DNA of 64,000 bases from Robiginitomaculum sp. Lineage in GTDB: Bacteria > Pseudomonadota > Alphaproteobacteria > Caulobacterales > Maricaulaceae. Numbering within the stretch: the stretch's first letter is position 1; each line of letters opens with the position of its first letter. The position numbers and the translations under genes were made by a program. The notes under the pieces are model-generated. The model did not search any database. It was not told where the DNA came from and saw nothing but the letters and a program-made list of their open reading frames with translations. The stretch covers positions 3,358-67,357 of the forward strand of contig JAJFFQ010000065.1 in assembly GCA_021776565.1 (NCBI GenBank), written 5' to 3'. Positions 1 to 64,000 of this stretch are shown piece after piece.

Positions 1-581
1 TGTACCGCTTTGCCGCTGGCCCGGATGGTGTCTTCAAAGTCTTTGCGGGCAAAGAGTAATTTACCCGTGCTAGCCAGGGCACCAAACAACACCGAACTGA
101 TAACACTCTGGGCGGATTTGGCCGCTTGCTCCATATCAAAGCTGATAAACTGAGCGGCGGTTTGGCTGGCCAGTTTTCGTATGTGGGCCGCATCCTGGCG
201 ACCATCCCCCAATGGTTCTTTTTCCGAGATGGCATAGACCCGGTGATCGGAAGCAATCAGAGTGGTATTGGTGCTAACGAAGCCGCGCAAAAGCGCCCGT
301 CCGGCCTCCATCATTTCAGAGGCGATAACAATGTCCACATCGCCCGGCACCGGTGTCAGGGCCAGAATGGGTATCTGTTTTGCCTTTTTGGCAATGTCTT
401 TGGGAAACAGCTCCACATAATAAATTGTCGCGCCGGTGCGCTGGGCAACCCCTGGCACCGAGGTGGATTGGGCGAAATAACCATTGTCTTCGGCCATGGC
501 AACAATCCAGCCGGCCAGCACGCCACCGCCCTGTCCGCCCATGGCGGTGATGGCAATTTTAATGGGGCGCACCGATTTCAC
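1..581 (-). CDS. iorB: indolepyruvate/2-oxoacid:ferredoxin oxidoreductase beta subunit (partial, runs off the window start)
   Basis: Absent from the ORF track because it is truncated. Reverse-strand translation from GTG 581..579 reads VKSVRPIKIAITAMGGQGGGVLAGWIVAMAEDNGYFAQSTSVPGVAQRTGATIYYVELFPKD, a typical IorB N-terminus. Its start overlaps the iorA stop as GTGA. Confidence 0.8.
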   Translation of the reverse strand, partial: MKSVRPIKIAITAMGGQGGGVLAGWIVAMAEDNGYFAQSTSVPGVAQRTGATIYYVELFPKDIAKKAKQIPILALTPVPGDVDIVIASEMMEAGRALLRGFVSTNTTLIASDHRVYAISEKEPLGDGRQDAAHIRKLASQTAAQFISFDMEQAAKSAQSVISSVLFGALASTGKLLFARKDFEDTIRASGKAV

Positions 582-2725
582 AAGTCTATCCCGAACGAGT
601 ATTTGGCGCGTTTCTTATCGGCCCGGTCTTGCAAAAACCCAATCACAGCACCACGAAATCCGGCGCGCCAGCGATCGAGGCGGGTCGGGTTTTCAATGAG
701 TTGTGCGCTATAAAAGGACGGGCATAAAATGGCGGCATGGGCAATCTCGCCGCATACGCCGCAGCCAACACAATCATTATTCACGTGAGTGACGGGGTCT
801 TCACGCAAGGGATCGGGGTTGTCGACGATGGTTAGCGACGGACAGCCGGAAAGGCGGATGCACGCATGATCGCCGGTGCAGGTGTCGGCATCAACGCCAA
901 AGCGGGTGCGCACCACGCGCTTGCCGTTTTTGATTGCGGCCTGGCGCAGGGGCTTTTCCCGACGCTCCTTGTTCAACATGCACTCGGACTGGGCGAGAAT
1001 AATCTTTGGGCCTTTCTCGTCCGTCGTTAGCGCCTCTTTCAGGGTCGCCTTCATTTTACCCAGGTCATAGGTGTTGACCGCACGCACCCAGGTGACGCCT
1101 AAACCACGCACGGCTTTTTCTATGGGTTGGTTGGTGACGCGGGCCGCATTGTCTGCCCGTGATGAGAGCAAATCCTGGCCACCGGTGGCGGCTGAATAAC
1201 CATTATCTATAATCACCAGTATATTGTCGTTCTTGTTAAATACTGCATTGCCAACCCCACTGGTCAGGCCATTATGCCAAAAGCCTCCATCACCCATAAT
1301 GCTGATTGTGCGCTTGTCAGCTTTGGTATTAAACGCCGATGCGCCAGACCAGCCAAGGCCGTAGCCCATGGTGGTGTTGCCGATATTAAAGGGCGGCAAA
1401 ATGGAAAAAAGGTGACAACCAATATCGCAGGAGACGTGAAAATCACCCAGTTCGCGTTGCACCAGCTTCATGGCGGTAAAAACCGGGCGCTCCGGGCAGC
1501 CGGTGCAAAACCCGACGGGGCGTAATGGCACGCTTTGCGTCAATTGTTTCTGATCTTTTGGGGTAAGTGCCAAACTTGTATTTGTCGTTATCTGCTCCGG
1601 TGCGTAAGTTTCAAAAAACTGGCGCAGACCATCCAGCAATACCTGACCGGTGTATTCTCCGGCGCGAGGCAAGACTTCCTTGCCCACCACACGGGTATCC
1701 AGTTCGGCTTGCCTCAAAATGGTGTTCATTGCCTGTTCGATATATTCGGGCTGACCTTCCTCGATCATCAGAACTGCGCGTTTATCGGCACAAAATCCGC
1801 GCACTTCATCAGGTATCATCGGGTATGTGACATTCAGGCAATAGATCGGAATATCCGTGTGGCCAAAACTGTCTGCAAGGCCGGCAAGCTCCATAGCGCG
1901 CATCAATGTATTATACAGTCCGCCCTGCACAATAATGCCAAGATTGCCGCCATGACCGCCCAAAAACTCGTTCAGTTTGTGTTTTTTGATGAACGACACG
2001 GCAGCGGGCCAGCGGCTTTCAATCTTTTCAACCTCATGGACAAAATTTGACGGCGGCAACACCACGCGCCCATAATCGCGCACCGGGTTTTCCATGGCTT
2101 GGGCCAGGGTGAATGTCGGTCTCACATTGTCTTTGGCTTTGAACGAGCCGGATACATGACAGGCGCGAATACGCAATTCCAGCATTACCGGGGTGTTGGA
2201 GGCTTCGGATAACTCGAAACCTTTTTCGACCATTTGTGTAATGGAGGTCAGGTTTGGGCGCGGATCCAAAAGCCATATTTGTGATTTCATGGCAAAGGGG
2301 TGAGAGCGTTCCTGCATGATCGAGGAGCCTTCGCCATAATCCTCGCCAACAATGATGAGCGCCCCGCCCATCACCCCGCTGGAGGCCACACTGGCCAGGG
2401 CGTCAGAGGCAACATTGGTGCCGACGGTGGATTTCCAGGTTACCGCCCCGCGCAAGGGATAATTGACCGAGGCCGCCAGCATGGCCGCCGCCGCCGCCTC
2501 GTTGGCGCTGGTTTCAAAATGTACCCCAAGGTCATCCAATATGCCTTGCGCATCAGATAAGACATCCATCAGATGCGAGATCGGTGCGCCCTGATAGCCG
2601 CCAACATAAGATACCCCGGATTGTAACAAGGCCTTGGTCACGGCCAGAATACCTTCACCGTGAAAGGTTTCGCCAGCGCCGATCTTCAGTTTCTGCACTT
2701 CTTTGGTAAAAGACAGTTCTGCCAA
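578..2725 (-). CDS. iorA: indolepyruvate ferredoxin oxidoreductase alpha subunit (TPP-binding, two 4Fe-4S motifs)
   Basis: The ORF 578..2767 contains the TPP-binding region GDGGFWHNG and the ferredoxin motifs CTGDHACIRLSGCP and CVGCGVCGEIAHAAILCP. Both candidate starts are TTG. I chose TTG at 2725 because GGGGAGAG lies about 7 nt upstream and it gives the N-terminus MAELSFTKEV. Confidence 0.85.
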   Translation of the reverse strand: MAELSFTKEVQKLKIGAGETFHGEGILAVTKALLQSGVSYVGGYQGAPISHLMDVLSDAQGILDDLGVHFETSANEAAAAAMLAASVNYPLRGAVTWKSTVGTNVASDALASVASSGVMGGALIIVGEDYGEGSSIMQERSHPFAMKSQIWLLDPRPNLTSITQMVEKGFELSEASNTPVMLELRIRACHVSGSFKAKDNVRPTFTLAQAMENPVRDYGRVVLPPSNFVHEVEKIESRWPAAVSFIKKHKLNEFLGGHGGNLGIIVQGGLYNTLMRAMELAGLADSFGHTDIPIYCLNVTYPMIPDEVRGFCADKRAVLMIEEGQPEYIEQAMNTILRQAELDTRVVGKEVLPRAGEYTGQVLLDGLRQFFETYAPEQITTNTSLALTPKDQKQLTQSVPLRPVGFCTGCPERPVFTAMKLVQRELGDFHVSCDIGCHLFSILPPFNIGNTTMGYGLGWSGASAFNTKADKRTISIMGDGGFWHNGLTSGVGNAVFNKNDNILVIIDNGYSAATGGQDLLSSRADNAARVTNQPIEKAVRGLGVTWVRAVNTYDLGKMKATLKEALTTDEKGPKIILAQSECMLNKERREKPLRQAAIKNGKRVVRTRFGVDADTCTGDHACIRLSGCPSLTIVDNPDPLREDPVTHVNNDCVGCGVCGEIAHAAILCPSFYSAQLIENPTRLDRWRAGFRGAVIGFLQDRADKKRAKYSFGIDL

Positions 2726-2831
2726 TATAGACTCTCCCCAGTAGCTATCTTGCCGTGTGCAGAACAAAATGGCTAGATCGTGAAATCAATAATCTGTATG
2801 AGATAAGAGTAAATATGAAACGGAAAAGCGC

Positions 2832-3641
2832 ATGAACCCTGAAACGTATACACCGGAACATTTTTGCTGGGCCTTTGAGAACGGCATTGCCCGCATCACA
2901 CTAAATCGGCCCGCCCGCAAAAACCCGTTGACGTTCAGCTCTTACGCCGAACTGCGCGATCTGTTTCGGGCACTGGTTTATGACAAGGCCGTCAAAGCCA
3001 TTGTCTTTGGTAGCTCTGGGGGCAATTTCTGCTCTGGTGGTGATGTTCATGAAATCATCGCGCCACTGACCAAAATGGATATGTCGCAATTACTGGATTT
3101 CACCCGTATGACCGGCGATCTGGTCAAGGCCATGCGCGGCTGTCCACAACCCGTTATTGCCGCCGTGGACGGCGTTAGTGTTGGCGCGGGCGCGATAATT
3201 TCCATGGCCTCGGATTTACGTCTGGCCAGCAAGCAGGCCAAAACGGCGTTTCTGTTTAACCGGGTTGGCCTTGCAGGTTGTGATATGGGGGCGTGCGCCA
3301 TGCTGCCGCGCATTATTGGCCAGGGTCGTGCCAGCGAGTTATTACTGACCGGGCGCAGTTTCAGTGCGCAGGAAGGAGAACGATGGGGCTTTTTCAATGC
3401 CATTCATGACAGCGATGCGCTGGATGAAGCGGCCATGACATTGGCGCGGCGTCTGGCAGCGGGGCCAAATTTTGCCAATGGCATTACCAAAAACCAACTT
3501 AACATGGAATGGGATATGAGCCTGGACACGGCCATAGAAGCCGAGGCACAGGCTCAGGCAATTTGTATGCAAACCCAGGATTTTGAACGCGCCTATAAAG
3601 CTTTTGTTGCCAAAGAAAAACCGGTTTTCGAGGGCGATTGA
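2832..3641 (+). CDS. enoyl-CoA hydratase/isomerase (crotonase) family protein
   Basis: Crotonase-fold motifs are present ([21 protein letters not shown]). It has an ATG start and is divergent from iorA. Confidence 0.9.
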
Positions 3642-4813
3642 TGACTGACACAAGCTTCCTCACATGGCCGTTTTTTGAAGCTCATCATCTGGCATTGGCC
3701 AAAACCCTGGGTGAATGGGCGGCGCAGGAATTGCCCACCATTGTGGATTGCAAAACCGCCCATGACGATGTTGATGCCACTTGTCGAACTTTGGTGAGGG
3801 CATTGGGCGCAGGGGGTTGGTTGCGATATTGCGTTCCGGCCGCCTTTGGCGGTGTTCATGAGAGCCTGGATGTGCGCTCCTTGTGCATTATTCGCGAAAC
3901 CCTGGCGCGCCATTCCGGCCTTGCCGATTTTGCCTTTGCCATGCAGGGGCTTGGCTCTGGCGCTATTGGCATGTTTGGCACGCAGGCCCAAAAGCAAGCT
4001 TATTTGCCCGCCGTGGCAAGTGGTCAAAAAATTGCTGCCTTTGCCTTGACCGAACCAGGTGCCGGATCGGATGCGGCGGCCATGACCACTCGCCTTGAGG
4101 CAAAGGGTGAGGATTATCTGCTCAATGGTGAAAAAACCTATATTTCCAATGGTGGCATTGCCGATTTTTATACGCTTTTTGCCAAAACAGATGAGGGTGT
4201 CAGTGCGATCATCATTGATGCGGATACACCGGGGCTGGAGGTTGCAGAGCGACTGGAGGTGATGGCCCCGCACCCGCTGGCGCGGTTGACCTTCACCGAT
4301 TGCGTCATACCAGGAGCTAACCTTTTGGATGCGCAGGGGCGCGGCTTCAAAATTGCCCTGGCGACGCTGGATGTGTTTCGCACCAGTGTTGGCGCTGCGG
4401 CCCTCGGGTTTTCAAGGTGCGCACTGGATGAGGCGTTATCATACGCGCGCACACGTACCATGTTCGGCGCAACATTGGTGGATATGCCTATTGCGCAAGC
4501 CATGCTGGCCGAGATGGCGCTGGACGTTGATGCTTCGGCGCTGTTGATTTATCGTTCCGCCTGGATCAAGGATGTAAAAAAATTGCGCGTTACCCGTGAA
4601 GCGGCCATGGCAAAACTTTATGCCACCGACAGCGCCCAGATCGTGATAGACAAGGCTGTGCAGTTGTTGGGCGGTCTTGGGGTGACCAAAGGGCAAAAAG
4701 TTGAGGAATTATACCGGGAGGTCAGGGCGCTACGCATCTATGAAGGTGCGTCAGAGGTTCAAAAAATCGTTATCGCCCGCCAGCTTTTAACGCCATCAAA
4801 AAAGGAAGATTAA
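3641..4813 (+). CDS. acyl-CoA dehydrogenase family protein
   Basis: ACAD signatures are present ([32 protein letters not shown]). ATG 3641 overlaps the upstream TGA; the track start at 3638 is TTG. Confidence 0.9.
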
Positions 4814-4817
4814 CCTG

Positions 4818-5243
4818 ATGAGTTTTTTTACGGTTCCCGGCAAGGTGCGGTTTGGTCACACTGATTCTGCCGGAATTATTTTTTACCCGCGCTTTTTTGA
4901 AATACAAAATTCAGTGGTTGAAGACTGGTTTGATGACGTACTGGACAGCAGCTTTGCCGCCTTTCGCGAAACCTATGATCTGACCACGCCATTGGTGGAT
5001 GTCAGCACACAATTTTTAGTGCCGTGCCGACTTGGTGAGAAACTGGATGTTATGTTGGGGATCATTCATCTTGGACGGTCGTCTCTGGTTTTGCGTGTAA
5101 TGGCAGAGCGCGATGGTGAGACTTGTATTACCTCACGCGCGGTTCTGGTGTGTAGCAAAACAGATTTTACCGGCTCGGCCCCCTGGCCTGATGAAATTCG
5201 CAAACGTATGCAGTCCTTTCAGATTGAAGAGAGTGAAACGTGA
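4818..5243 (+). CDS. hotdog-fold acyl-CoA thioesterase (4HBT/YbgC-like)
   Basis: The N-terminal motif VRFGHTDSAGIIFYPRFFE is typical of 4HBT thioesterases. The protein is 141 aa. Confidence 0.75.
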   Translation: MSFFTVPGKVRFGHTDSAGIIFYPRFFEIQNSVVEDWFDDVLDSSFAAFRETYDLTTPLVDVSTQFLVPCRLGEKLDVMLGIIHLGRSSLVLRVMAERDGETCITSRAVLVCSKTDFTGSAPWPDEIRKRMQSFQIEESET

Positions 5244-5641
5244 AACAGGTATTGCAACCAAAAGGGTGGAAGCGCCCCAAAGGCTATGCCAACGGCATAG
5301 AGGCAGAGGGTCGTCTGGTTTTTACCGCCGGGATCATTGGCTGGAATGAACAAGAGCAATTTGAAACCGATGATCTGGTTGAACAAATCCGTCAGACCTT
5401 GGCGAACACCCTGGCGATATTGGCAGAGGCCGGTGCGACATCAGAGCATATTGTGCGGATGACCTGGTATGTTACTGATCGAGAGGACTATCAGAACCGG
5501 CAAAAAGAAATAGGTCAGGTCTGGAAAGCGGTTATCGGCAAGCAGTTTCCGTGCATGGCCTGTGTTCAGGTGCTGGCCCTGATGGAGGCGCGAGCAAAAA
5601 TAGAAATCGAAACCATCGCAATGGTGCCGCTAACGCAATAG
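5240..5641 (+). CDS. RidA/YjgF-family enamine/imine deaminase-like protein
   Basis: 133 aa with YjgF-like length and layout (GRLVFTAGIIGW...TWYV...ACVQV). Its GTG start overlaps the thioesterase stop as GTGA. Confidence 0.75.
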   Translation: MKQVLQPKGWKRPKGYANGIEAEGRLVFTAGIIGWNEQEQFETDDLVEQIRQTLANTLAILAEAGATSEHIVRMTWYVTDREDYQNRQKEIGQVWKAVIGKQFPCMACVQVLALMEARAKIEIETIAMVPLTQ

Positions 5642-5669
5642 CTGTCACAACAATCAACAGGGGCAGACA

Positions 5670-8015
5670 ATGAAAATCACAGTGATTGGCGGTGGGCCAG
5701 GCGGGCTTTATTTTGCCCTGTTGACCAAAAAGGCACGTCCAGATTTTGACATTGAGGTTTTTGAACAAAACCGGGCCGATGATACGTTTGGTTTTGGTGT
5801 GGTGTTTTCGGATGAGACCCTGGACGAATTCTTAAGCGCCGACCCGGCTTCCTATGAGATGATCCGTGACAGTTTTGCCCATTGGAGCGATATTGTTATT
5901 GAGCATGAGGGTCAGCGCACCATTGTTGGTGGTAACGGCTTTGCCGGTTGCTCGCGGCTTACCTTATTAAAAGTCCTGCAAACCCGATGCGAAGCGGTGG
6001 GTGTGAGCATCCACTATTCCACTCAGATTAACCCGGATGAGCTGACCACACGGTTTCCTGATTCTGACATTATTGTTGCCGCAGATGGCATTAACAGTGC
6101 CATTCGTGACAAGCACAAGGCCGAGTTTGGCATGCACACACAATTGCGGCCAAATCATTTTGTCTGGCTAGGATCCGCGCGGCCTCTGGATGCCTTCACG
6201 TTTTTCTTCAAAAAAACTGAACACGGCCATTTTTGCGCCCACACCTATCAGTATGAGGATGGTCGCTCGACCTGGGTGGTTGAAACCACGAAGGAATGTT
6301 GGCAAGCCAGTGGCTTTGCCGATATGGATGAGGCCGAGTGCGCGACTTATCTGGAGGGGGTATTTGCGGACGAACTTGATGGGCATGGCTTTATCACCAA
6401 TCGCTCGTTATGGCGTAATTTTCCAGTGATTACCTGTGATCGCTGGAATGCTGGCAATATCGTTTTGCTGGGCGATAACAAGGCCACGGCGCACTGGTCT
6501 ATTGGCTCAGGCACCAAGCTGGCCATGGAATGTGCCATAGGTTTATCAAAGGCGGTTTTGGATAATGCTGGACATGTTCCCGCCATTTTCGAGCAATACG
6601 AAAACACCCGGCGCACACCGGTGGAGATTACCCAGCATAATGCCGCCGTATCCTTGCGCTGGTTTGAAAATATGCCGCAGCATTGGGATAAATCGCAATA
6701 TGCTTTTGCGTTTTCCATTATGAGCCGGGCCAAATCCATCACCTGGGATAATCTGAAATTGCGCGATGCCAGTTTCCTTAATGCCGCAGAAGACGAATTT
6801 TACACGTGTTATAAAACACAAACCGGGCGCGATATGAGCATAGCCCGCCCAACACCCATGTTCACGCCGTTTGAGCTGCGCGGGTTGACCATCCCCAACC
6901 GTGTTGCGGTGGCCCCTATGGCTCAATATAGCGCGCAAAACGGGTGTCCGACTGATTGGCATTTCTCCCATTATACCGCCCGGGCGCTGGGCGGCGCGGG
7001 TCTGGTTTTTATGGAAATGACCTGCCCCAGTGCTGACGCGCGGATTACGGATGGTTGCACCGGGTTGTGGAATGAAAGTCAGGAGCACGAATGGGCGCGC
7101 ATCAATAACTTCATTCACCAGAACACCACAACAAAGATTGCTTTGCAGCTTGGCCATGCCGGGCGCAAAGGCTCAACCAAGCGCGGTTGGGAAGGCGCGG
7201 ATGAACCCAAGGATGAAAGTAACTGGTCGATTTATTCAGCCTCACCCATTGCCTATACCGAGGGGGTATCTGCGACACCAAAAGAGCTGAACCGCGATGA
7301 TATGGATCGCATACGTGATGAATTTGTCGCCGCCACGATCCGGGCAGATCGTGCAGGATTTGATATGCTGGAACTGCATTGCGCTCACGGATATTTGCTG
7401 GCCAGTTTCCTCTCGCCCCTGACCAATACCCGCACCGATGACTATGGTGGCCCGGCCAAAGCGCGGGTCAAATTCCCGCTGGAGATTTTTGTCGCCATGC
7501 GTGCAGTCTGGCCCCAAAACAAGCCCATATCAGTGCGTCTGTCGTCCTCGGACTGGGCCAGAGGCGGTCTGACACTGGATGATTTGAAAGTTATATCGCT
7601 GGCATTCAAAAATGCTGGCGTAGACATCATTCATGCCTCATCTGGCCAGACGGTGCCGTGGCAAAAACCGGTTTATGGGCGCATGTGGCAAACCCCGTTT
7701 GCGGAATATATTCGCCAAGAAGTGGGTATTCCGACCATTGCTGTGGGCGATATAACCCTGCCAGAGCAGATCAATACCATTATCGCTGATGGTCGTGCAG
7801 ACCTGTGCGCTCTGGCGCGACCGCATCTGAATAATCCAAACTTCACCCGCCAGGCAGCCGGGCATTATGCCATGCACGATCAGAACTGGCCGCCGCAATA
7901 CGAAACCGGGGAGTATCAGCTTTACCGTGAAGCCGAGAAAGTAAGTGAAAAGGCGCTTGATCTGGCCCTAAAAGCGCGCCCCAATCGCCGCCATTATCAA
8001 CGTGCGGTGAAATAG
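5670..8015 (+). CDS. bifunctional FAD monooxygenase / Old-Yellow-Enzyme reductase (2-aminobenzoyl-CoA monooxygenase/reductase or salicylyl-CoA 5-hydroxylase family)
   Basis: 781 aa. The N-terminus has an FAD GxGxxG motif (MKITVIGGGPGGLYFA) in a PHBH-like monooxygenase. The C-terminal half is an OYE-type NADH:flavin oxidoreductase (NRVAVAPMAQYSA, LELHCAHGYLLASFLSP). This fusion architecture is characteristic of the named family. Confidence 0.85.
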   Translation: MKITVIGGGPGGLYFALLTKKARPDFDIEVFEQNRADDTFGFGVVFSDETLDEFLSADPASYEMIRDSFAHWSDIVIEHEGQRTIVGGNGFAGCSRLTLLKVLQTRCEAVGVSIHYSTQINPDELTTRFPDSDIIVAADGINSAIRDKHKAEFGMHTQLRPNHFVWLGSARPLDAFTFFFKKTEHGHFCAHTYQYEDGRSTWVVETTKECWQASGFADMDEAECATYLEGVFADELDGHGFITNRSLWRNFPVITCDRWNAGNIVLLGDNKATAHWSIGSGTKLAMECAIGLSKAVLDNAGHVPAIFEQYENTRRTPVEITQHNAAVSLRWFENMPQHWDKSQYAFAFSIMSRAKSITWDNLKLRDASFLNAAEDEFYTCYKTQTGRDMSIARPTPMFTPFELRGLTIPNRVAVAPMAQYSAQNGCPTDWHFSHYTARALGGAGLVFMEMTCPSADARITDGCTGLWNESQEHEWARINNFIHQNTTTKIALQLGHAGRKGSTKRGWEGADEPKDESNWSIYSASPIAYTEGVSATPKELNRDDMDRIRDEFVAATIRADRAGFDMLELHCAHGYLLASFLSPLTNTRTDDYGGPAKARVKFPLEIFVAMRAVWPQNKPISVRLSSSDWARGGLTLDDLKVISLAFKNAGVDIIHASSGQTVPWQKPVYGRMWQTPFAEYIRQEVGIPTIAVGDITLPEQINTIIADGRADLCALARPHLNNPNFTRQAAGHYAMHDQNWPPQYETGEYQLYREAEKVSEKALDLALKARPNRRHYQRAVK

Positions 8016-8019
8016 TGGA

Positions 8020-8050
8020 GATTTCTTCTCCCTAAGGGAGAAGGGGAAAT
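8020..8050. terminator. bidirectional hairpin between convergent genes
   Basis: gatttCTTCTCCCtaaGGGAGAAGgggaaatc forms an 8-bp GC-rich core stem with AT extensions, lying between the stop at 8015 (+) and the stop at 8051 (-). Confidence 0.5.
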
Positions 8051-9199
8051 CTAGGCCAACAGCGTGCGGTTCTTTTCCAGCGCCGCCAACACCACCTCAA
8101 TGTCATCCATATTGTTATAAAAATGTGCGGATACCCGCAGGTTTCCATCCCGGCAAGAGGTGATAATATGCTCTGCCTCAAGGGCGGCAACCAGTTGATG
8201 ATCGTCTGTGCTGCGGATGGCCACCATAGGGCCGTGGTGCGTGTCTTTGACAGGGCTGGCCAGTGAACCGCCTAGGGCCACCACGCCTTTTTTAAGCGCC
8301 GCATTGAGTGCCATGACATGCGCCCGGATGCTCGCAACACCGACATTCAAAACATAGTCCAGCCCGGCCTCGGCGGCGTAAAGTGCAGGCACACTGGGCG
8401 TACCTTGCTCAAACCGCCGGGCATTGGGTGCTGGCTCATTAGCATGAATTTTCATGGCATGAATATCGGCCTGGGCGAACCAGCCGGTTTGCAAGGGATA
8501 CAGGCTTTCTATGAGTACCTCGCGGACATACAAAAACCCGATACCGGCACTGCCGAGCAGGTATTTCAACGCGCCGCCAATGGCAAAATCCACATCCAGA
8601 TCACGCACATCAAAGGGTACCGCGCCAAGCCCCTGATACCCGTCAACCAGCATTAACGCCCCTGCATCATGAGCGATTTTACAAATCGCAGCGATATCGT
8701 TCAAGGCACCATGGCGATAACAAACCAGCGGTACCGCGACCAGTAGTGTGCGCTCGTCCACCAGTTCAGCTAAATGTTCAAGATCAAGCTGACCGTCATC
8801 TTGTTCGCGGGCATGGACAACATCACCGCCGCGCGCGGTTTGTGCGTGCCAGTTTTGTGCCTCGGTCGGAAACGCCTGATCGGTAGTTACCACGCGGTTG
8901 CGTTTGCCGGAAAAATCAAAACTGCTGATAAGGCTGCTCAATGCCGCCGAAGCTGATGTGGTCACAGCCATTTCGTCTGTCTTTGCGCCGACAAGTTGTG
9001 CAAAGCGTTCCCGCACTCTTTCATGGCGCTCAACCCAGCCCATCCAGTCTGCGCCGCGTGCGTTGCGACAGGAAAGGTATGCACCATATGAGGCTTCAAC
9101 CTGATGGGACAATGCCCCATAGGCGCATGAGTTTATGTAGTGTGTGTGCGTGAATATAGGGAAGTCACGGCGATAATTCTGCATATCTGGCTCACTCAT
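8051..9199 (-). CDS. class V-fold PLP-dependent enzyme (aminotransferase / desulfurase / epimerase-like)
   Basis: Class-V fold motifs are present (LVDGYQGLGAVPFDV, GGALKYLLGSAGIGFLYV with a candidate PLP lysine). I chose ATG 9199 (MSEPDMQNY) because it overlaps the upstream transporter stop as ATGA. Confidence 0.8.
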   Translation of the reverse strand: MSEPDMQNYRRDFPIFTHTHYINSCAYGALSHQVEASYGAYLSCRNARGADWMGWVERHERVRERFAQLVGAKTDEMAVTTSASAALSSLISSFDFSGKRNRVVTTDQAFPTEAQNWHAQTARGGDVVHAREQDDGQLDLEHLAELVDERTLLVAVPLVCYRHGALNDIAAICKIAHDAGALMLVDGYQGLGAVPFDVRDLDVDFAIGGALKYLLGSAGIGFLYVREVLIESLYPLQTGWFAQADIHAMKIHANEPAPNARRFEQGTPSVPALYAAEAGLDYVLNVGVASIRAHVMALNAALKKGVVALGGSLASPVKDTHHGPMVAIRSTDDHQLVAALEAEHIITSCRDGNLRVSAHFYNNMDDIEVVLAALEKNRTLLA

Positions 9200-10542
9200 T
9201 TCCACACCGCGATCAAAATAATAGCTAGCGGAAGCAGTATGCGTAAAGTCCAAATCCATACACTCTCAAGCGTGGCTGACAAGCCCAGCTTTCCACGCAC
9301 TATTTTTGCCATTATCCAACCGGTAAAAAGCGCAATCATGAAGCCATTAAAGGGTAGCAACACACTGGCAATGGCAAAATCCATGGTGTCGAAAACACCC
9401 TTGCCGGCAAAGCCCGGAACGCCATTAAGCGGAAATATATCTTTCCAGATATTAAAAGACAGCAGGGCCGTTATGCCAATAAACCACGCGGCTGATCCGG
9501 CCAGTATTGTCCCGCGCGTGCGTGACATGCCGCGCTGTTCTGCCATCCAGGCGACAACCGGCTCCAGTGTGCCGATACCAGTAGTGAAGGCAGCAAAAAA
9601 CAACAATACGAAAAACACGGCGCCAACGATGGCCCCGCCGGTCATTTGCCCAAATGCGGTGGGCAGGGTTACAAAAATAAGCCCGGGGCCACCAGCAGGG
9701 TCAAGGCCTTGAGCAAAAACAAGAGGAAAAATCGCCAATCCGGCCATCAGGGCAATACCGGTATCAACCAGGGCAATGATGGCAACCGAGCGGCCCAGCG
9801 AGATACCTTCGGGCACATAGGCACCGTAAGTTATCATGATGCCGACACCGATGGCGAGCGAGAAGAAGGCCTGTCCCGCCGCCACAATAACGGTTTTCCC
9901 GGTCACAGCCGACCAGTCCGGTGAAAACAGAAAATCAAATGCCTGTGCTGTATCACCGGTAACAAGGGCATAGCTCATCAACCCGGCAAGCATAATGAAA
10001 AGCGCGGGCATCAATATGCGTGAAAAGGCTTCAATGCCGCCCTGAACGCCCCGGATCAGCACCAGCATGACGCCGCCTATGAAAATGCTATGGCCAAGCA
10101 ATAAACGCCACGGGTTGGCAAGCATGGCATTAAAGCGCCCTGTGGCGATCGTGCCGTCAACACTTGTTACCTTGCCGACAATACCTTGCGCGGCAAAATC
10201 CACAGTCCAGCCACCCACGACGCTGTAATAGGCAATGCCGACAAAGGCGATAAAAACACTCATAAATCCTATGATTTGCCAGCCATTACTGGCCCCGGTT
10301 TTGCTGACCAGTGCCTTGATACTATGGATGGCACTGCCGCCGCCGGTGCGCCCCAGAACAAGTTCGGCCAGCATGATCGGCATACCAATGAGAAACACGC
10401 AGGCGATATAGATCAATACAAAAGCCCCGCCGCCATTTTCACCGGCCAGAAACGAAAACCGCCACAGATTGCCAAGCCCGACGGCGGCCCCAATGGTGGC
10501 CAGAATAAACCCAAGACCAGATGACCAGCGTTTATCGTGCAT
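9196..10542 (-). CDS. sodium-dependent transporter, neurotransmitter:sodium symporter (NSS/SNF) family
   Basis: MHDKRWSSGLGFILATIGAAVGLGNLWRFSFLAGENGGGAFVLIY is the canonical NSS N-terminus, and the protein is polytopic. The track start at 10593 is a GTG inside the upstream gene. Confidence 0.9.
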   Translation of the reverse strand: MHDKRWSSGLGFILATIGAAVGLGNLWRFSFLAGENGGGAFVLIYIACVFLIGMPIMLAELVLGRTGGGSAIHSIKALVSKTGASNGWQIIGFMSVFIAFVGIAYYSVVGGWTVDFAAQGIVGKVTSVDGTIATGRFNAMLANPWRLLLGHSIFIGGVMLVLIRGVQGGIEAFSRILMPALFIMLAGLMSYALVTGDTAQAFDFLFSPDWSAVTGKTVIVAAGQAFFSLAIGVGIMITYGAYVPEGISLGRSVAIIALVDTGIALMAGLAIFPLVFAQGLDPAGGPGLIFVTLPTAFGQMTGGAIVGAVFFVLLFFAAFTTGIGTLEPVVAWMAEQRGMSRTRGTILAGSAAWFIGITALLSFNIWKDIFPLNGVPGFAGKGVFDTMDFAIASVLLPFNGFMIALFTGWIMAKIVRGKLGLSATLESVWIWTLRILLPLAIILIAVWK

Positions 10543-10552
10543 TGTTTTCAAC

Positions 10553-11641
10553 CTAGTAATTGATTGCCGGGCTGCCGGCGGGATAAAACGCACCCATCAG
10601 ACGTAGCCCATTAGGGTCAGTACATTCCAGAGAGTGTCCCTGACGTTTGCTCAGGAATATCACATCGCCCGGCTTTACCGGCGCCCGGCAATGTTCCGTC
10701 CACATCATTCCCTCCCCGGAAAGAATAACGATGGCTTCCTCATAAAGATGGCGGTGAAACGCGGCGCGGGACAAGGGAACTTCGCCAATAAACTGGGTGA
10801 TTTGCCTGGAGCCAACCAGATCATCCACCAATACCTGAAAAAAACGATCGGCCATGACATTGGCTTTTTCATTATCGACGCCAACCCGGCGCTCGGCAAA
10901 TTTACGATCAAACCGGCTATCAGGGCCATTTGGGGGGGCATCGGGCCAACTCATCGTGCCGTTATGGGGGCAAATTGCCGCCATGATTGTCATGCTTGTT
11001 TCTGCCTGAATTTGAAATGCTTCGCCCGATTTCACATAAATGCCGGTCTCTGGCCCGACTTTAAATATCTTACCTTCTATGTTGATATGCCCGTTACCGG
11101 AGATCACAAACAGCACCGTGTCGCTGTCCTCATGGCGTCGCCAGGGCGAAATTCCGGGGTTTGCAAGCATGCGCAAAAGGCCGAGATGTTTTGCCCCGTG
11201 TCTGGCCCCGATCAGGGTTTGACAAGCCAGTGTGCCGTTATGTTCATCTTGCGCCGGGTCAGGCGTTAGCACATAGGCGCCACCGTCCAGTATGGCCTTG
11301 CCGCCGCTTTTGGGATCACGCTCGACCAGTTTGGCATCGCTCATGGTCGCGATTTCATCTGCGCTGGCTTCTTCATAGGTGTCTTGAAGATTGTTGTGCG
11401 CCCCATCGCAAAAGGGGCCAGCGCGGGTGCGCTTGCAGGCACATAAAAGTACATCTTCGGATTTGTCGGCAACAAACATTAACGGCGTAAACTTTGTTCC
11501 CGCATGAGAGCCATCGCAAAAGGGTTGCTTTTTGCTGCGCCCGCATGAGCACCAGAAATACCGCTTGCCTTCTTCCAGCGAAACAAGACATGGCTTGTAC
11601 GCCGCGATAACTGGTTCATTATTTTTAATATCACTGGTCAT
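10553..11641 (-). CDS. fusion protein: two CDGSH iron-sulfur motifs followed by a bicupin
   Basis: CSCGRSKKQPFCDGSH and CACKRTRAGPFCDGAH lie in the first ~85 aa. Two cupin barrels follow; the second carries an HxH...E metal motif (AAFHRHLYEEAIVILSGEG ... GDVIFLSKRQGHSLEC). Confidence 0.75.
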   Translation of the reverse strand: MTSDIKNNEPVIAAYKPCLVSLEEGKRYFWCSCGRSKKQPFCDGSHAGTKFTPLMFVADKSEDVLLCACKRTRAGPFCDGAHNNLQDTYEEASADEIATMSDAKLVERDPKSGGKAILDGGAYVLTPDPAQDEHNGTLACQTLIGARHGAKHLGLLRMLANPGISPWRRHEDSDTVLFVISGNGHINIEGKIFKVGPETGIYVKSGEAFQIQAETSMTIMAAICPHNGTMSWPDAPPNGPDSRFDRKFAERRVGVDNEKANVMADRFFQVLVDDLVGSRQITQFIGEVPLSRAAFHRHLYEEAIVILSGEGMMWTEHCRAPVKPGDVIFLSKRQGHSLECTDPNGLRLMGAFYPAGSPAINY

Positions 11642-11796
11642 GCAAATGTTTTAGGTCTTAAAGCGCGTTTGTGCTATCTAAAAATATGCTTCTAAGTTCA
11701 ATAAATGGTGAGAGAATGGCAATAATTATACGCTTCATCGGATTGGTTAGTTTTGCCGTGCTGATCTTGTCAAACACGGCATGAAATCTGGCACCG

Positions 11797-12654
11797 ATGA
11801 CTGAGGCAAATAAAACCGCGCTGGAGCGCGAATACTCACCAAGTTCTCGCGTGGACGATATTGGTGTTTTTATTGACGAATATATCCGGCAAAGCGCGCA
11901 TATGCGCGAAGCCTACGCCGCCAATTTATATGAAAACCTGCATTATGGTGATGCGCCCCGGGCGATGATGGATATTTTTGTACCAAAGGGTGCTGGCCCG
12001 TTTCCGGTTCATGTTTTCATCCATGGCGGTTATTGGCAGGCGCTTTCCAAAATCGAGAGCATTTTTGCGGCAAAGAATTTCCTGGATCAAGGCATCATTT
12101 TTATTGCCCTTGGTTACACATTGGCCCCCAAGGCAAATTTGGCACAAATCACCCAGGAAGCCCGCGCCGGCGCGCTTTGGGTATTACACGAAATTGCCCG
12201 ATTTGGCGGTGATCCACACTACATAACCATGTCCGGTCATTCTGCCGGAGCGCATTTGCTGGCCGAAATTATTGCCATGGATTGGCCAGATGCCGGGTTT
12301 GCAAAATGTCCACTGGCCGGGGCAACATTGATTAGCGGTGTTTATGATCTGCGTCCCCTGGTGCAGACCTATATCAATGATGCCCTTGGGATGAGCGCAG
12401 AAGATGCGGCTATGGCCAGCCCGCTATTGCACCTCCCACAAAGCGCCTGCCCGTTGATTTTCACCCATGGCGATAATGAAACCAATGCCTTCAAAGCGCA
12501 AACCAGAACCTTTCGCAAAGCCCTGCAAGAGAAGGGTATTGAGAGTGATTATCTGTCCATGGCGGGTTTCAACCATTTCGACATTATTCTGGAACTGGCT
12601 AATCCGGCCAGCCCATTATTTGCTGCTATCATGCAGCAAATGGAGGTCAGGTAA
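11797..12654 (+). CDS. alpha/beta-hydrolase arylformamidase (kynurenine formamidase, AFMID-type)
   Basis: HGGYW oxyanion motif and nucleophile elbow GHSAGAHL. It is convergent with kynureninase, with an 8-nt 3' overlap. Confidence 0.7.
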   Translation: MTEANKTALEREYSPSSRVDDIGVFIDEYIRQSAHMREAYAANLYENLHYGDAPRAMMDIFVPKGAGPFPVHVFIHGGYWQALSKIESIFAAKNFLDQGIIFIALGYTLAPKANLAQITQEARAGALWVLHEIARFGGDPHYITMSGHSAGAHLLAEIIAMDWPDAGFAKCPLAGATLISGVYDLRPLVQTYINDALGMSAEDAAMASPLLHLPQSACPLIFTHGDNETNAFKAQTRTFRKALQEKGIESDYLSMAGFNHFDIILELANPASPLFAAIMQQMEVR

Positions 12655-13885
12655 CGCTTTCACGTGTGGCAAAGCGCGGGTTTTGCCACAGTTTCCTGTC
12701 CATGACAGCTTTTATGCCTTGCACGGCGTCCCACACGTCCTGATAGCGGGTATAAAGCGGCGTCAGGCCAAAACGCATTATGTCGGGCGCACGAAAATCA
12801 CCAATAATGCGCGCCTCTATCAAGGCCTTCATAATGGCATAGCCATGGGGATGGGAAAAGGCGACCTGGCTACCCCGGATCGTCGCTTCTTTTGGGCTAA
12901 TCAGACTAAACCCATACTCGGCACAGTATTCACTCATGAGGGCGATAAACATATCCCCAAGCGCCATGGATTTTTCCCGTATCAGCGTCATATCAGCACG
13001 CAGCATCATATCAATGCCGGTTTCCAGTGCGCCAAGCGATAATATGGGCTGTGTGCCGCTCATCAATTGGCGAATATCCCGGGCCGGGCGGTAATCATGT
13101 TCAAAGGCAAATGGATCATCATGGCTCCACCAGCCGGTTAGCGGCTGTATGGCTTTGTCCAGATGGCGCTTTGCCGCATAAAGGAACGCTGGTGCGCCTG
13201 GGCCACCGTTGAGATATTTATAGCCACAGCCAACGGCAAAATCTGCCTTGGCTGCGCCCAGATCGACCGGCAGAGCACCGGCGCTATGGCACAGATCCCA
13301 GCACATCAGGGCACCGGCTTTGTGGGTGCGTTCTGTGATCTCGTTCATATCATAAACATGGCCGGTTTTATAATGCACCTGGGTGAGGGCGACGACGGCA
13401 ATCTCGGGGGTGATATGCGCGGCAAAATTATCTCGTTCTGCAAAACGCACTTCATGGCCCCGGCCTAGCTGGCGGACAAGTCCCTGGGCAATGTAATTAT
13501 CGGTGGGAAAATTACTGCCCTCCATCAAAATCACTTTGCGATCAGGGCGTAAATCAAGAGCCATGGACAGAAGCTTATAAAGATTGATCCCGGTGCTATC
13601 GGTGACCAGGACTTCATCGTCCCGGGCGCCGATCAATCTGGCAATCTTTGCCCCGATGCGTGTCGGTAAATCAAACCAGCCATTGGTATTCCAGCTGGTG
13701 ATGAGATCCTGCGCCCATTCTTTTGACACAAGCGTTTCAATGCGTTGCCTTGCGACACGGGGCATAGCGCCCAGTGAATTACCATCAAGGTAAATCACGC
13801 CGTCTGGCAGGATGAACTCATCGCGAAATGAGCGCAGCGGGTCGGAAGAGTCATGAGCCAAAAAGGTTTCGCGGATTAGCGGCAT
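12647..13885 (-). CDS. kynU: kynureninase
   Basis: MPLIRETFLAHDSSDPLRSFRDEFILPDGVIYLDGNSLGAMP and the PLP-lysine region GCGYKYLNGGPGAPAF. ATG 13885 has GGGGGA upstream; the track start at 13900 is TTG. Confidence 0.9.
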   Translation of the reverse strand: MPLIRETFLAHDSSDPLRSFRDEFILPDGVIYLDGNSLGAMPRVARQRIETLVSKEWAQDLITSWNTNGWFDLPTRIGAKIARLIGARDDEVLVTDSTGINLYKLLSMALDLRPDRKVILMEGSNFPTDNYIAQGLVRQLGRGHEVRFAERDNFAAHITPEIAVVALTQVHYKTGHVYDMNEITERTHKAGALMCWDLCHSAGALPVDLGAAKADFAVGCGYKYLNGGPGAPAFLYAAKRHLDKAIQPLTGWWSHDDPFAFEHDYRPARDIRQLMSGTQPILSLGALETGIDMMLRADMTLIREKSMALGDMFIALMSEYCAEYGFSLISPKEATIRGSQVAFSHPHGYAIMKALIEARIIGDFRAPDIMRFGLTPLYTRYQDVWDAVQGIKAVMDRKLWQNPRFATRESVT

Positions 13886-13973
13886 GGGATCGTCCCCCAA
13901 GTCAAAACCAGATGGCTAACACATCCTGATAAATTGCACCATTATAGTTGTGCCTGAGCGAGTGAGGATAAGT

Positions 13974-14152
13974 GTGCTCATATAGCGAAGCGATAGCACA
14001 AGAATCACGTGCTCATATAGCGAAGCAATAGCACAAGAATCACGTGCTCATATAGCGAAGCGATAGCACAAGAATCACGTGCTCATATAGCGAAGCGATA
14101 GCACAAGAATCACGTGCTCATCTAGCGAAGTTTACCGTCGCGATAGTACAAG
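13974..14152. repeat. tandem array of a 35-bp unit (4 near-identical copies plus 1 degenerate copy)
   Basis: GTGCTCATATAGCGAAGCGATAGCACAAGAATCAC occurs at 13974, 14009 (1 mismatch), 14044 and 14079. A fifth copy at 14114 has a 1-nt change, a ~10-nt insertion and a diverged tail. Each junction forms CACGTG. Confidence 0.95.
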
Positions 14153-14266
14153 TAAATAAGGGTCAAATGAATATCAATTGTGGGACAAGTTTTGTACCAT
14201 AAGAGTCAGCTAGGGGTCAGGCCGTGACTCTTGAGCATGTGAATGGTGATAAAGGATTGGTTATCC

Positions 14267-14312
14267 CCAACACAGCGTCATTGCGGCGAAGGCCGCAATG
14301 ACGCTGTGTTGG
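14267..14312. repeat. perfect 21-bp-stem hairpin (REP-like, GTCATTGC...GCAATGAC core)
   Basis: CCAACACAGCGTCATTGCGGC-gaag-GCCGCAATGACGCTGTGTTGG. There is no U-run on either strand, so it is not a classic terminator. Confidence 0.9.
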
Positions 14313-14394
14313 CGTTTCTATTTTACCAGATATTTCCCAGAACTTATCCAACTCTGGCGCTCATGGAGTATGATTATGACACGTCGGAGTCATC

Positions 14395-14417
14395 CATGCT
14401 TCGACAAGCTCAGCATG
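14395..14417. repeat. REP unit with a TTCGACAAGCTCAG core
   Basis: CATGCTtcgacaagctcAGCATG. The same core recurs at 45549-45562 and, inverted, at 52471-52484. Confidence 0.7.
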
Positions 14418-14507
14418 AGGGTGGAAATAGTAACAAACACCTCATGGTTCGGGGTTTCGTCTTAGCAATCGTCTCGAAGCATGGAGAGTTTCGTGAAAGG
14501 AAAAGAC

Positions 14508-16199
14508 TTAGGCTCCCTCGGCAATCATGGCTTCGCGCAGGGCTTTTTTGGCAATTTTACCAGAGGCAATGCGGGGCAGGGCTTCATCATGAAACACCAT
14601 GATCGAGGGGGTTTTAAAGGCTGCCAGATGCGCGGCCAGATCAGCCATCAGTTTTTGTGCATCCAGGCCGCTATCCGGGCGGGCATAGATCACACTTGCC
14701 ACCACTTCGCCAAGGCGCGCATGGGGCAGACCAAAAACCGTGGCTTCCAGCACGTCCGGGTGCGCACAAATGGCGGCTTCGACTTCCAGTGTGGCAATGT
14801 TTTCGCCGCCCCTGATGATTATATCCTTGATACGATCAACAACATAAAAATAGCCATCCTCGTCCTTGATGCCCACATCGCCGGTGCATAGCCAGCCGTC
14901 CTTAAAGGCCTCGGCTGTGGCATCTGGCTGGTTCCAGTAACCGCGAATGTTGGCCGCCGACTTGATGCAAATTTCACCGCGTTCACCCATAGGAACTTCA
15001 TTGCCTTGCGGGTCGCGGATTTGCATTTCCACAATAGGTCGTGGTGGTTTGCCAATGCTGGAGGGGCGCGCAAGGTAATCATCGCCGGCAATAATTGAGC
15101 CAATGCCATTGGTTTCGGTCAGGCCATAACCGGCCAGCGGTTTTGCCTGCTCAAGCATGTCATCAAGAGGTTTAACTTGGTCAGGTGGGCGCGCCGCACC
15201 GCCGGCACCAAGATCATTCAGGCTGGAAAGGTCATAATCGTCACGATTGGGGGCGTTCATCAGATCGGCGGTCATGGTCGGCACACCGGTAAGCGAGGTT
15301 ACGCGCTCTTTTTCGATAAGGCGCATGGCCACATTCACATCCCATTTGCGCATGAGTATCATCTTGCGAGCCGCGACAATGGAGACAAGAAAAATCACCA
15401 CACAACCGGTAACGTGAAACAGGGGAATGGTTTGCAGAACAATAGGTTGCGGGCCGTCTTTGCCCGGGATTTCCCCGCGTGCACTTTGCATGGCAAGGCC
15501 CATCAACGCATAACCAAGAATACCGGTTATGACTCCCCGATTGGTCGAAACCGCTCCCTTTGGATGACCGGTAGAGCCAGATGTATACATCAATGTGGCG
15601 TCATCTTCAGGGTCAATATCAACCTCTGGCGGTGTCGTTTCATTTCGGCTGGCCAACAGGGCGTCATAATCCAGCAGACGCGGGTGTGTGTGGTCAAACT
15701 CACCGCTGACTATCAGGGTAAAATCCTGTGTTCCCAGTAATGGAGCGATGTTTTTTGCCCGCCGTGGATCTGCAAGAATAATTTTGGCACCGCTATCTTC
15801 AATAGCATAGGCGATCTCCTCGGTTCCCCACCAGGAATTTAACGGCGTTGCCACCGCCCCGGCCAGCAAGGCACCGATAAAGCCGATAACCCATTCAGGG
15901 CGATTGCGCATGGAAATGGCAACCTTGTCGCCTTTTTGAATACCCAGCTCGACAAGTACATGGGCAAACCGCGCCGAAGCCTCATAGGTTTGGCGAAAAC
16001 TCATGCGCATATCATTTTCAACAAGAAAGGGCAGATCGTCATGTTGCAACATCATGCCAAACAGATCGCGTAAACTGTCCGGGGCTTTGGCAAATACGGC
16101 ATATTCAACGCCGTCAATGGTCTCGCGATCAACGGCCAGGTCGGCTTCTGGTGCGGTGGCGGCGGCAATGAACGCCTCAAAATGATCGATAAAACTCAT
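14508..16199 (-). CDS. AMP-dependent acyl-CoA synthetase/ligase (aryl-CoA ligase candidate)
   Basis: Adenylate-forming motifs are present (MYTSGSTGHPKGAV, GYGLTETNG, GWLCTGDVG, IASGKIAKK). Confidence 0.9.
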   Translation of the reverse strand: MSFIDHFEAFIAAATAPEADLAVDRETIDGVEYAVFAKAPDSLRDLFGMMLQHDDLPFLVENDMRMSFRQTYEASARFAHVLVELGIQKGDKVAISMRNRPEWVIGFIGALLAGAVATPLNSWWGTEEIAYAIEDSGAKIILADPRRAKNIAPLLGTQDFTLIVSGEFDHTHPRLLDYDALLASRNETTPPEVDIDPEDDATLMYTSGSTGHPKGAVSTNRGVITGILGYALMGLAMQSARGEIPGKDGPQPIVLQTIPLFHVTGCVVIFLVSIVAARKMILMRKWDVNVAMRLIEKERVTSLTGVPTMTADLMNAPNRDDYDLSSLNDLGAGGAARPPDQVKPLDDMLEQAKPLAGYGLTETNGIGSIIAGDDYLARPSSIGKPPRPIVEMQIRDPQGNEVPMGERGEICIKSAANIRGYWNQPDATAEAFKDGWLCTGDVGIKDEDGYFYVVDRIKDIIIRGGENIATLEVEAAICAHPDVLEATVFGLPHARLGEVVASVIYARPDSGLDAQKLMADLAAHLAAFKTPSIMVFHDEALPRIASGKIAKKALREAMIAEGA

Positions 16200-16286
16200 A
16201 CTCTACCCCTGCTGTTTTTTTCTGATTTTTACAGGAAATTTTGCCGGGTGAAAGCGATTTTAGTGTTTTTACAGGTTTATTTTGCC

Positions 16287-17717
16287 TCAAGCACCTATAA
16301 CCGCTTTGGTTTCCAGATATTCCTCAAAGCCAAAGGCACCCCATTCACGCCCGTTGCCGGACTGTTTATAGCCACCAAATGGTGCCGACATATCAATACC
16401 AGTACCATTCAAGATCACTTGTCCGGCCCGCATTTGCGCGGCCATTTTGGCAACGCGCGTCGCATCACCACCTGAAATATAGGCGGCCAGCCCATAGGGC
16501 GTGTCATTGGCAATGCGCACAGCATCGGTGTCATCATCATAGCCGATCAGCACCAGTACCGGGCCAAACACCTCCTCGCGGGCAATGCGCATGTCGTTGG
16601 TGACATCGGCAAACACCGTGGGGCGCACATAATAACCACGGTTAAGGCCTTCAGGCCGTCCCGGGCCACCGGCCACGACCCGTGCGCCTTCCTTTATGCC
16701 GATCTCGATCAGTCCTTGTATCTTGTTCCATTGATTGCCCGAGATCACCGGCCCCATCACCATGCCATCGTCGCCCGGATCAGCGACCAATACTGCGCTG
16801 GCCGTGGCGGCGGCAATAGTTGCGGCCTCGTCCATACGTGCCGCCGGAACCAGCATGCGCGACGGGGCGTTACAGCTTTGGCCCGAATTGATGCACATGC
16901 TTTGCATCCCGCCCGATACGGCTTTGGCAAAGGCGTCACCGTGCAGGTCATCAAGAATGATGTTGGCAGATTTGCCGCCAAGCTCCTGACTGACGCGTTT
17001 GATGGTTGGCGCAGCGGCGCGGGCCACCTCGATCCCCGCGCGGGTGGAGCCGGTAAACGACACCATGTCGATCCCGGGGTGGGCTGAAATGGCCGCCCCG
17101 ACACCCGGGCCATCCCCATGCACCAGATTGACCACGCCAGCAGGAACCTCGGCCTCGTGCAGTATTTCCATCAAAATCTGTGCTGAATACGGGGACAGCT
17201 CGGATGGTTTCCACACACTGGTACAACCGGTGGCCAGCGCCGGGGCCAGCTTGCAGGCGATCTGGTTGATCGGCCAGTTCCACGGGGTGATAAGCCCGCA
17301 AACGCCTATGGGTTCACGGCGCAGGGTGTGATCGCCGTGTTGGTGTTCAAATTCAAAAGTTTCAAGAACTTTGGCGGCTTGCGCGAAATGCGCCAGTCCC
17401 GATCCAGCCTGTCCGGTGCCAGCTAGCCATTTTGGCACCCCCATTTCCAGGGTCATAGCCTTGGCCAGATCGCCCATCCGGGCCTGATAACCAGCAATGA
17501 TGGCCTGAAGGAGCGCCAGACGGTCTTTCCGGCTTGTCCGGGAGAACGACTCAAATGCGCGTGTTGCCGCCTTAACCGCACGGTCAACATCATCTTGCTC
17601 GCCAAGGGCGACGCTGCCACTGGGTTCCTCACCGGCCGGGTTGATAACCGCCATGGTGCGTTTTCCGGTCGGTGCCACCCATTGGCCGTCAATATAAAAC
17701 TGTTTGATTTCACGCAT
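16287..17717 (-). CDS. NAD(P)+-dependent aldehyde dehydrogenase
   Basis: ALDH motifs are present (VSFTGSTRAG, ELGGKSANII, catalytic Cys region NSGQSCNAPSR). I chose ATG 17717 (MREIKQFYIDGQWV), which is the typical ALDH N-terminus. Confidence 0.9.
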   Translation of the reverse strand: MREIKQFYIDGQWVAPTGKRTMAVINPAGEEPSGSVALGEQDDVDRAVKAATRAFESFSRTSRKDRLALLQAIIAGYQARMGDLAKAMTLEMGVPKWLAGTGQAGSGLAHFAQAAKVLETFEFEHQHGDHTLRREPIGVCGLITPWNWPINQIACKLAPALATGCTSVWKPSELSPYSAQILMEILHEAEVPAGVVNLVHGDGPGVGAAISAHPGIDMVSFTGSTRAGIEVARAAAPTIKRVSQELGGKSANIILDDLHGDAFAKAVSGGMQSMCINSGQSCNAPSRMLVPAARMDEAATIAAATASAVLVADPGDDGMVMGPVISGNQWNKIQGLIEIGIKEGARVVAGGPGRPEGLNRGYYVRPTVFADVTNDMRIAREEVFGPVLVLIGYDDDTDAVRIANDTPYGLAAYISGGDATRVAKMAAQMRAGQVILNGTGIDMSAPFGGYKQSGNGREWGAFGFEEYLETKAVIGA

Positions 17718-17944
17718 TTGCACTGTCCCCAGATTGGATGTAGTGGGCAGAATAACGCGGCAAAAAGATGACGCAAGTGCGGCTGTTATGGGAGCGGCAA
17801 ATCGCGTTGACTTGGGGGCCGTCATGGCTATAGTGCGCCGCTCGCTGCCCAAGGCTTATGCTTTGAGGTGTGCGATGCTATGAGATTTTGGGAAAACCCG
17901 ATACGGCTGGCTTTGGCCTTGCTGTTTGAAGAATGAGAAAAACA

Positions 17945-18541
17945 ATGTTCGCGGTAATTAAAACTGGTGGCAAGCAATATAAAGTCGCCAAAAATGACGT
18001 GCTGATTATCGAAAAACTTGACGTTAAAGACGGTGAAGCGGTTGTCTTTGACCAGGTTCTGATGATGGGTGATGGTGATAACATCACTGTGGGTTCGCCG
18101 GTTATTGAGGGTGCGCAAGTGCGTGCAGAACTTTTGGAAACCCGCAAGGGTGCCAAAATCATCGTTTTCAAGATGAAACGTCGCAAGGATTATCGCCGCA
18201 CCAAAGGTCATCGCCAGTTTGAAACGGTGGTTCGTGTGACCGATATTCTGGCCAAGGGTGCCAAACCTGCTGCGGCCAAAAAGGCGGCTGCCAAGCCAGC
18301 CACAGAGAAAAAAACCGAAGCTAAACCGGTTGCGGCTAAAAAGGTAGCGGCTACGAAACCTGCAACTGCCAAGAAAGCTCCTGCTAAAAAGGCTGCGACG
18401 GCGAAACCTGCAACTGCCAAGAAAGCTCCTGCTAAAAAGGCTGTTACAAAGAAACCAGCCGCCGCCAAAAAATCGGCAACGGCCAAAAAAGCTGTTGCAA
18501 AGCCCGTGGCAAAAAAAGCCGCTTCCGCTAAGAAGGACTAA
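17945..18541 (+). CDS. rplU: 50S ribosomal protein L21 with a ~95-aa Ala/Lys/Pro-rich C-terminal tail
   Basis: [25 protein letters not shown] is a canonical L21 core, followed by [13 protein letters not shown]...KKAASAKKD repeats. Confidence 0.9.
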
Positions 18542-18546
18542 AGACT

Positions 18547-18810
18547 ATGGCACACAAAAAAGCTGGCGGTTCATCCCGCAATGGTCGCGATAGCGCGGGC
18601 CGTCGTCTTGGCGTTAAAAAGTTTGGCGGCGAGAACGTTATTCCCGGCAATATCATTATTCGCCAACGGGGTACCAAGGTCTATCCGGGTGACAATGTTG
18701 GGATGGGCAAGGATCACACCCTGTTTGCGCTAGAAAAAGGCAAAATTCAGTTTTCGCGCAAAAAGAATGATCGCTCCTATGTATCGGTTGTGCCGACAAG
18801 CGCAAAATAA
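18547..18810 (+). CDS. rpmA: 50S ribosomal protein L27
   Basis: [28 protein letters not shown] is the canonical L27 sequence. Confidence 0.95.
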
Positions 18811-18854
18811 AGCGGCGGAACAAGCCGCTTTGATGGTGGCCTGGAAGTTTTCAA

Positions 18855-18886
18855 AAGGGAGATGGCTGGGCCGTCTCCCTTTTTTG
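18855..18886 (+). terminator. rho-independent terminator after rpmA
   Basis: AAGGGAGATGG-ctggg-CCGTCTCCCTT followed by a T-run. A weaker hairpin lies at 18811-18829. Confidence 0.6.
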
Positions 18887-18901
18887 TTCATGGAGGACGC
18901 C

Positions 18902-21637
<2,736 letters not shown>

Positions 21638-21641
<4 letters not shown>

Positions 21642-22906
21642 TGACCCAGGATGTTGAAGCCATTATGCGCGATATGGGCCAGGCAGCGCGCACAGCGGCG
21701 CACACGCTGGCAAAACTTGGTGCGGATAGCAAATGTCGCGCCCTGCATGCTTCGGCAAAGTCCATCCGTGCAGCGGCACCGGCTATTTTGGCGGCTAATG
21801 AACGCGATATGCTGGGTGCCAAAAATAAAGGCCTGAGCGCATCATTTCTTGACCGGTTAATGCTGGATAATACGCGCATATTTGCCATGGCCGATGGGGT
21901 GGACGCGGTTGCGAAACTGGATGACCCTGTCGGGCAGACGGATATGGAATGGACGCCGCCCAATGGATTAAACATTTCCCGTGTGCGCACGCCGCTGGGG
22001 GTTATCGGCATGATCTATGAAAGCCGCCCCAATGTGACCGCCGATGCCGGTGCGATTTGCCTCAAAGCCGGTAATGCGGTGATCTTGCGCGGTGGTGCCG
22101 ACGGGTTTCATTCGTCTATGGCCATAGCGCACGCATTTCGCACCGGGCTACAAAGCGAAGGGCTGCCCAAAGACGCCGTGCAACTGGTGCCGGACACGGA
22201 TCGGGCGGCGGTTGGCATGATGCTTGGCGGACTGGATGGCGCGATAGACCTTATCATTCCGCGCGGTGGCAAAAGCCTGATCGCCCGGGTGCAAGCCGAT
22301 GCCCGGGTGCCGGTATTGTCACATCTGGAGGGGCTATGTCATGTCTATGTCCATAAAAATGCGGATGCGGATATGGCACGAGCAATCGTCGTCAACGCCA
22401 AAATGCGGCGCACCGGTATTTGCGGCTCTGCTGAAACACTACTTATCGATCAGGCTTGTGCCGCAAAACTGTTACCATTGATTGCGCAGGATTTGCACGC
22501 TTCGGGGTGTGTTTTGCGCGGCGATGGGCGAGCGCGCACCCTGTTTGCCGATATGGAGGCCGCAACCGAGGATGATTGGCGCACTGAATATCTGGACGCG
22601 ATATTAAGCGTGCGCGTGGTTGATGGTCTGGACGAAGCCATGGCCCATATTGGGCGATATGGCTCAAACCACACCGATAGTATTGTCACCGACAATGAGG
22701 ATGCGGCCACGCGGTTTTTGAGAGATGTGGATTCGGCCATTGTCTTGCACAATGCCTCAACCCAGTATGCCGATGGTGGTGAGTTTGGTTTTGGTGCAGA
22801 AATAGGCATTGCCACTGGCAAGCTGCACGCACGCGGCCCCGTCGGTGCGGCACAATTGACCAGCTATCATTATGTGGTGCGGGGGCGTGGTCATATCCGC
22901 CCGTAA
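21638..22906 (+). CDS. proA: glutamate-5-semialdehyde dehydrogenase
   Basis: The start overlaps the proB stop as ATGA. VIGMIYESRPNVT and the catalytic region CGSAETLL are present. Confidence 0.95.
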
Positions 22907-22931
22907 CATATTTCCTCCAGCCCCTGCGGGG

Positions 22932-23501
22932 TTGCGGGTCGGGCTGTTTGGCGGCTCTTTCAATCCTGTTCATGAGGGTCATTTTCATGTGGCACAAACC
23001 GCAAAAAAACGCCTTGGACTTGATGCTGTCTGGTGGCTGGTTTCGCCGGGAAACCCGTTAAAGGTTAATGCAGGGCAGGGCAATTATGTCCGGCGTCTGG
23101 CCGGTGTGCGTCAGGCGTTAACAGGCAAACCCGGGCATTTTGTCTGCACCGCAGAGGCGGCACTGGGCACACGATATTCTATTGATCTGTTTGCCGTCGT
23201 GGATGCCATACGCCCGGCCCTTCGCCCGGTCTGGGTGATGGGCGCGGATAATCTGGCAAACTTTCATTTATGGAAAGACTGGCAGGGTATGGCCTTTGCC
23301 ATGCCCATTGCCGTCATTGCTCGGCCACAGGATGAGGTGCGGGCGCGGTTTTCCCCTATGGTGCGGCGGTTTTCTTTTGCGCGATTACCAGAGGCGGCAG
23401 CAAGTGTATTGGCAGATCAGCAAGCTCCGGCCTGGATCTATATTACCGCCCCTATGCACGACCAGTCCTCGACGAAGTTGCGAAACAATCACACTGACTA
23501 G
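22932..23501 (+). CDS. nadD: nicotinate-nucleotide adenylyltransferase
   Basis: (M)RVGLFGGSFNPVHEGH is the family N-terminus, obtained from in-frame TTG 22932. The track ATG at 22872 would overlap proA by 35 nt, so the start is uncertain. Confidence 0.85.
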   Translation: MRVGLFGGSFNPVHEGHFHVAQTAKKRLGLDAVWWLVSPGNPLKVNAGQGNYVRRLAGVRQALTGKPGHFVCTAEAALGTRYSIDLFAVVDAIRPALRPVWVMGADNLANFHLWKDWQGMAFAMPIAVIARPQDEVRARFSPMVRRFSFARLPEAAASVLADQQAPAWIYITAPMHDQSSTKLRNNHTD

Positions 23502-23546
23502 AAGGCTGCTTCTAACCCAAAAAATCCGCTGGCCCAAAACCAGAGT

Positions 23547-23575
23547 TTGCATATTGCGACAATATCTTTTATAAT
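23547..23575 (+). promoter_or_regulatory. sigma70-type promoter with an embedded palindrome upstream of parD
   Basis: TTGCAT-N17-TATAAT. The spacer contains ATATTG-cga-CAATAT (23551-23565), a candidate ParD operator. Confidence 0.5.
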
Positions 23576-23601
23576 CTTCACGCTATAGATTGGATTTTGC
23601 A

Positions 23602-23862
23602 ATGCCAGACACCATGAACCTGAATGTCCGTATCAGTGGATCGTTGAAAGACTTTGTCAGCCGGGAAATCAGCGCCGGGGCGTATGAAAATATGAGCGAA
23701 TATGTGCGTGATTTGATCCGCCGGGACAAAGAGCGACAGGAAGACGCCAAACTCCACGCCCTCAAGGCGGAGTTGCAACATGCTTTTGCGACTCCTGAAA
23801 ATGAATGCGTGGAAATTTCCGAGAAAGAATTTTTCGCTCGCAAAGACACTCAACATCGATAA
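23602..23862 (+). CDS. parD: type II antitoxin, ParD (RHH/CopG) family
   Basis: MNLNVRISGSLKDFVSREISAGAYENMSEYVRDLIRRDKERQ aligns with the ParD pattern. The start is ambiguous (TTG 23590, ATG 23602 or ATG 23614). Confidence 0.8.
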   Translation: MPDTMNLNVRISGSLKDFVSREISAGAYENMSEYVRDLIRRDKERQEDAKLHALKAELQHAFATPENECVEISEKEFFARKDTQHR

Positions 23863-24176
23863 TGACCAAAAAGTATATCCTGCTTGATCCGGCTTATGCG
23901 CAGTTGGATGATATTTATGAGTATACCAAAACCCAATGGGGAGCGGATCAGGCGAAAACCTATGTTGGTGGTCTGTTTGACTGTTTTGAACAAATTGACT
24001 CCAGGCAGGTATTGTGGCGTGCGATTCCCGTTCAGCTAGAGATAGACGGTTATTTTACCCGCTATGAAAAACACTATGTCTATTGGAAAAAACTATCAGG
24101 TGGCAGGATCGTCGTTGTGGCCATCTTGCATGAACGTATGCACCAGATTGAGTGGCTAAATAACAGTTTCAAATAA
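23862..24176 (+). CDS. parE: type II toxin, ParE/RelE superfamily
   Basis: MTKKYILLDPAYAQLDDIYEYTKTQWG...RIVVVAILHERMH. ATG 23862 overlaps the parD TAA as TAATG. Confidence 0.8.
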   Translation: MTKKYILLDPAYAQLDDIYEYTKTQWGADQAKTYVGGLFDCFEQIDSRQVLWRAIPVQLEIDGYFTRYEKHYVYWKKLSGGRIVVVAILHERMHQIEWLNNSFK

Positions 24177-24196
24177 CCAAGATATTTAGTTCATCA

Positions 24197-24430
24197 TTAT
24201 TCATAATACTTTCCCATCTCAAAAAAACTGGCAACATTAGGCCAAGTTAGTTCAATAGCTGAATTATAGTCGTGATCTTTGATACATGCCGAAACCGCGT
24301 CCAAATATTGCTCTATTGTACAGTTTTCCCATTCGTCTTTATTTTCACAAAAATCCTCTTTTAATTGCATTATAAATTCTGACAACTCTTTTGCAGAAGA
24401 TACTTTTTCATATGGCTGTTTTTCAGACAT
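24197..24430 (-). CDS. small acidic hypothetical protein (EWEN motif; possibly an immunity-type DUF7660-like family)
   Basis: It lies in a strongly AT-rich stretch. ATG 24430 has AAGGA 9 nt upstream. The product is MSEKQPYEK...KDEWENCTIEQYLDAVSACIKD...MGKYYE. The family assignment is from memory only. Confidence 0.45.
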   Translation of the reverse strand: MSEKQPYEKVSSAKELSEFIMQLKEDFCENKDEWENCTIEQYLDAVSACIKDHDYNSAIELTWPNVASFFEMGKYYE

Positions 24431-24777
24431 TCTAATATTCCTTTTAATTTGCCGTTCCATTTCTAACACACGCAACTATTCCACAATTTGGAGTACTCAT
24501 TTTTCTACTAGCTTTACGGGCAATTTTTGTTGCCGTGCCTGTCCTTGCGAAAGCGAGGGGCAGCATGACGAAGCTAACAAATACCAGCGATAGGGTTTTC
24601 TTCTCAGCATGTCAGTAAAAAAGGCTGCTTCTGCACAGCAATTCGGGCATGGCGCGTTGGCGCAAGGCATGTTATCAGTCTTGCCATTATCACCGGAGCG
24701 AAAGGAATCCTCCCCTGAGTACGAAAACGGCCAACCAGAGCCTTGAGGACAACGCAAATGCACCTCAGCCTGGCCTG

Positions 24778-25131
24778 ATGGAATTATCAACGCAACATGT
24801 GAAGTCGTTGATCGTGTCCACACTGGATGCAGACAAAGCCGAAGACATTGTTTGTATAGATTTGCGCGAAAAATCTTCTGTTACTGATATGATGATCGTT
24901 GCCAGCGGGCGCTCGCAACGTCACGTCAGTGCGCTTGCCGATCATATATTGCGGACATTGAAAAAAGAGGGACTTGGCAAGGTCGCCGTTGAAGGTATGC
25001 CAGCCTGTGACTGGGTATTGATTGATGCTGGTGATGTAATTCTGCACCTGTTTCGCCCTGAAGTGCGTGAGTTTTACAAGCTTGAAAAAATGTGGTCGGT
25101 CGAAGCAATATCTGCGGATGGTGAATTTTAA
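24778..25131 (+). CDS. rsfS: ribosome silencing factor RsfS (iojap-like)
   Basis: LIVSTLDADKAEDIVCIDLREKSSVTDMMIVASGRSQRHVSALADHI...DWVLIDAGDVILHLFRPEVREFYKLEKMW. The track start at 24649 gives an atypical N-terminal extension. Confidence 0.85.
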   Translation: MELSTQHVKSLIVSTLDADKAEDIVCIDLREKSSVTDMMIVASGRSQRHVSALADHILRTLKKEGLGKVAVEGMPACDWVLIDAGDVILHLFRPEVREFYKLEKMWSVEAISADGEF

Positions 25132-25605
25132 GTGAGGTTAACGCTGGGTGTAGTGGGCCGATTACGATCCGGGCCAGAAAAAAACCTGGCATCTGACTAC
25201 ATCACGCGCGCCGCAACTCTTGGCCGTGGCCTTGGGTTTCCAAAGGTGGAGCTGAGTGAGTTTCAGCCTAAAGGTAAAGCCGACAAATCCGCCATGACCG
25301 CTCATGTACTTGGCGCACTTGCCCCCGGCACCATACGCATTGTGCTTGATGAGCGCGGCAAGGATATTAGCTCTGCTGAATTTGCACAGCTTTTGGCACG
25401 CTGGCGTGATGAGGGGGCAAGTCATGGGGCATTGCTGATCGGTGGTGCCGATGGCTGGAGCGACAAGATGCGCGATGGTGCGGCAGCGGTTTTGCGCTTT
25501 GGTGCGTGGACGTGGCCCCACCGTCTGGTTCGGGTTATGGCCGCCGAGCAGATATACCGGGCACTCTCCATATTGGCGCAATCGCCTTATCACCGGGAGG
25601 ATTGA
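25132..25605 (+). CDS. rlmH: 23S rRNA (pseudouridine1915-N3)-methyltransferase
   Basis: SPOUT fold, about 157 aa (LLIGGADGW...LRFGAWTWPHRLVRVMAAEQIYRA). GTG start directly after the rsfS stop. Confidence 0.9.
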   Translation: MRLTLGVVGRLRSGPEKNLASDYITRAATLGRGLGFPKVELSEFQPKGKADKSAMTAHVLGALAPGTIRIVLDERGKDISSAEFAQLLARWRDEGASHGALLIGGADGWSDKMRDGAAAVLRFGAWTWPHRLVRVMAAEQIYRALSILAQSPYHRED

Positions 25606-26859
25606 ATGGCTGATCTTGCCAAATGGATTGTTCTGATGTTGCTGATGTTTAACATGCCGGTAATGGCCCAGGAGGCACCGGGTAGAGAGGCTGCAGAGCG
25701 GCTGGACGAGGAACACGAAAAGGCCGAGGCGCGGGCCAGTACGCTGCGCAAAAATTCAGATCAATTGCGTATCGAGATCGCCGATCTGCAACAACAGTTA
25801 ATCGCCCTGGCGGCAAAACGGGCGAACTATCAGGAAACCATGAATGATACCGAAGACAAGCTTGAGGCGATGGGAATTGAAGAAACCGGAATTTTGGCAA
25901 AACTGGATGCTGAACGCGCCGGGCTAATGGATTTGCTCGCCGCACTACAGCGTGCCGGAATGAGCCAACCGCCGGCACTGGCGGTGTCGCCCGATGATGC
26001 CGCCGCTGCTGCTCGTGCCGCGATTTTACTCTCTGGTGCCGCCCCGCAACTAAAGGCGAGGGCCGATGCGTTGGCAATAACACTGGAAAGCCTAAGTAGT
26101 GTGCGCAATAGCATTCAAAAGGAAAAACAGCGCCTTTTGCTGCAGGGAGAAACCTTGCAAACCAGTACGCTTACACTGGAAAACCTTCTTGAGCAGCGCC
26201 AGGAGCTGGAAGGCACCTTGCGCCAAAATGCCAATACAGCTGCCAAACAGGCGCGGGTTTTTGCCACGCGCGCATCAACTCTGCGTGAGTTGATTAACCA
26301 GCTTGAAGCCGCCGCCAGCAGAAATTCACCGCGCCGCAAACCACCCAAAGAGAGCCAGTCCGCTCCTTCGGGCCAGGCCAGTCCACGGCACAAACCAGAC
26401 CCGGGTTCTGTGGCCGTTCTTGATCCTTTTATTGCCCCAAGTGGTCGTTTTGCTGATAGTCGGGGGCTGTTAAGGCTACCCGTAAAGGGCATAATTACCC
26501 ATGCTTTTGGTCAGGCTAATGACAAGCCGCGTCGCTCTGGTCTGGTCATTCAGGCGAGGCGCGGCGCACAGGTCACAGTACCATTTGATGGCCGTATTTT
26601 GTATTCCGGGCTGTTTAGAAATCTCGGTCGTCTCTTGATCCTGAACGTCGGTAATGGTTACCATATCATTATCGCAGGTTTGGAGCGGTCTTTCGTTGTG
26701 ACAGATCAGCTTGTTCTTGCGGGCGAGCCGGTTGGTGAACTGGCGGATCGATCCAGGCCAGCCCCGGAACTTTATCTTGAGTTCCAAAAAGACGGGCGGT
26801 CAATTGATCCGGCACCCTGGCTTGTGAAGAATACAAGTGCGGGCCATAGTGTCCCATAA
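25606..26859 (+). CDS. EnvC-like murein hydrolase activator / M23 peptidase family protein
   Basis: Signal sequence, a long coiled-coil region and a C-terminal M23/LytM domain (GLVIQARRGAQVTVPFDGRILYSG...GYHIIIAGL). Confidence 0.85.
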   Translation: MADLAKWIVLMLLMFNMPVMAQEAPGREAAERLDEEHEKAEARASTLRKNSDQLRIEIADLQQQLIALAAKRANYQETMNDTEDKLEAMGIEETGILAKLDAERAGLMDLLAALQRAGMSQPPALAVSPDDAAAAARAAILLSGAAPQLKARADALAITLESLSSVRNSIQKEKQRLLLQGETLQTSTLTLENLLEQRQELEGTLRQNANTAAKQARVFATRASTLRELINQLEAAASRNSPRRKPPKESQSAPSGQASPRHKPDPGSVAVLDPFIAPSGRFADSRGLLRLPVKGIITHAFGQANDKPRRSGLVIQARRGAQVTVPFDGRILYSGLFRNLGRLLILNVGNGYHIIIAGLERSFVVTDQLVLAGEPVGELADRSRPAPELYLEFQKDGRSIDPAPWLVKNTSAGHSVP

Positions 26860-26912
26860 TAAACTGGCCCGGGATTTGAATGGAGCCAGTGGAATAATAA
26901 AAGGTGGTGAAT

Positions 26913-28256
26913 ATGCGGTATTTATCTTTGGTTTTGGTGGCAATTGCCGGCGTGCTGGCCGGTGGTGTGGGTTTGACCTTCACCATGGCATCTGCGGAAT
27001 CAGGTAACCGGGCGACATTTCAGGAACTTGGCCTGATGGGCGATATTCTTAATCGCGTCAAGGCCGACTATGTGAGCGAGACCGAAGGGCCGGAACTGGT
27101 CGAAGCCGCCATACAAGGGATGCTCAGTTCTCTCGACCCACATTCCAGCTATCTGCCCCCAGAGGGTTTTCGCGATATGCAGGTGCAATCGAGCGGTGAA
27201 TATGGCGGTCTGGGCATCGAGGTAACCACCGAACGCGGCGTTGTCAAAGTGGTGTCGCCGATTGATGATACCCCCGCATTTCGTGCCGGGATCAAGCCTG
27301 GCGATTACATTACCGGCATCAATGGTAAATCCATTATTGGCGAATCATTGGACGAATCCATAGACAAAATGCGTGGCCCTGCGGGCGCACCCATCACCCT
27401 TAGCATTGCCCGTAAAGGCGCTGATGAACCACTGGAAATTGAAATTATCCGTGCCGTGATAACCATACGTTCGGTGACCTGGCGGGTTGAGGATGATAAT
27501 CTTGGCTATATCCGTGTTGCCACCTTTAATGAAAATACCGATGATCTTCTGGATGAAGCCTTCGATGGTCTGGCTGAGCAGCTTGGCGATAATTTAAGCG
27601 GCATTGTTCTGGATTTGCGTAATGATCCGGGTGGCCTTCTGGATCAGGCTATTGCCGTCTCGGATGCGTTCTTGGATGGCGGAGAGGTGGTCTCTACCCG
27701 GGGACGTGATCCCGAGGATATAGAACGCTATAACGCCCGCCGTGGTTCCCGCATTGGTAATTTACCGGTTGTGGTGTTGATAAACGGCGGTAGCGCATCT
27801 GCATCTGAAATTGTTGCCGGTGCCTTGCAGGATCGCAAGCGTGCGACATTGATTGGCACAACCTCGTTTGGCAAAGGTTCTGTACAAACCGTTATTCCGC
27901 TTAACGGTGGCCGTAATGGCGCCTTGCGGCTAACCACGGCGCGTTATTACACTCCGTCAGGGCGGTCGATACAGGCCACTGGCATTGAACCAGATATTGA
28001 AATTGCCGCCGAGCGCAGCGAAAAACCGGCAAGCCGTATCAGTGAAGCTGATCTTCCCAACGCCCTAAAAAATGAGCTGGAGAATTTTGAAAAAGAAGAA
28101 GCTCTGAAAGAGGGTGCTGAGCCAGAGCAAGAAATTGTCACAGCCGAAATGCCACCAGAGGACTATCCCCAAGACAAGGATTTCCAGCTGGAACGGGCCA
28201 AGGAAATTTTGGGTCAAATGGTGTTAAGCGGCGTGCTGCTGGCCAATGCCGGGTAA
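26913..28256 (+). CDS. ctpA: carboxy-terminal processing protease (S41)
   Basis: PDZ domain plus S41 motifs (VLINGGSASASEIVAGALQD, GTTSFGKGSVQ). ATG 26913 is preceded by AAGGTGG. Confidence 0.9.
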   Translation: MRYLSLVLVAIAGVLAGGVGLTFTMASAESGNRATFQELGLMGDILNRVKADYVSETEGPELVEAAIQGMLSSLDPHSSYLPPEGFRDMQVQSSGEYGGLGIEVTTERGVVKVVSPIDDTPAFRAGIKPGDYITGINGKSIIGESLDESIDKMRGPAGAPITLSIARKGADEPLEIEIIRAVITIRSVTWRVEDDNLGYIRVATFNENTDDLLDEAFDGLAEQLGDNLSGIVLDLRNDPGGLLDQAIAVSDAFLDGGEVVSTRGRDPEDIERYNARRGSRIGNLPVVVLINGGSASASEIVAGALQDRKRATLIGTTSFGKGSVQTVIPLNGGRNGALRLTTARYYTPSGRSIQATGIEPDIEIAAERSEKPASRISEADLPNALKNELENFEKEEALKEGAEPEQEIVTAEMPPEDYPQDKDFQLERAKEILGQMVLSGVLLANAG

Positions 28257-28336
28257 ACCTTGTTTGAAAGCGGCGTTACCGCTTTCTTAACCGGGCTTCG
28301 CTATTCGTTAACCATATTTTTGGTGAGCGGATCGTT

Positions 28337-29554
28337 ATGGCAGTTATTGCAAAAGCTTTTAGTAAAATTCTCATGCCCCGGATCAACCCGCATGTGTTGG
28401 GTGCAGCTATGCTTGGTAGTGTGCTGCTACTTGGTGTTGTGCGGGTGCTGGTCTTTGGCGACCCCACAGCCGGGCAGATGGTGCAGGTGTTGGCTATTCC
28501 GGCCCCTGGCCAACCGGCATCGCTATCATCGCAATTGCGTGTCGATACACGTCATAAGGATGAGAATAATTTTGTTGTTGAGACTTCCCATGGGGAGCCT
28601 CTACTGGATGGCGTTGAGGATCCGGGTGCGGATATTCACCTTGCCAAAGGCACGAACACTTCAAAACCGCATGGTACGGCCAGGGTCAGCGTCAATATGC
28701 CTGCGCCGGATAAAGCCCTCACCGAACCTGGGCCTGGCGGGGTTTTGCCGATTGTGGCTGCGGACGGTCGCCGCCCCGCAGATGTCTATGCACGGCCATT
28801 TCCCTTGCCGACAAACTCTCCGGCCATTGCCCTTATTGTTGGCGGTCTTGGGCTAAAAGAAGCAACAACACTGGCAGCAATCAATGATTTACCGCCGCAG
28901 GTGACGCTCTCATTTGTGCCCTATACGCGCGATTTGCAGGGCTGGATTAACAAGGCCAGAGCCGCCGGCCATGAGGTTATGCTTGAATTGCCGATGGAGC
29001 CGTTTGACTATCCGCAAAATGACCCTGGCCCGCAAACATTGCTGTCCTCGGTCAGTAGTGCAGAAAATACCCGGCGACTGGAATGGCTGCTAAGCCGGGC
29101 CTGGGGCTATTTTGCGGTGACGAATTATATGGGGTCAAAGTTTACCTCATCGGAAACCGCACTGGCGCCGGTCTTGCGTCAATTGCGACAGCGCGGGGTG
29201 GATTTTATTTATGACGGCGAAACCCGGCGCTCTTCTTTAAGCAATGTTGCCGATGCAGAGCATTTGCGCTGGACAATTGCGGATCGTATTATTGACACCG
29301 AGCCATCATCTACGGCAATTGACGAACAATTGCTACACTTGGAGGCAATTGCCATTCAAAATGGTACGGCGCTGGGTGCCGGTTTCTCCTGGCCGATCAC
29401 GATGGAGCGCCTCAAAGCCTGGACGGGTAGCCTTGATACCAAGGGGTATGTGCTGGCCCCGGCTTCGGCGGTGTTACGGGCGCGCAAGGGAGGGGCCAGT
29501 ATTGAAACGCCCAGCCCGCAAGAGCCGCAAATGGTTGCACAATCCGGGCATTGA
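28337..29554 (+). CDS. divergent polysaccharide deacetylase family protein (YibQ-like)
   Basis: N-terminal TM segment and a C-terminal YibQ-type domain (IALIVGGLGL...VTLSFVPYTRDL...HEVMLELPMEPFDYPQNDPGP). Confidence 0.8.
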   Translation: MAVIAKAFSKILMPRINPHVLGAAMLGSVLLLGVVRVLVFGDPTAGQMVQVLAIPAPGQPASLSSQLRVDTRHKDENNFVVETSHGEPLLDGVEDPGADIHLAKGTNTSKPHGTARVSVNMPAPDKALTEPGPGGVLPIVAADGRRPADVYARPFPLPTNSPAIALIVGGLGLKEATTLAAINDLPPQVTLSFVPYTRDLQGWINKARAAGHEVMLELPMEPFDYPQNDPGPQTLLSSVSSAENTRRLEWLLSRAWGYFAVTNYMGSKFTSSETALAPVLRQLRQRGVDFIYDGETRRSSLSNVADAEHLRWTIADRIIDTEPSSTAIDEQLLHLEAIAIQNGTALGAGFSWPITMERLKAWTGSLDTKGYVLAPASAVLRARKGGASIETPSPQEPQMVAQSGH

Positions 29555-29565
29555 CAGACATTAAA

Positions 29566-30093
29566 ATGGTTAAGCGTAAAGCAGGAATACTGGCCAATTA
29601 CAGGCCCAATGCGGCGGTGGTGTTGTTCAATAAAGATGGCAAAGTTTGGATGGGACGGCGCGCCGGTCAAGGAGGGCCGCATAACTGGCAATTTCCACAA
29701 GGCGGCATTGACGATGGTGAAAAACCATTGGCGGCGGCATTGCGTGAATTACAGGAAGAAACCGGGATAAAGCCAAAATACGTCAAGAAAATCGGCAAAG
29801 TAAAAGGCTGGTTATCGTATGATTTTCCTGATGATGTGCGCCAGGCACCCAATAAACGCCAAACTTGGGCCGGGCAAAAGCAAAAATGGTTTGCACTTTT
29901 GTTTGTGGGCGCGGACGAGGACATCAACCTGAAAGCCCACACACCACAGGAATTTGATAAATGGCGCTGGATAAAACTGAAAAAAACACCTGCCAAGGTC
30001 ATTTCCTGGAAACGCCATATCTATGAAGAACTGGTGCGGGAGTTCTCTAGGTATACAAAAAAGAAGAACAGGCCACCTTCACCAACCCAATAA
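29566..30093 (+). CDS. rppH: RNA pyrophosphohydrolase (NUDIX)
   Basis: YRPNAAVVLFN and the Nudix box GGIDDGEKPLAAALRELQEETG. The start could instead be TTG 29551 (TTGA overlap). Confidence 0.85.
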   Translation: MVKRKAGILANYRPNAAVVLFNKDGKVWMGRRAGQGGPHNWQFPQGGIDDGEKPLAAALRELQEETGIKPKYVKKIGKVKGWLSYDFPDDVRQAPNKRQTWAGQKQKWFALLFVGADEDINLKAHTPQEFDKWRWIKLKKTPAKVISWKRHIYEELVREFSRYTKKKNRPPSPTQ

Positions 30094-30127
30094 TCGGTCA
30101 GTCAAGGCGGCGTGTATTCCTGTCGTA

Positions 30128-30454
30128 TTATGTCGTGCAGCCCTTGCCCGCTTGCAGGGCTTGCAGTTCTTTTAGTCGCTCATCAGCGGTTTTTCTGGCT
30201 GCGTGTTTTTCCTGGGTGTTGCCAATGCCAAAATCACCAAGCACACCAAATACTGAACGGGTATTGGTTTTGGTGCCATCGGTGACTTGTTGCTGAAATG
30301 CTTCCACCTTGCTAATCTCAATGGCAATTTCCCGGCACGTATAGGCTTGCTTTTCTTCTGAAGAGAGGGGTTGCATGCGGCCATAGCGTTTGGTGGCGCA
30401 CGCAGAAATGGCAAGGCCACCAACCAAAAGCACCACAATAGATTTTTTCATCAT
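30128..30454 (-). CDS. small lipoprotein, function unknown
   Basis: MMKKSIVVLLVGGLAISAC is a lipobox-like signal. GAGGA lies 9 nt upstream of ATG 30454. Confidence 0.55.
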   Translation of the reverse strand: MMKKSIVVLLVGGLAISACATKRYGRMQPLSSEEKQAYTCREIAIEISKVEAFQQQVTDGTKTNTRSVFGVLGDFGIGNTQEKHAARKTADERLKELQALQAGKGCTT

Positions 30455-30726
30455 AATAATTGTCCTCATTTGCGACTGTCCCTCGCGCCACCCTCTTGTA
30501 CGGAGGAATATGGCTAAAGTGAGATGTATATAAATTTCCCAATTGTGCAAAATGGGTGAAAGCAAAGGGGATGGTATTTATTGCTCATAATGAGCAACAA
30601 TATATGTAACTCATATTGCCCTTAATTGCGAATATACTTAACGCTAAGGGTCTGTTTACCATAACTGGCCCATTTTGGGTGCAGTCGTTTGATTTGCCCA
30701 CAATATCATTTCGAGAAAGAGGCTCC

Positions 30727-31896
30727 ATGAACATTCATGAATATCAGGCCAAAGCCGTTTTAGCGGGATTTGGCGCGCCGGTGCCGCAAGGCTATCCGGT
30801 TTTTTCTGTGGACGAGGCCGTAGAGGCCGCCCGGCAACTGCCCGGCCCGGTTTATGTGGTCAAGGCACAAATCCATGCTGGTGGACGTGGCAAGGGCGGC
30901 GGCGTTAAAATTGCCAAAAGCATTGATGAAGTTCGGGCATATGCGCAAGATATACTAGGCATGACCCTGGTCACCCACCAGACCGGCCCGGCGGGCAAGG
31001 AGGTTCGGCGTCTTTATATTGAGGACGGTGCCGATATTGCCAACGAATTCTACCTTTCCATGCTGGTTGATCGGGAAAGCTCGCAAGTGGCCTTCGTCGT
31101 GTCCACCGAAGGCGGCATGAATATTGAGGAAGTGGCCGCCGACACCCCGGAAAAAATCATCACGTTCAGTGTTGATCCGGCAACCGGGCTGCTGCCCCAT
31201 CATGGTCGTGCTGTGGCCCGGGCGCTTGAATTATCTGGGGGCGCGGCCAAACAGGCAGGCAAGCTCGCCGGTATTTTGTATAAAGCCTATATCGAAAAGG
31301 ACATGAGCCTTCTGGAGATCAATCCATTGGTGCTCACCGGTGGCGGCGACCTGATCTGTCTTGATGCCAAAATGGGCTTTGACGGCAACGCGCTTTATCG
31401 CCATTCCGATATTATGGGGCTGCGCGACGAAAGCGAGGAAGATGCCAAGGAGCTGGAAGCGGCGGGCTATGATCTCTCTTATATTTCGCTCGATGGTCAA
31501 ATAGGCTGCATGGTCAACGGTGCCGGCCTGGCCATGTCGACCATGGATATTATCAAGCTTTATGGTTCCGAGCCTGCCAATTTTCTGGATGTTGGTGGCG
31601 GCGCCACTGCAGAAAAGGTAACGGCGGCGTTCAAGATCATCACCTCAGACCCGCAGGTCAAAGGCATATTGGTCAATATATTTGGCGGCATTATGCGTTG
31701 TGATGTGATTGCCGAGGGAGTGATCGCTGCGGTAAACGAAGTGGGCTTAGAGGTGCCTCTTGTGGTGCGCCTTGAGGGCACCAACGTAAAACGCGGCAAG
31801 GAAATCATCGCCAATTCCGGCCTGAATGTGATCTCCGCCGATGATCTTGATGATGCGGCGCAAAAAATTGTCGCCGCCGTAAAGGAGGCCGCGTGA
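30727..31896 (+). CDS. sucC: succinyl-CoA synthetase beta subunit
   Basis: [22 protein letters not shown] is the canonical N-terminus, with AAGAGG SD upstream. Confidence 0.95.
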
Positions 31897-32303
31897 ACTA
31901 TACAGAGACATTCAGTTTTTTAGGGTATTCTCTTGAAAGTATCCGGGCGGACTGGAGTGCTGAAAAATCTGATGGTGTCTGCATCACAATTAGAAATGCG
32001 CAGATTGTTCCTAAAAGCTACCCTCCCCGAATTGATTTATGGCAGTTGCATCCTGATGGTGGTGAGTTCGTGAATAAGCCAGGATATATCAAAAGAACGC
32101 GTCATTTAAGCCGTGCAGTGAGTGATTTTGGCGGTAAGGTTGATGTAATTTTGGTCGATGGTGATCTGGAAGAGCCTTATAAAGATGCTCATCCTTGGGA
32201 TTGTGAAAAACGTAAGGCAAGCTGGATGATTTCAAAATTTGACCCTGAATCAGGTTATTTTTGTGCTGAAGTTGTTCCACATGAGGAAAAGCCATGCCTT
32301 TAA
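31893..32303 (+). CDS. orphan hypothetical protein inserted between sucC and sucD
   Basis: GTG 31893 overlaps the sucC TGA as GTGA and sits 4 nt after AAGGAGG. 136 aa, AT-richer than its neighbours, with no family that I recognise. Confidence 0.45.
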
Positions 32304-32322
32304 TGTTGTTTCATTCTTCTGC

Positions 32323-32667
32323 GTCATTCCGGCGGAAGCCGGAATCTAGCGCAGAGTCACAACTGGATTCCGATTTTCATCGGAATGACAAGCATGCGAT
32401 GTTGAGTCAGGGTGACGACTTTTCTGGCTTTTCTCTTTGCAGGAAACCAGCCCATACTTGTCATTGCCGGACTTGTTCCGGCAATCCAGAGATAGGGCTA
32501 TGCCAACTGGATCACCCGAACAGGTCGGGTGATGACACAATGAGAGAAAATTCCACCCCTATCCCGTGTCACCCCGGAATTTTTACCCAAAAATATCCGG
32601 GGTCTATAATGGCCGCAAACATGCACCATGGTTCCCGGATAAAGCAAAATCTTTTCCGGGATGACAC
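32323..32667. repeat. cluster of about 6 REP-type hairpins
   Basis: gtcATTCCGGCggaaGCCGGAATc; ggATTCCGATtttcATCGGAATgac; tgtcATTGCCGGActtgtTCCGGCAATcc; ggATCACCCGAacaggTCGGGTGATgac; ACCCCGGA...TCCGGGGT; TCCCGGA...TCCGGGA. Confidence 0.75.
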
Positions 32668-32689
32668 TGTAGGGCATTGGTGGTCGTCC

Positions 32690-33013
32690 CTAAGCCGCCT
32701 TGCCCTCAAGGTCAGGGCGTTCCAGTGGTTCGATTTTATCCAGCGCAGCAAGGCGCTCTTTGTCGGCATGGAGACAGGACAGGTCATAGCTGGTACGAAT
32801 GTTCATCCAGAAATCAGGCGTGGTTCCCAAATACTTACCCAACCGCATGGCCGTATCAGCAGTCAGCGAGGTTTCTTCGCGCACCAGACGTTCAATTCGG
32901 GTGCGTGGTACGCCAAGTGCTTTGGCCAGTTTTCCCGCACTCAGTTTCAGCGGCACCAGAAATTCCTCGCGCAGCATTTCGCCAGGGTGAACAGGTGGAT
33001 TTACAATCAACAT
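32690..33013 (-). CDS. higA: HigA-family antitoxin (XRE HTH)
   Basis: VHPGEMLREEFLVPLKLSAGKLAKALGVPRTRIERLVREETSLTADTAMRLGKYLGTTPDFWMN, with GGAG SD upstream. Confidence 0.85.
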   Translation of the reverse strand: MLIVNPPVHPGEMLREEFLVPLKLSAGKLAKALGVPRTRIERLVREETSLTADTAMRLGKYLGTTPDFWMNIRTSYDLSCLHADKERLAALDKIEPLERPDLEGKAA

Positions 33014-33025
33014 AGTGTTTTCTCC

Positions 33026-33307
33026 TCAATGATAGTCAACAATTTCAACATCTTCAGCGTTATTATTGACCCAGCGAAAGCATATGCGCCACTGGCTGTT
33101 AATACGGATCGAGAGCCAACCCTTGCGATCTCCTTTCAACATCTCAAGGTGGTTCGATGGTGGCGAACGCAATTCTTCGACGCTTATTACCGCATCCAGT
33201 GCAACCAGACGCCTTTGCGCCGCTCGCAAGATGGTCGCCGGAAACCGCTTTGGCAGGTTCCCGGCAAGAATAATCCAAACCCGTTTATCACGCGCTGTTT
33301 TAATCAT
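33026..33307 (-). CDS. higB: HigB-family toxin (RelE/ParE superfamily, plasmid maintenance killer type)
   Basis: 93 aa: LPKRFPATILRAAQRRLVALDAVISVEELRSPPSNHLEMLKGDRKGWLSIRINSQWRICFRW. It lies upstream of higA, the usual higBA order. Confidence 0.85.
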   Translation of the reverse strand: MIKTARDKRVWIILAGNLPKRFPATILRAAQRRLVALDAVISVEELRSPPSNHLEMLKGDRKGWLSIRINSQWRICFRWVNNNAEDVEIVDYH

Positions 33308-33315
33308 CTTAAATA

Positions 33316-33368
33316 TGTATCACAAACTGATACAAACGTCAACAATTATGTATCACTCCATGATACAT
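33316..33368. promoter_or_regulatory. two palindromic operators in the higBA promoter region
   Basis: TGTATCA-caaac-TGATACA (33316-33334) and ATGTATCA-ctcca-TGATACAT (33348-33368). They lie between the higB start (33307) and the sucD start (33390). Confidence 0.5.
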
Positions 33369-33389
33369 TTCTAAAGGAAGCAAGTTAAT

Positions 33390-34265
33390 ATGTCTGTTCT
33401 CGTTGATAAAAACACTAAAGTCATTGTTCAGGGTCTGACTGGCAAAAACGGCACCTTTCATACCGAACAGGCATTAGCGTACGGAACGCAAATGGTTGGC
33501 GGGGTCACCCCGGGCAAGGGCGGCTCAGAGCATATCGGCCTGCCGGTGTTCAACACGGTGATCGGGGCCAAAGAGGCCACCGGTGCCAATGCCAGCGTGA
33601 TCTATGTGCCGCCGCCCTTTGCCGCCGATGCCATTGCCGAAGCCATTGCCGCGCAGATCGAGCTGGTGGTGTGCATTACCGAAGGCATACCGGTGCTGGA
33701 TATGGTGCGGGTCAAGCGCGCCTTGTGCGGCTCCAACACGCGCCTTGTGGGGCCAAACTGCCCCGGTGTCATTACGCCGGGCGAATGCAAAATCGGCATT
33801 ATGCCGGGGCATATCCATAAACGAGGCTCGGTCGGGGTGGTCTCGCGCTCTGGCACGTTAACTTACGAGGCGGTGGGGCAAACTACGGCTGTAGGCCTTG
33901 GTCAAAGTACCTGCATTGGTATTGGCGGCGATCCGGTGAATGGCACCAACTTTATCGACTGTCTTGAGATGTTTTTGGCTGATCCGGAAACAGAATCCAT
34001 TGTTATGATCGGTGAAATCGGTGGCTCTGCCGAAGAAGATGCGGCGGCGTTTTTGAAGCAATCAAAAATCAAGAAGCCTGTCGTCGGCTTTATTGCCGGT
34101 CGCACTGCACCAAAGGGGCGCACCATGGGTCATGCCGGAGCCATTGTTTCAGGCGGCAAGGGCGGCGCAGAAGACAAGATCGAGGCATTAAAATCCGCTG
34201 GCGTTACGGTTTCGTCTTCCCCTGCGGCGCTTGGCTCTACGCTGGTCGAGGTGCTTAAAGGCTAG
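33390..34265 (+). CDS. sucD: succinyl-CoA synthetase alpha subunit
   Basis: [27 protein letters not shown] and the phosphohistidine loop MGHAGAIV. Confidence 0.95.
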
Positions 34266-34279
34266 AAAGGACGAAAACC

Positions 34280-37213
34280 ATGGGCGATCTTGATTTTCTT
34301 TCCGGCACCAATGCCGCGTATCTGGATATGATGGCGGCACGCTTTGCTGCTGATCCGATGAGCGTGCCTGAGGATTGGCGTGAGTTTTTTACCACCGAAG
34401 GTGATGGCGCACCGGTAACGCGCCCGTCATGGGATCGTACTGATTGGCCGGTGCAAACCAATGGCGAGCTAACCTCAGCCCTGACTTCTGACTGGCCGGA
34501 CGAAGCCGCCATAAAAGAGAAAATTACCAAAAGCCAACCCGATGCCAGCGTGGCCGATGTGCGGGCTGCGACGCTGGATAGTATCCGGGCCTTGATGATG
34601 ATCCGTGCCTATCGTATTCGCGGGCATTTGGCCGCTGATCTTGACCCGTTGGGCATTGAAAAACGCGGGCCGTGGCCAGAACTTGATCCGGCGACATACG
34701 GGTTTGGCCCCGATGACATGGATCGGGAAATTTTTATTGACGATGTGATGGGGCTGGAGAACGCGACCCCGCGCCAGATGCTGGAGATATTGCGGCGCAC
34801 CTATTGCGGTACCTTTGCCATCGAATTCATGCACATTTCCAACCCGGAGCAAAAATCCTGGGTGCAACAGCGTATCGAGGGCAAGGACAAGGAAATTCAT
34901 TTTACGCCCATGGGCCGCAAGGCGATATTGCGCAAATTGCTTGAAACCGAAAGTTTTGAGAAATTTCTGCACAAACGCTATCCCGGCACCAAGCGATTTG
35001 GCCTGGATGGCGCTGAGGCACTGGTGCCGGCGATGGAGCAAATCCTCAAACGCGGCGGCGCACTGGGGGTTTCCGAAATTATTCTGGGTATGCCCCACCG
35101 GGGCCGCCTGAATGTACTGACTGCGGTGATGGGCAAGCCCTATCATCAGGTTTTCAACGAATTTGCAGGGGGCCATAGCTGGGGCGCCGATGATTTTGCC
35201 TCTGGTGATGTAAAATACCATTTGGGTGCGTCATCGGATCGCGAATTTGATGGCAATACCGTGCATTTATCCCTGACCGCCAACCCCTCACACCTTGAGG
35301 CGGTCAACCCGGTGGTGCTGGGCAAGGTGCGCGCCAAACAGGAACCAACTGCGCCCGATGACGGGCATACGGAACGTGGTCATGTCATGCCGATCCTGCT
35401 GCACGGTGATGCGGCCTTTGCCGGGCAGGGTATTGTGGCGGAATGTTTTGCCATGTCTGGCCTGATCGGGCATCGCACCGGCGGCACCATCCATATCGTG
35501 GTCAATAACCAGATCGGCTTTACCACGGCCCCGCATTTTTCACGCTCATCGCCATACCCCACGGATATTGCACTAATGGTGCAACCACCGGTACTGCATG
35601 TGAATGGTGATGACCCCGAAGCGGTGGTCTACGCCGCCAAAGTAGCCACCGAGTTTCGCCAGAAATTTGGCGTGGATGCAGTGATTGATATGTTTTGCTA
35701 TCGCCGATATGGCCATAATGAGGGCGATGATCCCTCGTTCACCCAGCCCATTATGTACCGGCGGATCAAGACCCATCCGACCACCCGGGCGATTTATGAA
35801 AAACGCCTGATTGACGAGGGTGTGGTTACGCCAGGTGAAGTGACCGACTGGATCACGGATTTTGAAGACTATCTGGAGGCCGAGTTTGAACGCGGCAAAA
35901 CTCATGAGCCAAAAAAGGCCGATTGGCTGGACGGGGAATGGGCAGGCCTTGGTGTTGCCCCCGATGGGGAAGAACGACGCGGACGCACCGGCGTTTCAAT
36001 AAAGCGGCTGAAAAGCCTGGGCCGGAAAGTCACAATATTTCCCGATGATCTTGCTGTGCATAAAACCCTGGCACGGGTAATAGGTGCCCGGGCAAAGGCA
36101 ATAGAAACTGGCAAGGATCTGGACTGGGCTAGTGCGGAAATGCTGGCCTATGCCACGTTGCTGGATGAAGGATTTCCGGTGCGCCTTTCGGGGCAGGATA
36201 GTGGCCGGGGTACGTTTTCACAGCGCCATTGCCGGGCCATCGATCAAAATACTGAAGATCGCTATACCTTCCTGCATCATGTCAGTGAAAATCAGGCAAC
36301 GTTCGAGGTGATCGACTCGCTGCTGTCAGAGGAAGCCGTGCTGGGGTTTGAATATGGTTATTCCCTGTCTGCCCCTAACGCGCTTACCTTGTGGGAGGCG
36401 CAATTTGGCGACTTTGCCAATGGCGCACAAATGGTGGTCGATCAGTTCATCTCGGCTGGGGAACGTAAATGGTTGCGTATGTCGGGTCTGGTGATGTTGT
36501 TGCCCCATGGCTATGAGGGGCAGGGGCCGGAGCACTCCTCGGCGCGCCTGGAGCGATACTTACAAATGTGTGCTCAGGACAATATGCAGGTGGCCAATTG
36601 CACCACGCCAGCAAACTATTTTCACATACTGCGGCGGCAAATTCATCGCAAATTTCGCAAGCCATTGATCCTGATGACACCCAAATCGCTGCTGCGGCAT
36701 AAACGCTGCGTTTCTGATTTGAATGAACTGGGCGCGAAATCCTCCTTTCATCGGGTGTTGTGGGATGATGCGCAAATCAAGGCCCGCCGGGCCAAGGTAA
36801 AATTGTGCGCCGACAAGGATATTAAGCGTGTGGTGCTGTGTTCGGGCAAGGTTTACTATGACCTCTTTGAGGAACGTGAAAAACGCGGGCTTGATAATGT
36901 CTATCTCATGCGCGTTGAACAACTTTATCCTTTTCCGGCCAAATCACTCATCAATGAGCTGTCCCGCTTCAAAAATGCTGAAATGGTCTGGTGTCAGGAA
37001 GAGCCAAAAAACATGGGCGCATGGAACTTTATGGAACCCAATCTGGAATGGGTATTAAACCGTATTGAAGCCCGCGTGCGTCGTCCCCGTTATGCGGGTC
37101 GTTCGGCCTCGGCATCCACGGCTGCCGGAACCATGGGCCAGCATATGGCCGAACTGAACGCCTTTTTGGATGAAGCCCTGGCAACACAAAAATCAAAAGA
37201 GAAAAAATCATGA
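34280..37213 (+). CDS. sucA: 2-oxoglutarate dehydrogenase E1 component
   Basis: 977 aa: [35 protein letters not shown]. Confidence 0.95.
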
Positions 37214-38382
37214 CCGATATAGTTGTCCCCGTCCTTGGCGAGAGCGTCACCGAAGCTATTGTTGCTGACTGGAAAGTCGGGGTCGGTGATGCGATCACCA
37301 AAGACCAGCTTCTGGTGGAGCTGGAAACTGACAAGGTGTCGCTGGAGATCAGTGCCCCGGCTAATGGCGTGATTAGTAAAATTGCTGTTCAGGAGGGTGA
37401 TGAGGTTGAAATTGGCGCACTTTTGGCTGTGTTGGAGGAAGGCGCAAGCGCAAGTGCAGACACCACTGCCAAGGCACCAGACCCGGTGCCGGCCCCGGCG
37501 ATTGCCAGCACGCCCGAAGCTCCCGCAAACACCGCCAAGGCCATGCCTTCGGCGGCGCGCCTTATGACAGAAAAAGGCGTTGATCCAGCCAAAGTTACCG
37601 GCACGGGCAAGGGTGGGCGTATCACCAAGGGTGACGCGCTAGCTGCTCCGCCCCCCGCTGCTGCCGCTCCACGTGGTACTGGCCCCCGTGAAGAACGTGT
37701 ACGTATGTCACGCTTGCGCCAAACCATCGCCAAACGCCTAAAAGAAGCGCAAAACACCGCCGCCATGCTAACCACGTTTAACGAGGTGGATATGACCGCC
37801 ATTATGGCATCGCGGTCGAAATACAAGGATTTGTTCGCCAAAAAACATGGCATCAAGCTGGGCTTTATGTCGTTCTTCGTGAAGGCCTGTGTCACTGCAC
37901 TTAAAGATGTGCCGGAGGTCAATGCCGAACTGGATGGCACCGACCTGATTTATAAAAACCATTATGACATTGGCGTTGCGGTGGGTATCGACAAGGGTCT
38001 GGTGGTGCCGGTGATCCGTGATTGTGATCTGTTGAGTATGGACAAAATCGAGCTGGGCATTGCCACAATGGGCAAGAAGGCCCGGGATGGTAAAATCGCC
38101 ATGGCAGACATGCAGGGCGCAACCTTCACTATCACCAATGGCGGGGTTTATGGCTCGCTAATGTCCACGCCGATCCTCAATGCACCACAGTCCGGTATTT
38201 TGGGTATGCACGCCATAAAGGAACGCCCCATGGCCGTAGGCGGTGAAATTGTCATACGCCCGATGATGTATCTGGCGCTGTCCTATGACCACCGGGTGGT
38301 CGATGGTAAAGGCGCGGTGACCTTTCTTGTGCGGGTCAAGGAATGTCTGGAAGATCCGGAGCGCCTGTTGTTGGATTTGTAA
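37210..38382 (+). CDS. sucB: dihydrolipoyllysine-residue succinyltransferase (E2)
   Basis: Lipoyl domain ([11 protein letters not shown]), PSBD domain and catalytic domain (SYDHRVVDG). The start overlaps the sucA stop as ATGA. Confidence 0.95.
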
Positions 38383-38443
38383 GGGTTGGGTGGTGTCCGC
38401 CTCAATCATAAATTTTAAGGCTTGCCGCTATTCTATGCCTGCT

Positions 38444-39286
38444 CTACCCGTCTCGTTGCGCCATAAATGCCAGGCGTTCAAATAATTGCACATCCTGTTC
38501 GTTTTTCAGAAGTGCGCCATGAAGTGGCGGGATCAGCTTGCGCGGATCGCGTGTCCGCAGGGTCATGGCGTCAATGTCTTCGGCCATCAGCAGTTTCAGC
38601 CAGTCCAGAAGTTCAGACGTTGAGGGCTTTTTCTTTAACCCGGGTGCCTTGCGAATATCATAGAAAATTTTCAGCGCCTCGGCGACAAGGCGTTTCTTGA
38701 TGCCGGGGTAATGCACATCGACAATGGCTTGCATGGTGTCGTCATCGGGAAAGCGGATGAAGTGAAAGAAGCAGCGGCGCAAAAAGGCGTCGGGCAATTC
38801 TTTTTCATTGTTTGAGGTGATGATGATAATGGGCCGTGTTTTGGCGCTGATAACTTCGCCGGTCTCGTAAACATGGAACTCCATCCGGTCGAGTTCCTGT
38901 AACAAATCATTGGGAAATTCTATGTCGGCCTTGTCCACCTCATCGATAAGCAGGACAGGGCGTTCCTTTGAGGTAAAGGCCTCCCACAATTTGCCTTTGC
39001 GGATATAGTTTTTAACGTCTTCAACGCGCGGATCACCTAACTGGCTATCGCGCAGGCGGGCCACAGCGTCATACTCGTAGAGGCCTTGCTGTGCCTTGGT
39101 GGTGGATTTGACATGCCATTCAATCAAGGGCGCACCCAGGGCTTTGGCGACCTCAATAGCCAGCATGGTTTTGCCGGTTCCCGGCTCGCCCTTGATAAGC
39201 AAGGGCCGCTCAAGGGTAATGGCGGCATTGACCGCAATAGAGAGGTCATCGGTGGAAACATAGTTTTCTGTGCCTTCAAAACGCAT
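38444..39286 (-). CDS. MoxR-family AAA+ ATPase
   Basis: Walker A GEPGTGKT and Walker B LLIDEVDKA. ATG 39286 is preceded by AAGGGA; the track start is TTG. Confidence 0.85.
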   Translation of the reverse strand: MRFEGTENYVSTDDLSIAVNAAITLERPLLIKGEPGTGKTMLAIEVAKALGAPLIEWHVKSTTKAQQGLYEYDAVARLRDSQLGDPRVEDVKNYIRKGKLWEAFTSKERPVLLIDEVDKADIEFPNDLLQELDRMEFHVYETGEVISAKTRPIIIITSNNEKELPDAFLRRCFFHFIRFPDDDTMQAIVDVHYPGIKKRLVAEALKIFYDIRKAPGLKKKPSTSELLDWLKLLMAEDIDAMTLRTRDPRKLIPPLHGALLKNEQDVQLFERLAFMAQRDG

Positions 39287-39364
39287 GGCTTTTCCCTTTT
39301 TCAAGGGGGCCTAGGTAGAGGGGTAGAGCTGACCGGGCAAGCAATAATTCCTCTATGGTGTCAT

Positions 39365-41170
39365 TCAGGCCGCTTTTTGTGTCTTGATTTCCTGTGCCAG
39401 GGTGTCGGCAAGTCGTGTCATGGTTTCATCCCAGACGCCAAATTGTTTTGGCGAAAATACTTGCGCGTCAGGATACCAGGGGATCGCACCGGTTGCGTGC
39501 AGGGGCCAATGATCGGCGCTGGCCAAAAACCACACCAACCCACCATGAGCGGCTGCCAGATTGGTTGATGCGTTCATTGGCCCGATGGTTAGATCAAGCG
39601 CCAGTCCGGCGGCGGCAACGCCATCAAGGTCATCTTTGAGATCAAGGCCGGGAATTTCATGAATGGTGACGCCCAGTTCCTTTTCGGCCTGTTTGATCTC
39701 TTCGGTACAATCGCCGTATTGCATGCTGACAAAAACCGCACCCGGGGTTTTCAACACCGGTTTCCAGGCTTCAAACGGGCTGAAATACTTGGCCCGGCTG
39801 ACGGTCATCACCATGGATTTCCAGCACAGGCCAATTTTTGGCCCTGTGGGTAACGCCGCCATCGCTTTGGCCATGGCTTTGCTCTTTTGGGTATCTGGCG
39901 TGAGATAGCCATGATGCTGAGGAAAGCTGTTTAATGTCTGGCGGTGTGCCGCAACCGCATTGCCCATGGGGACATAATAGTCATAGACGCTCCAGTCCTT
40001 AATGTCGGGAATGATGCGATATTGCTTGCCTTCACGGCTGACCGTCATGTGCCGCACCAGGGTTTTTGGTGCAAAGCTGCGCTTAACCATGGGCATCAAT
40101 CGTGGTTCAACAGCAAAATCAACCTGGCCCTTGGGGCCAACAGCATCGATAAAATCCTGCGCAGCGTTCATATAAAGAATTTCATCGCCCAAACCCTGTT
40201 CACCCACAAGCAAGACCCGCTTGCCGGTAATATCCCCCTGGCAATCCCATCGCGGCGCATCCAGAAGATTGATAGCATGAGCATCGCCATGAGGGTCAAA
40301 GCGAGATAAATAGGCTTCCCAGCCTTCTTCCAGCCGCCCCAGTGCCAGATATGAATGGGACAGGCCTTGCTCTATGGTGGCCCGGTCTTCCAGATCAGTG
40401 CTGAGGCCTAATGCCTTTTCTCCGGCCTCGGCAGAGCGCGCACGATCACCGGCCATGCCCGCCGCATAGGCGATGTTATGCCATACGCGGGCGCTGTCTG
40501 GCTCCAGGCGCAAGGCCTCATCATAAAATGTAAGGGCTTGTATGGGATCACCAAATTCCAGCAACACTGTACCCAGAGCGTTCCACAGCATGGAATTGTC
40601 CTGATGGGTGTAGATAGCCGCGCGGATTAGCTCTATGGCTTCTTCGAATTTGCCAAGATCGCGCAATACCCCACCAAGGTTAATCACCCCGTTGGGGTCA
40701 CCCGGTTGTAAATCAAGAAACAATTGCAGGAACTTTTCGGCTGCCGGCAACATATCCAGCTTCCAGGCCACCAGAGCGATATTTTGATATATTTCGCCAT
40801 CACTGGGGTCAGCCCGCCATGCGCGTTCGTAGAACTCAAGCGCCTTGGACAGGTGTCCCAGTTTTTCCAGCGCAATAGCCATGATGTGATTGGCCGGTGA
40901 GTTATCTTCATCAATGTCCAGCGCCCGTATGGCCAGTTTGGCCGCCGCTGCATGGTCATTGGCATCAATCAGTTTTTTTGCCCGGCGTAAAATCGGTATG
41001 ATTTTCTTGCTTGATTTTGAACGTCCGCCCATACCAAGCGCAGGCAATGCCGCACCGCCAACGGCACCCTTGAGGCTGCGTTTTGGTTGTTCAGCGGCTT
41101 GTTCCAGTATTTTGGAAGCGTGCATGTTCTGGATGGCAGATGACACAGAGATATCCTCACAATACGTCAT
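39365..41170 (-). CDS. TPR-repeat protein with a C-terminal GT9-like (heptosyltransferase-fold) domain; FlbA/FlmG-like flagellin-modification candidate
   Basis: The N-terminal half carries several TPR-like repeats (ALEFYERAWRADP, AIELIRAAIY, ALTFYDEALRLEP). The C-terminal half has GKRVLLVGEQGLGDEILY, typical of GT9-fold proteins. It is divergent from flbT. The start is uncertain (ATG 41170 or TTG 41182). Confidence 0.65.
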   Translation of the reverse strand: MTYCEDISVSSAIQNMHASKILEQAAEQPKRSLKGAVGGAALPALGMGGRSKSSKKIIPILRRAKKLIDANDHAAAAKLAIRALDIDEDNSPANHIMAIALEKLGHLSKALEFYERAWRADPSDGEIYQNIALVAWKLDMLPAAEKFLQLFLDLQPGDPNGVINLGGVLRDLGKFEEAIELIRAAIYTHQDNSMLWNALGTVLLEFGDPIQALTFYDEALRLEPDSARVWHNIAYAAGMAGDRARSAEAGEKALGLSTDLEDRATIEQGLSHSYLALGRLEEGWEAYLSRFDPHGDAHAINLLDAPRWDCQGDITGKRVLLVGEQGLGDEILYMNAAQDFIDAVGPKGQVDFAVEPRLMPMVKRSFAPKTLVRHMTVSREGKQYRIIPDIKDWSVYDYYVPMGNAVAAHRQTLNSFPQHHGYLTPDTQKSKAMAKAMAALPTGPKIGLCWKSMVMTVSRAKYFSPFEAWKPVLKTPGAVFVSMQYGDCTEEIKQAEKELGVTIHEIPGLDLKDDLDGVAAAGLALDLTIGPMNASTNLAAAHGGLVWFLASADHWPLHATGAIPWYPDAQVFSPKQFGVWDETMTRLADTLAQEIKTQKAA

Positions 41171-41343
41171 TAAGAATTTCAAGTGTGGGGTGTGTCGCTT
41201 AATACCATCCTAACGGAGTACGGACTGCATTGCAGGGCTTCGTTAACCAATCCGCTTTAGTGTTCGTTTAGCTATTTCGTTAATACTGAACCTCTTCCAG
41301 CCAAAACCGGCCAGGATATGAGGAGTGGATTGGAGCCAAGGCC

Positions 41344-41769
41344 ATGCCCTTGAAATTATCGCTAAAACCTGGAGAACGCTTTGTGCTTAATGGCGCAGTT
41401 CTGGAAAATGGGGATCGGCGATCCAATCTGGTATTACAAAATCATGCCGCCATCTTGCGTGAAAAAGATATTATGCAGGAAGGCGAGGCAAATACACCGG
41501 CACGCAGGGTCTATTTCCCGGTCATGCTGATGTATCTGGATCCCCAAAACAGTGAAAAAAATTATGACGACTTCGTTATGCGCATGACAGATTTTATGGG
41601 GGCGGTCAGCAATCCTGATGCCCTGGCGCAATGCGTGGCCGTCAGTCGGGATGTGATGGCGGGTGAGTATTACAAGGCACTCAATAAGTGTCGTAAACTC
41701 ATGGAATTTGAGAAGGGAAGGTTGGGACATGTCACTGACAGCTTATCAGCAGACATCCGTACGGGTTGA
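41344..41769 (+). CDS. flbT: flagellin synthesis repressor FlbT
   Basis: MPLKLSLKPGERFVLNGAVLENGDRRSNLVLQN is the canonical FlbT N-terminus. Confidence 0.85.
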   Translation: MPLKLSLKPGERFVLNGAVLENGDRRSNLVLQNHAAILREKDIMQEGEANTPARRVYFPVMLMYLDPQNSEKNYDDFVMRMTDFMGAVSNPDALAQCVAVSRDVMAGEYYKALNKCRKLMEFEKGRLGHVTDSLSADIRTG

Positions 41770-42142
41770 AGACCCAAGGGATACAGAATACCGTCTTTTC
41801 GGGATGGTGATCCGCGCGCTCACCGAGGTTAAAGATTATGACCGCAGCAATCTGGGCGCTCTTTCATCGGTTATAGACTGGAACAAACGTATCTGGGCGG
41901 CGCTGGCCCAGGATTGCGCCGATGATCGCAATGGTCATAACGACAGCTTGCGCGCCGGGATTATCTCACTTGCCCTGTTTGTAGAACGGTATTCAACGCA
42001 GGTTATTCGTGACGGCGCGGATATAGATCCCCTTATCGACATCAATCGCACGGTTATGCAGGGGTTGGCACCGGCCAGTTCGCAATCTGCCCAGTCGGGT
42101 AGCACGGCGACGCAGCCAGCAGCAATGGCCGCCCAAGCCTGA
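41729..42142 (+). CDS. flaF: flagellar biosynthesis regulator FlaF
   Basis: MSLTAYQQTSVRVEDPRDTEYRLFGMVIRAL is a FlaF-type N-terminus. This start overlaps the flbT 3' end by 41 nt. Confidence 0.8.
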   Translation: MSLTAYQQTSVRVEDPRDTEYRLFGMVIRALTEVKDYDRSNLGALSSVIDWNKRIWAALAQDCADDRNGHNDSLRAGIISLALFVERYSTQVIRDGADIDPLIDINRTVMQGLAPASSQSAQSGSTATQPAAMAAQA

Positions 42143-42178
42143 CTCTACCGTCCGCAGCATTTAGCAACAGCAATAATC

Positions 42179-42692
42179 TGTCATTACCCGACTTGTTCGG
42201 GTAATCCACCCTTCGTCCTTCGAGACGGCCCTGCGGGCCTCCTCAGGATGAGGTGGATTTAGTTTGAACTGGATTGCCGGAACAAGTCTACTACTGTCCG
42301 GTCTGGATTTTCCTCGGGTCGAAAATAACAATAAAAACAATTTGTTAGAGTAAAGAAGGCTCTTCGGGACAGGACTTTGCCCCGCCAGTTTTATCCTTTC
42401 CTGCTTTTCTTCCCCTGCTTGCGGGGGAAGTGGCCGCGAAGCGGTCGATGGGGGGAGTCTTGGTTTCAACTTGTTGATTTTTTACCAAGCTAAGGCACTC
42501 TGGCCCCCTCCGGCTCCGCTTGCGCTACGCCACCTCCCCCGCGAAAAACAGGGGAGGAAAACAAAAGAAATCGCTAAACCGGACAGTAGTGGACTGGTTC
42601 GGGCAATGACATCCTTAGGGGGTAGGCCTGATGATGTTACCAACAGAAAATGGTTTTCCCCACCCGGAAACTCTTGCCGGGGGTGGTGGGTT
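42179..42692. repeat. composite REP complex forming a large imperfect palindrome
   Basis: It contains REP units (tgtcATTACCCGActtgtTCGGGTAATcc; ATCCACC...cttcgagacggccctgcgggcctcctcagg...GGTGGAT). Outer arms 42271-42303 and 42578-42610 and inner arms 42407-42456 and 42504-42559 surround CTTGGT...ACCAAG (42459-42489). Confidence 0.75.
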
Positions 42693-42802
42693 ATACCGTG
42701 TGGTTTCTGCCTATTCCGGTTAATGAGCGATAAATCAACACTTTTTCACAAAAAAAACATCATAAAAACAGCAAGTTAAAACACCTGCAATCAAGCTGCC
42801 TT

Positions 42803-42817
42803 TGGCACGTCCATTGC
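42803..42817 (+). promoter_or_regulatory. sigma54 (-24/-12) promoter of flagellin 1
   Basis: TGGCAC-gtcca-TTGC matches the consensus exactly, 71 nt upstream of ATG 42889. Confidence 0.65.
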
Positions 42818-42888
42818 GAGGGAACTGATGGACAAGAATGTCTATCGGTCAAAACGACCGTTTCCCTTACAGAATGGAAGGACCCAAA

Positions 42889-43716
42889 ATGACTATTTCA
42901 GTCAATACCAATGCAGGTGCGCTTGTTGCCCTGCAAAACCTAAACATAACGAACAGGCAGCTTTCAACCGTGCAAAACCGTATCAGTACAGGCCTTAAAG
43001 TGGCCAATGCCAAGGACAATGGTGGCGTATTTGCCATTGCCCAAAAGCTACGCGGTGATGTGCGAAGCCTGGATGTTGTGGATCAGTCGCTTAGTCGAGT
43101 GCGGTCATTAGTAGATGTATCACTGGCCGCAGGACAGGCAATTTCTGACTTGCTCATAGATTTGAAAGAAAAGGCACTGGCGGCATCTGATACGTCGCTG
43201 GATGCTTCATCACGTACCGCCATCAACGAAGATTTCAAGGCGTTGCGCGATCAAATCACAAGCATTGTCAGTAATGCCAGTTTTAACGGCAAGAACCTGA
43301 TAAACAATACGACAAACTCGGTCACTGCGCTGGCGAATGCCGCTGGCTCCAGTGTACTAACCGTGCTTGATGAAGCCTTGCAGCTTGGGGGCACTATCGT
43401 CACCCTGGCCGCCGGTGATGATGTATCTACATCGGCACTGGCCGCGACTAATTTGGCAAAAGTCAATGCCTCGATCACCAACCTTAATTCCTCGTTGGCA
43501 AGATTGGGTACAAAGTCAAAGGCGCTGGATATACACGCACAGTTCACCACTAAACTTTCTGACGCTTTGGTCGCCAGTATCGGCAATCTTGTTGATGCAG
43601 ACCTGGCCAGGGAAAGTGCGAACTTGCAGGCCTTGCAGGTCAAGCAGCAGCTTGGCGTACAGGCGCTTTCAATTGCCAATCAGGCACCACAAACGATATT
43701 GAGCTTCTTTCAATAA
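42889..43716 (+). CDS. flagellin (short, about 275 aa)
   Basis: MTISVNTNAGALVALQNLN...NLQALQVKQQLGVQALSIANQAPQTILSFFQ, with GGAAGGA SD upstream. Confidence 0.95.
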   Translation: MTISVNTNAGALVALQNLNITNRQLSTVQNRISTGLKVANAKDNGGVFAIAQKLRGDVRSLDVVDQSLSRVRSLVDVSLAAGQAISDLLIDLKEKALAASDTSLDASSRTAINEDFKALRDQITSIVSNASFNGKNLINNTTNSVTALANAAGSSVLTVLDEALQLGGTIVTLAAGDDVSTSALAATNLAKVNASITNLNSSLARLGTKSKALDIHAQFTTKLSDALVASIGNLVDADLARESANLQALQVKQQLGVQALSIANQAPQTILSFFQ

Positions 43717-43731
43717 GTTCGTTCAAACACT

Positions 43732-43761
43732 GGGCCGCGAGTTTTCGCGGCCCTTTTTTTG
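43732..43761 (+). terminator. rho-independent terminator
   Basis: GGGCCGCGA-gttt-TCGCGGCCC followed by T8. Confidence 0.75.
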
Positions 43762-43937
43762 TTCTTTATTTACCATAACTCTGGTGAATTTATTCCGGTC
43801 AGGCAGATTTTGCCGACCAGTTTTTTCATAAAGCGGCACATTCTGCCGTGCCAATATGACGCAAACCCTTGTTTTTTGGTGGCAAGGCATTGTTTTCCCA
43901 ATGAACCAGGCAAAATCTTCCATCTGATAATTTCAAC

Positions 43938-43952
43938 TGGCGCGGGGCTTGC
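43938..43952 (+). promoter_or_regulatory. sigma54-type promoter of flagellin 2
   Basis: TGGCGC-ggggc-TTGC has the correct GG-N10-GC spacing, 77 nt upstream of ATG 44030. Confidence 0.55.
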
Positions 43953-44029
43953 AAAGGCTTTTGCGGGTCAAAGACCCCGGCTGCGCCAAATGCGCGGCAT
44001 GAATAGCCAGAATGGAAAGGAACCAAGAA

Positions 44030-44854
44030 ATGGCTTCTGTAAACACAAATGCGGGCGCACTCGTTGCCCTGCAAAACCTCAATCAAACTTCACGTTCATT
44101 GGCAACAACACAAAACCGGATTAGTACCGGTCTGCGTGTTGCTAATGCCAAAGACAATGGCGGCGCCTTTGCCATCGCGCAAAAATTGCGTGGCGATGTG
44201 CGTGCTTTTGACGTGGTCAAGGAATCTTTGAGCCGCGTTGGTTCAGCTGTGGATGTTGCGTCCGCTGCTGGTCAGGCGATCTCTGATCTTCTGATTGATT
44301 TGAAAGAAAAAGCTTTGGCTGCAAAGGATACGTCACTTGATGCCGCATCTCGTACGGCCATCAACGAAGACTTCAAGGCACTGCGCGATCAAATCACAAC
44401 CATCGTCAGTAATGCCACCTTTAACGGCAAAAACCTGATTAACAATACAACCGCTTCAATTTCGGCCCTGGCAAACGCTACAGGTTCGTCAGTGATTACT
44501 GTGCTGGATGAAGCCCTGCAACTGGGCGGTGCTATTGTTACCCTGGCTGCGGCTGATGATGTATCTACATCAGCACTTGCTGCCACAACTTTGACAAAGG
44601 TTGAAGCCTCGATCACTAATATCGGTGCTTCTTTGGCCCGTTTGGGCACCAAATCCAAGGCTCTGGAAATTCAGTCCAGCTTTGTTACAAAGCTGTCTGA
44701 TGCCCTGACTGCCAGCATCGGCAATCTTGTCGACGCGGATCTGGCCAAGGAAAGTGCGAACTTGCAAGCCTTGCAGGTCAAGCAACAGCTTGGCGTACAG
44801 GCGCTTTCAATCGCCAATCAGGCACCACAAACGATTCTCGGATTCTTCCGATAG
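44030..44854 (+). CDS. flagellin (short, about 274 aa; close paralog of flagellin 1)
   Basis: MASVNTNAGALVALQNLN...SIANQAPQTILGFFR, with GGAAAGGA SD upstream. Confidence 0.95.
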   Translation: MASVNTNAGALVALQNLNQTSRSLATTQNRISTGLRVANAKDNGGAFAIAQKLRGDVRAFDVVKESLSRVGSAVDVASAAGQAISDLLIDLKEKALAAKDTSLDAASRTAINEDFKALRDQITTIVSNATFNGKNLINNTTASISALANATGSSVITVLDEALQLGGAIVTLAAADDVSTSALAATTLTKVEASITNIGASLARLGTKSKALEIQSSFVTKLSDALTASIGNLVDADLAKESANLQALQVKQQLGVQALSIANQAPQTILGFFR

Positions 44855-44990
44855 TCTGAACAACAGGGGAAGTTGGCGAAGGCAAAGGGGTCCGCTTTCG
44901 CCAACACTACCTTCGAGTGACCTGGCCAAAACGCGCGCAAGACGCGGTGGCCAGGTCTATCGAGGAGGCCGGTAAAACGGTTAGGAAAAA

Positions 44991-45341
44991 ATGGCAAACG
45001 AGATACGTAAATTTCCATTTCTTGTTCCGCCGCCTGCCAAGGCTGGCAGTGGTGGCGGCACAGCCACGGAATCGCAAAAACAGGACGTTCAGGCCTTGGT
45101 GTCTGAGCCAAATGATAGTTTGAAAACCGATCAATCTGTCAACGTTGAACCTGTATCAACACAAGCGATCTCAAATGTACGTCTGGTCATTGAAAGAAAT
45201 GAAGTTTCCGGTGGCTATATCTATAAAAGTATAGATCGTGAGACCGGAGAGGTGATTCAGCAGTTTCCGCGTGAAGCTGTTTTGCGCGCGATTGCAATAA
45301 CACAGGCAGCCGAAGGGCTGATTATTGATACCGAAGCCTAA
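44991..45341 (+). CDS. flaG: FlaG-family flagellar protein
   Basis: The C-terminal block RLVIERNEVSGGYIYKSIDRETGEVIQQFPREAVLRAIA matches the FlaG pattern. It lies directly after a flagellin gene. Confidence 0.75.
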   Translation: MANEIRKFPFLVPPPAKAGSGGGTATESQKQDVQALVSEPNDSLKTDQSVNVEPVSTQAISNVRLVIERNEVSGGYIYKSIDRETGEVIQQFPREAVLRAIAITQAAEGLIIDTEA

Positions 45342-45482
45342 AAGTTCAAAGAACATTCATTTTCAATGAAAATTTTAGCATATTGTATTGATTCAATTTT
45401 ATCCAATTTAACCATCGTCACCAACTCACTTGATTTTTTCAGGATTCTTCCTCCTGTTTTGGCATTAAAGACAACCTCGTAT

Positions 45483-45582
45483 TGTCATTACCGGGCTTGT
45501 CCCGGTAATCCAGTCTTGCTTTGCAACGCCGTTCTGGATTACCCGTCCTTCGACAAGCTCAGGATGAGAATCGGGTAATGAC
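45483..45582. repeat. REP pair, the second with another REP nested inside it
   Basis: tgtcATTACCGGGcttgtCCCGGTAATccag (45483-45513). In ctggATTACCCG[tccttcgacaagctcaggatgaga]atCGGGTAATgaca (45534-45582), a TTCGACAAGCTCAG-type unit sits in the loop. Confidence 0.75.
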
Positions 45583-45847
45583 AGGCCAGGATAAACAAGA
45601 GAACCCACCCCTTGTCATCAACTCACTTGATTATTTTTGATTTTATCTCTTGTTTTGGCATTGAGGATGACGAGGCATGTTTGCTTGGTAGCTCTAAAGT
45701 TTGAACCTCACAAAAAGCAATGTTACGACCCGGCAAAACCCGCCGCCCGGCAGGTCAGGGCCATACATTATGGTTAATCTTGCCGAGCAGAATAAATCAG
45801 ACAACACTAATGCATTGAAACAACAATATAATTTGCCGTTTCCATTC

Positions 45848-45862
45848 TGGCATGGGTGTTGC
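45848..45862 (+). promoter_or_regulatory. sigma54-type promoter of flagellin 3
   Basis: TGGCAT-gggtg-TTGC, 68 nt upstream of ATG 45931. Confidence 0.55.
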
Positions 45863-45930
45863 GTTGTCTATACGTATGATGGGTGGAAATATCCACCTCT
45901 TGAGTGATTAACTCAACGTCGGAGTATAGA

Positions 45931-46764
45931 ATGACAGTCAGTGTGCACACAAACACCTCAGCCCTTGCCGCCCTGCAGCAGCTTAATAAAACCAATACGC
46001 AACTAGACAATGTCCAGACCAGGATCAATACCGGGCTAAAGGTTTCCGGTGCCAAGGACAATGCTGCGGTTTTTGCAGTTGCGCAAAGTTTGCGTTCGGA
46101 TATTGGCGCTTATGATGCTGTGGGAACATCGCTTGATCGGGCGGCGTCTATTGGCAATGTGGCTTTGGCGGCTGGGGAATCCATTTCTGACCTGCTTATA
46201 GAGTTACGGGCCAAGGCAACCGCCGCCACGGAAACCTCGATTGATACATTTACCCGCAAGGCCTTTGATTCAGATTTCAAGGCCATTCTCTCGCAAATTT
46301 CTACTATTCTGGCCAATGCTGCATTTGACGGGGCCAACATACTGGATAATTCAAATTCACCGGGCATTGGGTTTCTTGCCGATGCAGATGGCACACGCAC
46401 ACTGACCCTGAAGACCCAGAATTTATCTTTTGGCGGCACCATTATTACGTTGGCGGCGACGGCCAGTCTGGGAACAGTAACTCTGGCAAAGGCAGCGGTT
46501 ACAGCGGTCAAAACGTCGCTTGATAATGTCAATCAGGCACTGGCTAATCTTGGCTCTGATGTCAGGAAAATCGAAGCCCACAGTATCTTCGTCAGTAAAC
46601 TGACCGATGCACTTAATGTTGGCGTTGGTAATCTGGTTGATGCTGACCTGGCGGTGGAAAGTGCCAAACTTCAAGCCTTGCAAGTGCAACAGCAATTAGG
46701 CGTGCAGGCTTTGGGTATTGCCAATTCGCGCCCGCAAATCATTCTCTCACTTTTCCAGAACTAG
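45931..46764 (+). CDS. flagellin (divergent third paralog, about 277 aa)
   Basis: MTVSVHTNTSALAALQQLN...LQALQVQQQLGVQALGIANSRPQIILSLFQN, with GGAG SD upstream. Confidence 0.9.
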   Translation: MTVSVHTNTSALAALQQLNKTNTQLDNVQTRINTGLKVSGAKDNAAVFAVAQSLRSDIGAYDAVGTSLDRAASIGNVALAAGESISDLLIELRAKATAATETSIDTFTRKAFDSDFKAILSQISTILANAAFDGANILDNSNSPGIGFLADADGTRTLTLKTQNLSFGGTIITLAATASLGTVTLAKAAVTAVKTSLDNVNQALANLGSDVRKIEAHSIFVSKLTDALNVGVGNLVDADLAVESAKLQALQVQQQLGVQALGIANSRPQIILSLFQN

Positions 46765-46795
46765 TTCCACCGATAACGCTCTAGATTTCTGAATG

Positions 46796-46826
46796 ACCCT
46801 GCGGGACGCCCGCAGGGTTTTCTTTT
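46796..46826 (+). terminator. rho-independent terminator
   Basis: ACCCTGCGGG-acg-CCCGCAGGGT followed by TTTCTTTT. Confidence 0.7.
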
Positions 46827-46869
46827 ACGGGCATTGTTTTATACCTCCCTATGAAAGAAGGACGGGTAG

Positions 46870-47454
46870 ATGCGTAGTGTTTTTATCATGGGGGTTTTGA
46901 TCCTGATTGGATTTGCGCTGTTGGCCATTGGTAATGCTGCCGAACAGGCCTCATTACGCCATCAAGCCGAAAACGCGCGCAAAGCCAGCCAGGATTTCTC
47001 CCAAACGCTAAAGGCGCAATTGCTTGTTGCTATCAGAGCTGGCGGCCCAATGGAGGCCATAGCCGTATGTCAGCAAATTGCCCCGCAAATCGCGGTACAA
47101 TACGCTAAAGAAGGACTACAAATCAGTCGCACGGCCCTGAAATTGCGTAACCCCGCCAATGCCCCCGATGAGTGGGAGCGCGCAGTCCTTACCGGTTTCG
47201 AGACGGCGATAGCCAAGGGGGATGATCCGCAAATGCTGGAACGGTTTGAATTCATTGCGGGCAAGGACGGCAACAAAACCTTTCGCTATATGAAAGCCAT
47301 CCCGGTGGGCCAGCCGTGTCTGGTGTGTCACGGTAGTGATATTTCACCATCCGTGCGTGAAGTGTTGGCGCAGCATTACCCCGAAGATCAAGCGATTAAC
47401 CTTGAACAAGGGGCCTTGCGCGGTGCGTTCACGATCACCAGGGACATGCCCTAG
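46870..47454 (+). CDS. periplasmic DUF3365 (Tll0287-like) protein with a c-type heme motif
   Basis: N-terminal signal/TM segment and a single CxxCH motif (GQPCLVCHG). The overall layout fits the DUF3365 family. Confidence 0.65.
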   Translation: MRSVFIMGVLILIGFALLAIGNAAEQASLRHQAENARKASQDFSQTLKAQLLVAIRAGGPMEAIAVCQQIAPQIAVQYAKEGLQISRTALKLRNPANAPDEWERAVLTGFETAIAKGDDPQMLERFEFIAGKDGNKTFRYMKAIPVGQPCLVCHGSDISPSVREVLAQHYPEDQAINLEQGALRGAFTITRDMP

Positions 47455-48527
47455 CCAGTAAAAGTTTCTTTCAACAGGGATTGCAGACCACGGGCATCCA
47501 GATGCTCGGGGTTGGAATCAGAAACATAGGAAAAATCAGAGGCCACAGCTTTGGCATTTGCATCCAGATAACTCTGCCTGTGGCTGTTATTATGGCTGGG
47601 CAGTATGACAAAGCGATCGTCCAGCTCCAGCGTTGAATGTGCATCATCCAGTGGCACCATGGTTTCGTGCAGTTTCTCGCCCGGGCGAATACCGATAATA
47701 CGGTGCGGCAGACCCGGCGCGATTGAAATCGCCATTTCAACAGTGCTCATGGATGGAATTTTTGGCACAAATGTTTCACCGCCCCGTGCCATGGCCAACG
47801 AAGAAAGCACAAAATCAACCGCTTGCGGCAGGGTAATCCAGAATCGCGTCATGCGCGGATCGGTTATGGGTAGCTCTTTGGCACCTTCGGCCACCAGCTT
47901 TTTGAAAAACGGGGCGACCGAACCGCGTGAGCCAACCACATTGCCATAGCGCACTATGGAAAATACCGGCCCATCATTACCGCCCATGGCGCTGGCAGCG
48001 GCAAAAATTTTGTCGGATGCCAGCTTGGATGCACCATAAAGATTGATCGGGCTGGCGGCCTTGTCGGTGGACAAGGCGCAGACTTTGCTGACCCCTGCGG
48101 CAATGGCGGCCTGAACCACATTTTCTGCGCCCATAACATTGGTTTTGATACATTCAAAAGGGTTATATTCTGCTATAGGGACATGTTTCAGCGCAGCAGC
48201 ATGAACCACCACATCAACGCCGCGCATGGCCTGTTCCAGTCTTGACTGATCGCGCACATCACCGATGAAATAACGCATAAAGGTGTGTTCGGCAGGGTTA
48301 AAGTTTTGCGCCATCTCATATTGTTTTAACTCGTCCCGAGAAAATATAATCAGCTTGGACGGTTTGAACTCGTCGCAAATGGTGCGGGTAAGCTGTTTAC
48401 CAAAAGAGCCAGTGCCCCCGGTTATCATAACGGTTTTACCATCAAGATTGATGCGGGGTTCGCGAAAATTACGGTGGACGGATGCTGATTTAGTTATCTG
48501 TGCGGGTTTAAGAGCAGGGAGCGCCAT
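47451..48527 (-). CDS. pseB: UDP-N-acetylglucosamine 4,6-dehydratase (PseB/FlmA/CapD-like)
   Basis: GKTVMITGGTGSFGKQL, AALKHVPIAEYNPFECIKTNVMGAENV and YGASKLASDK. Confidence 0.85.
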   Translation of the reverse strand: MALPALKPAQITKSASVHRNFREPRINLDGKTVMITGGTGSFGKQLTRTICDEFKPSKLIIFSRDELKQYEMAQNFNPAEHTFMRYFIGDVRDQSRLEQAMRGVDVVVHAAALKHVPIAEYNPFECIKTNVMGAENVVQAAIAAGVSKVCALSTDKAASPINLYGASKLASDKIFAAASAMGGNDGPVFSIVRYGNVVGSRGSVAPFFKKLVAEGAKELPITDPRMTRFWITLPQAVDFVLSSLAMARGGETFVPKIPSMSTVEMAISIAPGLPHRIIGIRPGEKLHETMVPLDDAHSTLELDDRFVILPSHNNSHRQSYLDANAKAVASDFSYVSDSNPEHLDARGLQSLLKETFTG

Positions 48528-48620
48528 GGCGATTCTTTCTTGTGATACCTTGTGATATAAAGTGCAGGTTCCTCTTTTATGGTTAACCAGACGTTAGCTG
48601 CGTGCATCCACAATGGATTT

Positions 48621-49406
48621 ATGACTTGTGCTGTGATTGTTCAGGCCCGATGGGGTTCCTCGCGTTTGCCGGGCAAAACCCTTGCGCAAATCGCGGGTAA
48701 ACCTGCGCTTCTGTGGTGTCTTGATCGTTGCCGCAACATTGCGGGTGTGGATATTGTTGTTTGCGCCGTGCCAGAGGGCCGCGAGGATGACAAGGTGGCC
48801 GAAGCGGCAATGGATGCCGGTTATTTTGTCACCCGTGGATCAGAGCTGGACGTGCTGGCGCGTTATGCCAGGGCCGCACGAGAAGTGGACGCACAGACAG
48901 TCATGCGGGTCACCTCGGATTGCCCATTCATCGACCCAGCCATTTGTGCGCAGGTTTTGGCGCTATTGGATGGTCCAAATGTTGATTATGCCTGTAATAA
49001 TATGCCGCCGCGTTTTCCCCACGGTCTGGATTGCGATGCTTTCCCGGCGGCGCTCCTCTTTGAGGCAGAACGCTGTGCGCATGACCCTTATGAGCGCGAA
49101 CATGTCACCCCCTGGTTGCGGCGGCACAGACGCCTGAGCAAAGCCTGTCTGCGTGGCCCGGGCGGCGGGCTGGAACGTTTGCGCTGGACACTGGATCATG
49201 CGTCCGATCTGGAATTTTTCCGCAATACCGCCGAAGCTTTTGGCAAGGGTGCCGAACATGCCAGCGCCGCACAACTGGCGGCTCTTTGTCTGCGTCGCCC
49301 GGATCTGGCGGCAATCAATGCAGATGTTATTGACCAGACACGCCTGAATGATGAAACCCGCGCCCCCTTGCAAACGGCGCCAATGGCACTCGGTCATGCA
49401 GCCTGA
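48621..49406 (+). CDS. cytidylyltransferase-family protein (SpsF/FlmC-like)
   Basis: VIVQARWGSSRLPGKTL is the typical CTP_transf_3 N-terminus. The track ATG at 48579 is an alternative start. Confidence 0.7.
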   Translation: MTCAVIVQARWGSSRLPGKTLAQIAGKPALLWCLDRCRNIAGVDIVVCAVPEGREDDKVAEAAMDAGYFVTRGSELDVLARYARAAREVDAQTVMRVTSDCPFIDPAICAQVLALLDGPNVDYACNNMPPRFPHGLDCDAFPAALLFEAERCAHDPYEREHVTPWLRRHRRLSKACLRGPGGGLERLRWTLDHASDLEFFRNTAEAFGKGAEHASAAQLAALCLRRPDLAAINADVIDQTRLNDETRAPLQTAPMALGHAA

Positions 49407-49421
49407 GGGCCAGGGCGCTTC

Positions 49422-50282
49422 ATGCGCACCTTGATCCTGGGCAGTACGGGTCTTTTGGGCCGGGCCTTATGCCATGAGGCAGAACAGCGTGGCTTTGCGG
49501 CGATAGGCGCAGCGCGATCCGGCACGGATGTGAACATTGATATAGGCAATAATGATGATCTTGCGCAGCTATTACAAAATGTTAGCCCTGAACTGGTTAT
49601 CAATGCGGCAGCGAATGTAGACCTTGCTGCTTGTGAAGCAGACCCGGCGGCGGCATTTAGGATCAATGCGTGTCCGGTGGAATTGCTGGCTCGGTGGAGC
49701 CAGATGCAGGGCAAACCACTGGTGCATATCTCCACCGATCAGTTTTTTGACGGCGATGGGGATGCCAAACATGATGAGAACGCAAACATAACCCTCTGTA
49801 ACGAATATGCGCGTAGTAAATATGCGGCTGAGGCGTTTGCCTTGACGGCTCCTATGGCATTGGTGTTACGCACCTCCCTTGCCGGGTTTCACCCGGACGG
49901 TCGCGGATTTGCACACTGGGTGATGGATGCGCTGCACAACCATAAGCCTTTGACCTTGTTTGATGATTTTTTTGGCTCCACCATTGATGCGCCTGCCTTT
50001 GCCATTGCATTATTCGATTTGGTGGCGCTGGAGGCCAAAGGGCGTTTGAATTTGGCAAGCCGTGAAGTTTCTTCTAAAAAACAGTTCATTCATGCTTTGG
50101 CGCAGGCCGCAGGTGTCACCCTTGACTGGGCGCAAACCGGCTCGGTAGCAACCTTGAAACCGTGCCGCGCCCGCTCTTTGGGGCTGGATGTGGGCAAGGC
50201 CGAAACCCTGTTGGGCCGCGCCTTGCCGGATCGCAAAGAGGTTTGCGCTGCACTCATTGCGCAATGGAGAGACATTTCATGA
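49422..50282 (+). CDS. RmlD-like SDR (dTDP-4-dehydrorhamnose reductase family)
   Basis: MRTLILGSTGLLGRAL and the YARSKYAAE catalytic YxxxK motif. Confidence 0.7.
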   Translation: MRTLILGSTGLLGRALCHEAEQRGFAAIGAARSGTDVNIDIGNNDDLAQLLQNVSPELVINAAANVDLAACEADPAAAFRINACPVELLARWSQMQGKPLVHISTDQFFDGDGDAKHDENANITLCNEYARSKYAAEAFALTAPMALVLRTSLAGFHPDGRGFAHWVMDALHNHKPLTLFDDFFGSTIDAPAFAIALFDLVALEAKGRLNLASREVSSKKQFIHALAQAAGVTLDWAQTGSVATLKPCRARSLGLDVGKAETLLGRALPDRKEVCAALIAQWRDIS

Positions 50283-51355
50283 GATGGAATACACACATCA
50301 GCATTGGTGAGCGCATTATCGGGCTGGATCAGCCGACATATTTTATTGCCGATATTGCCTCCTCTCATGATGGTGAACTGGCACGCGCCGTAGAGCTTAT
50401 CCACCTGGCCGCCAAAGCCGGTGCCGATTGCGCCAAATTCCAGCACTTTTTGGCCAGGGATATTGTCTCTGATGAAGGTTTTAAGGCGCTGGGCAGTCAA
50501 AGCACTCATCAGGCAGGATGGAAACAGACGGTTTATGAAGTATTTGAGAAATACCAGACCCCGCGTGACTGGACGGATACACTGGTCAAGGCCTGCAAGG
50601 AGGCCGGCATTGATTATATGACCACGCCCTATGACACCGCTGCTCTTGATCTTATGGATCCATTCGTTCACGCCTATAAAATTGGCTCTGGCGATCTGAG
50701 CTGGCCACAGTTCATCAGTGCCGTGGCGGCGCGTCAAAAGCCGGTGTTTCTGGCAACCGGGGCCAGCACTATGGAGGATGTGCAGCGCGCCGTGGATGCC
50801 GTGCTTTGCCAAACACCGCAATTATGCCTGATGCAGTGCAATACCAATTATACCGGCGCCCTGGAAAATTTTGCCAATATCAATTTGAATGTATTGCGCA
50901 GTTTTGCCGTGAAATACCCGGGTCTGGTGCTGGGTCTGTCAGATCATACACCCGGCCATGCGACGGTTTTGGGCGCTATCACATTGGGCGCCCGGGCAGT
51001 AGAAAAACATTTTACCGACGACAATAGCCGCGATGGGCCAGATCATGGGTTTTCCATGAACCCGCAAAGCTGGCGCGAGATGGTTGATCGATCCCGCGAG
51101 CTGGAACTGGCCCTTGGCGATGGGGTAAAATGCGTGGAATTGAATGAAACGGACGCCAGTATAGTACAGCGCCGCTGCTTGCGCGCTCGTGATGATTTAT
51201 CGGCAGGAACTATAATTACGGCAGAAAGCCTTGAAGCACTGCGCCCGTGCCCGGAAGGGGCGGTGGAGCCTTGGGAAGAAGGTATGGTTGTGGGCTTGCC
51301 GCTTAATGAGGCGCTTAAAACAGGCGCGGCGCTAACCTGGGATATATTGGGATGA
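50279..51355 (+). CDS. N-acylneuraminate/pseudaminate/legionaminate synthase (NeuB/PseI family)
   Basis: PTYFIADIASSHDGELARAVELIHLAAKAGADCAKFQHF, SDHTPG and a C-terminal SAF domain. ATG 50279 overlaps the upstream stop as ATGA. Confidence 0.85.
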   Translation: MRWNTHISIGERIIGLDQPTYFIADIASSHDGELARAVELIHLAAKAGADCAKFQHFLARDIVSDEGFKALGSQSTHQAGWKQTVYEVFEKYQTPRDWTDTLVKACKEAGIDYMTTPYDTAALDLMDPFVHAYKIGSGDLSWPQFISAVAARQKPVFLATGASTMEDVQRAVDAVLCQTPQLCLMQCNTNYTGALENFANINLNVLRSFAVKYPGLVLGLSDHTPGHATVLGAITLGARAVEKHFTDDNSRDGPDHGFSMNPQSWREMVDRSRELELALGDGVKCVELNETDASIVQRRCLRARDDLSAGTIITAESLEALRPCPEGAVEPWEEGMVVGLPLNEALKTGAALTWDILG

Positions 51356-51897
51356 ATATGCCCGAACTTACCGGTGAACATGTGAAGCTTCGGGCCATAA
51401 TCCCCGATGATCTTGAGCCATTACGGCTATGGCGTAATCGCCCGGACTATCGCCGGTTTTTTCGCGAATATCGTGACATTACGCCGGCCATGCAACAAGG
51501 CTGGTATGACCATGTGGTGCTGCTGGATGACCGTGTCCATATGTTTGCCATTACGACGCGCAAAGGCGGTCGTCTGTTGGGTGCGTGCGGGCTTTGTTAT
51601 CTGGATCAACGAAACTCAAGTGCTGATTTTTCCATCTATATCGGTGCTGATAACCTCTATATTGACGAAAAATACGCACCGGAAACCGGCAAACTGCTTT
51701 TGCATTATGGCTTTGAAACCCTGAAACTGCACCGCATGTGGGCAGAAATTTATGCGATCGATGAGGCGAAGAAAATGTTGCTGCCTGCGCTTGGGTTTTC
51801 ACTGGATGGTCGTCATCGTGAGGCTTATAAAATGGAAAATGATGTTTATGTTGATTGCCTTTTTTATGGCCTATTGAAACGGGATTATAAGAAGTAA
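51352..51897 (+). CDS. GNAT acetyltransferase (PseH-like candidate)
   Basis: Acetyltransf_3-like (LRAIIPDDLEPLRLWRN...GYGFETLKLHRMWAEI). The start overlaps the neuB stop as ATGA. Confidence 0.75.
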   Translation: MNMPELTGEHVKLRAIIPDDLEPLRLWRNRPDYRRFFREYRDITPAMQQGWYDHVVLLDDRVHMFAITTRKGGRLLGACGLCYLDQRNSSADFSIYIGADNLYIDEKYAPETGKLLLHYGFETLKLHRMWAEIYAIDEAKKMLLPALGFSLDGRHREAYKMENDVYVDCLFYGLLKRDYKK

Positions 51898-51983
51898 AAT
51901 AGGACAACTGTGCTAATTGCAAAATTACCCAATGCTGGAATACTGCTGCGCAGGGACATAAAAACTAGTAATGGAGACCAACG

Positions 51984-52355
51984 ATGAGAAAATTATCTCT
52001 GGCATTGAGTGCGGGGGCGGCAATAGCCTTGGCGATAGTAATTACGCCTGGTACGGCATCGGCGAGTTATATGAGCGAGTGCAACACGCTGATCGAAAAA
52101 TGGGAGACCTGTAAGGAAACCCAGGAAGATTGCACAACACAAACAAAAGCTATCGTAGAGCAATGCAAATGCCATCGTCTGCGACAGGGTGAATGGAAAT
52201 TGGTTATGGCAGCGGTCGGCAAGGATGGTGTTTGTGCGCCTGAATGGCCGCCGACTGATGTCCCCGATCCTTCGCCACCGCCTCATCCTGACAGAACCGA
52301 TAATGCAGATGAACAGAAGGGCAATAAGGACGGTGAGCAGCGCGGAGATCATTAA
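51984..52355 (+). CDS. secreted Cys-rich hypothetical protein
   Basis: Signal peptide (MRKLSLALSAGAAIALAIVITPGTASA), 7 Cys residues and a Pro/Asp-rich tail. I recognise no family. Confidence 0.4.
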   Translation: MRKLSLALSAGAAIALAIVITPGTASASYMSECNTLIEKWETCKETQEDCTTQTKAIVEQCKCHRLRQGEWKLVMAAVGKDGVCAPEWPPTDVPDPSPPPHPDRTDNADEQKGNKDGEQRGDH

Positions 52356-52611
52356 ATAGAACGACTGGCTTGATTTTGTGTCAGCTATCTTAACGCCGGG
52401 GCCATGGCCTCGGCGTTTTTTGTGGGTCAGGTGCTCATACAGACATCACAAGACCCTCATCAGCCTCATCCTGAGCTTGTCGAAGAAGAGGTGCGAAGGC
52501 CCATTTTTGGGCCAAACACTAGAGCATGGCTTCTTGGCACCAGCCCGGCAAAGTCAAAATTGATAGTCGAAAACCAGCCGACTGTAATTAAGGCTTGCAT
52601 TATTATTGTCC

Positions 52612-52643
52612 CATATGTACCCCTAGATCAAAGGGTACATATG
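52612..52643. promoter_or_regulatory. 11-bp-arm perfect palindrome upstream of the GntR gene (candidate operator)
   Basis: CATATGTACCC-N10-GGGTACATATG contains GT..AC half-sites typical of GntR operators. It ends 14 nt before ATG 52657. Confidence 0.4.
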
Positions 52644-52656
52644 AGGTGACATATTT

Positions 52657-53046
52657 ATGCAAATTACTATTGATACTGAAGATCATATTCCATTGTTTGC
52701 CCAATTGGTTTCCCAGGTCAAAAAAGCGGTTCTGGATGGCAAACTGTCTTCTGGTGATGCCTTGCCTTCAATACGGCAATTGGCAAATGATCTGGACTTA
52801 AATAATAAAACGGTGGCCAAGGCTTATTCATTGCTTGAGCGCGATGAGGTGGTGCAAACCAAAGGTTATCGCGGCACATATATTCATCCAGAAGCCAAGG
52901 TGAACAGTGCCATTGATCTTAATGAATGGGCGCTGGCTAAACTCAGCGACGTCACCAGAGCATTAAGAGAGGCGGGCGTTACCGATTCCGAAATCCGGAT
53001 TGCCTTCACCAAAACCATGACCAATCACACTCATAGGGAAAATTGA
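52657..53046 (+). CDS. GntR-family transcriptional regulator (short YtrA-like subfamily)
   Basis: LPSIRQLANDLDLNNKTVAKAYSLLERDEVVQTKGYRGTYI is a GntR wHTH, and the protein is only 129 aa. Confidence 0.85.
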   Translation: MQITIDTEDHIPLFAQLVSQVKKAVLDGKLSSGDALPSIRQLANDLDLNNKTVAKAYSLLERDEVVQTKGYRGTYIHPEAKVNSAIDLNEWALAKLSDVTRALREAGVTDSEIRIAFTKTMTNHTHREN

Positions 53047-53047
53047 T

Positions 53048-53935
53048 ATGTTGATCGAACTTTTATTTTATGCAGTATTTCTGGGGCAGATTTTTCTGGT
53101 TTCAGTTTACTACCCAAGGAAAATCATTAACCGCAATAGATATGTATTGCAGAAATATCCTGCATCTGAATATCCCAAACTTTACCTGAATTCCTATTAT
53201 GCCGACCCGGTCAAGGTCATCAAAAAGGGCTTGCGCCTCTATGCCGTTCTGAACGGCATAATTGCCATTTTTGGTTTGGGCATTCTGGCAGCGATGGCAA
53301 TGAGCGGGTATTTACCAAGCACGATCAAGGAAAGTGAAGATCTTATCTTTGTTTTGTTTTTCTTTGCATTGCAAATGATTCCTCATATCTTGATGGAACT
53401 TTCGTCATGGCGCTGGTACAAACTCATGCGCGAAGCGCAGACCAGCACCACCCGTACCGCCGATCTCAAACCGCGTCGGTTGTTTGATTTTATTTCTCCC
53501 TTCTTTGTTGCTCTGGCCCTCTCTCTCTACATGGCATGGGTGGTGGTTTATATTCATGCGCACAAGGATGTCTCGCCCTGGGTCTGGAACCAATACGTGT
53601 CGCTGATTGGTATTACCGCAATCAACCTGTTGTTTGCGTTCACCATTTTTGTGTTTATCAAGGGGAAGAAAACTGATCCGTATCAAGCAAAACAAGATCA
53701 ATTAAAACATATCGGCGCTGTGGTAAAAATTCATGTCTTTAGCAGTATTGGTATGAGCCTTTTTCTCATCATCATGGAGTTGGTCAACGTGTATCGGCTG
53801 GATATGTTTGAGCCGGTTTTCATGGGTGCGTACTTGCAATTGATGACGGTTTTTGGGCTGGGAACCATGTTGCGCAGCGTGAACATCAAAGACATTGATT
53901 TTAGCGTTTACAGGGAAGACGTCTCGCCCGCCTGA
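53048..53935 (+). CDS. polytopic membrane protein, function unknown
   Basis: About 6-7 hydrophobic segments. It starts 1 nt after the GntR stop and has AT-rich codon usage. Confidence 0.6.
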   Translation: MLIELLFYAVFLGQIFLVSVYYPRKIINRNRYVLQKYPASEYPKLYLNSYYADPVKVIKKGLRLYAVLNGIIAIFGLGILAAMAMSGYLPSTIKESEDLIFVLFFFALQMIPHILMELSSWRWYKLMREAQTSTTRTADLKPRRLFDFISPFFVALALSLYMAWVVVYIHAHKDVSPWVWNQYVSLIGITAINLLFAFTIFVFIKGKKTDPYQAKQDQLKHIGAVVKIHVFSSIGMSLFLIIMELVNVYRLDMFEPVFMGAYLQLMTVFGLGTMLRSVNIKDIDFSVYREDVSPA

Positions 53936-53937
53936 AT

Positions 53938-56097
53938 TTATGGCTCATTTCTTCGCCGGGTCAGTAAATCAATCAGTGACAAGGCGGCTTTGGCGGCGAC
54001 GCTGCCGGGCAGGAACACCTCGGCAGCCCCCATGGTTTTCAGCCTGGCCACGTCATCAGGAGGGATCACCCCGCCAACAATGATTTTGATGTCATGGCGC
54101 TTTGCCTCATCCAGTGCCGCCTTTAGCTGTGGCACAAAGGTAAGGTGTCCGGCGGCCAGGGATGACGCGGCGATAATATCGACATTTTTGGCAATACCCA
54201 GCGCGGCGGCCTCTTGTGAGGTTTGAAATAATGGCCCGATGACAACATCCCAGCCAAGATCACTGAAGGCGCTGGCGATTACTTTCTGACCCCGGTCATG
54301 GCCGTCCTGACCCAGCTTGGCAATGAGAATACGAGGCTCGCGACCATAAGTTTTAGCGTAGGCTTGGGCCGCATCTTTGGCCCGCGCCATCAATGGGTCA
54401 TTGCCGCCTTCGCGCAAATATACGCCTTTTACGGCTTTGGGTTCAGTTTGGTGGCGACCATAGATGCTCTCCAGTGCGCTGGAAATTTCACCAACACTGG
54501 CCATGGTGCTGGCTGCGTCTATGGCCAGTGCCAACAAATTGCCCGAACCATCCCGTGCAGCACGGGTCAGGGCATCCAGTGCAGCCTGCGTCTTTGTCTC
54601 ATCCCGTTGCTGGCGCAATTGTTTCAGCCTGGCAATCTGGTTGGCTCGCACTTTGGCATTATCAACACGAAGCACCGGAACATCTTCCTGTTCGCCCATT
54701 GGCAGGGTGAATTTATTGACCCCGGTTATGGTTTGCGTGCTACTGTCTATGCGGGCCTGGGTGCGGGTTGCGGCTTGTTCAATGCGCAGTTTTGGTATGC
54801 CGTCTTCTATGGCTTTTGCCATGCCGCCAAGGGCTTCGACTTCATCAATATGTTCCATGGCCCGCCTTGCCAGATCAGCAGTCAGGCGTTCAACATAGTA
54901 TGAGCCACCCCACGGATCGATGGTGCGGGTGACGCCGGTTTCCTCAGCTAAAAATAATTGCGTGTTGCGGGCAATGCGCGCCGAAAAATCTGATGGTAAA
55001 GCCAAAGCTTCGTCCAGAGCATTGGTATGCAGTGACTGGGTACCGCCATCAACGGCGGCCATGGCCTCAAAACAGGTGCGAGCGATGTTGTTATAGGGGT
55101 CTTGCGCGGTCAAAGACCAGCCAGAGGTCTGACAATGGGTGCGCAGGCACAGGGATTTTGGGTTTTTTGGGGCAAAATTATCCTGCATCAATTGCGCCCA
55201 GAGCAATCGCCCGGCGCGCAGTTTGGCAATTTCCATAAAGCTGTTCATGCCTATGGCCCAAAAAAATGACAGGCGCGGCGCGAATGTGTCCACATCCATA
55301 CCGGCGCGGACACCGGCGCGAACATATTCAATGCCATCGGCCAGGGTGTAGGCCAGTTCCAGATCGGCGCTGGCCCCGGCTTCGTGCATATGATAGCCGG
55401 AAATGGAGATGGGGTTGAATTTGGGCATGTGTTCGGCGGCGTAGACGAAAATGTCTGCGACAATGCGCATGCTGGGTTTGGGCGGGTAAATATAGGTGTT
55501 GCGCACCATGAACTCTTTCAGAACGTCGTTCTGTATGGTGCCGTTAAGGGCATTGTCTGCTACGCCTTGTTCACGTGCCGAGGCGATATAGAGCGCCATA
55601 ATGGGGAGCACCGCACCGTTCATGGTCATGGAAACCGACATTTGATTGAGGGGGATGCCGTCAAACAGGATGCGCATATCCAGAATGCTGTCTATGGCCA
55701 CACCGGCCATGCCTACATCACCAGCGACACGCGGATCGTCTGAATCATAACCCCTGTGGGTGGGCAGGTCGAAAGCGATGGACAATCCTTTTTGCCCTGC
55801 CGCCAAATTGCGCCGGTAGAAGGCGTTGGAATCCTCTGCCGTTGAAAATCCGGCATATTGGCGCACCGTCCAGGGACGCTGAACATACATGGTCGGGTAG
55901 GGGCCGCGCACGAAAGGGGCAATGCCGGGAAGGCTTTGGGTGAAATCCAGAGTTTCAATATCTTTTGGCCCATAGAGGGGTTTGCGCATTATGCCTTCGG
56001 GGGTCTTGTAATTGTCATGAGCTTTCGGCGCACCGGGTGCGGCGCTGGCATCCAGATCCAGTTTGGTAAAATCAGGGAAGTTGATGGAATTGCTCAT
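53938..56097 (-). CDS. methylmalonyl-CoA mutase large (alpha) subunit
   Basis: 719 aa: [28 protein letters not shown] and a C-terminal B12-binding domain (GQDGHDRG). Confidence 0.95.
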
Positions 56098-57677
56098 TTG
56101 GAATCCCCTTCACGCAAATCCTCAAAAGGCGCACAAAAATTGGTGGGGGCAAAGGCGGGATTGGGATTGGAATTGCCGGGTTTTGGCGGGGCGAGCCTTG
56201 CCCCGGCTTTGGCGGCGGCAAGAAAGCTCTCAACGGAAAATTCTGTCGGGAAAGGTGACACATCCGGCGTAGGAATACGTGCCTCTTGCTGGGCAGGTTC
56301 GGGCAGGTTTTCGCCTTTCTGCATATATTTGGTGACGCCAACGATGGTTTGCTTGCCGGTTTTTATGGCATCCAGGCGCGCCTTGCGTTGTGCGCTTAAT
56401 GCCTCGCCCAGCCAGCCCGAACTTGCCGCCTTGACAAGCCCGCCCCGGTGTTCGATCTGCTGAAACATGTCCCATGCGGCATGGGCCAGATCATCGGTCA
56501 GTTTTTCAATAGCATAAGAACCGCCCGCTGGATCCATTACCGCGCCGGCATGGACTTCCTCTTGCAGGATAATCTGCACATTGCGGGCCAGGCGACGGGC
56601 CTTGTGGTCATGGGTGCCAAGGGCAAGATCGTATGGCTCAACGCTGATATATTGTGCGCCGCCGGCGACGGCAGCAAAGGCGGCAGTGCTGGTGCGTAAA
56701 ATATTGGTATAAGGTGCTCGGCGGCTCATCATTCGCCTGGATGTACCCACATGGATACGCATGGCACAAGCATCACCATCGGCGCCGCAGGCGCTCGTAA
56801 TGCGCGCCCACACACGCCTTGCTGCCCGTAATTTGGCGATGCCAAGCGGCACATCGGCGTCCAGTGATAGTGAGAAATCAATGGCATTTGCGGCCTCATT
56901 GGCGCTCATGCCAGACTGCCGAAAGACCTTGAAATAGCTAAAGCCCCCGGCGGCAGCAAAGGCCAGTTCCAGAGCTTCGGAACCGCCGGCTTCGTGAATT
57001 AGCGACGAGGTGATAATCGCTGTGGCAATGCCCGGGGCATTATCGGCGGCCCAGCGGGCAAAACTGGCGGTGCGTTGCAGTTTTCCCGGTAAAAGTGCAA
57101 AATCCATGCCGTGACGAATGGTTTGCCCAACCGGCGAAAAGCCAAGGCCACCGCAAACTTGCGTCAAATCTCTGGTCAAGTCCTGCCAACAGCACACCAT
57201 CATCGCGGCATAGGCGGCGTTTAGCGGTCTTGCCTGTAATAATACCGGCACAATGGATAGATCAACGCCAGCCAGCACGCGTTTCAAATCATCCAGGCGG
57301 TGTACTGCAATGCCCTTTGTTCCGGCGGGATCCAAATAAAGGAGCAGCGCGCTGGTGCCGCCGGCCAGATCATCCAGTATGGCCATATTGGCCGCCGCCG
57401 GATCAGCCATGGTATAGCTTTGGGTGATATGCCAGGGCCGGTTGGTGTCCGGTTTCGGGTTTATCCCCCGGACAAATGGGTATTCACCAGGATTACCGGC
57501 ACCCTTTGGATCATCGGCTTGAGTGCGTAAGGGGCCACGGGCGATACCGCTTGCGGTACGGCGCACAAGGGTGTCCTCAAAGTCTGCACCATTAAGGGCT
57601 GTGTCTGCCAAAGTTCGCCAGTCAGCAAGCTTTGGCCTGGCAAAACTTGCCGCCAGATTCGGGGTGTCCTCGCTCAT
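56094..57677 (-). CDS. methylmalonyl-CoA mutase small (beta) subunit
   Basis: The stop overlaps the alpha-subunit start as ATGA. The family N-terminus [24 protein letters not shown] comes from ATG 57677; the track start at 57788 is probably over-extended. Confidence 0.85.
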
Positions 57678-57786
57678 GGGCGCAAAGAAAACCAGCCTCG
57701 CCGCGACGTCAAGTCGTAAGGTCATAGCCAACTTGTCCGACGCCATGACCAGCGCCCTAATATGACCTTTTGAAAAGGCGTAACAC

Positions 57787-58233
57787 ATGGGCAGTTTATC
57801 AGAACCTGTTGCTGCGGGTGGATTTCAACTTTCGGCGCGATCAAAAGAACGCCTGGCCGGTGTGCATATGGATCTGGCCCGGATTGTGCGCCGCGCACTG
57901 GCTTTCAGTCCGGTGGATTTCACCGTCCTTGAAGGTCGGCGCACGGACGAGCGTCAGCAATTGCTTTACCAGAGCGGCGCAACGCGCACGTTAAACTCGC
58001 GCCATCTTAGCGGCCATGCGGTGGATTTGGGCGCTTGGATTGGTGGTGCTGTGCGCTGGGATTGGCCGTTATACGAAAAAATTGCCCATGCCATGCAAAT
58101 GGCGGCGGCAGAACAGGATGTATCTATTGAATGGGGCGGGGATTGGCGAAGTTTTCGCGACGGGCCGCATTTTCAACTGCCCTGGAAGGATTATCCTGTC
58201 TCCCGGCAGGCTCAGGATAAGGAGACCATATAA
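57787..58233 (+). CDS. M15-family zinc peptidase (phage-type endolysin, no signal peptide)
   Basis: SRHLSGHAVDL (HxxxxxxD) and DGPHFQL are zinc-ligand motifs of M15 / VanY-like cell-wall peptidases. Confidence 0.8.
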   Translation: MGSLSEPVAAGGFQLSARSKERLAGVHMDLARIVRRALAFSPVDFTVLEGRRTDERQQLLYQSGATRTLNSRHLSGHAVDLGAWIGGAVRWDWPLYEKIAHAMQMAAAEQDVSIEWGGDWRSFRDGPHFQLPWKDYPVSRQAQDKETI

Positions 58234-58628
58234 TGGGTCTTTTGAGCACCATTATTGGCCCGATTGCAGGGATTATCGACAAAGCCGTGCCGGATGCCGA
58301 TTTGCGTCGCCAGCTTAAACAAGAGATCAAGGCCAAGCTGATCGATCAGGAAACCGTGCTGACCCAGGCGGCGCGCGATGTACTGGTGGCCGAGGCACAA
58401 GGGACAAGCTGGATGCAGCGCAACTGGCGACCCCTGACCATGCTGACCTTTACCGCGATCATTGCCAATAATTATCTGATCGCGCCCTATGTTCAGGCCT
58501 TTGGCGGCATTGCTGTGGTGCTCGATATTCCTGATGGCATGTGGAATTTACTGACCATGGGTCTTGGCGGCTATGTCATTGGCCGCACGCTGGAAAAAAC
58601 CGGTAGCCGGTTCCGGGTTGGGGGTTGA
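58233..58628 (+). CDS. 3-TM holin (GTA-type holin family)
   Basis: TAATG overlap with the peptidase gene. The motif AEAQGTSWMQRNWRPLTMLTF is followed by TM segments, resembling the 'holin of 3TMs for gene-transfer release' family. Confidence 0.7.
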   Translation: MGLLSTIIGPIAGIIDKAVPDADLRRQLKQEIKAKLIDQETVLTQAARDVLVAEAQGTSWMQRNWRPLTMLTFTAIIANNYLIAPYVQAFGGIAVVLDIPDGMWNLLTMGLGGYVIGRTLEKTGSRFRVGG

Positions 58629-58638
58629 CGCGCCCCTC

Positions 58639-60216
58639 CTACAAATATGTTCCGGGGCAATCGGGATCATCATGATAGAGACAAGCATTGGCCAGGCTTT
58701 CATCACAATACGCGCACAAGGCCTTGGGGTGTGGCTGGGTGATGGTGTCATTTTCTATACGAAAACCCTGAGCACGGAATTTTTTCAAAGTTCGGGAAAA
58801 TGTTTCCGGCGTCATGTCCAGATATGATGCGATCAGGGATTTGTCATAGGGTAGGCGAATGGAGGTTGTATTTTCGCTGCCTTCCTCAATACCCAGTTTC
58901 AACAGATACCAGCCAACACGTTCAGCGGCATTTCTAAGCCGTGAGTGTTCGATCTGCTGGATCAGGTTTTGCGAACGCATGGAAAGATTGCCGATCATGT
59001 TTAGTGCGAAAGCGTTATTGTCCTGCAATACCTGGCGCACCACCGGGGCGGGCAGGGATAAAAGAACAGTTTTCTCGACCACCTGGGCGCTGGCTGCTGA
59101 TGGGATATTCAACAAAATCGCCGCTTCCATAATGCTGTCACCGGCAGAGAGCATTTGCAGCACTGCTTCATCGCCTGCGCCTGAACCCTTGAACAGCTTC
59201 ACCCACCCTGAGAGGATCAAGTAGAAGCGTGACAATGGTTCCGATTGCAAAAACAGCAATTTGCCTTTTTCATAGTCTTGCACATTGGCGTGCGCGAGCA
59301 AGGAACCCAGTTCTTTCTCTTCCAGTTTTGAAAACGCCGGTAGCGCCCGAATCAGCGGCATGTGCCGCTCCAGAGCGTTGGAAACGGCTATGGGACTAGT
59401 GGTATGTGCTGTTAGGTCAGAAGCGCCGGTTAAATGGCTGGCAAGTTCAATCTCGACAAGTTTCAGGCGCTCCACTTTTCCACTCAGCAATTCAAACCAG
59501 GTGACCGGAGAGATATTTTCCAGTTCTTTGGTGTTATCTTCACTGGCCAGCATGGTATGAATGTCTTCGACGAATTGCATGACATAACCGGATGTAACTT
59601 TTTCAACCAACTGGCGCTGTGATGGTGATGCCAGTGATAAAAACGACCGTTTATAGGCACCTTGCTCATCAATCAAAGTGAGCATGCGTTCGGTAAACTC
59701 GCGGTTTTTGAACACCTGATTGCAAAACCCGTGTATGCCCCATGCCCGCTCCCGGCCCACGCGTTCTTTCCATTGCAACAAGTTGGCATACGCTGTTGCA
59801 CGGGTTGGTTCTTTGCTGGCGATGTGCAGGGCAATTTCAATCTGGACATCGAGAATCGGGCTTAACGCGGAATAAGTATAGTAATTGGTCGATCTGGCGA
59901 AAGAGATTTCAAAGCGATCCACTTGTCCTCGTTGTTTTTGCAAATTTTGCGTAACATCAAGAATATCCTGCACCTTTTGCAGGGTTGCCGTCCCGATGCC
60001 GGTAGCCAGGGCCGGGTTTTTGCTGACATTGTTTAAGGCGCTGGCCGCACGGTTGGTGGCTTTGCGGTGCTGAGACAACTGGTCAGGATAAATCTCGCCA
60101 TCACTATCAATAAACAAGGCGGTGCAGCCGCGCTCCAATTGCAGATGATGGGCCAGCTCGCCCAGCGCCAATAACGCTGAAACGGTTACCGGTTCGAGTG
60201 TGACTTTGCTGTCCAT
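58639..60216 (-). CDS. fusion regulator: NIT (nitrate/nitrite-sensing) domain + cNMP-binding-type domain + Crp/Fnr HTH + C-terminal 4-Cys tail
   Basis: NIT signature blocks ELAHHLQLERGCTALFIDSDG and LLQWKERVGRERAWGIHGF. Effector barrel LFLQSEPLSRFYLILSGWVKLF. HTH SLIASYLDMTPETFSRTLKKFRAQG. Tail CAYC-x7-C-x7-C. ATG 60216; the track start is TTG. Confidence 0.8.
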   Translation of the reverse strand: MDSKVTLEPVTVSALLALGELAHHLQLERGCTALFIDSDGEIYPDQLSQHRKATNRAASALNNVSKNPALATGIGTATLQKVQDILDVTQNLQKQRGQVDRFEISFARSTNYYTYSALSPILDVQIEIALHIASKEPTRATAYANLLQWKERVGRERAWGIHGFCNQVFKNREFTERMLTLIDEQGAYKRSFLSLASPSQRQLVEKVTSGYVMQFVEDIHTMLASEDNTKELENISPVTWFELLSGKVERLKLVEIELASHLTGASDLTAHTTSPIAVSNALERHMPLIRALPAFSKLEEKELGSLLAHANVQDYEKGKLLFLQSEPLSRFYLILSGWVKLFKGSGAGDEAVLQMLSAGDSIMEAAILLNIPSAASAQVVEKTVLLSLPAPVVRQVLQDNNAFALNMIGNLSMRSQNLIQQIEHSRLRNAAERVGWYLLKLGIEEGSENTTSIRLPYDKSLIASYLDMTPETFSRTLKKFRAQGFRIENDTITQPHPKALCAYCDESLANACLYHDDPDCPGTYL

Positions 60217-60404
60217 AGTGCCCGCTCGTCTTCCCAAAACCAGACAGAGTTCAGAATATAGTCGAATTGCCTCAAATGCTTCGGCCTACTCCAATGGCAC
60301 ACTCTCATAGACCGGCATGGTATGCCAAGACAATGTCTGTCATTTCTGTCTTGAAAGAGAAGGAGTGAGACAAATTGACCCGGTTCAGTTTACCAACTCA
60401 AAAC

Positions 60405-60418
60405 TTGATGTAGGTCAA
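60405..60418. promoter_or_regulatory. Fnr/Dnr/Crp-type box upstream of narK(1)
   Basis: TTGATgtagGTCAA (consensus TTGAT-N4-ATCAA), 73 nt upstream of ATG 60491 in the divergent intergenic region. Confidence 0.5.
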
Positions 60419-60490
60419 TCCCGCCTTCACCAATACTGCGTAGAGACGCTGTGATTTGAAAAGTCGTTTTGGTTTTTGGAGGGCAGAACA

Positions 60491-61966
60491 ATGGAATTAC
60501 AAAACAAGGCCACCAGTCTTTGGGGTGATTTTTTACGTGTTGATAAAATACAGATCAGAACTTTCCACGTAACGTGGTTTGCGTTCTTTTTGTGTTTCTT
60601 TGCCTGGTTTGGCATTGCGCCTTTGATGGCGGTTGTCCGTGAAGAATTATCACTGACCAAAGAGCAAGTTGGCTGGACAATCATCGGGGCCGTCTCGGCA
60701 ACGGTGTTTGCCCGGATATTGATCGGCTGGTTATGTGACCATTATGGCCCAAGACTGACCTATACATGGTTGTTGGTTCTGGCCTCCTTGCCGGTTATGG
60801 GTATCGGACTTGCCCAGGACTATACAACCTTCCTGATTTTCAGAATTTTAATCGGGGTGATCGGCGCCAGCTTTGTCATTACCCAATATCATACAACCAA
60901 TATGTTTGCGCCCAATGTGGTTGGGCAGGCCAATGCGACCAGCGCCGGTTGGGGCAATTTGGGCGGCGGTGTCACCCAGTTTGCCATGCCAATGATCTTC
61001 TCTATCTTTGTTATTGGATTTGGCATGAACGCAGCCTTTGGCTGGCGTGCCTCAATGGTTGTTGCCGGTGCGGTGATTTTAGTGACCGGTATTGTCTATT
61101 ACGTCTTTACCCAGGATGCCCCGGACGGCAGTTATAAGGACTTACGCGCCCAGGGCAAAATGGCACCTAGAAATCAAACCACAGGAAATTTCTTTCACGC
61201 CCTGAAGGATTACAGGGTGTGGATGTTGTTTTTCATCTATGCCGCATGTTTTGGTATCGAGCTAACCATCTTTGGAACGCTGGCTCTGTATTTCTTTGAT
61301 TATTTTGGCCTTAACCTGGTGACCGCTGGTGTGGTTGCGGCAAGCTTTGGTTTGATGAACATTTTTGCCCGTACACTGGGCGGCATATTCGGTGACAATT
61401 TTGCCTCGCTCTGGGGTTTGAAAGGCCGGGCAACATGGTTGTTCATTGCGCTCTTCATTGAGGGTCTGGCCCTGATGCTGTTCTCACAAATGCATGTTCT
61501 GTTTCTGGCCATCCCAACCCTGTTGTTCTTCTCACTGTTTACCCAGATGTCTGAAGGTGCAACGTTTTCGGTGGTTCCCTTTATTTCCAAAAAATCATTG
61601 GGGGCAGTTGCCGGTGTTGTCGGTGCCGGCGGTAATGTTGGCGCGGTTGCGGCGGGTTTCCTGTTCAAGGGCGAGATGGATTGGCATACGTCATATCTTA
61701 TTCTTGGTGCTTTGGTGACCGGTGCTTCTTTCCTGGCTTTGCTGGTTCGCTTTAGCAAGGCAGATGAAATTGAAGCAGAAGAGCGGTTTGACTCTGGCTT
61801 CACCCGCCACAGAAAAGAGGCGGCCCGAAAACACCTTGAAGTCCTGGGGATGGCGTCTGAAGAAATTGACAAGGTCAAGGTCTTTGGCAGTCGCGAAGCT
61901 CATGCGTTCAAACGCCTGGAAGCCCTTGGGGTTGATATGAGTAGTGTGAAGTTAAAAGCCGAATAA
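60491..61966 (+). CDS. narK: MFS nitrate/nitrite transporter (NarK/NasA family) with a hydrophilic C-terminal extension
   Basis: FHVTWFAFFLCFFAWFGIAPLM and GWGNLGGG are NNP-family motifs. GGAGGG SD lies before ATG 60491. Confidence 0.9.
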   Translation: MELQNKATSLWGDFLRVDKIQIRTFHVTWFAFFLCFFAWFGIAPLMAVVREELSLTKEQVGWTIIGAVSATVFARILIGWLCDHYGPRLTYTWLLVLASLPVMGIGLAQDYTTFLIFRILIGVIGASFVITQYHTTNMFAPNVVGQANATSAGWGNLGGGVTQFAMPMIFSIFVIGFGMNAAFGWRASMVVAGAVILVTGIVYYVFTQDAPDGSYKDLRAQGKMAPRNQTTGNFFHALKDYRVWMLFFIYAACFGIELTIFGTLALYFFDYFGLNLVTAGVVAASFGLMNIFARTLGGIFGDNFASLWGLKGRATWLFIALFIEGLALMLFSQMHVLFLAIPTLLFFSLFTQMSEGATFSVVPFISKKSLGAVAGVVGAGGNVGAVAAGFLFKGEMDWHTSYLILGALVTGASFLALLVRFSKADEIEAEERFDSGFTRHRKEAARKHLEVLGMASEEIDKVKVFGSREAHAFKRLEALGVDMSSVKLKAE

Positions 61967-61992
61967 ACATCTGGCACACAACAATGAAAAAT

Positions 61993-62014
61993 GGGGGCTC
62001 TGCCCCCGTTTTTT
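61993..62014 (+). terminator. rho-independent terminator after narK(1)
   Basis: GGGGGC-tct-GCCCCC followed by GTTTTTT. Confidence 0.75.
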
Positions 62015-62076
62015 GATGCTGCCTTGGGCTTTGATTCTAAAAATGTGAACAAGGACGCACACAAAAAATATTATTT

Positions 62077-62090
62077 TTGATCTAGGTCAA
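62077..62090. promoter_or_regulatory. Fnr/Dnr/Crp-type box upstream of narK(2)
   Basis: TTGATctagGTCAA has the same half-sites as 60405-60418 and lies 92 nt upstream of ATG 62182. Confidence 0.5.
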
Positions 62091-62181
62091 ACAGAAAGGC
62101 GGCGAAATTTGTCAATTTGTGTGCAGCTGTTTGGACGCTCTGGAATCGCGTCTGATCGTTTTTCAAGTAAAGGAGGCTGAT

Positions 62182-63789
62182 ATGGCCAACGATCTTAAAC
62201 AATGGAACCCGGAAGACGAGACGGAATGGGCGTCGACCGGCAAGGCAATTGCCAATCGTAATTTGTGGATTTCCATACCGGCGCTTTTGTGTGGCTTTGC
62301 CGTGTGGCTCTATTGGGGCATTATCACGGTTCAGATGATAAATCTGGGCTATCCGTTTGCCAAATCCGAACTATTCACCCTGGCGGCCATTGCTGGCCTG
62401 ACCGGTGCAACTTTGCGGATACCTTCAACGTTTTTTATCCGCATTGCCGGTGGGCGGAACACCATCTTTTTTACCACCGCGTTACTGATACTGCCTGCGG
62501 CCGGAACCGGGATGCTGCTGCAAAATCCCGACACGCCGCTTTGGCAATTTCAACTGATGGCGCTGCTTTCCGGCTTTGGTGGCGGTAACTTCGCATCCTC
62601 GATGTCTAATATCAGCTTTTTCTTTCCCAAGAAAATGGCTGGCTATTCGCTGGGCATGAATGCAGGGCTTGGCAATTTTGGTGTTACCACCATGCAAATT
62701 CTGGTGCCTTTGGTGATGACCGCTGCCATTTTTGGCGGTGCGCCCATGGTGCTGGAAGCCACCTCTGGCACCTTGATCGGCAAAATTCCTGCTGGGACGG
62801 AAACCTATCTGCACAATGCCGGTTTCATCTGGGTTGTCATTCTGGTTCCCATCGTTCTTGCCGCCTGGTTTGGTATGAACAACATTACCGCTGACCATGT
62901 CTCGCCCAATATCGGATCACCGATTGGGGCGTTTGCTAAAATTACCGGCATGTTGCTTATCGGCTTTACCACGGCCATTTTTGGCCTGTGGTTGATGCTG
63001 CCGGCCGATGTAGGTGGTTCCGGCATGATGATTAGTAAATGGATTGTGCTGCCGATCGTGATTGCCCTGACGGTGTTTGCCTTAAAGCTTATTCCGGGTG
63101 CGATAAAAGACAGCCTCAACCACCAGTACAAAATCTTCAGTAACAAACACACCTGGGCAATGACGGTGATCTACACCATGACCTTTGGTTCCTTCATTGG
63201 TTATGCGGTGGCGTTTGGTCTTTCCATCAAGGTGGTTTTTGGTTTTCAGCACGTCATGGTTGACGGGGTGATGACTCATAACCTTGCCAACCCGGATGGC
63301 CCCAGCGCCCTGATGTTTGCCTGGACCGGGCCATTTATTGGCGCGCTTATTCGCCCTATTGGCGGCATGATTGCCGATAAAATGGGCGGTGCCAAAGTCA
63401 CCCAAATCATTTCCGTGGTCATGGTGGCTGCGGCGCTGGGTGTCGCCTATTACATGAAACTGGCCTATGGCTCGGCCACGCCGCAGGATTATTTCATGCC
63501 GTTTCTGGTATTGTTCCTGATCCTGTTTGCCGCAACCGGTATTGGTAATGGCTCTACCTTTCGCACCATCGCTTTTGTTTTTGACAAGGAACAGGCCGGG
63601 CCGGTTCTGGGCTGGACGTCTGCGGTTGCTGCATACGGTGCCTTTATCATTCCCAAAGTGTTTGGTGAACAGATCAAGGATACAACGCCGGAATATGCGC
63701 TCTATGGTTTTGCTGCCTTTTATGCACTTTGCATTTTGATAAACTGGTGGTTCTACCTTCGTAAAAACGCCTATGTGAAGAACCCGTAA
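62182..63789 (+). CDS. narK: MFS nitrate/nitrite antiporter (NarK2-type)
   Basis: AGGAGG SD. WISIPALLCGFAVWLYW, GGGNFASSM and GLGNFG are NNP motifs. Confidence 0.9.
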   Translation: MANDLKQWNPEDETEWASTGKAIANRNLWISIPALLCGFAVWLYWGIITVQMINLGYPFAKSELFTLAAIAGLTGATLRIPSTFFIRIAGGRNTIFFTTALLILPAAGTGMLLQNPDTPLWQFQLMALLSGFGGGNFASSMSNISFFFPKKMAGYSLGMNAGLGNFGVTTMQILVPLVMTAAIFGGAPMVLEATSGTLIGKIPAGTETYLHNAGFIWVVILVPIVLAAWFGMNNITADHVSPNIGSPIGAFAKITGMLLIGFTTAIFGLWLMLPADVGGSGMMISKWIVLPIVIALTVFALKLIPGAIKDSLNHQYKIFSNKHTWAMTVIYTMTFGSFIGYAVAFGLSIKVVFGFQHVMVDGVMTHNLANPDGPSALMFAWTGPFIGALIRPIGGMIADKMGGAKVTQIISVVMVAAALGVAYYMKLAYGSATPQDYFMPFLVLFLILFAATGIGNGSTFRTIAFVFDKEQAGPVLGWTSAVAAYGAFIIPKVFGEQIKDTTPEYALYGFAAFYALCILINWWFYLRKNAYVKNP

Positions 63790-63868
63790 ACACCAATGGT
63801 TTCGCGGGTATAATTGCCTGCGAAACTTTCTGCTTTCCAGCATATGCGAACTCTTTAGGACAAAATTC

Positions 63869-64000
63869 ATGAGCAATTTTATCGACAGACTGACCTATTT
63901 CTCCAAGGTTGAAGGCAAGTTCTCCAACGGCCATGGCATTACCACCAGTGAGGCCAGAGACTGGGAAAAAGCCTATCGTGGGCGCTGGGCGCACGACAAG
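63869..64000 (+). CDS. narG: respiratory nitrate reductase alpha subunit (N-terminal fragment, runs off the window end)
   Basis: MSNFIDRLTYFSKVEGKFSNGHGITTSEARDWEKAYRGRWAHDK parallels the E. coli NarG N-terminus (MSKFLDRFRYFKQKGETFADGHG...RDWEDGYRQRWQHDK). Confidence 0.85.
   Translation, partial: MSNFIDRLTYFSKVEGKFSNGHGITTSEARDWEKAYRGRWAHDK

Follow-up and report, generated by a model that had tools for sequence, protein, structure and literature searches.

A protein of 362 aa encoded at 10553..11641 (minus strand) in the analysed window, a 64,000-nucleotide stretch of Robiginitomaculum sp. DNA, joins a tandem CDGSH iron-sulfur module to a bicupin, and this CDGSH-bicupin is a real, widespread and unstudied enzyme type. 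The gene is defined by its open reading frame, Pfam domains, an AF2 model (pLDDT 89, pTM 0.86) and full-length homologs. As predicted from the sequence, the protein is a cytoplasmic metalloenzyme made of the tandem CDGSH module, an N-terminal cupin barrel without ligands and a C-terminal cupin barrel with a metal site. No description of this architecture was found in the literature searched, including work on kynurenine and anthranilate and on kynureninase-cupin proteins. We consider it likely that the CDGSH-bicupin is an O2-dependent, redox-serviced cupin enzyme of tryptophan/anthranilate catabolism that is coupled to a PLP enzyme.

Domain architecture of the CDGSH-bicupin

The first-pass annotation of this DNA had placed two CDGSH motifs in the first ~85 aa, and our searches bear this out. 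Motif 1 (CSCGRSKKQPFCDGSH, residues 31-46; 11504..11551, minus strand) and motif 2 (CACKRTRAGPFCDGAH, residues 67-82; 11396..11443, minus strand) were recognised by sequence reading, with C31/C33/C42/H46 and C67/C69/C78/H82 as their respective ligands, and both lie in a module of the MiNT/3TBN type that phmmer and profile searches delimit to residues 7-85 (11387..11623, minus strand). Pfam zf-CDGSH matches two stretches (E 3e-17), a profile search with the module gave E 1.5e-29, and a phmmer search of the PDB aligned residues 7-85 with the tandem-CDGSH structure 3TBN (E 3e-24) and with human MiNT/CISD3, 6AVJ (E 3e-18). The consensus C-X-C-X2-(S/T)-X3-P-X-C-D-G-(S/A/T)-H, with three Cys and one His, occurs twice in the chain as in the tandem types 5/6 of PF09360, and all 8 Fe-S ligands are invariant in 54 of 54 homologs at identities down to 37%. 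MmCISD of Magnetospirillum (3TBN) and human MiNT/CISD3 likewise carry two complete C-X-C...C-D-G-(S/A)-H sites per chain, but these are small free-standing proteins with no enzymatic role assigned, whereas the module here is the N-terminal domain of an enzyme-like bicupin. Being fused to a 277-aa bicupin, it departs from CISD types 5/6, which are free-standing proteins, and the CISD classification lists DUF1271, in type 7, as the only fusion partner (PMC3174974). The same bacterial class has many free-standing CDGSH relatives, with identities of 54-64% (loci L049-L080).

The same annotation had seen two cupins, the second with a metal site at FHRHLYEE, and this reading also stands. Pfam Cupin_2 matches two stretches (E 1.8e-16; best stretch, residues 293-348), and the strands of the AF2 model and Foldseek matches to bicupins agree on two cupin beta-barrels in the chain. 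The N-terminal barrel (~residues 115-225; 10967..11299, minus strand), placed by the alignment and the AF2 beta strands, has no His ligands, and the homolog alignment shows only G182 and E207 to be conserved in it. This barrel carries no metal ligands and is probably structural; a natural variant, P0163, occurs without it. The C-terminal barrel (~residues 265-355; 10577..10849, minus strand), located by Cupin_2, is the catalytic candidate and is near-invariant in every architecture of the bicupin family. The cupin motif G(X)5HXH(X)3-4E(X)6G and the motif-2 His are found in this barrel and not in the N-terminal one. From the homolog alignment, H296, H298 and E302 of HRHLYEE (10736..10756, minus strand) are putative metal ligands, with H336 of cupin motif 2 (10634..10636, minus strand) as the putative fourth. 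Loss of the cupin ligands among homologs had been named at the outset as grounds for abandoning the metalloenzyme idea; instead, all four residues are invariant in 54 of 54 homologs, and H296/H298/E302 are kept in stand-alone and PLP-fused relatives as well. Beside H336, the Cys of the motif HSLEC (C340) is present in 50 of 54 homologs, and relatives without CDGSH read HCLEN at this point.

Conservation of the fusion

A frameshift or chimera joining two genes, another early concern, is ruled out: the CDGSH-bicupin fusion is common to the best 120 database clusters, is kept in 48 genomic loci, and all CDGSH-fused forms make up one clade with support of 100/100. The HMM searches and the tabulation of homologs and neighbourhoods that had been proposed thus returned two stretches each of zf-CDGSH and Cupin_2, a recurrent fusion, and PLP and transporter genes as neighbours. 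In the Actinobacteria, more than 20 clusters have a TIGR01976 PLP enzyme fused directly to this bicupin, and some actinobacterial forms have a BCP/PrxQ-type peroxiredoxin domain at the position held here by CDGSH. The stand-alone and PLP-fused relatives have an identical active site without any redox domain. One PALP-cupin "fusion" (P0159) resembles an assembly or deletion artefact and was left out of the fusion evidence.

Gene neighbourhood and co-occurrence

Judging from the gene layout, the bicupin gene is predicted to be co-transcribed with an amino-acid transporter gene and a kynureninase-like class-V PLP gene, and its orientation and spacing agree with those first reported. Its stop lies 10 nt before the ATG (10542) of the NSS/SNF sodium-dependent amino-acid transporter (9196..10542, minus strand; Pfam SNF, NCBIfam Na_transp), whose stop and the PLP gene's start codon in turn overlap in the four bases ATGA (9199-9196). 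This class-V PLP enzyme, here called PLPV (8051..9199, minus strand), is kynureninase/SufS-like, with Pfam matches to Aminotran_5 and, weakly, to KYNU_C; a PDB search matched it about equally to SufS and to kynureninase 1QZ9, and the Cys of its S-C-R-x-G motif is not kept in orthologs. Upstream of the bicupin, an AT-rich intergenic spacer of 155 bp (11642..11796) separates its operon from a divergent BD-FAE alpha/beta hydrolase gene (11797..12654, plus strand; Pfam BD-FAE). The product is kynurenine-formamidase-like, with a match to the Drosophila kynurenine formamidase structure 4E11 at E 1.3e-22, in line with the divergent formamidase already annotated. A promoter consensus scan of the spacer 11642..11796 gave no convincing match within it, and the sole nearby match, at 11646-11618, overlaps the start of the bicupin gene and is weak evidence for a promoter.

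The flanking genes include a canonical kynureninase, KynU (12647..13900, minus strand; TIGR01814, 318 bits vs a cut-off of 246), and an AMP-forming acyl/aryl-CoA ligase (14508..16199, minus strand; Pfam AMP-binding and AMP-binding_C). Beyond PLPV lie a 4HBT thioesterase (4818-5243, plus strand), a RidA (5240-5641, plus strand), both assigned by Pfam/NCBIfam, and an ACMR-like aryl-CoA 5-hydroxylase/reductase (5670-8015, plus strand; NF006101, 1018 bits, below the cut-off of 1078). The TDO of the source genome sits on a separate contig (C35).

When the gene content of loci was grouped by non-greedy clustering of ORFs, class-V PLP enzymes and amino-acid transporters emerged as the tightest partners of the bicupin. 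Class-V PLP genes lie within 4 kb in 22 of 53 loci, often directly adjacent and on the same strand, and NSS, APC or TonB-dependent transporters are present in 28 of the 53. The PLP neighbours belong to the PLPV, second-copy KynU-like and TIGR01976 subfamilies. In all of them the SufS catalytic Cys is absent or not conserved, which led us to reject the idea that the PLP partner loads the Fe-S clusters by acting as a genuine cysteine desulfurase. L085 and G031 have minimal operons that consist of a transporter, a PLP and a bicupin gene, a Liv-type ABC transporter lies upstream of one PLP-bicupin fusion, and in the Thermoanaerobaculia a stand-alone bicupin adjoins a KYNU_C-like PLP gene. A PLP gene is missing from several loci, namely those in which TonB receptors and amidohydrolases are encoded. 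The L005 cluster comprises a KynB-type cyclase, IOR, ligase, ACMR, thioesterase, bicupin and PLPV, and that of G031 a cyclase, permease, PLPV and bicupin; clusters like these two hold all functions from tryptophan to anthranilate except TDO, and no TDO gene was found in 59 bicupin loci totalling 1.02 Mb.

At the level of genomes, kynureninase was found in 27 of 38 carriers of the bicupin vs 54 of 296 non-carriers (a baseline of about 20%; odds ratio 11) and TDO in 22 of 37 vs 43 of 296, in statistics that ignore kinship among the genomes, many of which are MAGs. The ACMR-like enzyme is present in 35 of 38 genomes, a count made in carriers only. These enrichments, along with the canonical KynU in the window, uphold the original placement of the gene in a kynurenine/anthranilate cluster: a conserved kynurenine/anthranilate gene set accompanies the bicupin as context, not as homology. 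Since the bicupin travels with kynureninase-like enzymes, amino-acid importers and an anthranilate-CoA pathway, it probably catalyses a step of tryptophan/anthranilate catabolism that depends on oxygen and has so far gone unrecognised.

Relation to known bicupins

The closest folds to the CDGSH-bicupin in Foldseek are bicupin dioxygenases and oxidases. Quercetinase YxaG, oxalate decarboxylase OxdC and the gentisate/salicylate 1,2-dioxygenases share the bicupin fold (E 1e-13 to 6e-17), the HxH...E...H metal motif and a catabolic aromatic setting, but identity to them is 11-17%, none of their family models matches the bicupin, and the ligands here lie in the C-terminal barrel only. We know of no bicupin dioxygenase or oxidase with an Fe-S domain. 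The expectation in the first-pass annotation of a gentisate or 3-hydroxyanthranilate dioxygenase type did not hold up beyond this likeness of fold. Gentisate/salicylate 1,2-dioxygenase models in Pfam and NCBIfam gave no match at E <= 0.01, the identity to these enzymes is 11%, and no conserved His occurs in the N-terminal barrel, where they have a 3-His iron site. Likewise, the HAAO models PF06052/TIGR03037 did not match, and a profile comparison with PDB HAAO gave E 0.28. With 21.9 bits against the (S)-ureidoglycine aminohydrolase model TIGR03214 (cut-off 200), the bicupin falls, as judged by these searches, outside the gentisate, HAAO and ureidoglycine-hydrolase families alike.

Proposed function

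Our preferred reading, taken as a whole, is a tentative one: an O2-dependent cupin oxygenase would act together with a PLP lyase, and the Fe-S module would keep its metal reduced. Each CDGSH site would bind one [2Fe-2S] cluster. We infer that Fe(II), or a metal like it, occupies the cupin site, that this site activates O2, and that the two-step module formed by the bicupin and the PLP lyase takes an imported tryptophan/kynurenine-type amino acid as its substrate. The products would be alanine and an anthranilate-type acid, the latter to be used by the neighbouring CoA ligase and ACMR pathway. The two Fe-S clusters may serve as a built-in electron relay that restores the reduced, active metal after adventitious oxidation, rather than as a stoichiometric electron supply. 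Of the ideas raised at first pass, a "self-reactivating dioxygenase" remains a leading one, and it gains support from the redox module being optional in relatives and replaced by a peroxiredoxin in the Actinobacteria. In bacterial HAAO, a rubredoxin-like iron site, and for catechol 2,3-dioxygenase, reactivating ferredoxins of the XylT type, provide an accessory centre that maintains the catalytic Fe(II). With them, there is precedent for a cupin dioxygenase of the kynurenine pathway that has an accessory iron-sulfur centre of its own or is serviced by one. HAAO, however, is a monocupin whose iron site is of the Cys4 type, and XylT is a plant-type ferredoxin made as a separate protein; neither is related to the bicupin in sequence. 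Against the preferred reading, it leaves unexplained that the window holds two kynureninase-type genes.

A specific placement of the bicupin at a tryptophan-type ring opening is more doubtful. In the step just before the PLP enzyme, it would open the ring of tryptophan or of a close analogue as a dioxygenase that needs no heme, and the adjacent formamidase and kynureninase-like enzyme would finish the conversion. The bicupin holds the "TDO slot" in clusters that otherwise have formamidase-like, kynureninase-like and anthranilate-consuming genes, and, like TDO and IDO, it would need a reduced metal. However, it has no match to the heme dioxygenase models PF03301 (TDO) and PF01231 (IDO) and no sequence or fold relation to these enzymes, and to our knowledge a cupin-type tryptophan dioxygenase is without precedent. 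A simple replacement for a missing TDO was rejected: the source genome has its own TDO, TDO is enriched in carriers and co-exists with the bicupin in the 22 of 37 genomes counted above, and KynU-positive genomes without TDO are no more frequent among carriers (11/32) than at baseline (19/54; p = 1). A search for IDO, run without a positive control, gave no match. The fullest version of the proposal is doubtful to a greater degree again, namely that the protein is the founding member of heme-independent tryptophan(-analogue) ring-opening dioxygenases with a built-in iron-sulfur reductant, and with the PLP lyase makes up a second pathway, not seen before, that leads from an indolic amino acid to anthranilate.

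CDGSH/NEET proteins such as mitoNEET and MiNT are studied medically and their biochemical role is debated, and we know of no function for the bacterial members. With a CDGSH domain fused, in a conserved manner, to an enzyme whose metal site is invariant and whose catabolic context is defined, such a role would become testable, as electron relay or as reactivation, and if the ring-opening reading is true this would be the first bacterial NEET/CDGSH domain with a defined enzymatic task.

Alternative explanations

The first-pass annotation had suggested action on a hydroxylated anthranilate or kynurenine product. In its ring-cleaving form, which we regard as unlikely, a dioxygenase of Sdg-type logic would follow a CoA ligase, an ACMR-like 5-hydroxylase and a 4HBT thioesterase that together set free 5-hydroxyanthranilate or an aminophenol/hydroquinone acid related to it. 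Cleavage of its ring would fall to the bicupin, and iron that the redox-cycling substrate had oxidised would be reduced again by the CDGSH clusters. The ACMR-like enzyme found in nearly all carriers fits this scheme, as do the fold shared with gentisate and salicylate dioxygenases, the nearby RidA genes (for enamine products) and a peroxiredoxin or Fe-S accessory, which suits autoxidisable substrates. In L005, L083 and L086 the genes run ligase-ACMR-thioesterase-bicupin with few or no interruptions, and in the window these genes also lie near the bicupin. The 4HBT type includes the gentisyl-CoA thioesterases (PMC516016), and a route through 5-hydroxyanthranilate has been described (PMC4539516). 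Yet ACMR is known to form a non-aromatic product, which is degraded by beta-oxidation (PMC4539516), and the beta-oxidation genes ECH, ACAD and HCDH are also found at this site. Several carriers, moreover, have canonical TDO-KynU-ACMR superclusters without the bicupin, which is located elsewhere beside a second kynureninase-like gene. A hydroxylated-anthranilate substrate also leaves the PLP-bicupin fusions and the transporter-PLP-bicupin operons unexplained, and there is no family-level likeness to gentisate dioxygenases or HAAO. The context evidence is strongest for a tie of the bicupin to an imported amino acid and a kynureninase-like PLP enzyme, rather than to hydroxylated anthranilate in particular.

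Less probable than ring cleavage of such a product is a two-electron monooxygenase analogous in function to Rieske oxygenases. The two [2Fe-2S] clusters would supply the cupin iron with two electrons per turnover, kynurenine or anthranilate would be hydroxylated, and the PLP partner, a second and divergent kynureninase, would be a hydroxykynureninase. Two one-electron clusters, or a dithiol-type domain in the Actinobacteria, stand directly before the bicupin, and IOR, a ferredoxin-reducing enzyme encoded within 10 kb of it in about ten loci, could be a source of electrons, a role that would fit a monooxygenase rather than the relay proposed above. Steps of tryptophan catabolism are also left unassigned in these organisms: KMO is absent from 37 of 38 carriers, while the complete genome of Pseudemcibacter and a Kordiimonadaceae MAG have HAAO without KMO, so that at least one complete genome has a 3-hydroxyanthranilate operon (annotated HAAO-ACMSD-RidA-AMSDH, with a tryptophan permease just past a LysR regulator gene) and no known hydroxylase. 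In G031 the bicupin operon abuts KMO-KynU-HAAO. As a general KMO analogue feeding HAAO and NAD synthesis, however, the bicupin was rejected: HAAO occurs in only 4 of 38 carriers, which would leave hydroxyanthranilate without a known outlet in most of them. Of 37 carriers, 15 lack the TDO from which kynurenine would come, no conserved reductase gene lies nearby, and BCP domains are peroxidases rather than typical electron donors. Rieske non-heme iron oxygenases have the cofactor inventory predicted here, His-ligated [2Fe-2S] plus mononuclear non-heme iron, but their folds (a Rieske 2Cys-2His domain and a catalytic alpha/beta domain) are unrelated, and the bicupin, with no PF00355 match, lacks a Rieske CXH...CXXH domain, its sites being of the CDGSH type. 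They also need stoichiometric electrons, whereas relatives of the bicupin with the identical active site do without a redox domain. A Rieske/VanA oxygenase of G016, considered as a general missing hydroxylase, was set aside, with only distant paralogs in G037 and G005.

It is very unlikely that the bicupin is no oxygenase at all but a metal-dependent hydrolase, deaminase, isomerase or decarboxylase of the small-bicupin kind typified by YlbA/ureidoglycine aminohydrolase, with CDGSH clusters that are purely structural or form a redox/iron sensor gating activity. Among the structural matches YlbA/DUF861 is the most compact, at TM 0.72 on the target and an rmsd of 4.2, with a bicupin part of similar size and its metal also in the C-terminal barrel; the bicupin and its relatives match TIGR03214 weakly, amidohydrolase and hydantoinase genes are neighbours at some loci, and a role as sensor or cluster donor is often considered for NEET proteins. 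But the TIGR03214 score is far below the cut-off, and YlbA is a hydrolase of purine catabolism whose ligand set (ureidoglycine aminohydrolase uses Glu/His/His/Gln) differs from HxH..E..H. The independent peroxiredoxin fusion in another phylum instead points to oxygen or peroxide chemistry.

Finally, a sulfur amino-acid module, in which a thiol (cysteine-type) dioxygenase and a Cys-less SufS-like PLP sulfinate desulfinase would turn imported cysteine/cystine into alanine and sulfite, is chemically complete as a pair of enzymes and would draw on the SufS/TIGR01976 "cysteine desulfurase-like" clade of the PLP partners, which lack a catalytic Cys that desulfination does not need, on the existence of redoxin fusions and on a Cys_Met_Meta_PP neighbour in L033, but it is far-fetched given the strong and specific link of the CDGSH clade to kynureninase, TDO, ACMR and KYNU_C-type partners. 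Sulfite-handling genes were not found among the recurrent neighbours of the bicupin, and its site is 3His+Glu, where thiol dioxygenases have 3 His, with no Pfam match to the CDO family. The PLP-bicupin and PLP-peroxiredoxin-bicupin fusions give the uncharacterised TIGR01976 family a functional partner.

The CDGSH-bicupin is a conserved fusion with a single metal site

The minus-strand ORF at 10553-11641 encodes a 362-aa protein that combines known kinds of component, a cupin metalloenzyme and an accessory Fe-S centre. Pfam places zf-CDGSH (E = 3e-17) and Cupin_2 (E = 1.8e-16) in two stretches each, and both CDGSH motifs named in the first-pass annotation were found in the ORF. Over its entire length, the segment at residues 7-85 matches 3TBN, a tandem CDGSH protein of solved structure (E = 3e-24), as well as human MiNT/CISD3 (E = 3e-18). 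Beyond the domain level, Pfam, NCBIfam and a profile search gave no curated family match.

A homolog search of 5.8 billion proteins returned 3757 matches among the scored candidates, and the best 120 clusters (50-100% identity; mostly ~350 aa, range 308-378) combine PF09360 with PF07883 without exception. With one genome per species, we found 48 full-length CDGSH-bicupin loci, most of them in Alpha- and Gammaproteobacteria and a single one in Acidobacteriota; 32 others encode a tandem CDGSH protein solely in free-standing form (54-64% identity). Across 54 sequences with identity down to 37%, all eight Fe-S ligands, the cupin metal ligands H296, H298, E302 and H336, and R251, R266, Y300, W314 and E207 are invariant; no metal ligands were found in the N-terminal barrel in the homolog alignment. 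What is conserved is a bicupin with a single invariant metal site, fused to a CDGSH module that carries two sites. AlphaFold2 predicts it confidently as a single body (pLDDT 89, pTM 0.86), which Foldseek matches to generic bicupins at 11-17% identity, with quercetinase YxaG and oxalate decarboxylase as top matches and YlbA/DUF861 as the most compact.

The only fusion partner in the published CISD classification is DUF1271 (PMC3174974), and no paper in the literature searched linked CDGSH with cupin, kynurenine or anthranilate in the relevant combination. The fusion matters to both Fe-S/NEET biochemistry and tryptophan catabolism.

The bicupin occurs with alternative partners

With just the bicupin half as query, a search of 1.84 billion cluster representatives yielded 417 clusters, of which 43 reached E <= 1e-30. 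These relatives include stand-alone bicupins of ~250 aa; proteins in which this bicupin is joined to a class-V PLP enzyme of the TIGR01976 'cysteine desulfurase-like' family (>20 actinobacterial clusters); a PLP-peroxiredoxin-bicupin variant (757-790 aa) with a BCP/PrxQ-type peroxiredoxin domain exactly at the position of the CDGSH module; and a CDGSH-monocupin (P0163) retaining only the C-terminal barrel. In a maximum-likelihood tree, all CDGSH-fused forms constitute one clade (100/100 support), and the stand-alone and PLP-fused bicupins are sister groups. Every architecture keeps a near-invariant C-terminal barrel (R266, T282, F284, P289, R/K292, H296, H298, E302, H336, E339 and the SPA tail), which implies that the family shares one catalytic activity and that the redox module is optional.

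Since no redox domain is present in relatives that have the same site, the role of the Fe-S module is probably to maintain the metal centre, not to provide electrons for each turnover. Bicupin precedents and the peroxiredoxin substitution suggest that the cupin activates O2; that the bicupin is a non-oxygenase is quite unlikely.

The PLP-peroxiredoxin-bicupin proteins give the uncharacterised TIGR01976 family a fused partner. These actinobacterial three-domain proteins (P0285, P0289 and others; loci L090 and L096, 8001-10373) are encoded next to an HTH-cupin regulator in both loci examined. A 294-aa protein (P0159) switches abruptly from a PALP (threonine dehydratase-like) N-terminus to the central part of the C-terminal cupin (62% identity); it was rejected as a real fusion and is probably a deletion or assembly artefact.

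Genomic neighbourhoods of the bicupin

As first annotated, the NSS/SNF transporter gene (9196..10542, minus strand) has its ATG 10 nt past the bicupin stop; its own stop overlaps the start of the class-V PLP gene (8051..9199, minus strand) as ATGA. An AT-rich 155-bp spacer separates the bicupin from a divergent BD-FAE alpha/beta hydrolase gene resembling Drosophila kynurenine formamidase (E = 1e-22), next to which lies a bona fide kynureninase gene (TIGR01814, 318 bits). Genes for a thioesterase, RidA and an ACMR-like (aryl-CoA 5-hydroxylase/reductase-like) enzyme (NF006101, 1018 bits) occupy 4818-8015, and further along are ECH and ACAD genes, an indolepyruvate:ferredoxin oxidoreductase (IOR)-like pair, and AMP-ligase and ALDH genes. 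The thioesterase gene shares its last 4 nt (5240-5243) with the RidA gene, whose stop is separated from the start of the ACMR-like gene by 28 nt; RidA is probably the deaminase for the enamine that the ACMR reaction yields. On the upstream, promoter side of the kynureninase gene, a head-to-tail tandem array at 13974-14130 (35-bp unit x 4.5, 97% identity) may be an array of regulatory sites.

Clustering every ORF lying up to 4 kb from the bicupin at 53 loci revealed class-V PLP enzymes at 22, mostly on the same strand and eight with a gap <50 nt, along with APC permeases (12/53), TonB-dependent receptors (11/53), amidohydrolases (11/53), SNF transporters (9/53) and ACMR-like genes (6/53). A PLP gene or transporter was present at 36 of the 53. 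The PLP partners comprise the window's type (PLPV), divergent second-copy kynureninases (225-253 bits) and TIGR01976, and the SufS catalytic Cys is absent from every subfamily. The bicupin is coupled, in operons and fusions, to Cys-less kynureninase/SufS-like PLP enzymes and, operonically, to amino-acid transporters.

Gene order varies: bicupin, NSS, PLPV in the window and Iodidimonas; SNF, PLPV, bicupin in locus L085; KynB-type cyclase, thioesterase (opposite strand), APC permease, PLPV, bicupin in genome G031, adjoining KMO-KynU-HAAO; and cyclase, IOR, ligase, ACMR, thioesterase, bicupin, PLPV in L005. In Thermoanaerobaculia, a stand-alone bicupin is convergent with a KYNU_C-like PLP gene, and one actinobacterial PLP-bicupin fusion lies downstream of an amino-acid ABC transporter of the Liv type, in the vicinity of BD-FAE and FmdA hydrolases. 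The CDGSH module could have IOR as its physiological reductant. At four loci (L004, L005, L029, L043) a KynB-type cyclase gene lies within ~2 kb of an IOR-like gene, directly adjacent in three.

Links to tryptophan and kynurenine catabolism

Among 37-38 carrier genomes from more than one class, many of them MAGs, we found tryptophan 2,3-dioxygenase (TDO) in 22/37, canonical kynureninase (KynU) above cut-off in 27/38 (five more just below), 3-hydroxyanthranilate 3,4-dioxygenase (HAAO) in 4/38, KMO in 1/38 and a full-length ACMR-like enzyme in 35/38. Against a class-wide sample of 301 genomes (KynU in 59, TDO in 48), KynU (odds ratio 11, p = 8e-11) and TDO (odds ratio 8.6, p = 9e-9) are enriched in carriers by Fisher tests that carry no phylogenetic correction and include many MAGs; the baseline covers these two genes and the bicupin. 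The bicupin occurs in five of the 301, all five with KynU and TDO. At the genome level, the bicupin is linked to the tryptophan, kynurenine, anthranilate and 2-aminobenzoyl-CoA network.

Tentatively, we favour a reaction step directly before that of the PLP lyase, at which the bicupin may be a dioxygenase that opens the ring of tryptophan or of an analogue without heme. The product would pass to the PLP lyase, with the bicupin filling the TDO slot in clusters with formamidase-like, kynureninase-like and anthranilate-consuming genes. Five diverse TDO queries, which do detect each other, found no TDO gene in 59 bicupin loci (1.02 Mb in total); TDO is missing from KynU-positive carriers (11/32) no more often than from the baseline (19/54). 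A somewhat unlikely alternative is ring cleavage acting on a hydroxylated anthranilate that an Sdg-like ligase/hydroxylase/thioesterase set would release (PMC4539516, PMC516016). It is less likely still that the bicupin is a Rieske-like two-electron hydroxylase, a reading favoured by the KMO-less HAAO operon of the complete Pseudemcibacter genome. That the bicupin is part of a sulfur amino-acid module is highly improbable.

The Pseudemcibacter operon (P. aquimaris G037, L092, 8448-14174) encodes an ACMSD-like enzyme, HAAO, RidA and aminomuconate-semialdehyde dehydrogenase, and beyond it lie genes for a LysR regulator, transcribed divergently, and a tryptophan permease; no KMO homolog for hydroxylation toward 3-hydroxyanthranilate was found in the genome even at E = 1e-5. 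In genome G016 (L095, 5368-6426), a Rieske/VanA_C oxygenase gene at the end of an ACMSD-HAAO-RidA-AMSDH-KynU cluster, with no ortholog in G037 or G005, is a candidate for an alternative enzyme hydroxylating kynurenine or anthranilate.

In the class-wide sample, 19 of 59 kynureninase-positive genomes (~1/3) have no PF03301 TDO match, so divergent first-step enzymes or kynurenine import would be common. The only TDO of the window's own genome (contig C35, 122154-122897) is short (247 aa) and divergent (68 bits on PF03301), lies a long way from the kynU/formamidase cluster, beside an Lrp/AsnC regulator, and, judged by eye, appears to retain both the distal and the proximal His as well as the substrate residues Tyr/Arg.

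Follow-up and report, generated by a model that had tools for sequence, protein, structure and literature searches.

A NIT-Crp/Fnr fusion protein with a four-cysteine tail as a candidate nitrate- and oxygen-responsive regulator of nar genes in Robiginitomaculum

A gene divergent from the nitrate-respiration genes of Robiginitomaculum sp. encodes a 525-aa protein in which a NIT domain is followed by a Crp/Fnr module and a tail of four conserved cysteines. We lean towards reading this protein as a one-component activator of nar and molybdenum-cofactor genes, responding to nitrate through NIT and to O2 or NO through a cysteine cluster, and we consider it likely, with good confidence, that it controls the nar genes via the FNR-type boxes described below. 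The combination of a NIT domain, an Fnr-type module and a four-Cys site, beside nitrate-respiration genes in many marine bacteria, suggests that it may sense both signals. If so, nitrate and oxygen may be sensed by one protein, a task for which E. coli uses two separate systems.

Domain architecture and the cysteine tail

The regulator gene lies at 58639..60216 on the minus strand of the window (the whole 64-kb stretch of DNA analysed), stop codon included. Its open reading frame spans 58639..60237 (-) if started at TTG and, with the ATG (60216) as start, yields 525 aa; orthologue alignments begin at residue 1 of the ATG form, and a protein identical to the 525-aa product is present in public data (P0001). 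The initial annotation had read this product as four parts, a NIT domain, a cNMP-binding-type barrel, a Crp/Fnr helix-turn-helix (HTH) and a cysteine tail, and the ORF list and Pfam bear out the layout. In the profile-HMM search that it had proposed, all three models exceeded their curated cut-offs, and its other computational checks likewise gave favourable results. The NIT domain (residues 20-262; 59431..60159, minus strand), cytoplasmic and all-helical, matched PF08376 with 129 bits (cut-off 24.9; E 5.1e-37), the alignment covering model positions 1-238 of 239. A linker delimited with AF2 (residues 263-312; 59281..59430, minus strand), of which residues 266-275 have a pLDDT <50 and are predicted to be disordered, leads to a cNMP-binding-type beta-barrel sensor domain (residues 313-400; 59017..59280, minus strand; PF00027, 60.7 bits against 27.5). 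Next come a long helix where Crp/Fnr proteins have their dimerisation helix (residues 401-427; 58936..59016, minus strand; AF2 and Foldseek) and an HTH_Crp_2 DNA-binding domain (residues 432-502; 58711..58923, minus strand; PF13545, 44.5 bits against 27). Pfam, AF2 and Foldseek together thus place in the regulator the barrel, long dimerisation helix and C-terminal Crp-type HTH of the Crp/Fnr superfamily, and Foldseek gave its AF2 model target-normalised TM-scores of 0.7-0.84 against CRP, GlxR and FNR structures.

Both NIT blocks quoted in the initial annotation, HHLQLERG (residues 23-30) and KERVGRERAWG (residues 150-160), were found in the regulator. In a phmmer alignment with NasR (4AKK) over 253 residues (E 1e-6), they pair with HMLQCERG and KELAGQERALG, so that HxLQxERG and KExxGxERAxG are kept. 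R29 is retained in 45/50 and R157 in 44/50 representatives, and AF2 predicts helices over residues 10-260, mostly with a pLDDT >90. By phmmer, conservation and AF2, the domain is predicted to consist of two helical-bundle halves, each carrying a NasR-like arginine motif. A NIT domain is no guarantee of a nitrate ligand, because that of PA4520, a P. aeruginosa chemoreceptor, bound neither nitrate nor nitrite in vitro (PMC6381276). The regulator's NIT domain probably senses nitrate or nitrite.

The recognition helix, E471-T-F-S474-R475 (58792-58806), corresponds to the FNR-type E--SR motif, and its E471, S474 and R475 show no variation among 91 aligned members and are present in 50/50 representatives.

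The tail (residues 501-525; 58642..58716, minus strand), a putative metal or Fe-S site on the basis of cysteine conservation and AF2, reads L-C501-x2-C504-D-x6-C512-x7-C520-P, with CAYC at 501-504. The CAYC-x7-C-x7-C arrangement is therefore present as originally described, and it is near-invariant across the family: its cysteines are kept in 112-113 of 113 members, 74/74 metagenome loci and 42-46 of 50 distant representatives, the fourth being substituted or missing in a few distant members. The protein's only other cysteines, Cys31 and Cys165, are not conserved. Residues 500-520 were modelled by AF2 with a pLDDT of 81-84. The CxxC...C...C spacing is also compatible with a structural zinc site.

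We rejected the view that the tail is a novelty of the NIT fusion, as a clade of stand-alone Crp/Fnr proteins of ~250 aa has the same one. The tail is inherited from that clade and did not originate with the nitrate regulator. These relatives contain no cysteines elsewhere, carry the same recognition helix (PETFSRTLK) and have the same box type at their own promoters. One of them, in the same genus, is transcribed divergently from ccoNOQP-ccoGHIS across a spacer that holds a box, and a position beside ccoNOQP is the usual location of an O2-sensing Fnr. The occurrence of the tail in stand-alone relatives, one of them so placed, favours an O2-labile Fe-S cluster of the kind found in Bacillus Fnr; overall, we regard the choice of a redox-sensing Fe-S site over a structural zinc as an evenly balanced call. 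No second Crp/Fnr gene was detected by tblastn in the 64-kb window.

The nar locus, its FNR-type boxes and their conservation

The regulator gene stands head-to-head with narK1 (60491..61966, plus strand), which encodes an MFS nitrate/nitrite transporter of the NarK family (Pfam MFS_1; NCBIfam TIGR00886 at 294.7 bits, short of the 311.7 cut-off). A hairpin search placed a terminator-like hairpin, GGGGGCTCTGCCCCC, followed by a T-run, 3' of narK1 (61993..62015, plus strand). This element is kept in 4 orthologous loci and, as a predicted terminator, divides the narK1 and narK2 transcription units. Then follows narK2 (62182..63789, plus strand), assigned to the NarK/NarU-type nitrate/nitrite transporters from NCBIfam NarU and NarK family matches that are both under their curated cut-offs. 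The 5' end of narG, for the alpha subunit of respiratory nitrate reductase, occupies 63869..64000 (plus strand; translation MSNFIDRLTYFSKVEGKFSNGHG...) before the gene leaves the window. The NarG N-terminus, MSNFIDRLTYFSK..., begins near 63869, and a gene with Pfam NarG domains at another locus (L011) starts with the same N-terminus. The family-model matches and the NarG translation agree with the gene order first proposed, and the claim that the window holds no narXL-type genes is upheld: none was found among its ~20 other large ORFs, all of them housekeeping.

A motif scan located an FNR-type palindrome, TTGATGTAGGTCAA (Box 1, 60405..60418), in the divergent spacer; its midpoint lies 79.5 nt from the narK1 ATG on one side and 195.5 nt from the regulator ATG on the other, upstream of both. 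A second, TTGATCTAGGTCAA (Box 2, 62077..62090), is centred 98.5 nt upstream of the narK2 ATG. The same Fnr/Dnr-like box thus precedes both narK genes at the coordinates first claimed, and it is conserved in orthologues. The 64 kb contain no TTGA-N6-TCAA site other than these two; the expected count was 0.13, and at least two such sites arose in 1/100 shuffles. Aligned with L005 and L007, Box 1 stands out as a conserved island amid divergent intergenic DNA, and Box 2 is likewise kept as an island in L005, L007 and L008. Among metagenome loci, an exact TTGA-N6-TCAA was present in 49/49 divergent regulator/narK spacers. Across 736 kb, 153 boxes were counted against ~11 expected, with 62 inside the regulator/narK spacer and 37 directly after the regulator, before moaA/moeA. 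The conserved consensus at adjacent promoters is TTGAY-N4-RTCAA. The exact box is absent in L012 and L013; the L013 spacer has a box with one mismatch, and in L097 a GTGA-N6-TCAC variant takes its place.

The family comprises ~45-50 clusters at 50% identity, from marine Alphaproteobacteria and some Gammaproteobacteria, and the Cys tail, E--SR helix and NasR-like arginine motifs are retained down to ~30% identity. The narK genes are divergent from the regulator in 8/8 Robiginitomaculum loci with enough flank, and narK is adjacent and divergent in 49/59 informative non-redundant metagenome loci. In further metagenome loci it lies 3-5 kb upstream (two loci) or downstream (one locus). No nar gene was found within 6 kb upstream in ~8/59 metagenome loci, one of which has narK downstream. 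Linkage to nar and the box are conserved well outside the genus: the linkage extends to members of ~40% identity (L010, L011, L013) and to a gammaproteobacterial member of 30% identity (L097). Other family members adjoin genes resembling ubiTUV and nrdDG, which are typical anaerobiosis targets, and nnrS is directly downstream in several loci. The initial annotation knew of no characterised NIT-Crp/Fnr protein. In keeping with this, database names for the architecture of this conserved family are generic only, and a full-text literature search found no paper describing it. One database source calls a gammaproteobacterial member 'HcpR'.

Relation to characterised regulators

NasR of Klebsiella oxytoca (NIT-ANTAR; PDB 4AKK) resembles the regulator in its NIT domain, which is N-terminal and cytoplasmic and bears the same pair of arginine-containing motifs, in being a one-component protein that joins sensor and nucleic-acid-binding output in one chain through a flexible linker, and in controlling nitrate-metabolism genes (for the regulator, a predicted role). 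The similarity between the two NIT domains is low (E ~1e-6), and the outputs differ, that of NasR being an ANTAR RNA-binding antiterminator and that of the regulator a Crp/Fnr DNA-binding module with a Cys tail. NasR acts on assimilatory nas genes, whereas the predicted target here is respiratory nar. With cNMP_binding and HTH_Crp_2 as its output and no ANTAR match in Pfam, the regulator is not of the NasR type.

NarR of Paracoccus pantotrophus and P. denitrificans, compared here by description, is likewise an alphaproteobacterial Crp/Fnr member and fills the NarXL role that the regulator would also take. Wood et al. are said to have placed narR next to narK, in divergent orientation, in 2001; the regulator gene also adjoins narK but does not share NarR's lack of a cysteine cluster. 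We know of no resolved mechanism by which NarR senses nitrate. According to a review, this Fnr-type protein functionally replaces the nitrate sensor NarXL in alphaproteobacteria; it is of normal Crp/Fnr length, without NIT and without Fe-S cysteines (PMC8139620), whereas the regulator has both a putative nitrate-sensor domain and a Cys cluster.

The Fnr proteins of Bacillus subtilis and B. cereus have, like the regulator, a Cys-rich extension directly after the HTH, which in Bacillus holds an O2-labile [4Fe-4S] cluster (PMC3520743; PMC12937710). The N-terminal FNR-type Cys motif is missing from both, and each has ties to narK and to the control of nar genes, which for the regulator is a predicted role. 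The Bacillus ligands, C-x2-C-x4-C plus an Asp, differ from CxxC-x7-C-x7-C (PMC3520743); the regulator, moreover, has a proteobacterial host and an added NIT domain, and its Fe-S binding is putative. In a 2026 review, the C-terminal cluster is regarded as a feature of Gram-positive bacteria.

In E. coli (FNR with NarXL) and Staphylococcus (NreABC), nar requires low O2 together with nitrate, as proposed for the regulator. These systems spread the inputs over two to three proteins, FNR with NarX/NarL, or NreB (an Fe-S kinase) with NreA (a nitrate receptor) and NreC, whereas the regulator has both putative sensors and the DNA-binding output in one polypeptide. At the sequence level it shares with E. 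coli FNR the E--SR helix and a TTGAT-N4-ATCAA-like putative target. It is not an FNR proper of the E. coli or A. fischeri kind, as the [4Fe-4S] motif of three N-terminal cysteines and a barrel Cys is absent, and the NCBIfam Fnr model scored 34.7 bits against a cut-off of 228. FtrB was also rejected on its equivalog cut-offs (NF006901, 130.2 bits against 211; NF050815, 103.5 against 300); the stand-alone Cys-tail relatives are under the FtrB cut-offs as well.

The closest solved relatives of residues 281-490 are 3FX3/3H3Z (Ruegeria pomeroyi, structural genomics) and DNR of Pseudomonas aeruginosa (3DKW), with E 1e-29 to 3e-27 and ~29% identity. Both are single-module proteins of ~230 aa without NIT, and their matches stop near residues 484-490 with no 4-Cys tail aligned. 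DNR senses NO through haem.

Proposed function and competing readings

In the reading that we favour, the regulator would be a Crp/Fnr-superfamily activator of transcription, cytoplasmic and one-component, that is devoted to respiratory nitrate reduction. Barrel, dimerisation helix and E--SR HTH would bind TTGAY-N4-RTCAA before narK1 and narK2-narG and, in most relatives, at a further box before the moaA/moeA molybdenum-cofactor genes, and transcription would be activated from all of these sites. The NIT domain, as a homologue of the NasR nitrate receptor, would bind nitrate or nitrite imported by NarK and, once occupied, free the Crp/Fnr module from an inhibitory contact, in line with the proposal made for NasR. 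The cysteines after the HTH may carry an Fe-S cluster labile to O2 or NO, comparable to that of the Bacillus Fnr extension, in which case DNA would be bound only at low oxygen. The single polypeptide would then be an AND gate, active only when nitrate is present and oxygen is low. A third input is possible, since among characterised homologues of the sensor barrel with a solved structure the nearest is DNR, which detects NO by means of haem.

Alternatively, the tail could be a structural zinc site stabilising the DNA-binding domain of a NarR analogue that senses nitrate or nitrite through NIT and activates nar, with oxygen left to a separate Fnr-type protein at the same or nearby boxes, like FnrP beside NarR in Paracoccus. 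Paracoccus nar does use two separate Fnr-type proteins (PMC8139620), CxxC...C...C is a common zinc-binding spacing unlike that of the Bacillus Fnr ligands, and the stand-alone relative beside ccoNOQP in the same genus could be the O2 sensor. The only cysteines of that relative, however, are those of the tail, so that if it senses O2 it can do so only through the tail, which the NIT protein shares; substitution or loss of the fourth Cys in a few distant members also suits a three-Cys-plus-Asp Fe-S cluster better than Zn(Cys)4. We consider this division of labour possible but doubtful. A regulator of the DNR/NnrR/HcpR type, sensing NO derived from nitrite through haem in the barrel or nitrosylation of the Cys cluster, with NIT modulating the response or sensing nitrite and a regulon of nar, nnrS and Moco genes, seems improbable. 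Among characterised homologues of the Crp module with a solved structure, DNR is the closest (E 3e-27), nnrS recurs just downstream, and Fnr-type Fe-S clusters also react with NO (FnrP, PMC4771820). The conserved neighbours, though, are genes for nitrate import and reduction rather than nir, nor or hcp, and proteins of the DNR type can do without a NIT domain and without a Cys tail. The name 'HcpR', which would point the same way as DNR, is an automatic annotation on a member with no hcp gene nearby.

The identical E--SR helices predict that the fusion binds the same box type as its stand-alone relatives; by the same token, sequence alone cannot tell which protein binds the nar boxes. We infer that the NIT protein does so, and the stand-alone relatives could be true or joint occupants. 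It is very improbable that the boxes are ordinary Fnr/FixK sites for another Crp/Fnr protein, the fusion binding different DNA, or repressing or anti-activating through heterodimers with a stand-alone relative or competition for sites. The essentially identical recognition helices would permit this, as would the presence of the same box type in the promoters of cco and of the relatives themselves, and bacteria without a NIT-Crp/Fnr protein commonly have Fnr boxes ahead of narK. Against it, the box lies inside the regulator's own divergent spacer in every one of the 49 loci, and another conserved box lies between the regulator and moaA/moeA, the usual pattern of a locally acting regulator.

Domain architecture and spread of the regulator family

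The reading frame at 58639-60237 (minus strand) opens at a TTG, and an ATG at 60216 gives a protein of 525 aa whose residue 1 coincides with the start of the alignment with orthologues; residues are numbered from this ATG. Using Pfam profiles, we identified a NIT domain spanning residues 20-262 (129 bits, E 5e-37; curated cut-off 24.9), a cNMP_binding domain at residues 313-400 (60.7 bits; cut-off 27.5) and an HTH_Crp_2 domain at residues 432-502 (44.5 bits; cut-off 27), with a C-terminus reading C501-AY-C504-x7-C512-x7-C520. The initial annotation had described this three-domain protein with its four-cysteine tail, placed head-to-head with narK and accompanied by twin promoter boxes, and that description was confirmed in full.

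We used AlphaFold2 with a 91-sequence alignment to generate a predicted structure of the regulator (mean pLDDT 86, pTM 0.73). In the model, an all-helical NIT domain (residues 10-260, pLDDT mostly >90) is followed by a disordered linker (residues 266-275), a beta-barrel, a long helix (residues 401-427), the helix-turn-helix and the cysteine tail, which is modelled to residue 520 with a pLDDT of 81-84. Searching the PDB with the full model using Foldseek returned Crp/Fnr proteins matching the C-terminal half alone, with TM-scores of 0.7-0.84 when normalized to the target and ≤0.38 when normalized to the query; the search found no full-length structural analogue. NasR, the paradigm of NIT-ANTAR proteins (PMC12591593), was absent from the top 50 matches, and the NIT assignment thus rests on HMM and phmmer evidence.

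The two NIT motifs, HxLQxERG (residues 23-30) and KExxGxERAxG (residues 150-160), match HMLQCERG and KELAGQERALG of NasR in PDB entry 4AKK (E 1e-6, 253 residues aligned). R29 and R157 correspond to 4AKK chain positions 77 and 203, which we take to be NasR R50 and R176, provided that the 4AKK construct carries a 27-residue tag; both arginines were reportedly implicated in nitrate binding in the NasR structure study. A caution on nitrate as the ligand comes from PA4520, whose NIT domain showed no binding of either nitrate or nitrite (PMC6381276).

A word-indexed search with the regulator retrieved 229 relatives, and nearly all of the best 120 are 510-550 aa long with all three Pfam domains, under generic names such as 'hypothetical', 'nitrate- and nitrite sensing domain-containing' or 'CRP-like cAMP-binding'. 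We also searched 1.84 billion representatives (50% identity clusters) exhaustively with HMMER and obtained 156 matches at E ≤ 1e-30; about 45 of the 50 matches of 480-560 aa combine NIT, Crp/Fnr and tail, at identities down to ~29%. Named sources include Robiginitomaculum, Henriciella, Methyloligella, Emcibacteraceae and other Alphaproteobacteria, together with a gammaproteobacterial member (for example, AYQ57257.1) from the sulfur-oxidising symbiont in the gills of Bathymodiolus thermophilus. The nine closest genome loci among the matches listed are all from Robiginitomaculum MAGs (68-80% identity to the regulator), which marks the window as a Robiginitomaculum-like genome.

The tail is nearly invariant in these proteins. 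C501, C504, C512 and C520 are each present in 112-113 of 113 aligned members, whereas the same alignment shows no conservation of the NIT cysteines at positions 31 and 165. All 74 metagenome loci with a checkable C-terminus carry the four tail cysteines, two apparent exceptions being x8 spacer variants. Among 50 distant representatives, 45-46 keep each of the first three and 42 keep the fourth; the position directly after C504 is usually an Asp. The recognition helix, E471-T-F-S474-R475, is invariant among aligned members and representatives; it is of the FNR-type 'E--SR' kind that reads TTGAT half-sites. NIT-Crp/Fnr-Cys-tail proteins are thus a real family.

In a full-text literature search we found no paper describing a NIT-Crp/Fnr protein, in keeping with the first reading, which knew of no characterized example. 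C-terminal cysteines and NIT fusions are both absent from the Rodionov 2005 regulon paper, and a large Crp/Fnr similarity network (RedB) kept only proteins of 190-280 aa (PMC9603854), placing the long fusions outside it. Three known identities were rejected: the regulator falls below the FtrB cut-offs, it scores below the Fnr cut-off and lacks the N-terminal cysteine motif of canonical FNR, and the hcp context of HcpR is absent. The protein is uncharacterized, built in a new way from known modules, and reasonably widespread in marine nitrate reducers.

FNR-type boxes and the nar neighbourhood

Within the 64 kb, TTGA-N6-TCAA occurs at two sites only, 60405-60418 (box 1) and 62077-62090 (box 2), against an expected count of 0.13; at least two sites arose in 1 of 100 shuffles. 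Box 1 lies ahead of narK1 (60491-61966), which is head-to-head with the regulator. Box 2 precedes narK2 (62182-63789), after which the first 44 codons of narG run from ~63869 to the window end. Between the two narK genes, a GC-rich, terminator-like hairpin with T-runs on both strands (GGGGGCTCTGCCCCC, 61993-62015) is kept in four orthologous loci, suggesting that narK1 and narK2-narG are separate transcription units, each with its own box. The hairpin could also give a 3'UTR-derived RNA, as reported for E. coli narK, where the RNA is named NarS in work cited in PMC8139620. A sigma-70 promoter scan of the region gave sites no more numerous than in shuffles; inspection of the alignment by eye, which is weak evidence, showed a conserved 'TAnA' at the class II -10 position, with the centre of box 1 at about -41.5.

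Alignments of close orthologues show the boxes as conserved islands amid divergent DNA. Across 736 kb of family loci there are 153 exact boxes where ~11 are expected, 62 of them in the regulator/narK spacer and 37 within 400 nt past the regulator, ahead of moaA/moeA. All 49 divergent regulator/narK spacers contain the exact box, almost always as TTGAY-N4-RTCAA. It is absent from loci L012 and L013, the latter having a one-mismatch box. In the gammaproteobacterial locus L097, which resembles that of the Bathymodiolus symbiont, a very short regulator/narK spacer holds GTGATTTATATCAC (~8969-8982), a CRP-like GTGA-N6-TCAC site, and no TTGA-N6-TCAA, with the E--SR helix kept; the variant could mean that the specificity has shifted or that a start codon was mis-called.

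Linkage to nar genes extends across the family. In each of the eight Robiginitomaculum loci that include flanking DNA, the regulator and the narK genes are divergently oriented. At ~40% identity, L011 and L013 each have a divergent narH-narG-narK-narK cluster on one side of the regulator and, downstream, moaA, mobA, moeA and often nnrS, and L010 has the same arrangement with a radical-SAM gene in between; L097 has narJ-narH-narG-narK-narK, again divergent. Scanning metagenomes with the family alignment yielded 80 loci (31-67% identity), of which 59 remained after deduplication with at least 1.5 kb upstream. In this set, narK is adjacent and divergent in 49 loci, 3-5 kb off in two and downstream in one, with no nar gene in seven. 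The initial annotation had reported no narXL-type genes in the window, and we likewise found none among the ~20 other large ORFs scanned, all of which are housekeeping genes.

The transporter next to the regulator varies among close Robiginitomaculum relatives. L001-L004 and L006 (at ~4800-5750 in each, minus strand) and L008 (4765-5700, minus strand) have another NarK-like MFS protein there, sharing only 23-27% identity with narK1 of the window; L008 also carries a narK1 orthologue. In this cluster the first transporter has been swapped or duplicated, while narK2 stays >80% identical.

Family loci without nar linkage still look anaerobic. Locus L098 has SCP2-U32-U32 genes (ubiT-ubiU-ubiV-like) at 6452-8924, divergent from its family regulator, and a 3599-5608 region with nrdD and a radical-SAM partner; exact TTGAT-N4-ATCAA boxes precede both units. 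The ubiT-ubiU-ubiV genes serve O2-independent ubiquinone synthesis, and nrdD encodes the anaerobic ribonucleotide reductase. Judged from sequence only, similar SCP2-U32-U32-like genes lie upstream on the same strand in L071 (392-2310) and L074 (483-2933). These neighbourhoods and boxes indicate that the family regulon reaches beyond nar in some lineages.

Stand-alone relatives and the origin of the cysteine tail

Searching with residues 280-525 alone recovered stand-alone Crp/Fnr proteins of ~245-260 aa (45-55% identity) that share the tail LCxFCD-x6-C-x7-CP(NP), and a wider group at 35-40% identity with a three-cysteine tail (CSACSSEFPC). Their cysteines are confined to the tail, and their scores against the FtrB equivalog models fall short of the cut-offs. 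P0132 (PHR92845.1; L016, 8001-8747), a stand-alone relative from a Robiginitomaculum MAG, is divergent from ccoNOQP-ccoGHIS with the FNR-type box TTGATCTAGATCAA between. A position beside cco is the classical location, and cco a classical target, of the O2-responsive Fnr/FixK regulator in Alphaproteobacteria. Another stand-alone relative adjoins hemC and hemD. P0150, of the same clade, lies at 8001-8777 of L015.

The NIT-less P0144 (262 aa; L014, 8001-8789) follows genes for a Na+/H+ antiporter, a fatty-acid desaturase and a beta-carbonic anhydrase. The NIT-bearing members at L065, L066 and L079, which have no nar linkage, occupy this same carbonic anhydrase/desaturase/antiporter neighbourhood, suggesting that NIT was gained or lost within one lineage at an orthologous locus. 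No split version, with a separate NIT gene beside a stand-alone Cys-tail regulator, was found in L014-L016. The fusion is best seen as an Fnr-like regulator with the Cys tail that took on a NIT domain. By sequence, the stand-alone clade looks like C-terminal-cluster Fnr proteins in Gram-negative bacteria.

A candidate two-input regulator, its alternatives and further observations

Nitrate sensing in Alphaproteobacteria without NarXL is only partly understood. The narR gene is reportedly divergent from narK, and we know of no resolved mechanism by which NarR senses nitrate. In Paracoccus, nar is induced by FnrP in anoxia and by NarR with nitrate or nitrite; NarR has no Fe-S cluster and is the functional replacement of NarXL in Alphaproteobacteria (PMC8139620). 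For many marine nitrate reducers, the present family offers a concrete candidate answer in which a nitrate-sensor domain is fused directly to an Fnr-type activator.

In the mechanism we propose, the regulator most likely dimerizes via the long helix, and its E--SR helix would bind the two boxes to activate narK1 and narK2-narGHJI and, in most relatives, molybdenum-cofactor genes. The NIT input would be cytoplasmic nitrate or nitrite, which would enter via the NarK transporters under the regulator's own control, forming a positive-feedback loop. By analogy with the autoinhibition of NasR, ligand binding may free the Crp module. An Fe-S cluster would sit in the tail, such that DNA binding needs low O2 and perhaps responds to NO, a proposal based on the gene neighbourhoods of relatives (cco, hem, ubiTUV-like and nrdD) and on Bacillus Fnr, where a C-terminal cysteine extension holds an O2-labile [4Fe-4S] cluster (PMC3520743). 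A 2026 review treats this C-terminal arrangement as Gram-positive (PMC12937710), whereas the regulator and its stand-alone relatives, with their putative cluster, are proteobacterial. We regard it as possible, at somewhat short of an even chance, that one polypeptide acts as a two-input AND gate, with NasR-like NIT sensing of nitrate/nitrite and Bacillus-Fnr-like C-terminal Fe-S sensing of O2/NO on one FNR-type DNA-binding module, replacing FNR-plus-NarXL or FnrP-plus-NarR pairs, and that an unrecognized C-terminal-cluster Fnr clade is widespread in marine Proteobacteria.

This reading has competitors. The near-invariant tail may be a structural zinc site, with O2 control supplied by the stand-alone relative. 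The regulator may instead be a DNR-like NO sensor: by sequence, the solved proteins closest to its Crp module are 3FX3/3H3Z, from structural genomics, and DNR, which senses NO. The boxes, finally, may belong to another Crp/Fnr protein. The recognition helix of the stand-alone relatives is as in the fusion; a tblastn search of the window found no second Crp/Fnr gene, and the box recurs in the divergent regulator/narK spacers. The initial hypothesis of a one-component nar regulator is supported by all the comparative evidence gathered, in a refined form: the tail is inherited from the stand-alone clade, and ownership of the boxes is ambiguous.

This would be the first Crp/Fnr regulator shown to work with an added N-terminal sensor domain, and possibly the first Fnr from Proteobacteria to carry a C-terminal metal cluster. 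The hosts of the family matter for the marine nitrogen cycle, comprising Robiginitomaculum and other Hyphomonadaceae-like bacteria of marine and vent metagenomes and the sulfur-oxidising Bathymodiolus gill symbiont. As a compact sensor that has a defined 14-bp operator and possibly responds to both nitrate and O2, the protein could also serve as a biosensor part.

Two further features of the window were recorded. Between methylmalonyl-CoA mutase genes and the regulator (57787-58628, plus strand), an endolysin-like gene of the Peptidase_M15_4 type (57787-58233) runs into the start of a GTA_holin_3TM gene (58233-58628); the pair occupies the same place in L007 and resembles a lysis cassette of the gene-transfer-agent type, and no further phage genes lie close by. 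At 10553-11641 (minus strand), two CDGSH iron-sulfur (zf-CDGSH) motifs and two Cupin_2 domains are joined in one protein of 362 aa, an unusual fusion whose gene is flanked by an SNF-family transporter gene and aminotransferase/kynureninase-type genes.
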